DNA of 63,317 nt, filler included, from Collodictyon triciliatum (taxonomy: Eukaryota): NCBI GenBank assembly GCA_043381765.1. It is 53 parts of 53 records of this genome, joined end to end, with 100 filler letters (N's around TTAATTAATTAA, not from the genome) between each part and the next. Parts side by side here need not be neighbours in the genome. Positions count along the whole stretch, not along the records: positions 51,510 to 52,602 come from JBHJMP010012338.1; 52 more parts are not named here. One strand, given 5' to 3'. Below, piece by piece: positions 1-63,317 of the stretch; within the stretch, counting starts at the first letter, position 1; each line of letters begins with the position of its first letter. The position numbers and the translations under genes were made by a program. The notes below the pieces were generated by a model. The model worked only from the letters and a program-made list of their open reading frames with translations. It had not been told where the DNA came from and searched no databases.

Positions 1-54
1 TATAATTGCCCACTTAAAAACATTTGTCTATGAGTAAGTAAGAACAAAAGAAAA

Positions 55-1104
55 ATGGAACTCATTGAATCAATCGACCCCGTTATCATTGACAAACTTC
101 TGCAACAATCAGAAGAAAAAGTAGACAAAAAGACAAAGGGAAAGTTGAGCATTATTAAAAGGGAATCAGTGAATGGGCAACTGAAAGTAAAATACGATTA
201 CTCAAAGAACTGCAGAAAATATAAAGTTGGACGATTCTTTCCAGTGAGTATTTCTGTGGGAAAGTTGGAAAAGCCCCTGCGTAATTATCTGATGAAGGAT
301 AAATATGCTAGTCTTGATATTGTCAATTGCCATTATACTCTGTCTTTGGCACTGGCAAAAAAATGGGACACACCTTATGAAGCTATTGAGCGTTATGTTA
401 TACAACGTAACGGTATAATTGAAAACACAATGGAGTTGAAAAAGAAAACGCGCAAAGAAGTTAAGCAACTTTATCTGATGCTGGCTTTTAGCGGCAAAGT
501 CCAACCATTTGACGAGTTTACTACTCAACTGCAACAAGAAATGAATATACTTGCAGCTATGGCATACAGCAAACATCTAGAGTGGCACAATCTAAAACTT
601 CGTGAGTCAGACGAATGTCTAGCTGAACACGACAATCGCATTTATAGTTGTTTGGCATATGTGCTTCAAACAGAGGAAACTAAAATAATGCAGAAAGTGA
701 TTGATGTTTTAAATGAATGTAAAGTTGAAGTTGGATTATATAATTTTGATGGGCTGTTTATCAATAAAGCTCAATACGAAACCGGCGGACAAATAGAGGA
801 AAAAACCGAAGGGCTTTCTATTGCCATTGAAACGGAAACAGGGTATAAAGTAGAATTTAGCTATGAACCCATTGAATCAACTTTTAAGCCTGATGAAGTT
901 GCTATAACAGTACCAATCGCAGAATTTGCAAAGACTCATTTTATGTTACGCGGTGATTTGTTTGTTGAGTACCCGGATGAACCCACTCGCAAACCTGAAC
1001 ATATAAAGTCTGCTTCATCTTACTGTGCGAGATTTGGTAAAAACTACTGGCAACAAGTACAAGCAACTATTCCGTGGGATAGATGTTATATGTACTTTGA
1101 TTTT
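55..1104 (+). CDS. TV-Pol-like (PolA-superfamily-related primase/polymerase) of virophage, Polinton-like virus or transposon type; 3'-truncated by contig end
   Basis: Uninterrupted, intronless 350-codon ORF. Motifs in order: GRFF (229), motif A LDIVNCH (D at 316), motif B RKEVKQLYLMLAFSG (451), LQTEE, motif C YNFDGL (D at 748). The ORF continues past the palm domain to the contig end. Confidence 0.75.
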
Positions 1105-1204
1105 NNNNNNNNNNNNNNNNNNNNNNNNNNNNNNNNNNNNNNNNNNNNTTAATTAATTAANNNNNNNNNNNNNNNNNNNNNNNNNNNNNNNNNNNNNNNN
1201 NNNN
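1105..1204. other. Artificial contig linker (first of 52): N44-TTAATTAATTAA-N44
   Basis: The same 100-nt spacer with stops in all six frames recurs about every 1.19-1.20 kb (TTAATTAATTAA at 1149, 2352, 3555 ... 62173). Sequences on either side are unrelated. Confidence 0.99.
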
Positions 1205-1628
1205 ATTTGCCAAAAAAAAAAAAAGAAAATAAAAATAAAAGTAAAAATAAAAGTAAAAATAAAAGTAAAAATAAAAGTAAAAATAAAAGTAAAAATAAAA
1301 GTAAAAATAAAAGTAAAAATAAAAGTAAAAATAAAAGTAAAAATAAAAGTAAAAAATAAAGATGAAGGGTGTATGTATGATTTTCGAAAAAAAATGAGAT
1401 TATTCATGACATAATAAACCATTTCAGAGATACATATCGTTTACAGAGAAATTTTGCGAGTCAATATGTCTCATTTAAGCCTTAACAATAAATCGTTGCA
1501 GATAAATCAAACATGGCTATCATCAAAACAAAATGGATCAATATAAGGGAGAAAATAATAACAGCATAAATAAAGATATTTGGGCCGAGGGAAAAAGACA
1601 CGGTGCTGACTCTATATGAATTATGTAC

Positions 1629-1922
1629 CTGAACTCTCCGATATTTCTTTCATAGCCAAGGGCGACGATTCCTTCACGCGCTGCTTCCTTGTGAAGTTCT
1701 TTCCATCCTTGCGTGACCACAATAGAATCGTTCCTTCTGTACAATATTTAAGATGATTTTTCGTAAGAAACGTGTGCCGCGTTTTTTTTTTTACGATGGA
1801 TTCTCCAGGACAAACCTTCCCCACGCATCGATTGTTTGCAATTTGGGCTCGTTCGCATAACAATCTTCATGAAACGGAATAAGTTCCTTGGATACTCGAC
1901 CTCCAAAAGCTTGCAAATCTTG
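1629..1922 (-). CDS. Acyl-CoA dehydrogenase (AidB/ACDH-11-like) N-terminal fragment, 2 exons
   Basis: Exons 1922-1816 and 1736-1629 with a GT-AG intron (1815-1737) splice to QDLQAFGGRVSKEL...LQTIDAWGRRNDSIVVTQGWKELHKEAAREGIVALGYER. The DAWGRRxD...GWK...AAxEG..A..YER pattern fits the ACDH-11/AidB N-domain. Confidence 0.7.
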
Positions 1923-2880
1923 CTGAAGAAGGAACAATATAATTAGGTTTTTTTTTCTGAAGATTGCCTTGGAATAAATATTACATAAAGAAAAAAATGC
2001 GTGCTCTCCTGCACTGCAAGTATGAAGTACAACATAGCATACGAATGAAAGCGTTAGTTCAAAGAGAAAGGAATCATGCGAAGTTTTCAAAAGTGATATA
2101 TGAAAGCTATTGTGATGATATTTTGACGGCGATAAAGCAGCAAAGAACAATAAAAAGGAAATAAATAACAAGTAGAACAAAATGAAGAACCAAAAGAAAA
2201 GAAAGAGAAAAAGAAAAGAAAAAGAAAAGAAAAAGAAAAGAAAAAGAAAAGAAAAAGAAAAGAAAAAGAAAAAGAAAAAGAAAAAGAAAAAGAAAAAGAA
2301 AAAGAAANNNNNNNNNNNNNNNNNNNNNNNNNNNNNNNNNNNNNNNNNNNNTTAATTAATTAANNNNNNNNNNNNNNNNNNNNNNNNNNNNNNNNNNNNN
2401 NNNNNNNACTTTGTTTGTTTTTCCTTGTTCGTATATCTGTCTCTCTGTCACTTTGTTTCTTTATGTGTCTTTGTCTCTTCGTCCTTGTTTCTCAGTTTGT
2501 TTTTTGTTTCTATGGATCTTTGTTTGTTTGTTTGTTTGTTTGTTTGTTTGTTTGTTTGTTTGTTTGTTTGTTTGTTTGTTTGTTTGTTTGTTTGTTTGTT
2601 TGTTTGTTTGTTTGTCTCTTTTTCTTTGTTTGTTTGTCTCTTTTTCTTTGTTTGTTTGTCTCTTTGTTTCATTATTGTCTTAGTTTCTTTGTTTCTTTTG
2701 TTTCTCTGTCTCTTTGTTCCTTTTTATTTCTTTTCTTTTTCTTTTTCTTTTCTTTTACTATTATTTTTATATTATCCTTATTATGCCCGCGCCTGATTTT
2801 CACTCAAGCTTCCCGCGCCTGATGGAAAACACGAAGCCTTCTGCGCTTGTTATGAGAAACATAAGCAAAACGTAAAGGTT

Positions 2881-3510
2881 TTGCAAGTTGCAGCCAGCTC
2901 TTCTGGTTCCAAAGCTGGTGCGGAAAAACCCCGCGTTACACGTAAGTTTAGGAAGACCCGTGCAAGGAAGCCGCCTGCAAGTCTGTCTGAGCGGAAAGTA
3001 TTTTTGCACGGAGTCGAGAAAGTCGCTTACAACAAGAACAAGGCCCGCAGGCTAACAGATGCGCTCGCCTCCTTCTTGGAAGAGAACAAACTTTGGGAAG
3101 ATTCCATTCAATTGCGCTTACCAGACAGCGAAGGCCTTTTCCTGATTGCCTTTCGCACTGCAGAAACCGCACGAAAGCTTCTGGAACTGAGACAGGTAAG
3201 TTTGATCGATATTATAAGCAGCTCCAGCAGAAGTAAACCGGCAGAGACCTCGGTGATGTTCCAACAACTACCGCTGGACGTGTGGCCGCAATTCCTTCGT
3301 GAGGAGCTGAAGCCGTTCAGACCGACCCACGTGGAGATTAAAAAGGACAAAGGCTTCTTCACAGACACGGCCGTGGTGAAGCTTGTTTGTCACAAGAACC
3401 AGCTCCCTGCAAAGTTTACGGTCATGGGCAAAAAGTGTCCAAAGCGCATCCTCAAAGAGCGTCCACCAGCCGCGAACAACGAACGACAAGTAAAAGCTCC
3501 GCAAAAGAAT
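2881..3510 (+). mobile_element. Probable LINE (L1/Tx1-like) ORF1 fragment
   Basis: Intronless, more GC-rich, basic ORF with RRM-like segments (KVFLHGV, FLIAFRTAETARKLL, SVMFQQLPLDV). A near-identical second copy lies at 11543-11926, so it is repetitive. Confidence 0.55.
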
Positions 3511-4129
3511 NNNNNNNNNNNNNNNNNNNNNNNNNNNNNNNNNNNNNNNNNNNNTTAATTAATTAANNNNNNNNNNNNNNNNNNNNNNNNNNNNNNNNNN
3601 NNNNNNNNNNAATAATACAATAGTATGATTAGTATATATTAATAAGGTTAAAAATACTTAATAATCTCATTCTATTCATGTAATCAATTTATATTTTATT
3701 TTCTATTTATGTAATATCATATTAAAATTAAAAATTGCAAACAAGCCCTTGCATTGACCTAGACAGAACCCACCCTGTAAACCTGCCACCAAACATGCAT
3801 TTCAAAAAAGCATACTATCCGCACTTGCGGCGGCAATCATGTTGTTTGGGGCCGATATGTTGACTTTCAGTCGCAATCGCTATACGGCCGTCCTTTCGAA
3901 CTCGCTGAATCGGCTCTCAGCGTTTTGTCTCAAATCACTTCTAAAGAAACTTGGCGTGTTTGTTTGCCACAACGCGCACATTGAGGGTCTCGGTAGATGC
4001 TTAATTTTACCTAAATTGATTGTATGCAGTTTTCTTATTCATATAATCAAATTGACTGATTGACTTTGGTTGTATTAAATTGAAAACTCGGCAGTTTTCC
4101 AAAGGAAGAAGTAAAACAAAGACTTTCAG

Positions 4130-4713
4130 ATGAAGAAAAGAAAACGTCTTCAGTCTGATAATCTAAAGTCTGTAAAACGACACCATCGAAATGTGAAAAC
4201 ATCTCAAAAGTTGATTGTAAAGAATGTGGATGACTATGAAAAAATCAACGGTATGATTTTATTGTGTCATAATTTGGTTACCGAAACTTATCTGTTTGCA
4301 AGATGTTACATATTGAAATCAAAACAACTAGTCCCAGCAACCGATGAAAATTTTTTATATGCTTTACAAACAGTCGGAATAGTTTCACAAGATAGACCCG
4401 CAAAGATTAAAAAAAACCAGATATGAGAGATGACATGATGACTTTTTATCTCCATGATTTTCGATTCCTTTTGTCCCGAGAAGAACGCTTTCCGTTGGTT
4501 GGACTGTCTGATGGATTACCGTGCTTGGCGAAGCAAGTGCTAACAGCTTATCGTAGTAACATTAAGGAGCATTTTGTAAAGAGGTTACTGCGCTTAATAA
4601 ATCAAACAGTACCTAAAGATGAGAATATTACGGAATCTATTAAAAAGACAGAGTTACGAAAGTTAAAAAAGCCATCATCAAGAAACTCGAAATACCGGAA
4701 CAATATAAAGAAT
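4130..4713 (+). pseudogene. Fanzor1-like gene, N-terminal part (frameshifted copy 1)
   Basis: NVKTSQKLIVK...HNLVTETYLFARCYIL...LAKQVLTAYRSNIKEHFVKRLLRLIN, with frameshifts in A-runs near 4410 and 4665. Bases 4576-4713 align (about 90% by eye) with the start of the RuvC-containing copy at 51512. Confidence 0.75.
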
Positions 4714-4813
4714 NNNNNNNNNNNNNNNNNNNNNNNNNNNNNNNNNNNNNNNNNNNNTTAATTAATTAANNNNNNNNNNNNNNNNNNNNNNNNNNNNNNN
4801 NNNNNNNNNNNNN

Positions 4814-5916
4814 AATGGCTCGTTCAGGGGTATTGTCATTTCGCAGTGAGTATACAGAATCTGCCAACGCGAGAGCAAAGGCTCTGGTGTGTTTGGAGGT
4901 GGTCGTGGGATTGTTCTTTGTTGCAACTGTGTTTTGAAGTCTGCACACAGTTTGGTGATGAGTTTCCACATCCCAATTTGCCAAACCTCTTTCGGCTGCA
5001 TGAACATGTCCGTCCACCACTTCATGGTCAGTGATATCCATGCGGTTTTGGGTGTGATGAGTCCAACGCCTCCCTCTGTGGGTGGCTTAATCAGTGTTTT
5101 GATTTTGTATTGCTGTCTCTTTGTTGTGATGAAGGTGCGGCATATGCTCTCCAGTGTGTCGAGATGCTTTTGAGGTAGGTGAGAGCCCTTCATGTTGTGG
5201 ATGAGGGTCGATAGCATGAGTTGGTTCCATAGCCTCGCTTTTCCAATGTCTGAAAGATGGAATCTTTTCCAAGAGGCGATTATGGACTTGATATTGTTGA
5301 CCAGCTTGTCCCACTTTTCTGTGCAGCCGCTCCCATACATTATACCCAGGTATCTGAGTGCGTGGTTTGGGTATTTCCGGTCAATGTTTTCTGGTAGGAT
5401 TCCACCGTCCTGTAGGCCGAATAGATTACCGTCTGTTTTGTTGAAGTTGATTTTACCTCCAACTGCAAGTGTGTATTCTTGCATACACTTATTTGCCAGG
5501 ATAACGCCTTCAGGGGAGCGAAGGATGAAGGCTGTATCGTCGGCATATTACAGGAGGAATTGGTTGCGGATTTTGTTGTTATTTCTGAAGTGGATTGCAA
5601 GACAGTAGGCTACAAAGTTAAAGAGAAGCGGCGCCAGAGAGCATCCTTGGTAGACGCCGCTTTGTCTCTGGATTATGTCGGTAGGGCTATGCGCAGTCAG
5701 AACCCTAGTTGTGGCGTTGTCGTGTAGCTTCTTGATAAGTGTGGTGAACTTTGAGCAGAACCCTCGCTTTTTTAAGATGATTTCTAGGGCCTCATGGTTC
5801 ACATAGTCATATGCCTTTTCAAGGTCGTAGAATATCATGATGCGTGGGTCTTTGGAGACTTGATATTCCATGTATTCCTTGTTCACGAGCCATATGTTTG
5901 TGTCGATGTTCCTGCC
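4814..5916 (-). mobile_element. L1/Tx1-like LINE ORF2 reverse transcriptase fragment with one premature stop
   Basis: GRNIDTNI...FYDLEKAYDYVNH...SGVYQGCSLAPLLF...LL*YADDT (YADD 5536-5547, TAA 5548-5550)...INFNKT...RYLGI...PTEGGVGL. These are canonical non-LTR RT motifs plus the L1-clade GGxGL segment. Confidence 0.93.
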
Positions 5917-7219
5917 NNNNNNNNNNNNNNNNNNNNNNNNNNNNNNNNNNNNNNNNNNNNTTAATTAATTAANNNNNNNNNNNNNNNNNNNNNNNNNNNN
6001 NNNNNNNNNNNNNNNNAACAAAAAAACAAAAAGAACAAAAAAACAAAAAACAAAAAACAAAAAAACAAAAAAAAACAAAAAAAGAAAAAAGAGAAAAGAG
6101 AGTGAAAAGAGAGTGAAAAGAGAGTGAAAAGAGAGTGAAAAGAGAGAGAAAAGAGAGAGAAAAGAGAGTGAAAAGAGAGTGAAAAGAGAGTGAAAAGAGA
6201 GTGAAAAGAGAGAGAAAAGAGAGAAAAAAGAGAGAGAAAAGAGAGAGAAAAGAGAGTGAAAAGAGAGTGAAAAGAGAGAGAAAAGAGAGTGAAAAGAGAG
6301 AGAAAAAGAGAGAAAAAGAAAAAAGAAGAGAAACACAAAGGCTAAAGGGAGAAGACATAAAATTCCGAATGATGAATCCAGATAATCGTATGCACCCCCG
6401 TATCAGACCAGCCATAATTAGTGCATTTGACAACACCAACCTCCCTATCAGCGAGTGTACAATCCTACCTTGCATGCATATGCAATTCAAATACTTTCAA
6501 TTAATATTTTTTTCAGATAACCTTAACGAAAAGAACCACAAAACCAAAACTAAAAAAGCCGCGACTTTTGAGATATATTCACACAAGTAGTCACTGCTTT
6601 GTTCTCTCAAGCAAACTTATACTGATTACTGGGGACAATTCCTGCGTGATTTCAATACCCAAGCGAAATTTGGATGCGTTTCATATTTTTTTAAATTCTC
6701 TTATCAACTTGTCATTTTGGTGCGCTTCATAACCAATTGAATGTATTCAACTACCACGCACACTGATTACATATGCCATGCAAGTATATTTTCGGATATT
6801 TCTGAAATACAGGCAATATTTATGAGTAGAACCATGCTCAGTGGAGCAAAATGAGAAATGGTATTGGCAAGCTCCATGTGGTAAAAATCATACAAACAAA
6901 ACCGGCAAACTGTTTTATAAAGTTTAACGTGATGGTTGCAAATACACTATCCCAAGTATTCACATTCATGAACAGCTTCGCTCTTGCTATTCCCGTGACT
7001 CTGTACCGAGTGAATAGAAAATATCATCCAATCATCAGCAAAGATAGTTAATGTTTGGGTAATGCAGTCATCACGGATTATTTTATTCACATATGCTCGT
7101 TCAATTGTAAGCAACCAATNNNNNNNNNNNNNNNNNNNNNNNNNNNNNNNNNNNNNNNNNNNNTTAATTAATTAANNNNNNNNNNNNNNNNNNNNNNNNN
7201 NNNNNNNNNNNNNNNNNNN

Positions 7220-7317
<98 letters not shown>

Positions 7318-8436
7318 GCAATCTTTTAATCAAGTAAAAAATAATTACTATACCAACAATAAACTCTTCAGAAATAAAGTGTGTGGGTACCTAAATCAAT
7401 GACAGTACAGGAAATAGTTAGACAAGAAATAGAACTGGCGAAGAAAGGGCACTATAAAACAGAAGAGGATGATAAATAGTTAACCCTCGAAAAATAGAAT
7501 GAGATGTAAATGTTTCAGCAAAAATGAAACCAAAGTGAGATTGTCCGGATTTTTTTTCGATATCATATTGGTAATTACGATGGATTTGTTTGGTATATAG
7601 TAATGTTTGGCAAGATAATATTTTGAGCTTTTTTGTGTTGTTATTATCATTGTCGTTGTTGATCTTGGAAGTACTGAATCAAAGCACACAAATAAACAGC
7701 CAAGATAATCCTAAAAAAAAAAAAAAAAACTGGCATAACTTTATTCACTGCTCCGAGGAGCCGACATTCTATTTGGACAAGAGCTCCTTCTCGAATTCCT
7801 TATAATCGAAAATTTATGAAAGGTAAATAGCAGTCTCGCAAGGTTCTCTAAAATGGAATTGGGGATTGTGAAAGATAAAAGTGGGTAAGAGTGCAGAGAT
7901 AAGAGGTCCGATATTTTAGTTACCTTGAGTTGGATTGTTTCTTGGTTGAGAAACTCTTTTGACCTGGCTGGTTTTTTGGGCAAAGACTCTGCGAGTCTGC
8001 GTGTGAATTGATGGGTATCAGGGCGGAATACACTAAAAAAAGAAAAAGGAAGGGAAAGTCAAGAAAAAGAAAAAAAAACGGACTCATTCAGCTTGTGCTT
8101 AGCTGCTTGCGTCTGAACTGAAACTTCGTGCAGTTCGTTCTCTAATTGTGAGGCTCTATTTTCTAATTCGCTGATGACATGTGATATGGACTGGTTTCTG
8201 AAGCAAAGCTTAAGAATAGAGAACTGTAATTAAAAACAATACATATAAATTAATAGTAAGGTAAAATAATAAAGAAAAGAGAAAAGAGAAAAGAGAAAAG
8301 AGAAAAGAGAAAAGAGAGAAGNNNNNNNNNNNNNNNNNNNNNNNNNNNNNNNNNNNNNNNNNNNNTTAATTAATTAANNNNNNNNNNNNNNNNNNNNNNN
8401 NNNNNNNNNNNNNNNNNNNNNCTCCCCCCACTTTCC

Positions 8437-8467
<31 letters not shown>

Positions 8468-9971
8468 ACACTTTTTTTGAATCGATTTTTTTTTCCAGTT
8501 TATGGTGTCCAATTATTATAATACAGTTATATCTTGTCAACTTGTAATACCTTTACCTTAACATCTATAGGCACACAAAAATAATATCCCCGTCATGTTG
8601 TTCTATGAGTTTGTCGATAAAATCGCATGCTCACTGCATATCCCAGTAGATAAACCGAGGAAACAGGATAACAATATCCAATTGTATATTACTTCTGTTA
8701 GAGTTTTTTTTTAACCCTAATATACGATTTTAGAATATGGGGGTTTGTTAATACATACATTTCTTCATCTAATGTATGTTTTAGGACGCAGAGTGATTCA
8801 TGACCATTAAAAGGTATGCACTTGAGCGCTTATTAGTTGAAAAGCATTTATCCAGTCTGACGCCTTTATTTGGAGGATATATATGTAAGGGTATAAAATG
8901 TATTTATGTATTTCCCTGGCTTCAATATTTAATATGATAGTATTCATGTCACACATTCATTTTTTTTTAAAAAAAGAACTGCTAGTTTTTTTTAATAAAG
9001 CGAGTGTATCTGATCTATGGATAGTCAATCTTTATTTATTAATTGATAGAAATGTTAGGATTTAATATGAATGTAGTATCTCAGAATACCTTTTAATTAA
9101 CACTTCACATATTTGCACAATAGTCTTATTTATAATCTTGGACTGTATGAACAGTGAATAAGGGCTTTTTTCAAAACTCCACGTACTTGAAAATTGGTTT
9201 TTTCTTTTACATTAAAACTTTAACTGAAATGTAAAAATTATAAGCACAATTATTTTTATATTACTTAGAGCTGAGATTAATTATTTCTGGAAAGACTTCA
9301 GCTTTGGCCATCATTCTGTGCACCCAAATCTTCCTCATCGATTTATTGACTTTATTTTTTTTTTTTATGTATTATACTCAAGCAATAATTAATAGCACTA
9401 TAAGTACTCAAAAAAATGAATCTATACAGCTGGAACAACCATAGAGTATTGAAAATTTTGGAAAAGACCTGTCTTTTTTTTTTTATTCTTCCTTTCAACT
9501 TTTGTGCAGGACCGAGGAAGAGGNNNNNNNNNNNNNNNNNNNNNNNNNNNNNNNNNNNNNNNNNNNNTTAATTAATTAANNNNNNNNNNNNNNNNNNNNN
9601 NNNNNNNNNNNNNNNNNNNNNNNTTCAACATTCATTCCATCAAAACATAAGCAAGAGTATTTCGATCGTCTGAAGTAGAATGAGTGACGACGATGCTGAT
9701 TCCCAAAATTAAATTAAATAAAAAAAAATATGTAGAAAAAAAAAAGAGGCCGTTAAATGAGGAGTACGATAAACGGGAAAAAAAGCGAGGGAGAGAAAAA
9801 GGGCTCTTGCAAAACTCAAAAGGCAAAATGAGTTGCGTGAAGGGAAATCAAAAAGAGAAAATAACGAAAAAGAAAAGTGGAAGGTGAAAAGATCAAAAAA
9901 AAAAGTAAATGGAGTTTAAGATGTACTGAACTTTTTTTTATAAATATGTCCATGTAGCAGCTCCTGATGAG

Positions 9972-10605
9972 ACATGCTACGGGGTATGATACGGGATTAT
10001 GCACAGGATTATACTGCGGGATTATGACACAGGATTATGGTACGAGATTATGCCACGGGATTATGCTGCGGGATTATGCTGCGGGATTATGACACGGATT
10101 ATGACACGGGATTATGATACGGGATTATGACACGGGATTATGATACTGGATTATGACACAGGATTATGACGCCGGATTATGATACGGGATTATGCCACGG
10201 GTTATGCTACGGGATTATGACACAGGATTTTGCCACGGGATTATGACACGGGATTATGCACGGGATTATGCCACGGGGTTTATGACACGGGATTATGACA
10301 CGGGATTATGCACAGGATTATACTGCAGGATATGCCACGGGATTATGCACGAGATTATGATACTGGATTATGATATGGGATTATGGTACGGGATTATGAC
10401 ACAGGATTATGACACGGGATTATGACACTGATTATGCCACGGGATTTGTCACGGGATTTGTCACGGGATTATGCCACGAGATTATGATACTGGATTATGA
10501 TATGGGATTATGACACAGGATTTTGATACGGGATTATGCCACGGGATTATGCCACGGGATTTGTCACGGGATTATGCCACGGGATTATGCACAGGATTAT
10601 GCAAG
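9972..10605. repeat. 13-bp minisatellite (consensus about ACGGGATTATGAC/GCC/GAT), copy 1
   Basis: Tandem GGGATTATG-core units. The flanks (from 9803 and to about 10660) are homologous to those of the array at 57655-58457. Confidence 0.95.
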
Positions 10606-10825
10606 AGTTTACTATATCACTGGGTGGGATGGTTTGTGTTTGTATCATATATGATTTTTCTTTTTTTTCTTTTTTCTTTTTTCTCTTTTTTCTCTTTTTT
10701 CTCTTTTTTCTCTTTTTTCTCTTTTNNNNNNNNNNNNNNNNNNNNNNNNNNNNNNNNNNNNNNNNNNNNTTAATTAATTAANNNNNNNNNNNNNNNNNNN
10801 NNNNNNNNNNNNNNNNNNNNNNNNN

Positions 10826-10999
10826 TGAATAAAAGTGAATAAAAGTGAATAAAAGTGAATAAAAGTGAATAAAAGTGAATAAAAGTGAATAAAAGTGAAT
10901 AAAAGTGAATAAAAGTGAATAAAAGTGAATAAAAGTGAATAAAAGTGAATAAAAGTGAATAAAAGTGAATAAAAGTGAATAAAAGTGAATAAAAGTAAA
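10826..10999. repeat. (TGAATAAAAG)n decamer tandem repeat
   Basis: Perfect 10-bp units at the contig start. Confidence 0.95.
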
Positions 11000-11542
11000 T
11001 AAGATGTTTCTATGGTATTCTGTACAACTCACACTATCTTGGTAGTCGAATCCAACACTTTCTTCGGGCCTTTCTTTATTGAAGGAAGTCCAGCTTCGCA
11101 CATCCCATTGCACAAACATGAAGGCTTTGACATATGCATTTGTTGTATAATTGCGAAAATACGAGGCATGAAAAGGATGTGTAAAGCAGAGAGAAGCGTG
11201 TAGACGAGCGAAAACCTCACTAAGGCGCACAAAAGCATATCTTAAAACAGGTAATTGAGGCGTCTTTCGGTTAAAAAAAACCTAAAGAAAACAAGAAACC
11301 AGGGTTAAAAAACTTCGCAACGACTGTCGCAGACCCATATCACTCGCTGAAGAGCACACGCGCCTGATCAGTTATCCTTCAAGAAGTCTCATCCCGGATG
11401 CTTTCATTGCCAGCAGAAGTGCGCAGCAAACAAACTCAGGGTCCTCACTTCGGGCGAACAATTACTCCCTCGCCTCGTGCCTTTGACTCGCTCGACGCTT
11501 TATACCTGACGCTGCCTTGACCTTTTCCCTTTTTTTTTTTAA

Positions 11543-11926
11543 GCACACTTCGGCGATGCTCTACCAACTACCGCTGGACGTGTGGCCGCAACTCCTTCGT
11601 GAGGAGCTGAAGCCGTTCAGTCCGACCCACGTGGAGATCAAAAAGGACAAAGGCTTCTTCACAGACACGGCCGTGGTGAAGCTTCTTTGTCACAAGAACC
11701 AGCTCCCTGCAAAGTTTACGGTCATGGGCAAAAAGTGTCCAAAGCGCATCCTCAAAGAGCGTCCGCCAGCCGCGAAGAACGAACGACAAGTAAAAGCCCC
11801 GCAAAAGAATACACCCACCAAGCAGACAAGCAGCAACGGGGTCAAGGAAGCCAAGGCCAGGCAACAACTGAGTCCGCAAGACTCACAGCAGATACGCGCA
11901 TACAGCGACAGCGACGATGGCATGGA
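11543..11926 (+). mobile_element. 5'-truncated second copy of the putative LINE ORF1
   Basis: QLPLDVWPQLLREELKPFSPTHVEIKKDKGFFTDTAVVKL... is near-identical to 3241-3510. Homology begins abruptly after a T-run. Confidence 0.6.
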
Positions 11927-12053
11927 NNNNNNNNNNNNNNNNNNNNNNNNNNNNNNNNNNNNNNNNNNNNTTAATTAATTAANNNNNNNNNNNNNNNNNN
12001 NNNNNNNNNNNNNNNNNNNNNNNNNNATTATTATTATTATTATTATTATTATG

Positions 12054-12114
<61 letters not shown>

Positions 12115-12122
12115 GGACGCAC

Positions 12123-23833: not shown

Positions 23834-26800
23834 TTCGCCCAGTGTGGCCCGGCGCTCTGCCTATGAGCGCATTGGGGGACTAACGTTCCCCATCTTGAAG
23901 GGTGGCTCAAAGAATCTTTNNNNNNNNNNNNNNNNNNNNNNNNNNNNNNNNNNNNNNNNNNNNTTAATTAATTAANNNNNNNNNNNNNNNNNNNNNNNNN
24001 NNNNNNNNNNNNNNNNNNNAAAAAACGAAAAAACGAAAAAACGAAAAAACGAAAAAACGAAAAAACGAAAAAACGAAAAAACGAAAAAACGAAAAAACGA
24101 AAAAACGAAAAAACGAAAAAAACGAAAAAACGAAAAACAAAAAACAAAAAACATAAAGGGTTTACAATAAAAAAAATTAACTACCTTTTAAACAAGTGAT
24201 ATATGTGAGTTATACAGTACAATTTTGTGAACATAAATTTGAAAGCGATTAAAGAATTTTTGATTTGCTTCATTCTTTATCGTGTTTATTTGAAAATGAA
24301 AATTTAGGTAGCCTATGTGCCAATTCTAATTTTTAATAGTGACATCGTCGATATCGCCCCCGACAGCAAACTGAATCCCAATGTTCTCCTCCTGTTCAAG
24401 ACATTTTGGAGATATTATAATAACATTTGGAATGTAAAATCACGACCAGTTCATGAAAAATACGGGGTAAAATGAATTAAAATATCTTTTTAGATTCACA
24501 AATATGTCTATATATACACTTATTTTAGAGATGGTTTGGTGTTTTTCATACTAATCGAAAAATTATAAGCATTCTAATTATCATTCAGTGTAAAATAAAA
24601 AGAAGTCGACTTACATTTTTCTTGTCTCGAAGTTTTTCATTTTATTTGCACCAGTACGTATACACCGAAGTTATTAACAATCACTGAAACTCAACCCAAT
24701 TTTGTCATCAAATACATCCTTTTGTTTCCATAGATATCAGGAAAATGGGCGAATATAATAAATAAACAAGATGTTGTTTATGTACGGCAGCGACAATCGA
24801 TACTTTTTTGGGTCCAGCATGAAAAAAATAAGCCCAGTTCAGTTTTGATTGGTCGTGGTAGATTGAGTGGCAATATTGCCTCCATCCAGTTATACAATAT
24901 GACAAGCATGAGACGAAGCTTACGCACATTCCAACTATCTCTAGTAAAGAAGGTTAGATGCCTTTACCATTAGGCAGTTATGTTTTTTTAAGAATCTAAT
25001 TGTAATATTTTTTAAAAACAAAAGAAAAACAAAAGAAAAACAAAAGAAAAACAAAAGAAAAACAAAAGAAAAACAAAAGAAAAACAAAAGAAAAACAAAA
25101 GAAAAACAAAAGAAAANNNNNNNNNNNNNNNNNNNNNNNNNNNNNNNNNNNNNNNNNNNNTTAATTAATTAANNNNNNNNNNNNNNNNNNNNNNNNNNNN
25201 NNNNNNNNNNNNNNNNGTTTTTTGTTTTTTGTTTTTTGTTTTTTGTTTTTTGTTTTTTGTTTTTTGTTTTTTGTTTTTGTTTTGTTTTGTTTTGTCTGTA
25301 TTCTCGCACTCGACCACAGATTCCTCTTGTCCGGTCTCTTAGGCACACAAAACCCATTACGCCTTGAATAAACGTTCGTTCAGATACTCTCGACCATTAG
25401 GGCATACAGATAGAAGCAACCGTGGGGCAGTCATGCACTGCATCATGCTCATCTCGAAAGAAGAAGAAAAACAAAAGAAAAGATAAACAGCCAGCCTGGG
25501 TTTGACTTGGTCAGCCAACGCGCCCTTCTAGTTATTGTGACTCACACAGCCCGGGGAATATGGCGATAAAAGAGGCAAATGAGAGCGAAGAGGTCTTTGG
25601 CGTGATGATGATACGAATAAAAAGGCATCAATGATGGCGACCTGGTCGGGTGGGCGACCTGACTGCTTGGTGGGTTATGTGGATAGCGATAGGTTGGATG
25701 CACTGCACGTTGAGAGATATCATACAAATCTTTTTTTTTTTTATTCTAAAATTCTTAGCTGTTGAGCCCGTCTCAACAATCTTTCATTCAACCACCAGGC
25801 AAGTGTATCATACGAATCTTTCTCACATCCCTTTTCGCGTGCGGTCTACAGCGAAGAACGCACATGATTTGCAACAATCTATTCAAGAAGCTGTATTGCA
25901 CAAGATTATCCAGTCTGGACCGCCTGATTTCTTTTACATTCTGTTTGCTGGAGCAAGTGAAAGCACCCGCGCTCCGCCAGAAAACAGCTTTGGTCGCCGT
26001 TGTTACTGGAACTTTTATTTTCCAGATATAATTTATTTATTTGGAAAACGGTATTAATATGTGGAAATTACACTAAGTAGTCCGAAATGAATTCACTGGC
26101 TTTTTACGATGTTTCTTTTCCGTGCTTTGCTGTGGTTCATTGAGAGGTAGCGAAGTCGAAGAAGCTGACACGAATTATTATTATTATCATTATTGTTATA
26201 AGTATTATTCTTTTATTCTTTTATTCTTTTATTCTTTTATTCTTTTATTCTTTTATTCTTTTATTCTTTTATTCTTTTATTCTTTTATTCTTTTATTCTT
26301 TTATTCTTTTATTNNNNNNNNNNNNNNNNNNNNNNNNNNNNNNNNNNNNNNNNNNNNTTAATTAATTAANNNNNNNNNNNNNNNNNNNNNNNNNNNNNNN
26401 NNNNNNNNNNNNNTTTTATAATATGAAAAGCCATTAGGGGATTTAGACTCTTCGCGACCATTTTCCAACAGGAAAGGAGCTTCTTCTGCAATTCTTTTCA
26501 AAGTAACGCATGGAAAAAAGACACGCTTTGGGGTCAAACAGTATTTATCCGCATTACACAAAAGCGATTTTTCTCATTTTATTCCTATGTAAGTGATTGT
26601 GACCTCAATTGGGAAAGAAATCGGTGAATACTGGATGAAAACTTAACCTGACTTAAACATGAGCGAAACCACCCTCAGAGTCAGTGTTGTGTGTTTCTTG
26701 CTTGTGATTAACAAATCCAAGTTCGGAGTTTTGAAAAAAATAAAAGGCAGAGTCAGTGTTCGCGGTATCAGTAATATACAATTGTGGAATATAATGATTG

Positions 26801-27610
26801 ATGATGACGAAGTTGATTACGATTTTCTAATTTGTACACCAATAATGGAATTTATAATAAATAATCATACTTCGGCGGATTAAAGATTTCGATTGTTTAT
26901 GTGTACTAAATTTCAGAATGAATATATAAACTATACGCGACTTCAGGCTGCAAGCTCTACACTAAGCGTCCTTTTTGTAGCCTGTAGTTGGACAGTGATT
27001 AGAACAATAAATGGTTATAGCATAGAACAAAAGAATCGTTTTCATCTAAATCTTTTTCCAAAACTCTGAACGACGCCACCACTACACATGAATATTGAAA
27101 GCAGAGAGAGGAAAACAAGAGTATTCCAGTAGGTAATATTAAAAAAGCCATGTGTGGCACGCATATTTCGGGTGATGGGTCAGTTTATGCCTGATTGAAA
27201 GACCAAATCAAAGCATAAGTTGAGACTTGAGGTGTTTTATACTCAACTGTGGCTCTTGTTAAAAAGCAGACGCATTTCACTTGGAAGTTCTTGTTGGCAT
27301 CCGTATTTTGGACCTCGATATTCTTCCATCTTGTTTCTGAAAGTGGCGGGGGAAGCCCTCACATGTGTCTATTTTTCGATTTTCATCGCCGACAGATTTC
27401 CAAAATTTCTGTAACATCTTACATCAGTTCCCCTTCTACAAATCGCTGCTTTCTATTCTTATGCCCTTCCTAATCTCCTGGTTGAAATATTCGAAATCAG
27501 CTTCCTTTCANNNNNNNNNNNNNNNNNNNNNNNNNNNNNNNNNNNNNNNNNNNNTTAATTAATTAANNNNNNNNNNNNNNNNNNNNNNNNNNNNNNNNNN
27601 NNNNNNNNNN

Positions 27611-28413
27611 ACGGGGTCGTAGAGCTGCAGAGCGCGGACGTGCACATTTTCGCTGTGAGATGTATTTGTCCAGCAGGGGAGATTTGAGATGCCACGCGGG
27701 GCTCTCTTTATGGTTTGTGTATATCCAGCGTTTATATAGAGATTTTTCAGATTTGTGAGTGCTGTGATCTGTGCTGGAAGCTCCTCCATCTGTGTGTATC
27801 GTTGTCAGTCACTTTCTTTTTAAGCATAAATAGTAATAATATATGAATAAAATCATACCGGATTGTCACGAACAGAAAGTTCTGTGAGACCAGTCAAACA
27901 CGATATTTGTGCAGGTAGTGATGACAGCTGATTGCTTTGAACATAAAGTTCTGTGAGACCAGTCAAACACGATATTTGTGCAGGTAACGATGACAACTGA
28001 TTGTTATCAAGATCCAATCGTTCCAGACCAGTCAAACACAATATTTGTGCAGGTAGTGATGACAGCTGATTGTTATAAACATGAAGTACACTGAGACCAG
28101 TCAAACACGATATTTGTGCAGGTAGTGATGACAACTGATTGTCACATACAGAAAGAAATATGAGACCAGTCAAACACGATATTTGTGCAGGTAGTGATGA
28201 CAGCTCATTGTCATAAAGATACAATGCTTTCAGACCAGTCAACAAAAAAACACCAGGCGGCACAGATGATAGATTCCTGCCATCGAGACCCAGATATGTG
28301 GATCTTTTCAGGGTGGCAATATCAGTAATTGATCTCTCATAGCCATCTGTAGAGAGTTTCAGGACTTCTTCCAAAAGCGCATCCACTTGGGCAGGTGTGA
28401 GACAGTCGGACAT
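27611..28413 (-). CDS. Leucine-rich-repeat protein (23-aa repeats), N-terminal part, 2 exons
   Basis: Probable ATG at 28413. Tandem 69-nt units LSSLPAQISCLTGLxxLxLxxNQ. A GT-AG intron (27858-27790) joins in frame to MEELPAQITALTNLKNLYI. Confidence 0.93.
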
Positions 28414-28807
28414 CTGGACAGATTCTGACTGTATATATGGGTAGACTGACTGGGTGTCAATACAATACACATCATTTATCTGTTTTATAAGTGAACTTGA
28501 CAATCACACAGGACAGAATAACTCGAGTCAGGACGGAGGGTTGTGCACACGGAGATCAGAAAGTACTTTGTGAATAAAAAAAGTAAAGTAAGGATTTCGA
28601 CAAGACGAGGTTAAATATCCCGCAAAGGCCGGCGGATTTTTCAGAGAAGACGACTTGTGCAGAACTTGTGTGCTTGTGCTTCCTTGGAAATTCACCGGTT
28701 CGGGGTTNNNNNNNNNNNNNNNNNNNNNNNNNNNNNNNNNNNNNNNNNNNNTTAATTAATTAANNNNNNNNNNNNNNNNNNNNNNNNNNNNNNNNNNNNN
28801 NNNNNNN

Positions 28808-29708
28808 TGGGTGGACCCTTTCGATTCTATAGGCGTTGGGGACCCCTGATGTGATTTCGTTGATTTTGAAACAGTTTTTCCTAAATGTCGAGTGGGCTTA
28901 GTTGTTTTGGGTGTTAAGACTATTTGACAAGAATCCTCCAATCCACATAACGATTTTTGAACTGATGATTGGTGGTAGGGTATATTATTAATCTTCGTCG
29001 CAATTGAATTGTGTTCTGTCTGCGTTACTGATTTTATTGCTGATGTATGCGTATTTAACCCGTTTTGTGCAATGACATTGCTAGCGGAACCCTGCCATGA
29101 TGCTTCTGAAATAGGTGGTCTGGCATTGTTTGATTCCTCTGAGGAAGTACATTTTAATTCATCTGTAGTGACATGCATCGCAGCTGTATGTGCCATTTGC
29201 TCACTGAACGGGCTGCTTTCAGATGCCGATTGGCTTGGTAGGGTCTTCAATTCTTCAGATTCTGACTGTGAATAGAATAGGTCATCTAAACGATTGCATA
29301 TTTTTAATGGTCTATCTGACAGAATTTTGTTGAAGTTGGATATGTCTGTTTCTTTTGGCGTAGACAGCATGGTACTGAATCTTGTGAGTCTTAAAAGTTT
29401 ATCCTGACGTCTAACACGGTATTTTTGCACTGATAATAATGAATCGCTTTGATAACATTTTGTTTTAACAGAGCACATCTTTTTCGACCTCTCCGACCTG
29501 ATATGCATTATCTTATATGTGCTATAATTCGGGTTCGATTGTATGTTAGTTTCACGCACTGTCTCTGTATGGGAAATATGTTTCATCCCCAAACGTGTTC
29601 CATATTCATGTTGTTTTCTAGGTGATTCTGATGCTTCCCTATAATGGTCGCTAGTCTTGGGCCTATCTAAAGAGTTGTCCGGCTTTGAAGAATGCTGAGC
29701 GATGTGAC
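28808..29708 (-). CDS. Hypothetical Ser/Thr-rich protein, large exon
   Basis: About 300 open codons from an AG acceptor near 29709 to the contig end. No domain recognised. Confidence 0.55.
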
Positions 29709-30060
29709 CTATGTGTATAATGGTTTGCTTTTCTTTTTTTCTTTTTTTCTTTTTTTCTTTTTTTTCTTTTTTTCTTTTTTCTTTTTTCTTTTTTCTTTTT
29801 TCTTTTTTTCTTTTTTTCTTTTTTTCTTTTTTTCTTTTTTTCTTTTTTCTTTTTTCTTTTTTCTTTTTTCTTTTTTCTTTTTTCTTTTTTCTTTTTTCTT
29901 TTTTNNNNNNNNNNNNNNNNNNNNNNNNNNNNNNNNNNNNNNNNNNNNTTAATTAATTAANNNNNNNNNNNNNNNNNNNNNNNNNNNNNNNNNNNNNNNN
30001 NNNNGTTAGATATGCATAGGGAAAAAAAACAAAAAAAAAACCAAAAAAAACAACAAAAAA

Positions 30061-30094
<34 letters not shown>

Positions 30095-30248
30095 AAAGAA
30101 CTAAAATAAGGGCATCACCCGCAGCACTTTGAATCGAATATAAAGAGAAAAAAATACAGAAACGCGAGGGAAAGACTATGTGGCGCATATATATTTTGTA
30201 AAATCCTCATTTTAAGTTTATTCTTCTGAAGTCTATAACTCTCGGTAC

Positions 30249-30999
30249 TCAATCCACACGTGAGTAGGAGCTCTTTGAGGGACGGTATATTGTAAAATAC
30301 CACAAAATTAACGAAAGAATCAACCCGCAAAGACTTATCAAGAAAACCGCGAGAACTCCTGCCGTACCCATCAGCGGAACAACACATGCAGTCCAGAGGC
30401 CGCCCCCAAGAATTGGTTCGAATAGCAACTGTGGAATGTTAACTGAATCTCCGGTGCAAACAACATAGCGAAAATTAAATAGCAGAATATAAAGGATCAA
30501 ACTCATCAGTGCATTATTTAGTAAACAAAGTGAGTCATGTGCAGCGAAATAAACCTGTTTGTAAGAGAACGATTCCAAGACTGGCGTTTCATTTCGGGGG
30601 TCAACAGAGCGAAGGAGTAGAACACCCGTGGCGGTTACGCCCATTTCCTTACCAATTAAAACAGAAAAAGTAATTAAATAGGCTGACAGGCCTGCTAGAT
30701 TGTCAAACTGAACTAAACTAGACATGAATGTACCTTGTAATTCATATACACCATATGATAATGTCTAAGTTTCATACCTGTCCCAGTTCTGCTATTGCCC
30801 GTTCAAACCAGAAATTGGGCACCATGCGCCGGCAAATGAAAAAAAAGCACACCATATGCCAACCAATACCAACGGCCATTAGAATAACAAAAGGTCCAAT
30901 GTTATCCCACACTGCTTCAACATTCATTGTGGATATAGCACCAACAACCAAGAAATCAAGGGAAGTTCCTGATATTCTCGAAACCAGAGCAGGGTTCAC
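30249..30999 (-). CDS. gltS: Sodium/glutamate symporter, GltS/ESS-family-like, C-terminal part, 3 exons
   Basis: Exons ending 30778, 30647-30555 and 30428-30249 splice to RISGTSLDFLVVGAISTM...WFERAIAELGQ/EMGVTATGVLLLRSVDP...FSYKQ/LLFEPILGGGLWTA, matching the bacterial GltS C-terminal pattern. Confidence 0.8.
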
Positions 31000-31058
31000 T
31001 TTGGAGGAGGAGGAGAGAGAGGGAGAGAGGGAGAGAGCGAGAGAGGGAGAGAGGGAGA

Positions 31059-31101
<43 letters not shown>

Positions 31102-32202
31102 NNNNNNNNNNNNNNNNNNNNNNNNNNNNNNNNNNNNNNNNNNNNTTAATTAATTAANNNNNNNNNNNNNNNNNNNNNNNNNNNNNNNNNNNNNNNNNNN
31201 NATAATAATTAAAAAAAAAAACACTCACACACACACACACACAAAAAAAAAAAAGCAATTTGAAAGGTCATTAAAATAGAATGCCTTACTTATAGAATGT
31301 ATTGGATAAACCGTATACATATCAATTTATCTATAATATCACTCCATGTGTCTCACCAGGTAGCCCCATACGGCGACGGTGCTCTCTTCTGAGTAGAATA
31401 TTGGATACAAATTCCTTGCATTCAGTGACAACCATATCCATCCCTCCAAAATCGTCGATGGCGAAAGTAGAATCAGGCCTGTAATCGGATACCGCAATAC
31501 CATTATCGATATGAGATACAATCACATTTGTAAAAAAAAAAACCATTAAATATGTAATGAAATACGTTCATAAGATTAAATGAAAGGGAGTGGAGGCTCT
31601 GTCGGTAAATGTTCCATCCTTGATGCGGAGTGCAAAGACACACCCATGCGCTATTCAATCAGAAACATCCACCCCATCCAAATGTCTTTTCGTTATGCGA
31701 AACGGAACATGGCAGTTTTTTTTAGAATTTAGATTCAAGTACCAATTCTCGGCCCCTTGAAGCGTAACTGCGGAGCCTATAGTGATATCTTTGGGGATAT
31801 CTTCAACTCTAAGGGTCAATTTAATGATATGAGAAACAGTGCAAAAGACTTTTCGCTCTCTAAGTTCATCATTTATGATGACACTCAAAAACGTAAGGAA
31901 TGGTTTATGTATACCTATATATTTTAAAATATCTAATTTCAAGTTAATTTAAATCTGTATAATATTTGAGGCAACCGAAGGTAGTAGTATGGGTGGTGTA
32001 GAATATGCTTCCATTTTTCCTCGTATGAAAATTCGGGCATCTCTGATGGGATTGGAATAGGACTTCCTTTTTGTTCCTCTGCCTTGAATGTTTGTCCGTT
32101 CGCATACAAAACGTATTGTCTTTTGTCGTGGTAAATGTACATCGTAAAGAGAGGTTTCAATATCAAAAATAAAATATCTTTTTGGCCATATATTAGTATA
32201 TG

Positions 32203-32298
<96 letters not shown>

Positions 32299-32496
32299 NN
32301 NNNNNNNNNNNNNNNNNNNNNNNNNNNNNNNNNNNNNNNNNNTTAATTAATTAANNNNNNNNNNNNNNNNNNNNNNNNNNNNNNNNNNNNNNNNNNNNTT
32401 CGTTATTAAATTATAAAGAATGAAATAAAATGATAAAATATTAATTCTTTTTTTTTTAAAAAAAAAAACAGGTCCAGTATGCAGCCTTGATTGAGA

Positions 32497-33433
32497 AGCC
32501 TGCATGCAGCCGAGTGTTCTTTTACTTTCGAGACGAGTCAATCGCTGTGGCAACAGCCAAAAATGAAGAAGAAAGGAAATTATACCAGGCTGAAAATGAA
32601 GAGAGTGTTTGTCTTTCTTACATTTGTAAACCACAAAAAAAAATAGCACACCTAAAAACACGCGTGTCATTTCGAGTCCGAGCATTTAATCCTTTCTATA
32701 TTTATGTTTCATACTTAGCGAAAAAAGCAAGAAAAACTAAAGGCTTCTATCAAGTTGAAGTATAGCTATGTGACATATGATAGTCCAAAAGCTTACTCTG
32801 ACTTTATGACAGCCCATCTTACGTTCGCCATAAACCGAGACTTTTCTACTGACTGGGTAATTACATTTTTATATAGTTTTTTGAAAATTTTTGTTAAATA
32901 ACAGATATATTCATACTATGATGCCAGAATTTGACACACTCTATACTTTTTTTTTAAGAAAAATTATAATCATAACAAAGATAAGGGATCCTGAAGAACA
33001 GGCGCAACAACAATTCAAAATGCACCGCCTTATTGGCTTTGGAGGAAGGAAGGAATTCTTGGGGACTTTAGTAACAAAAGTAAGATAGATGAATAGTCAA
33101 TTATCAAATTCTATTCCTTGAAGTTCGATATGACGTTAAGTGACATGAAATTAATACATTATTCATTTTTCCTTTATTTCGATTCAAAAATACATCATAA
33201 TTTTTTTTAAAAAAAATAAAGCAAAAATATCGAAGAATAACACCACATATATAGGTTATGTCGCAGCTCCAAAAACATGACGACGATATAACTATATTGG
33301 CTGCTGAATCTGGAATTGGAAAGTCGTCTTTGATGGCTGCTACCATTAGAGAATTACATGCACAAAACGATCCATGTTTGAATATAGTTTATCATTTTGT
33401 TGGATGTACCAACTGGAGCAACTTTGTGGAGAG
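32497..33433 (+). CDS. STAND/NACHT P-loop NTPase fragment (TEP1/NPHP3-like architecture), multi-exon
   Basis: RVFFYFRD upstream, FGGRKEFL, Walker A ILAAESGIGKSSLMA, then IVYHFVGCT. Confidence 0.65.
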
Positions 33434-33711
33434 GTATTTTGTTAGAATTGTAGTGTATCAACATAAATATCAACCAGAGGGTGATTATATAAATNNNNNN
33501 NNNNNNNNNNNNNNNNNNNNNNNNNNNNNNNNNNNNNNTTAATTAATTAANNNNNNNNNNNNNNNNNNNNNNNNNNNNNNNNNNNNNNNNNNNNAAAAGA
33601 AAAAGAAAAAGAAAAAGAAAAAGAAAAAGAAAAAGAAAAAGAAAAAGAAAAAGAAAAAGAAAAAGAAAAAGAAAAAGAAAAAGAAAAAAGAAAAGTGAGA
33701 TAAAATAATAC

Positions 33712-34587
33712 CATCCCAAAAAACATAATCGAAAACAACTGTGGGGCCGGTAGAAGACGTAGTGCGTCTGGAAATGCGATGAAAACGAGAGCAGGTCCAG
33801 CTTCCACAACTTCATCGATAGGAACACCCTTTTTGAGGCAATCAAATACGAAAAAGAATGTATCAGGCACGACATTTTTGAATGAATCAACATATGAATA
33901 ATCTTAAATTATATTTCATAATCGACAGCAACTAGACATTCAGTGTGTCACGGTGATAAAGAAAGTACCTTTGTGTGTGCCATGTGCCCAAGCATGCAAA
34001 ATACTGTCATGGCCGCAAAAATAGAGAATAAAACATCGCAAATGGAAATGATATACGTTTTATGAACAATATTGTCTGTTGGCTCGGTGTAACTCCCATA
34101 AGAAATCATTATGCCGCTAGCGACCGAAAGAGAGAAGAAAATCTGTGACATGGCCGCTATATATATCAGGAGGTCAATATTACAAGACAAATTATCTGTG
34201 AGCAAAATGTAACGCACTTTGGTTCATTTAAAGCCTTATATTAAAAAAAAAAAGCAAAGCAAGTGTTAGCAGAATATGTGTATTTCACTACCACGTTTTA
34301 TCTATCATAATAAGAAACGAAATAAAAATGAGAAGAAAAAATATAAAAACAAAAGAAAGACACATTAGAGAGGAAAATGAAAATTGAAAATAACCTGTAT
34401 ATTATATATTAGGGAAAAGTAGATAATTTGTTTAAAAGAAACCTATCCAAACTTCAGGTTCATAAAGTCGAGATAAGTTTGGATACCAGAAGTATCCCAA
34501 ACCAAGAGATGAGCCCTCCAATGTTAATCCAGTTATGAATAAAATAAGCATTAAAATAACAGGAATCGGCATCGTCCGAACAGCCAC
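33712..34587 (-). CDS. Sodium:neurotransmitter symporter (NSS/SLC6) family transporter fragment, 3 exons
   Basis: GLTLEGSSLGLGYFWYPNLSRLYEPEVWI/AAMSQIFFSLSVASGIMISYGSY...VFCMLGHMA/GVPIDEVVEAGPALVFIAFPDALRLLPAPQLFSIMFFGM. Confidence 0.92.
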
Positions 34588-34590
34588 CTT

Positions 34591-34689
<99 letters not shown>

Positions 34690-35790
34690 NNNNNNNNNNN
34701 NNNNNNNNNNNNNNNNNNNNNNNNNNNNNNNNNTTAATTAATTAANNNNNNNNNNNNNNNNNNNNNNNNNNNNNNNNNNNNNNNNNNNNTTTGTTCATTT
34801 GTTCATTTGTTCATTTGTTCATTTGTTCATTTGTTCATTTGTTCATTTGTTCATTTGTTCATTTGTTCATTTGTTCATTTGTTCATTTGTTCATTTGTTT
34901 ATTTGTTCAGTTATTTGCTTCTTGTTTGAGTATCCCAATATTCAGGTGTTTGCCGTCCCTCTTCTATGAGCACATGAACGCAACCCCCCGGCGATTTCTT
35001 TGCAAGCCGATCAGAATCCGTGTGCGACGGATTAATTCAGACGCGGTTTGTGTGTCTCTGTCTGAGTATCAAAGCGCAGTGCGATCGGTGCGAAATAAAC
35101 AACACAAGAACAAAGTGACAAAGTGAAAAAAGAGCTGCGAAGTGGCTGTTTATACGAAAAGGGCGGCGTCTAGAAATTTGAAATCCGCCACAACAATGAC
35201 ACTTACTGTTCTTGATCATCTACTCTATTTGTAACACTTTTTATACTTTATAGTGATTTTTAATCATTATGTGAGTTACATAATATTTTATATTATATTA
35301 TCCAGATATATAAATTCTATTACTATACTATGCACTAATTTTATAATTTTTTTTGATATGATAGTGCTTAAAATTGCAAATATGTAATGATAAACTATTT
35401 ATATTATAAAATCCAGAAGAAATGAGGTCGACTATCCATTTTGGATGTGCTCCAGAATAGGCTTGTGGTTGTCGCTTCGTGGCTGGCGTGTGTCTGTTGG
35501 TGGCTTCGCCTTGATGTCAGCCGCAAACGAGCATTTTCTGAACCATTTCCTTCAAATCTCGCTTTGGTGCATTCGCCTGTCTGGGATGAAGCAGCACTTT
35601 GAATTTGTATGTGAAATGTTATTTTCCCTTTCTCTCTCTCTCACTCTCCCTGTCTCTTTTGATCTCCCACGTTCAAAAAGAATAAGCCTGTCACTTTTGT
35701 GCGTGGGAAGGACTCGCGGTTGTCCTTATTTTGTGGGTGCTGAGTTATCCAGAGTGCTGGCTTCGGGTTTTGAAAGGACACTCGCCGCAC

Positions 35791-35884
<94 letters not shown>

Positions 35885-36001
35885 NNNNNNNNNNNNNNNN
35901 NNNNNNNNNNNNNNNNNNNNNNNNNNNNTTAATTAATTAANNNNNNNNNNNNNNNNNNNNNNNNNNNNNNNNNNNNNNNNNNNNTTTTTCTTTTTTTTTT
36001 T

Positions 36002-36077
<76 letters not shown>

Positions 36078-36180
36078 TTTCCGCGCCAGAAGCTGAATAA
36101 CATCTGCTCTAAGGAGCGTCATTTTGTACTACTTACCGTGAGTACCTTTTCCTGGGCCTTTAGCCACGCACACTTAAGCG

Positions 36181-36927
36181 ATGTCCTTTGTCTCCTTCGG
36201 AGCGGACACGACGCAACTTATCAATCCGTCGCCGGTGGTCAACACAGCCCCGCTGCCTTCGGCGCGGGCGGCGCTTTCGGCGAAGGACCCGCCGTCCGAG
36301 GATCAACTCCAACAGTGGTTTGTCTATGGTATGTGGAGCCTCCTTACTTTGCCTTGCAGTTGTCCACAAACCACGTATACAGAGTCGAGTGAGTATGTTT
36401 TTCTGCGTGTTGCTCTCACATCAGAGGGGCTGCACATAGTCCGTTTTCGCCTCAGAATCTCCTCTCTTTTGTTTTATCTTTGTTCGCCTTCTTATGCGCT
36501 TGCTGTGGTCGATAGATCTTATTAGGCACATCTGGGATCCTGAACACCCTCACACGTTAGAACAACTGAATGTAGTCCAGGAGCAACTTGTAAAGGTGTG
36601 GGTTGAGAATTTATCATAAATGCGATTACCCCTACAATCAACCATTACACTAATTATTGTTGTTTTTATCGCAATTTTCCTATCATCAGTATTGTCATGC
36701 TTTTCATGAATCAGCCTTTATAATTTATTTTTTTTTTTTGTATTTTGTTTGTTTGTTTGCGGATGCATATCTTTTTACTCTTTTTCACAAATCAGATGGA
36801 CTTCAGCAGAAAAGTACCTCAAATTCGCATTGAATTCACGCCAACCGTCCCTCATTGCACCTTGGCCACTTTAATAGGTCTTTGCATACGAACAAAATTA
36901 TTACGCGAGTTACCGTATAGATTCAAG
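36181..36927 (+). CDS. CIAO2: MIP18/FAM96 family cytosolic Fe-S assembly component, 3 exons, partial
   Basis: LINPSPVV.../[21 protein letters not shown]/...[35 protein letters not shown] with GT-AG introns. Confidence 0.92.
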
Positions 36928-37179
36928 GTAAGCTTGCATTAAAAATGGAGTTTAGTCATGATTTATTATTATTGTTATTATTATTGTTATTATTATTGTT
37001 ATTATTATTGTTATTATTATTGTTATTATTATTGTTATTATTATTGTTATTATTATTGTTATTATTATTGTTATTATTANNNNNNNNNNNNNNNNNNNNN
37101 NNNNNNNNNNNNNNNNNNNNNNNTTAATTAATTAANNNNNNNNNNNNNNNNNNNNNNNNNNNNNNNNNNNNNNNNNNNN

Positions 37180-50316: not shown

Positions 50317-51323
50317 GTGAACTCAAAGACGTCTTTGATACATGCTACAGCTACTACCGAACCCAAGATGAGCAGAAGGAGCCTTTTGGCCCTCCCGAGG
50401 ATCCTTAGTAATACCATCATTCATACTATATCACTACATGTTTTCTTTCATTCATTTTTCCAAGCCTAGACAAAAACACGAAAACAGTAATTCTCCATAA
50501 TCCAATTCCTCCTTTTATCTTACTGTAATTTTCTCTTTCTCATCATATCATTATTATTTACGTTTCTTACAATATCGATGGCGACGTTGTAACAATGTTT
50601 ATTTATTAATTTATTTATTTATATATTATCAAATCTAGTCGATATACATACACAACTGGATATCCAATGCTGGAACCATCATTTGTTTTCACTCGTGACC
50701 TTCACGTTGGACCACATGATTCGTATGGAGATGCCGCCTATGCTCTGCTTGTGCCATACGGGATCGAAAATTCTACCGATTTTATCAATCAATTGAAGGT
50801 GCAATATTATCAGAACTACATATACCTGATTGCTAACACTTTCATAATAGTTGTACGGTGCATTTAAAATGATATTTTCTTTCATTTGATGCTTATATTT
50901 ATTACCTTTCTGTGGGGTAACTATCTCCTCTCGCACTCTTTTTTTTAAAAAAACAATACGAAACGCCCACCATAGGATGACGTTTGGATCGACCGTTCGA
51001 CAAGAGCAGTTGCTATCGACTTTGGATTTGCTAATGGAGACTTAGGATTCATCACAACAGTAGAATATGTAATTCTTTTCTCGGATATATACTATTGTAG
51101 GATTGTATTCCTATTGTTTTTCTTTTAATAAAATATTGCTCAGTGTCAATTTCGGAAGTTATTCATACTTTATATATTCCTAGTGTACATTAAAGCTTTC
51201 TTTAATTTTACAAAATACTAGTAATCACAACCTTCTCAATAATTTAATTTAATTAGCTCTTTGAGTTTTCACCAACAGGGAGAATTGAGCCCACACAACG
51301 CATATTAAGCTTTCCTTTGCTTA
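50317..51323 (+). CDS. Polycystin-2 (PKD2/TRPP)-like channel, extracellular TOP-domain exons
   Basis: TCYSYYRTQDEQKEPFGP...SYGDAAYALLV...FINQLK/DDVWIDRSTRAVAIDF.../FEFSPTG. Confidence 0.75.
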
Positions 51324-51509
51324 TGTAATGATTCAACATTATTATATCAATGTCTTTTTCTTTCTTTTTTAAACAAAAGCAAAAAATAAAATAAATAATA
51401 ATACAAAATNNNNNNNNNNNNNNNNNNNNNNNNNNNNNNNNNNNNNNNNNNNNTTAATTAATTAANNNNNNNNNNNNNNNNNNNNNNNNNNNNNNNNNNN
51501 NNNNNNNNN

Positions 51510-52602
51510 TCTGTAAAGAGGTTACTGCGCTTTATAAATCAAACAGTTCCTAAAGATGAGAATATTACGGATGCTATTAAAAAGGCAGAGCTTCGAAAGT
51601 TGAAAAAAAAGTCATCTTCAAGAAGCTCGAAATACTGGAACAATATAAAGGATGGGCTGCAACGCATTTGCATCGTATCATTCCCAGCGATATTGTAAAA
51701 GGTATCGAATATGACGTCAAAGTCAATTCAAATAAGTACATTCCATGTCTGATTTACATGAATCACATTTTTGAGGACATTGGGACCAAACTGTATTAAC
51801 CAATCTCTATAAGAACGAACAATATACAGTGTCATATTACTCTAGATACTGCATGTTTGATTTATCTATTAGTATCATCGGAAAAAACATTATTACTGAA
51901 GTATAGATCAGGATGGTAAGAGACCCCAGGGGATAATTTCTTTGAAATGAAGAAGAGGGTCTTTCATCAAAGAGTCTACAATTTTAAATACACGATACAA
52001 ACAGACGGCTTGGCGGTGTCATTATTGTTTGAAAAAGAAGGTTTTTCAAATCCAAAATTCAAATATAATCAAAAAAAAAAACCAAGAATACATTTATGTA
52101 GATGAACTTTCCGAAGAGCAGTTATCTTTATTAGCGACAAAAAAATAAATAAAATAGTTGGAGTGGACGCAGGCGAGTTTAATATGGTTTAGATGGCGGA
52201 TGAGGCAGGTGAGAAATTATGCTACACGGCACACCAAACAAGACATGATAGCAAATCTCCTCAAAATCACAAAATACTATTGCGCCTGAAAAAAAGAAGT
52301 ACAATGCTTCAGGGATATACATGGCAACAGGTTTACAAAGTGCTGTTTCTTTTGGTGTCACGACTTTTGAAGAGAATCAGCAGTTTGAGACATCAAGAGT
52401 ATCTTTAATCGATTAGAGACAGAACTGAGAAAACATAATTCATGCACGGTCGATTATGTATAATTCGGGGATATGTATCTATGAAATCAAGATACCAGAT
52501 AGAATTTTCCAGATTTTATGAACAAGTGACTTTTCGAAAGATGAGATGGATACAGTATGTTAATACAAAAAGAAGTGAACAGTTGTTTATGGACCGAATC
52601 GA
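51510..52602 (+). pseudogene. Fanzor1-like gene, central region with RuvC-I (decayed copy 3)
   Basis: VKRLLRFINQ...GIEYDVKVNSNKYIPCLIYMNHIFE...KLY*PISIRTNNIQCHITLDT...FKYTIQTDGLAVSLLF...IVGVDAG (52154-52174)...FYEQVTFRKMRWIQYVNTKRSEQLFMDRI. Overlaps copies 1 and 2. Confidence 0.85.
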
Positions 52603-53895
52603 NNNNNNNNNNNNNNNNNNNNNNNNNNNNNNNNNNNNNNNNNNNNTTAATTAATTAANNNNNNNNNNNNNNNNNNNNNNNNNNNNNNNNNNNNNNNNNN
52701 NNATCACGGTTGCTGCAAAGCGTGCATTGTTGGGAGACTTTGCCAGCTTTTGCCGCGCGTGTGCCTATCCATAGCTCCCTATTGGTGATATTAAGCATTA
52801 GAGAGCGGTGATTTGGAAGGGCTTGCGGGGTTCGTGCTTGTCTTTTCCCTTTTTCTTTTACTTTTATCCCTGTTTTTTTCTCTATCTCTCACATACCTAA
52901 CCTACTTTGGAACCACTCGCCGTATTGTTGAATGAAAGATTGTTGAGACGGGCTCAACAGCAAAGATTTTCGGATTACCCTGAGTCATTTTGGCAGGTGT
53001 AGGTCGCATCTCGGATTTCAATTTCTTTTTTCGGTCTGTCATCACCCACCTCTTCCCAAAATGGGGGAACCTATTCATTTTTTTGGTGTTCGGATGGAAT
53101 GGCATTCTATTTCGTGCGAATCGGGAATTTAGAGCCAAAGTGGAACATATGAGTATTTAGTAGTTATCATTCCATTAAACACGAATCTTCCACGATACTG
53201 ATATGGTATATTCTTTTATAGGACTATAATAATCCACATGTGGATAGTTCCTTTGCTTAGACCACGCGAGATAAATCTATCAAAATCGCGACGGACACAA
53301 GCACAACCACTGGTAGGCTCTAGTCAGGTTGCAACCGAAAGCACGGCAGAGAGAAAGACAGCCAACTTCCCACCAGTACCCTTCCAAGTTCCTAGACCTG
53401 AGCACAATGGTGAAAGGAAGCAAACCAGGTTAACTATTTCCCTTTTCCTTTATTGCTTTTTTCTTTTCTTTTTTCTTTTCTTTTTCTTTTCTTTATTCCT
53501 TTTTTCTTTTTTCTTTTCTTTTTCTTTGCTTTTTTCTTTTCTTTTTTCTTTTCTTTTTGCTTTTCTTTTTTCTTTTCTTTTTTCTTTTCTTTTTTCTTTT
53601 CTTTTTTCTTTTCTTTATTCCTTTCTTTATTCCTTTTTTCTTTTTTCTTTTTCTTTTTTCTTTTTTCTTTTTCTTTTTTCTTTTCTTTTTTCTTTTCTTT
53701 TTTCTTTTCTTTTTTCTTTTCTTTTTTCTTTATTCCTTTATTATTTATTCTTTGTTCTTTATTTCTTGTATTTTTCTTTTTTCTTTTTTCTTTTTNNNNN
53801 NNNNNNNNNNNNNNNNNNNNNNNNNNNNNNNNNNNNNNNTTAATTAATTAANNNNNNNNNNNNNNNNNNNNNNNNNNNNNNNNNNNNNNNNNNNN

Positions 53896-54987
53896 AAGGG
53901 AAACCCAAGCCAACTCGGTAACAGAATCGGGAAACAGCATAATGGCACCCAGCAAACCACACCCGCCTACCTCCTTAGAGGTCATGGCTCCTGGAACCAC
54001 CCAAGAGACTCTTTCTTCAGTAAGTACTGCGCAATCCATAAGAATCGACGTCCTGGACTCGGGATTGGAAGAACAATCCATCCAACCTGTCGTCATCATA
54101 GAAGGTTCTACTGAAGAAGAATGTGAACACCTTGAAGCTTCGGGATCGACAAATGACTCCTCAAGTACTGTTTATGGGAGCAGACTTACTGTCGAAACTC
54201 TTGCGACTCCCCAGCGAGAAACGCCTTCCTATCCAAGAAAAAGAAATGTAGACGAATATAAAACACCGGTTACTCATCCTGTCATCACTGACGCACCAAA
54301 AAATATCGAAGCAGTCGAAGATAAAGCCTCGCCCGATGAAAAGAGAATAAATCAGTCAAGTACACCATCGAATATAGCGAGCCAGAAAGCAAGTCAGAAT
54401 GAGAGTGGAAACATGGGTTGGCCCTGCCTACTGCGTGGATGAGGGAGAAAAATTGGAACCGAGGGGTACCGATGGCCAACAGAGTGCATCTCCCAACATA
54501 CCAGCTACAAAGGGGGTGCAGTCAAAAGCCCAAGACCATCCGACAAATCCTGGCCGAACCGCGAGCAATAATAGCACCGGCCAAATGAAGGATAACTCGA
54601 GTAAACCATCTCACCCTGAGCAACCCAGCTCCAGCGAAGAGGGCCAACCACCGGAGGCTACGGCCTCCAAAAGCCAATAGACTTTATATGCGTTTTAACG
54701 TTCTGTCGTGGAACGTTAGGGGGATTAATGACCCCCAAAAAAGAAAAGAGGCCCTAAACACTGCTCTTTTCTCTCATGCAGATATAATCTGCCTCCAAGA
54801 AACATGGCTCAGCCCTGATAATCTAACCAATGATGAAATATAGAAACGTCCACAAATGTGGTTATGTGACGATAACCAGCAGAGACATGCAGGTGTAGCG
54901 TTTCTATGCAAGAAATGGATAGCCAAACTCAATCCTCGCTTCAGAGAGATTATTCCTGGCCGCTGCATAAGTCTCGATATCCAAATA
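53896..54987 (+). mobile_element. Decayed LINE ORF1 end and ORF2 APE endonuclease start (copy B)
   Basis: ORF1 stop at 54678-54680, a 7-nt spacer, then ATG 54688 MRFNVLSWNVRGINDPQKRK...DIICLQETW. Homologous to 16827-17545. Confidence 0.88.
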
Positions 54988-56016
54988 NNNNNNNNNNNNN
55001 NNNNNNNNNNNNNNNNNNNNNNNNNNNNNNNTTAATTAATTAANNNNNNNNNNNNNNNNNNNNNNNNNNNNNNNNNNNNNNNNNNNNGCGTATCCATACT
55101 CCGGTTGAGCAAAGTCCACTGCCGGCTACGCATGGTTCCGAAACCAGGGGACGGTCAAGCGCCACTTCCGATAATTCCAGACAAACAACGATGTATCGCT
55201 TTTTGTCTGAGTCGCCCAGCAAGAAACGCAAGGAAAGTGACCCGTTGTACCCTCAAAAGACTCATCCTGTGGAATGAAATGGAATGTAAACCTTGTCTGA
55301 GATAGATGATTGAAAGGACTCGTCGGAATCGATTTGAGAAGTAACTGCCATGTGCGTACTTTCATCAACCCGACAACTATATCCGCTCTTTTATCAGCCT
55401 CGAACACAACCAGAAATCGCGTTGGAGCTGAACCACCACGGTTAGAATAGTCTGCGCGTGAGAACACTTTCTCTCCTTTCTATCTTCTTTTTTTTCTCCC
55501 AAAACACAAAAACTCCAACCACACAATCTAGGTTTCCGCTGTCTTGTCCACAGCTCATTTCTGTCCTAGAGGCGAAGGCGGTTTCCTTGGCTTTGTTTTC
55601 TTTTTTTCCCATTAAAGTAATTATTGCAAAAAAACCAAAGAGTTATCATCTATATATTATAGAGATGAGAACATTACAAAACTGTATAGTACTCTTGATT
55701 TTATCCTCAGAACCGTTTTAGATATGTTTTCTTCAAAGCTTTGCTCTTTATTATTTTTCTCCATTTCAATATCAAATTGAAGAAATGGCGAGCCCGACTC
55801 AAAGGTCTGGGGAATTCCACTTCGATCCTTCTGCAAACGAGTATTCTGCCCCAGAGCAGAGAATGCCCGAAGACCACTGCAGAGAGAATAGTTCAGAGGC
55901 AATATTTTTGTATTTTTTGAAAATAATTATTGTGTTCTTAAGAGCGCGTTTACATGGTGCGTTTTTAAGACATAAATGTTAAATCCATTATTTCACATTT
56001 TACGTATTCTGGATAC

Positions 56017-56179
56017 ATCAATCAACAATCAACAATCAACAATCAACAATCAACAATCAACAATCAACAATGAACAATGAACAATGAACAATGAACAATG
56101 AACAATGAACAATGAACAATGAACAATGAACAATGAACAATGAACAATGAACAATGAACAATGAACAATGAACAATGAA
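56017..56179. repeat. Heptamer microsatellite (TCAACAA)n switching to (TGAACAA)n
   Basis: Direct inspection. Confidence 0.93.
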
Positions 56180-57654
56180 NNNNNNNNNNNNNNNNNNNNN
56201 NNNNNNNNNNNNNNNNNNNNNNNTTAATTAATTAANNNNNNNNNNNNNNNNNNNNNNNNNNNNNNNNNNNNNNNNNNNNTAAAAGACAAATAAAAGACAA
56301 ATAAAAGACAAATAAAAGACAAATAAAAGACAAATAAAAGACAAATAAAAGACAAATAAAAGACAAATAAAAGACAAAAAAAGACAAAAAAAGACAAAAA
56401 AAGACAAAAAAAGACAAAAAAAGACAAAAAAAGACAAAAAAAGACAAAAAAGACAAAAAAAGACAAAAAAACAAAACAGAAAAGAGAATGCATAATTAGG
56501 GGCATACTATGCAATAGATGATATTAAATTAAAATGAAAACTAAATGAAGCTGAATGCAAACATAAAACGTATAGATACACCATAACATCACAAATATAC
56601 ATCGTACTAAACATCAAATTACTAATCTCATGACGAAACTGAGCATTATCGTCCCAATTTCGGCTGCGGCGTAATTGTCCCCTGGACTCGTGCATTTCTG
56701 GCTGTGTTCTTGCGAACGAAGCAAGCTCTTCCACCTGAAGGGCGAATCGACTGCATTAACACCGCCTTGGCAGGAAAAACTCAAGGATACGACAAACAAA
56801 AACTGACGATACATGCAAATACGAGCAACCACCAATGCGCACAAACCTGTTGCCCGAGCACGGCTATGGCCACGTCCATCCCCGCGAGAACGTCGTCAAT
56901 GCCACCAGGACCTGCGTTGATTCCTGCCTCAGACTCTGTTTCCATGCTTGCCTCGGTTTCCGTCTTTGTGCGAAAGGGAGGTTGCGCTGCTCTTGAGACG
57001 TGGGGATCGACTTCTGCAAGGTGGTGCCAAAGGACGTTCACGGTCGCGTCCCATTCCCTGTCGAGACACACCTGCGCGGTCTGCATTGTTCCGCGTTGCT
57101 TGCGACTCCGGCGTTCTGCAAGGCGAGTTTGGGGCGCTGTCAGACTTGCTTTCTCTTTGGCGTTTGAGACGACAGAGTACGCTGGGCCACATGTTTCATG
57201 GCACGCTTGCTGGGAGGGGCTTTTGCCTCTTTGCGATGTTCTGACAGACGATGCTTTCTTCGCTCTTTTTCTTCTTTTTTCTCTTTTCCGCTCCTTTTCT
57301 ACTTTCTACTTATTTCTTTTTTGGGTCTTGTTTAGTTTATCGCTGCTGCTGCAATCGTGTGTGCGAATAGNNNNNNNNNNNNNNNNNNNNNNNNNNNNNN
57401 NNNNNNNNNNNNNNTTAATTAATTAANNNNNNNNNNNNNNNNNNNNNNNNNNNNNNNNNNNNNNNNNNNNGGCTCTTGCAAAACTCAAGAGGCAAAATGA
57501 GTTGCGTGAAGAAAGGGAAATCAAGAATCAAAAAGAGAAAATAACGAAATAGAAAAGTGGAAGGTGAAATAATCAAAAAAAAAAGAAATGGAGTTTAAGA
57601 TGTACTGAAGTTTTTTTTATAAATGTATTCATGTAACAGCTCCTAATGAGACAT

Positions 57655-58457
57655 GCTACGGGATTATGACACGGGATTATGCCACGGGATTATGACACGG
57701 GATTATGATATGGGATTAAGATACAGGATTATGATACGGGATTATGACACGGGGTTATGCCACTGGATTTGCCACGGGATTATGATGTGGGATTATGACA
57801 CGGGATTATGACACGGCATTATACACGGGATTATGACACGGGATTATGATACGGGATTATGCCACGGGATTATGTCACTACGGGGTTATGGCATGGGATT
57901 ATGCTACGGGATTATGACACGGAATTATGCCACGGGATTATGACACAGGATTATGCACGAGATTATGACACGAGATTATGACACGAGATTATGACACGAG
58001 ATTATGCCACGGGATTATGCCACGGGATTATGCCACGGGATTATGATACGGGATTATGTCACGGGATTATGCACAGGAATACTGCAGGATTATGCCACGG
58101 GATTATAATACGGGATTATGACACGGGGTTATGATACGGGGTTATGATACGGGATTATGATACGGATTATGATACGGGGTTTATGACACGGGATTATGAT
58201 ACGGGGTTATGGCATGGGATTATGCTACGGGATTATGACACGGAATTATGCCACGGGATTATGACACAGGATTATGGCACGGGATTATGATACGGGGTTA
58301 TGCACGAGATTATGATACGGGATTATGTCACGGGATTATGCACAGGAATACTGCAGGATTATGCCACGGGATTATGACACGAGATTATGCCGCGGGGTTA
58401 TGATACGGGATTATGACACGGCATTATGCCATGGGATTATGCCACGGGATTATGCAA
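57655..58457. repeat. 13-bp GGGATTATG-core minisatellite, copy 2
   Basis: Same unit and homologous flanks as 9972-10605, but a longer array with a different order of variants. Confidence 0.95.
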
Positions 58458-58660
58458 GAGTTTACTTTATCACTGGGTGGGATGGTTTGTGTTTGTATCA
58501 TATATGATTTTTCTTTTTTTCTTTCTTTTTTCTTTTTTCTTTTTTTCTTTTTTTCTTTTTNNNNNNNNNNNNNNNNNNNNNNNNNNNNNNNNNNNNNNNN
58601 NNNNTTAATTAATTAANNNNNNNNNNNNNNNNNNNNNNNNNNNNNNNNNNNNNNNNNNNN

Positions 58661-58899
58661 AAAGCAGAGAACACTTTCGCATCGAGGGGATTCGTTTCTG
58701 CTGCAAAGAGTTTCTTCCTAGCAGGCGATATGTTGTGGTTCATGATGACGCCCTCATTTTTCAGCGTTCTGGAGACGGAGCAGATACTTACTTCATATTT
58801 TGCCGCGACGTCGGCTCGAGACCATTTCTTTTCTCTCACTTTTTCGATAATCTCTCTCTTCTCTCCAACAGACAGTCTCTTCCTTGGTGAAGGTGGCAT
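58661..58899 (-). mobile_element. pogo/Tigger-type transposase (CENP-B-like HTH) N-terminus
   Basis: RKRLSVGEKREIIEKV...SRADVAAKYEVSICSVSRTLKN...RKKL....NPLDAKVF. Truncated by the contig end; could equally be a domesticated CENP-B-like gene. Confidence 0.75.
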
Positions 58900-60298
58900 A
58901 CTTGCGATGAATTTGAGGTGAATCTACATATGATTCAAACTAAGGCTTCCTCAACTCGTATTTAGACGTCCGGGTTTTTTTTGCAACAGTGAACAGAGAG
59001 TTGCATGGATTCAAGCGATTAAATCCTCGTGGGTGAAGGAAAGAAACAAAATTCATGCAGATAGAATATGAAATCTACATCGATTGATGATGGCCATATA
59101 AAGGCATCATGCAAACATGAATCATTCACAATCAATAATGCCAACGAGGGGCATATTGAAATGATAAATCAATGTTCGTCGATAGGTTCAATCATGGGCA
59201 CATTGAAACCACAAGAAGTTGATAATCAACAAAGCCAAGGATTTCTACGCTGAAGTGGATGTACAAATCACAAATCCTTAACGTGATCTTTCAAAAATAC
59301 GTTAACACATGGTACTGTTGGCTAATTTTTGTATACTATCAGATTATATCTTCTGATAATTAGAATAAGAGGAAAGAATATCAGCGCTGATGGAGTGGTA
59401 ATAAATGATATGAAAAAGAGACAAGGTTGCCACGAAAAGTCTTGGTGGTTGACAGGTGTGGCATGGCGATATTCGGGGGCCTTCTACATGCACATTTCGA
59501 CAGAAAAAATCAATTACTAAATTGGTCACAATACACTGAACATTCATTGTTATGAGCTATCTTGGGAAAGTTCATTATCTATCACTGGAAAATTGGGAAT
59601 TTTTGGTGTCCTTCAGAATGCAACTTTTGCCAATAAGCACATGCTTGTTGAAGGGGGTAAGTTATAGGCATCCCCGCCCTGTATTCACGCTAAAAATAGT
59701 ATGTTGCGAACTGTTTCCTTTTTTTGTCCAGATTGTCGGTTACGAAAGTTNNNNNNNNNNNNNNNNNNNNNNNNNNNNNNNNNNNNNNNNNNNNTTAATT
59801 AATTAANNNNNNNNNNNNNNNNNNNNNNNNNNNNNNNNNNNNNNNNNNNNACCTGATTGGATATGATAGTTTGCCTGCTAGAAAATATGGTTTTGTTCGT
59901 TTGCTTGTCATTTTTCTATCTGTAGGCACCTACCCTGACGATTTTCTCCCCCATGTTTTGTTTGATTACATACATAGTTTGCTTTTGTTATTGTCACATA
60001 AACTAAATATATTTTCTTTTAACGCAAAAAACAAAAATAAAAAATAGTAAGGAGTAAAGCAACATATATATTCTCAATCAATTCTAGCAAACATGATAGC
60101 ATAGCGGTATAGCTTTTATAATGATAAAGGAAGAGATAAACCATAGAATCAGGGGGAAAATATTCAAATACACCTGAATTACCCCATCACATCCCACGTT
60201 TATTTTTTCTAGTTGCATTTATGATACTGGATAAAAGTAGACAATAATCACGAAGAGCTCCCACTTTCCTGTTCATTAAATATTCTTACTTTCCCACC

Positions 60299-60409
60299 CA
60301 AGCACGAAGTCGCCAGTTGAGGGTGAAGTGAGTGGAATTCAACACCAGTGACTGTGTCCGTGTAGCTCACTATTTTATGTAAGACTGTTCCTTTGTGAAG
60401 GTCGTGCAA
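60299..60409 (-). CDS. Possible WD40-repeat exon
   Basis: LHDLHKGTVLHKIVSYTDTVTGVEFHSLHPQLATSCL, ending at a GT donor. Confidence 0.45.
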
Positions 60410-60779
60410 TTATCCAGGCTATATGAATACGCATCGGATTTTAGTCAGCACTAGCCATTACTTCATATCGACCACACATTGTTGCTCTGTAAATTATAAT
60501 TTTCATAGAAGAGACTCTAGTATATCATAATTCATTGTTGTTGATGTTGTATATCATAAACTAATTATTCAGAATAATAAAAGTTAATTTGGCTCGCAAC
60601 CTGTATTTTTAAATTCAACAAACTTTGTCTTCTAATCCACAATCCAAAAATCGTAAACAAAGGGCTGCATGATATACTGATATTTATTTATGCGGTTATA
60701 TGCCCCTCAAACCTTCGAACGAACCTGGGCATTGTATTTGTGTGAAAAAAAAGTATAAAAGTACGTAAATGAAACACTA

Positions 60780-60816
<37 letters not shown>

Positions 60817-61042
60817 GTACTAATAAAAATAATAATAACAATAACAATAATAATAATAATACTAATAATAATACTAATAATAATACTAATAATAATACTA
60901 ATAATAATACTAATAATAATACTAATAATAATACTAATANNNNNNNNNNNNNNNNNNNNNNNNNNNNNNNNNNNNNNNNNNNNTTAATTAATTAANNNNN
61001 NNNNNNNNNNNNNNNNNNNNNNNNNNNNNNNNNNNNNNNTAG

Positions 61043-61463
61043 TGGGTTCCCGAGTTGAGACATCACATGCCCCGCACCCCTATCATTTTGGTTGGCACAA
61101 AGTCAGATTTAAGAGACGAGGCTGTTTCCAGTGGCTCCACAAAGAATTTTATTCGCACAAACGAGGTAAGAATCTCACTACACATAAAGGCAATCAGTTC
61201 CTGGCCTTTTTTTTTTTCTTCTTCTTCTTCCTTGTATGCCGGAATATTGATATCAATTGTAATAGATCCACAATCATTCTTCTGATGTTCTAATTATATA
61301 TGCATAAAAAAAGGGCCAGGACCTGTCCAAGCAAATTGGTGCAAGTGAATATATAGAAACATCAGCCATGATGGCTAAGAATGTCAAAGCACTGTTTGAC
61401 ACCTGCATCAAGACTGTCATGACTCCTAAGCCGAAGAAGAAGCCAGTCTGCTCAATCATGTAA
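61043..61463 (+). CDS. Rho/Rac-family small GTPase, C-terminal 2 exons
   Basis: Exons 61043-61165 and 61314-61463: [25 protein letters not shown].../...YIETSA...[14 protein letters not shown] (G4, G5, polybasic tail, CAAX). Confidence 0.95.
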
Positions 61464-62976
61464 ATTGATTGCTAGAGTGATAAGAAAGGCCTCACACACC
61501 GTCCTTATGAAAGTGTAATCAGCCCTGCCACCCTTGGAGTAAGTACATTCCAAATGAGCGTGCTATCAAACTTTTGATAGCATTCGCTCATTTTTATGAT
61601 ACTTTTCCATTCTCATCTCCACCTCTTTCACACGTTTAACATGACCGAAACAGGTCCCAAATGGTTTTGATTGCGCAGATTGTTGGACCTTTTCAACCAA
61701 CACGTTTGTGCAATTGAACCCATTTGAGATTTACTTCTGCTTGTATTTTCGTGTCTCCTTCATATCACCACTCATTCACTGCCATGCCCCTCCCTTGACC
61801 TTTGAAAACTTGTGTCAACCTCTCCTTGTGCTGTGTGCGAATTGCTCAGGTAGCATTTCATGGAGAACTTAGTTTATGAAGCCATTTTTTTGGGGAAAGA
61901 GTACTCCCAGATGCCACGCAGGCAACATTCAGTTCGAGGTACCAGGCAAAAAGCCCTTGAAAAGGTCACTTTTCTTTGGTTTGTCTGGTTGCGTTGGTTG
62001 GATGGTCATTAATGACGCGCCTGCGGTGTTTCATAGATCCTTCGTTGGAGTGTACACCTGAAAGTTTCACACAAAAATCAGGAGAGAAGCCTCATCTTAG
62101 ACACAAGTTCATCCCCCTCCTTCTTCTGNNNNNNNNNNNNNNNNNNNNNNNNNNNNNNNNNNNNNNNNNNNNTTAATTAATTAANNNNNNNNNNNNNNNN
62201 NNNNNNNNNNNNNNNNNNNNNNNNNNNNGATGTAACTGGCAGTTGAACTCTCCTGCACTTCTTTTGGATGAGAGAAACCGACAGGCCCTGGGTTTGAAAA
62301 AGAGTGTGGGGTTTGGCAGTTTTGCTGCTTGGCCGGGATATTGCCCACGCTTGCAGCTCCATCTTGTCCGCCTTCCGCTGCGGTGCTCACATACTCTCGC
62401 TTTTGGGTCTGAAAATGAGGTGTCAAAGCGAATCCAGCTCCTACAGCTTGTCTCGTCGCTGAGTTCGTCCCCAAACCGAATGCGCGGTCGAGTACGCCAT
62501 GTGAGTCACGGTTGGAGTCATTTCTTGCAGTTTCTTCGGCAATACCATCCATCAGCTCTACATAAAAGGGAAGTCACTCCAGTGAGGAAAAATGAGAATA
62601 GTCCAGGGTGTGCATGATTTATATGAGATGGGTCATCTGCAACATGATAAGGGCGATTTAGGATTCTGTTGTGTTGGGCAGCAGCCTTCTCTCGCTTTTT
62701 TTCTGCTTTTTTTTACTCAAGGAACGAGCCCAAATTTGGATAATCTTCAGTCCTTCTTTTACTTCCACCATCCCATTCCCAATCATTTATGTGTAATGAC
62801 AAAGTGTGTATGTTTCTCCAATTAAGGAATTGGGTGCTCGTGTAACTTACTATCAAAATTTATATACAAAATATATATACAATTGATACGCATTAGCATG
62901 CATTAAATATAATTGACCTGCAAAATAAGAATCATTGTATTTTCCACATGCGATCTGTTGGATGGCCAAAACTTTG

Positions 62977-63048
62977 TGGGGGTGGCAGGCATCAACCCGT
63001 TACCTCTCGCATGCTAAGCGAGCGCTATACCATCCGAGCTACACCCCC
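62977..63048 (-). tRNA. tRNA-Ala(AGC), degenerate and probably a pseudogene
   Basis: Acceptor stem GGGGGTG/CACCCCC and anticodon arm CTCGC-TTAGCAT-GCGAG are perfect. The D-stem has a mismatch (GCTC/TAGC), the T-stem has a mismatch, and the T-loop is 6 nt (TTGATG). Confidence 0.85.
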
Positions 63049-63317
63049 TTCCTTGTTGGGAATGAGAGCATAGTATTAAATCTTATAGTTACCACGTTTT
63101 CTTTAGTGGGGTGATTGTTTTTAATTATTTATCATTGTCTTATATATTTTCAAGTCACTTTCAAATTCCCATTTCACCTGATGGCGTTTTGAAAATCAAG
63201 TTCCGTCGAAATGATGGACATTAGATTCACAACCCGACTGCATTGGGAGACTTGCAAGAACAACGCCAGCAGGAGATAAGAAATTAAAAAAATTCAAACT
63301 TTATACTCACACCCAGC

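What the first reader, a model, noticed from the sequence alone, without database searches (positions are those of the whole stretch)
51510..52602. Multi-copy Fanzor1-type RNA-guided nuclease family, reconstructable from three contigs
Seen: contigs 4130-4713(+), 51510-52602(+) and 39569-40630(-) overlap one another with clear nucleotide homology but are distinct copies. Stitched across frameshifts they give about 540 aa: N-terminal helical region (TETYLFARCYIL; YRSNIKEHFVKRL), YDVK..P.KY...YMN, HITLDT, IQTDGLAVSLLF, RuvC-I IVGVDAG, FRKMRW...RSE and YGDWS..SPMK. Established: this motif order is characteristic of Fanzor1, the eukaryotic and giant-virus TnpB/Cas12 relatives that cut DNA using an omegaRNA encoded at the element's 3' end. 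Inference: three copies among 53 short contigs suggest a high-copy family in this protist, possibly with intact members and an undescribed TAM and omegaRNA. Both RuvC-containing copies read GVDAG rather than the usual GVDPG. RuvC-II, the Zn finger, RuvC-III and the omegaRNA lie beyond the contig ends and cannot be seen. The ORF track shows only unlabelled pieces.
Basis: partly seen in the sequence, partly recalled or inferred. Interest (0 to 1): 0.88.

Follow-up and report, generated by a model that had tools for sequence, protein, structure and literature searches.

The report
Broken Fanzor1 nuclease gene copies

Summary
Contigs 51510-52602(+), 39569-40662(-) and 3611-4713(+) are distinct copies of one repeat: 87.2% identical over 1006 nt and 89.4% over 142 nt.

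The family is Fanzor1. A read-through of copy 1 finds 640 database proteins at E<=1e-3. Their 87-row profile matches the three solved Fanzor1 nucleases over their full length, at E 2.9e-110, 4e-107 and 1.4e-85. The next PDB hit is at 2.5e-4.

Together the copies cover about the first 510 of about 630 residues. This includes the RuvC-I Asp, read GVDAG where 81 of 85 relatives have P. It also includes the YGDWS motif. The RuvC-II Glu, zinc finger, RuvC-III Asp and any omegaRNA lie beyond the contig ends.

All three copies are broken. Copy 1 has at least 6 frameshifts and 3 stops, copy 2 at least 7 and at least 5, and copy 3 has 2 frameshifts. The stops replace Q, K, Y and W codons that most other family members keep, so this is decay and not a variant genetic code. 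Differences between copies 1 and 2 fall evenly on the three codon positions.

About 200 short contigs in each of two public runs match the stretch, so the family is high-copy. Verdict: a real but ordinary new member of a known kind.

The parts
4130..4713 (+). Copy 3: the N-terminal part of the Fanzor1 gene. It runs from the ATG (4130-4132) through a K/R-rich N-terminus, VTETYLFARCYIL and YRSNIKEHFVKRL, and aligns to residues 1-200 of the 634-aa relative P0003. It is broken by 2 frameshifts, near 4418 (A8 run) and between 4636 and 4687 (A6 run).
   Evidence: Frameshift-aware alignment: 74 identical of 191 aligned residues to P0003. tblastn with P0007 gives 73% identity over 78 aa. Sequence read.
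3611..4129 (.). 520 nt upstream of the copy-3 start codon. It has an AT-rich part (3611-3735) and a GC-richer part. Whether it belongs to the element (5' end or TIR) or is flanking DNA is unknown.
   Evidence: No other contig of the window matches it. One weak 15-nt inverted repeat. No Rfam or tRNA hit. No similarity to the transposase of the viral relative.
51510..52602 (+). Copy 1: the middle part of the gene, about residues 154-483 of P0003. It holds YDVK..YMN, HITLDT, IQTDGLAVSLLF (51995-52030), RuvC-I IVGVDAG (52154-52174, Asp codon 52166-52168) and FRKMRW..RSE. It has at least 6 frameshifts: about 51603, 52058-52064, 52134-52140, 52286, about 52410 and 52461. It has 3 in-frame stops: TAA 51797, TAA 51917 and TAG 52190.
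   Evidence: In other family members the majority letters at the stop positions are CAA, AAA and TAC.
39569..40662 (-). Copy 2: the middle part of the gene, about residues 174-510 of P0003. It holds IQTDGLAVSLLF (40205-40240), IVGVDAG (40073-40093), FRKMRR..RSE and YGDWSRKSPMK (YGDWS at 39602-39616), and ends at the contig end before RuvC-II. It has at least 7 frameshifts and at least 5 in-frame stops, of all three kinds: TAG 40583 at a W position, TAA 40438 at a Q position, TGA 40264, TAA 40249 and TAA 39787.

Best explanation
The three contigs are fragments of separate, decayed copies of one high-copy mobile-element family in an unidentified, repeat-rich eukaryote. Its cargo gene encodes a Fanzor1 nuclease, the eukaryotic and giant-virus branch of the TnpB/Cas12 RuvC superfamily. 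An intact family member would bind an omegaRNA transcribed from the 3' end of its own element. It would then cut double-stranded DNA that matches the guide next to a TAM, using the RuvC site (Asp, Glu, Asp), as shown for SpuFz1 and GtFz1. This step is inferred from family membership and is not shown here. The copies in this window cannot do this. Each is interrupted by several frameshifts and nonsense codons. They have diverged without selection on the protein. They stop at contig ends before RuvC-II, the zinc finger and RuvC-III. Copies 1 and 2 share one nonsense codon and two frameshifts of equal phase, so they descend from a copy that was already dead. That ancestor was spread passively, either mobilised in trans or copied by segmental duplication.
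For: Family, shown:
- phmmer of the copy-1 read-through (P0001) against 1.84 billion representatives gave 640 hits at E<=1e-3 and 141 at E<=1e-10. The best were P0002 (E 5.5e-66, 50% identity) and the full-length P0003 (E 7.8e-41).
- P0003 matches SpuFz1 (8gkh) over residues 14-607 at E 9.2e-37, PpFz1 at 7.2e-34 and GtFz1 at 7e-16.
- P0001 itself matches GtFz1 at 2.8e-5 and PpFz1 at 5.1e-4.
- The 87-row profile matches the three Fanzor1 structures at 2.9e-110, 4e-107 and 1.4e-85. The next PDB hit is at 2.5e-4.
- The relatives carry the catalytic set: RuvC-I D in 85 of 85, RuvC-II E in 80 of 81, RuvC-III D in 79 of 79 residues at those columns.

Decay, shown:
- The frameshift-aware alignments place frameshifts and stops in all three copies.
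- P0007, an 85%-identical database protein, reads straight through the site of the 51603 frameshift.
- In runs X1 and X3 the letters at 51797, 51917 and 52192 are C, A and C in nearly all the depth (181.3 of 188.8, 240.6 of 275.3 and 145.3 of 145.3 in X1). The family therefore has CAA, AAA and TAC where copy 1 has stops.
- Differences between copies 1 and 2 fall 36, 32 and 35 on codon positions 1, 2 and 3, out of 302 sites each (chi-square p = 0.88).

Shared lesions:
- TAA at the Q codon is present in both copies (51797 and 40438).
- The two frame offsets around DELSEEQLSLLATKK are equal modulo 3 in both copies.

High copy number:
- 212 contigs in X1 and 201 in X3 lie on the 1093-nt stretch at 80-99% likeness.
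- 3 of the 53 window contigs carry the family.
Against: - Most frameshifts of copies 1 and 3 sit in A runs of 6-11. That is also where sequencing and assembly errors fall.
- The assembly is very fragmented. Contigs of a high-copy repeat can be chimeras of several copies, so the lesion counts per 'copy' may be inflated.
- The source reads could not be examined. No listed run held half of the sampled words, and the contigs laid come from other runs.
- Runs X1 and X3 are guessed to be RNA. If so, many family members are transcribed.
- The C-terminal third is unseen, so the Fanzor1 catalytic set is shown only for relatives.
- The profile contains the window's own row (1 of 87).
Confidence: 0.85

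Rival explanations
1. The genes are intact in the organism, and the frameshifts are homopolymer-length errors of a poor assembly.
For: Frameshifts near 51603, 52058-64, 52134-40, 52286, 4418 and 4687 lie in or beside A runs of 6-11. The contigs are only about 1.1 kb long.
Against: Copy 1 also has three nonsense codons and two indels outside homopolymers (about 52410 and 52461). Copy 2 has stops of all three kinds at Q, W and other positions. Substitutions between copies 1 and 2 show no codon-position bias. Errors would not give two copies the same TAA.
Confidence: 0.06
2. The organism reads TAA/TAG (and TGA) as sense codons, as ciliates and karyorelicts do, so the frame is really open.
For: Copy 1 gives one open 347-codon frame under table 27. 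TAA stands at a position where relatives have Q. Several other contigs open up under table 6.
Against: - That single frame is not the coding frame throughout: relatives show DELSEEQLSLLATKK in another frame.
- TAG 52190 stands where copy 2 and the relatives have Tyr, TAG 40583 where they have Trp, and TAA 51917 where most family members have AAA.
- Most other family members have CAA at 51797.
- Contigs with 346-365-codon frames open under the standard code exist.
- The frames that 'open' under table 6 are mostly low-complexity sequence.
Confidence: 0.02
3. The copies belong to giant-virus DNA (free or recently integrated) in the sample, not to an old repeat of the host nucleus.
For: The closest full-length relative, P0003, is 88% and 80% identical to genes on giant-virus metagenome contigs L001-L004. 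A 357-aa ORF on contig 1-1104 has only virus-rich clusters as its nearest neighbours in the protein atlas (score 0.96; a lead only).
Against: The window's family is only 37% identical to P0003. About 200 divergent contigs per run, spread from below 90% to above 99% likeness, and neutral decay fit an old, dispersed genomic repeat. They do not fit a viral gene present in one to a few copies. A viral origin of the family in the distant past is not excluded and is compatible with the best explanation.
Confidence: 0.07

Closest known systems
SpuFz1 / SPu-1 element of Spizellomyces punctatus (Fanzor1 prototype; PDB 8gkh; Bao & Jurka 2013, PMC3627910; Saito et al. 2023, PMC10432273)
   Same: The family profile aligns over the whole SpuFz1 chain (profile 8-608, E 2.9e-110). 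Length class is the same (633 aa for SPu-1-1p; relatives here are 560-760 aa). The order of motifs is the same: helical N-terminal half, TDG strand, RuvC-I D, GDWS, then in the relatives DE..TS, CxxC and RD. [quoted passage not shown]
   Different: Similarity to SpuFz1 is distant: P0001 alone scores E 0.33 against it. The window copies read D-A-G instead of D-P-G. No intact copy, no TIR or TSD, no 3' end and no omegaRNA can be seen. Copy number appears much higher.
Two-gene Tc1/mariner(IS630)-type plus Fanzor1 transposons of giant viruses (PGv-1 type, PMC3627910; here L001-L004 from IMG/VR)
   Same: P0003, the best full-length hit of the window's gene (37% identity, E 7.8e-41), is 88% or 80% identical to the Fanzor gene of L001-L004. 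In L001 a DDE_3 plus HTH_28 transposase lies divergently upstream (E 1.3e-13). Homology between the loci ends about 50 nt after the Fanzor stop codon.
   Different: Amino-acid identity to the window's family is only 37%. No transposase homologue was found on any of the 53 window contigs. The window copies are dead, while the viral genes are open.
CMe-1A, the old decayed Fanzor1 family of Cyanidioschyzon merolae (PMC3627910, passage read)
   Same: It is a Fanzor1-only family whose copies are about 80% identical to their consensus, which is a comparable state of decay.
   Different: Some CMe-1A copies still encode intact proteins according to the paper. No intact copy is visible here. The host is different, and I did not measure sequence relatedness.
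Bacterial TnpB (IS200/IS605, IS607) and Fanzor2
   Same: Same RuvC superfamily. The relatives carry PF07282 (Cas12f1-like TNB), which was listed in 6 of 10 tested and scored above the curated cut-off in 3 of 10.
   Different: The profile gives only marginal hits to TnpB-like chains (LaTranC 2.5e-4, Cas12m 0.013). No chain whose listed name says Fanzor2 appears at E<=1, so the family is not Fanzor2 or TnpB proper.

Membership tests
Fanzor1 | Sequence or profile similarity to experimentally characterised Fanzor1 nucleases that is stronger than to TnpB or Fanzor2 | tested here: met
   Profile A2 against the PDB: SpuFz1 2.9e-110, PpFz1 4e-107, GtFz1 1.4e-85; the next hit is at 2.5e-4. P0003 against SpuFz1: 9.2e-37. 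The window read-through against GtFz1 is 2.8e-5 and against PpFz1 is 5.1e-4.
Fanzor1 | RuvC-I aspartate (first D of the D-X(125,275)-[TS][TS]-X-X-C4-X(5,50)-RD motif of PMC3627910) | tested here: met
   GVDAG is present in copy 1 (Asp codon 52166-52168) and in copy 2. The column is D in 85 of 85 residues. The following residue is P in 81 of 85 and A only in the window's row.
Fanzor1 | Conserved Gly ahead of RuvC-II. I take the invariant G of GDWS to be the G500 (SPu-1-1p numbering) that PMC3627910 names; that equivalence was not checked against the paper's figure. | tested here: met
   YGDWS is present in copy 2 (39602-39616). The column is G in 82 of 82 residues. Copy 1 ends before it.
Fanzor1 | RuvC-II glutamate followed by [TS][TS] | not testable with these tools
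   It lies beyond the contig ends. No other window contig carries it: the profile scan of all 53 contigs covers profile positions 8-507 of 636 only. It is present in the relatives (E in 80 of 81).
Fanzor1 | C4 zinc finger (OrfB_Zn_ribbon / PF07282) | not testable with these tools
   It lies beyond the contig ends. In the relatives PF07282 was listed in 6 of 10 and scored above the cut-off in 3 of 10.
Fanzor1 | RuvC-III 'RD' aspartate | not testable with these tools
   It lies beyond the contig ends. D is present in 79 of 79 residues of the relatives.
Fanzor1 | omegaRNA encoded at the 3' end of the element, plus a TAM | not testable with these tools
   The 3' end is absent from the window, no whole genome is held, and two metagenome scans found no family member. 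In the viral relatives, a conserved block that folds into hairpins spans the ORF end and about 50 nt beyond.
Fanzor1 (functional gene) | Uninterrupted open reading frame | tested here: not met
   Copy 1 has at least 6 frameshifts and 3 stops. Copy 2 has at least 7 frameshifts and at least 5 stops. Copy 3 has 2 frameshifts.
Fanzor-bearing DNA transposon | Terminal repeats, TSD or an associated transposase | tested here: inconclusive
   The 520 nt upstream of the ATG are not repeated in the window. Only one weak inverted repeat was found. There is no homologue of the L001 transposase. The element ends cannot be defined from one 5' flank.

The most novel reading that the evidence does not exclude
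Elsewhere in this organism's genome, intact master copies of this family survive. They would encode an active Fanzor1 with an unusual D-A-G RuvC-I motif. Dozens to hundreds of copies would make it one of the most proliferated Fanzor1 lineages known. It would be related to Tc1/IS630-borne giant-virus Fanzor1, pointing to virus-to-protist transfer, and would have its own TAM and omegaRNA.
Probability: 0.2. Interest if true: 0.45.

Novelty: new member of a known kind. Interest (0 to 1): 0.25.

Why it matters
It adds one more eukaryotic lineage with a heavily amplified Fanzor1 family. It also gives a clear example of copies that spread after they were already inactivated, which fits the view that Fanzor is cargo and not the transposase. 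The D-A-G variant of RuvC-I is fixed in this family (both window copies, and loose-end sequences of two other runs). It is a small natural experiment at a position that is P in 81 of 85 relatives. Beyond that, the window holds no intact gene, no catalytic C-terminal third, no guide RNA and no element ends. It opens no new question and supplies no usable nuclease.

Tried and rejected
- Pfam and NCBIfam on six raw frame pieces found no relevant family. The N-terminal two thirds of Fanzor1 have no model in these libraries.
- The precomputed label PF26935.1 on all 19 hits is not in the local Pfam, so I could not see its name.
- I entertained a ciliate or karyorelict code (tables 6 and 27) because the frame looked open. 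I rejected it for the reasons given under the rival explanations.
- The whole genome of the window is not held.
- The listing of cluster members could not be run because the database was switched off. The source names and organisms of P0002, P0007 and P0152 therefore remain unknown.
- The search for related loci with alignment A2 had no stretch conserved enough. Run with P0003, it returned 5 viral loci.
- The metagenome scan with P0001 found 21 pattern matches, none of them a relative. Four of its six peptide patterns fell in out-of-frame or stop-containing parts.
- The metagenome scan with a 20-nt conserved word gave 2 loci (L006, L007). Both have 58-59% GC and no other similarity to the family, so they are chance matches.
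- The look-up of sequencing runs listed no RNA holder, and no run held half of the sampled words.
- Rfam and tRNA scans found nothing on the three contigs.
- tblastn with the L001 transposase and the small upstream ORF against the window found nothing below E 0.02.
- The search of earlier findings found nothing for this genome or this sequence.
- No structure prediction was run. A frame-corrected protein would have had to be a joined sequence, and the profile evidence was already decisive.
They may already list this organism's Fanzors.

Full report
**Layout and observation.** The window is not one locus. It is 53 contigs of 1089-1104 nt joined by N spacers, with GC from 27% to 61%. Contig 51510-52602(+) and contig 39569-40662(-) are 87.2% identical over 1006 nt. 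The last 142 nt of contig 3611-4713 are 89.4% identical to the first 142 nt of 51510-52602. These are three distinct copies of one repeat that tile a longer unit. Contigs from public runs continue leftwards from 51512 with the sequence seen at the end of copy 3 (loose ends). The order copy 3 then copy 1/2 is therefore right.

**What the gene is.** Pfam and NCBIfam see nothing in the raw frame pieces. I read copy 1 through in one frame (P0001, 347 aa) and ran it with phmmer against 1.84 billion representative proteins. It found 640 proteins at E<=1e-3, 141 at E<=1e-10 and 2 at E<=1e-30. The best hits are:
- P0002: 291 aa, 50% identity, E 5.5e-66.
- P0003: 634 aa, 37% identity, E 7.8e-41.
- P0007: 137 aa, 85% identity.

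P0003 is full length. It carries VGADPG, YGDWS, NEFRTSKLCCRC and VTRDLNSAQN. These correspond to the RuvC-I Asp, the RuvC-II Glu, the zinc finger and the RuvC-III Asp of the motif D-X-[TS][TS]-X-X-C4-X-RD, which Bao and Jurka give for Fanzor and TnpB (PMC3627910, passages and section 5 read).

Against all PDB chains, P0003 matches SpuFz1 (8gkh) over residues 14-607 at E 9.2e-37, Parasitella Fanzor1 at 7.2e-34 and Guillardia Fanzor1 at 7e-16. P0001 alone still reaches GtFz1 at 2.8e-5 and PpFz1 at 5.1e-4.

I then built an 87-row alignment. It holds 83 of the 150 listed hits, chosen by length 560-760 aa with the other 67 left out, plus P0001, P0002, P0007 and P0152. Its profile matches the three Fanzor1 structures at 2.9e-110, 4e-107 and 1.4e-85 over the whole profile. 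The next chains (LaTranC, a Cas12m, a transposase) score only 2.5e-4 to 0.11. The family is Fanzor1, not Fanzor2 or TnpB.

In that alignment the catalytic columns read as follows:

| Column | Count |
|---|---|
| RuvC-I D | 85 of 85 |
| Residue after RuvC-I D is P | 81 of 85 (the single A is the window's row) |
| G of GDWS | 82 of 82 |
| RuvC-II E | 80 of 81 |
| RuvC-III D | 79 of 79 |

Both window copies read D-A-G. Two loose-end sequences of other runs read the same codon. The Ala is therefore a family trait.

**What part is present.** Guided by P0003, copy 3 covers residues 1-200, copy 1 about 154-483 and copy 2 about 174-510. A profile scan of the six-frame translations of all 53 contigs finds only these three, covering profile positions 8-507 of 636 (the profile includes the window's own row). 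The RuvC-II Glu, the zinc finger, the RuvC-III Asp, the 3' end and any omegaRNA are therefore not in the window. The N-terminus is K/R-rich (MKKRKR...), like that of P0003. That would fit the nuclear localisation signals reported for Fanzors (PMC10530073, section heading seen), but this is inference.

**State of the copies.** I aligned the copies to P0002 and P0003 with a frameshift-aware method.
- Copy 1 has frameshifts near 51603, 52058-64, 52134-40, 52286 and 52461. The frame difference between the two aligned blocks implies one more, near 52410. It also has stops at 51797, 51917 and 52190.
- Copy 2 has seven placed frameshifts and five to seven stops, depending on the alignment in a low-complexity linker.
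- Copy 3 has two frameshifts.

P0007 reads straight across the 51603 site, so that break is a lesion and not the family's normal state.

I first suspected a ciliate-type code, because copy 1 is open in one frame under table 27. That idea fails on three counts. First, that frame is not the coding frame throughout: relatives show ...YLDELSDDQLSVLSTRKIVGVDPG, which needs two frame changes in both window copies. Second, the stops stand at positions of Gln, Lys, Tyr, Trp and Arg. Third, in the family members of runs X1 and X3 the letters there are C at 51797 (181.3 of 188.8 depth in X1; 220.1 of 220.1 in X3), A at 51917 and C at 52192. Those give CAA, AAA and TAC.

The 103 differences between copies 1 and 2 in the aligned coding part fall 36, 32 and 35 on codon positions 1, 2 and 3, out of 302 sites each (p = 0.88). 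That is neutral drift.

Copies 1 and 2 share the TAA at the Gln codon. They also share the two frame offsets, which are equal modulo 3 although the indel lengths differ. They therefore descend from a copy that was already broken.

Caveats: most frameshifts of copies 1 and 3 lie in A runs of 6-11, where errors also fall. The contigs may also be chimeric collapses of several copies. The nonsense codons, the two indels outside homopolymers and the codon-position test do not depend on these caveats.

**Copy number.** No whole genome is held, and no run held half of the sampled words. When laid at 80% likeness or more, two small runs of one study (X1 and X3, coded organisms A and B) gave 212 and 201 contigs on the 1093-nt stretch. 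In X1 these split as 16 at 99% or more, 50 at 95-99%, 78 at 90-95% and 68 below 90%. Two metagenome runs gave 7 and 8 contigs. The listed pieces are about 150-360 nt long. By rough inference this corresponds to some dozens of distinguishable variants. The kind of library (RNA or DNA) is only guessed, so nothing is claimed about expression.

**Relatives and likely mechanism.** P0003 is 88%, 80%, 80%, 80% and 49% identical to genes on five IMG/VR contigs (L001-L005). The first carries a giant-virus MAG name. In L001 a 346-aa ORF lies divergently upstream and carries DDE_3 (E 1.3e-13) and HTH_28. This is the known two-gene Tc1/mariner-type plus Fanzor1 arrangement (PMC3627910). Homology between L001 and L002-L004 runs on for at least 600 nt upstream of the Fanzor ATG. 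Downstream it stops about 50 nt after the stop codon. RNAalifold predicts hairpins across the ORF end, with 10 of 54 pairs changed on both sides in at least one sequence. With only three distinct sequences plus one distant one, this is weak. It is what an omegaRNA scaffold ending at the right element end would look like. It is a lead about the relatives, not about the window. No transposase homologue is on any window contig.

By membership, an intact member of the window's family would be an omegaRNA-guided, TAM-dependent double-strand DNA endonuclease, like SpuFz1 and GtFz1 (PMC10432273, passages read). The copies seen here are relics.

**Comparison with what is known.** Fanzor1 was described in 2013 in fungi, amoebozoa, algae, stramenopiles, animals and large DNA viruses (PMC3627910). 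A survey of 22,497 assemblies found 3655 unique Fanzors, up to 122 copies per genome and four Fanzor1 clades (PMC10530073, passages read). 'Hundreds of copies' are mentioned in PMC10711439 (passage read). Old, decayed Fanzor1-only families such as CMe-1A are also described (PMC3627910). I therefore cannot say whether this particular family is already listed. My single literature search (terms Fanzor1 and Fanzor, 174 papers, 25 listed) was not aimed at that question.

**Verdict.** This is a new member of a known kind, present here only as truncated pseudogene fragments. Interest 0.25. The boldest reading still open is that intact, active D-A-G masters exist elsewhere in the genome. I give that a probability of about 0.2.

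Noticed in passing
window 4816-5916 (-): A non-LTR-type reverse transcriptase fragment (Pfam RVT_1, E 1.2e-16, with YADD motif). It is open over the whole contig except for one in-frame TAA just before YADD.
   Followed up: partly
window 34-1104 (+): A 357-codon open frame that fills the contig and has no Pfam family. In the protein atlas its nearest clusters are unnamed and virus-rich (scores 0.95-0.96, with a faint D5_N lead at 0.82). The assembly may contain viral or virus-derived DNA.
   Followed up: partly
window 9624-10725 and 57471-58560: Two contigs built of the same tandem repeat. blastn gives dozens of offset matches at 78-90% identity, and the frames translate as ...HNPVSQSRVIIP... 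units. This looks like a satellite family.
   Followed up: no
window 37180-38274; also 19226-20324, 20425-21522, 47930-48555, 53202-53795: Long microsatellite and low-complexity arrays: one whole contig reads QSQSQS.../GIGIEI..., and others are CT-rich runs reading SLFLF.... This points to a very repeat-rich eukaryotic genome, which probably explains the 1.1-kb contigs.
   Followed up: no
window 27853-28503 (-): A leucine-rich-repeat protein fragment (LRR_8, E 1.6e-25) with near-identical 23-residue repeats.
   Followed up: partly
window 62976-63048 (-): tRNA-Ala with anticodon AGC. It is the only Rfam or ARAGORN hit in the whole window.
   Followed up: yes
window 22822-23919: A contig with 61% GC, far above the 27-49% of the other contigs. 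Long open frames on both strands are what such a GC content would give. It may come from another organism in the sample.
   Followed up: no
window 2408-3510 / 10826-11926; 16827-17926 / 53896-54987 / 13227-14326; 4814-5916 / 13227-14326: Further repeat families are shared between contigs: 95% identity over 264 nt, 88% over 724 nt and 95% over 169 nt.
   Followed up: no
L001 1638-4962 (also L002-L004): The giant-virus relatives carry a DDE_3/HTH_28 transposase divergent from the Fanzor1 gene, with a conserved 69-codon ORF between them. The last 150 nt or so of the Fanzor ORF plus about 50 nt downstream are nearly invariant and fold into hairpins, after which homology between the loci ends. This is a candidate omegaRNA and right element end.
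   Followed up: partly
P0002 (database protein, 291 aa): The closest database relative ends in ...KKKYDYLSCFQFTRGYRFQHSGHK. That tail aligns with an out-of-frame reading of the window copies. This annotated protein may itself come from a frameshifted or mis-modelled copy.
   Followed up: no
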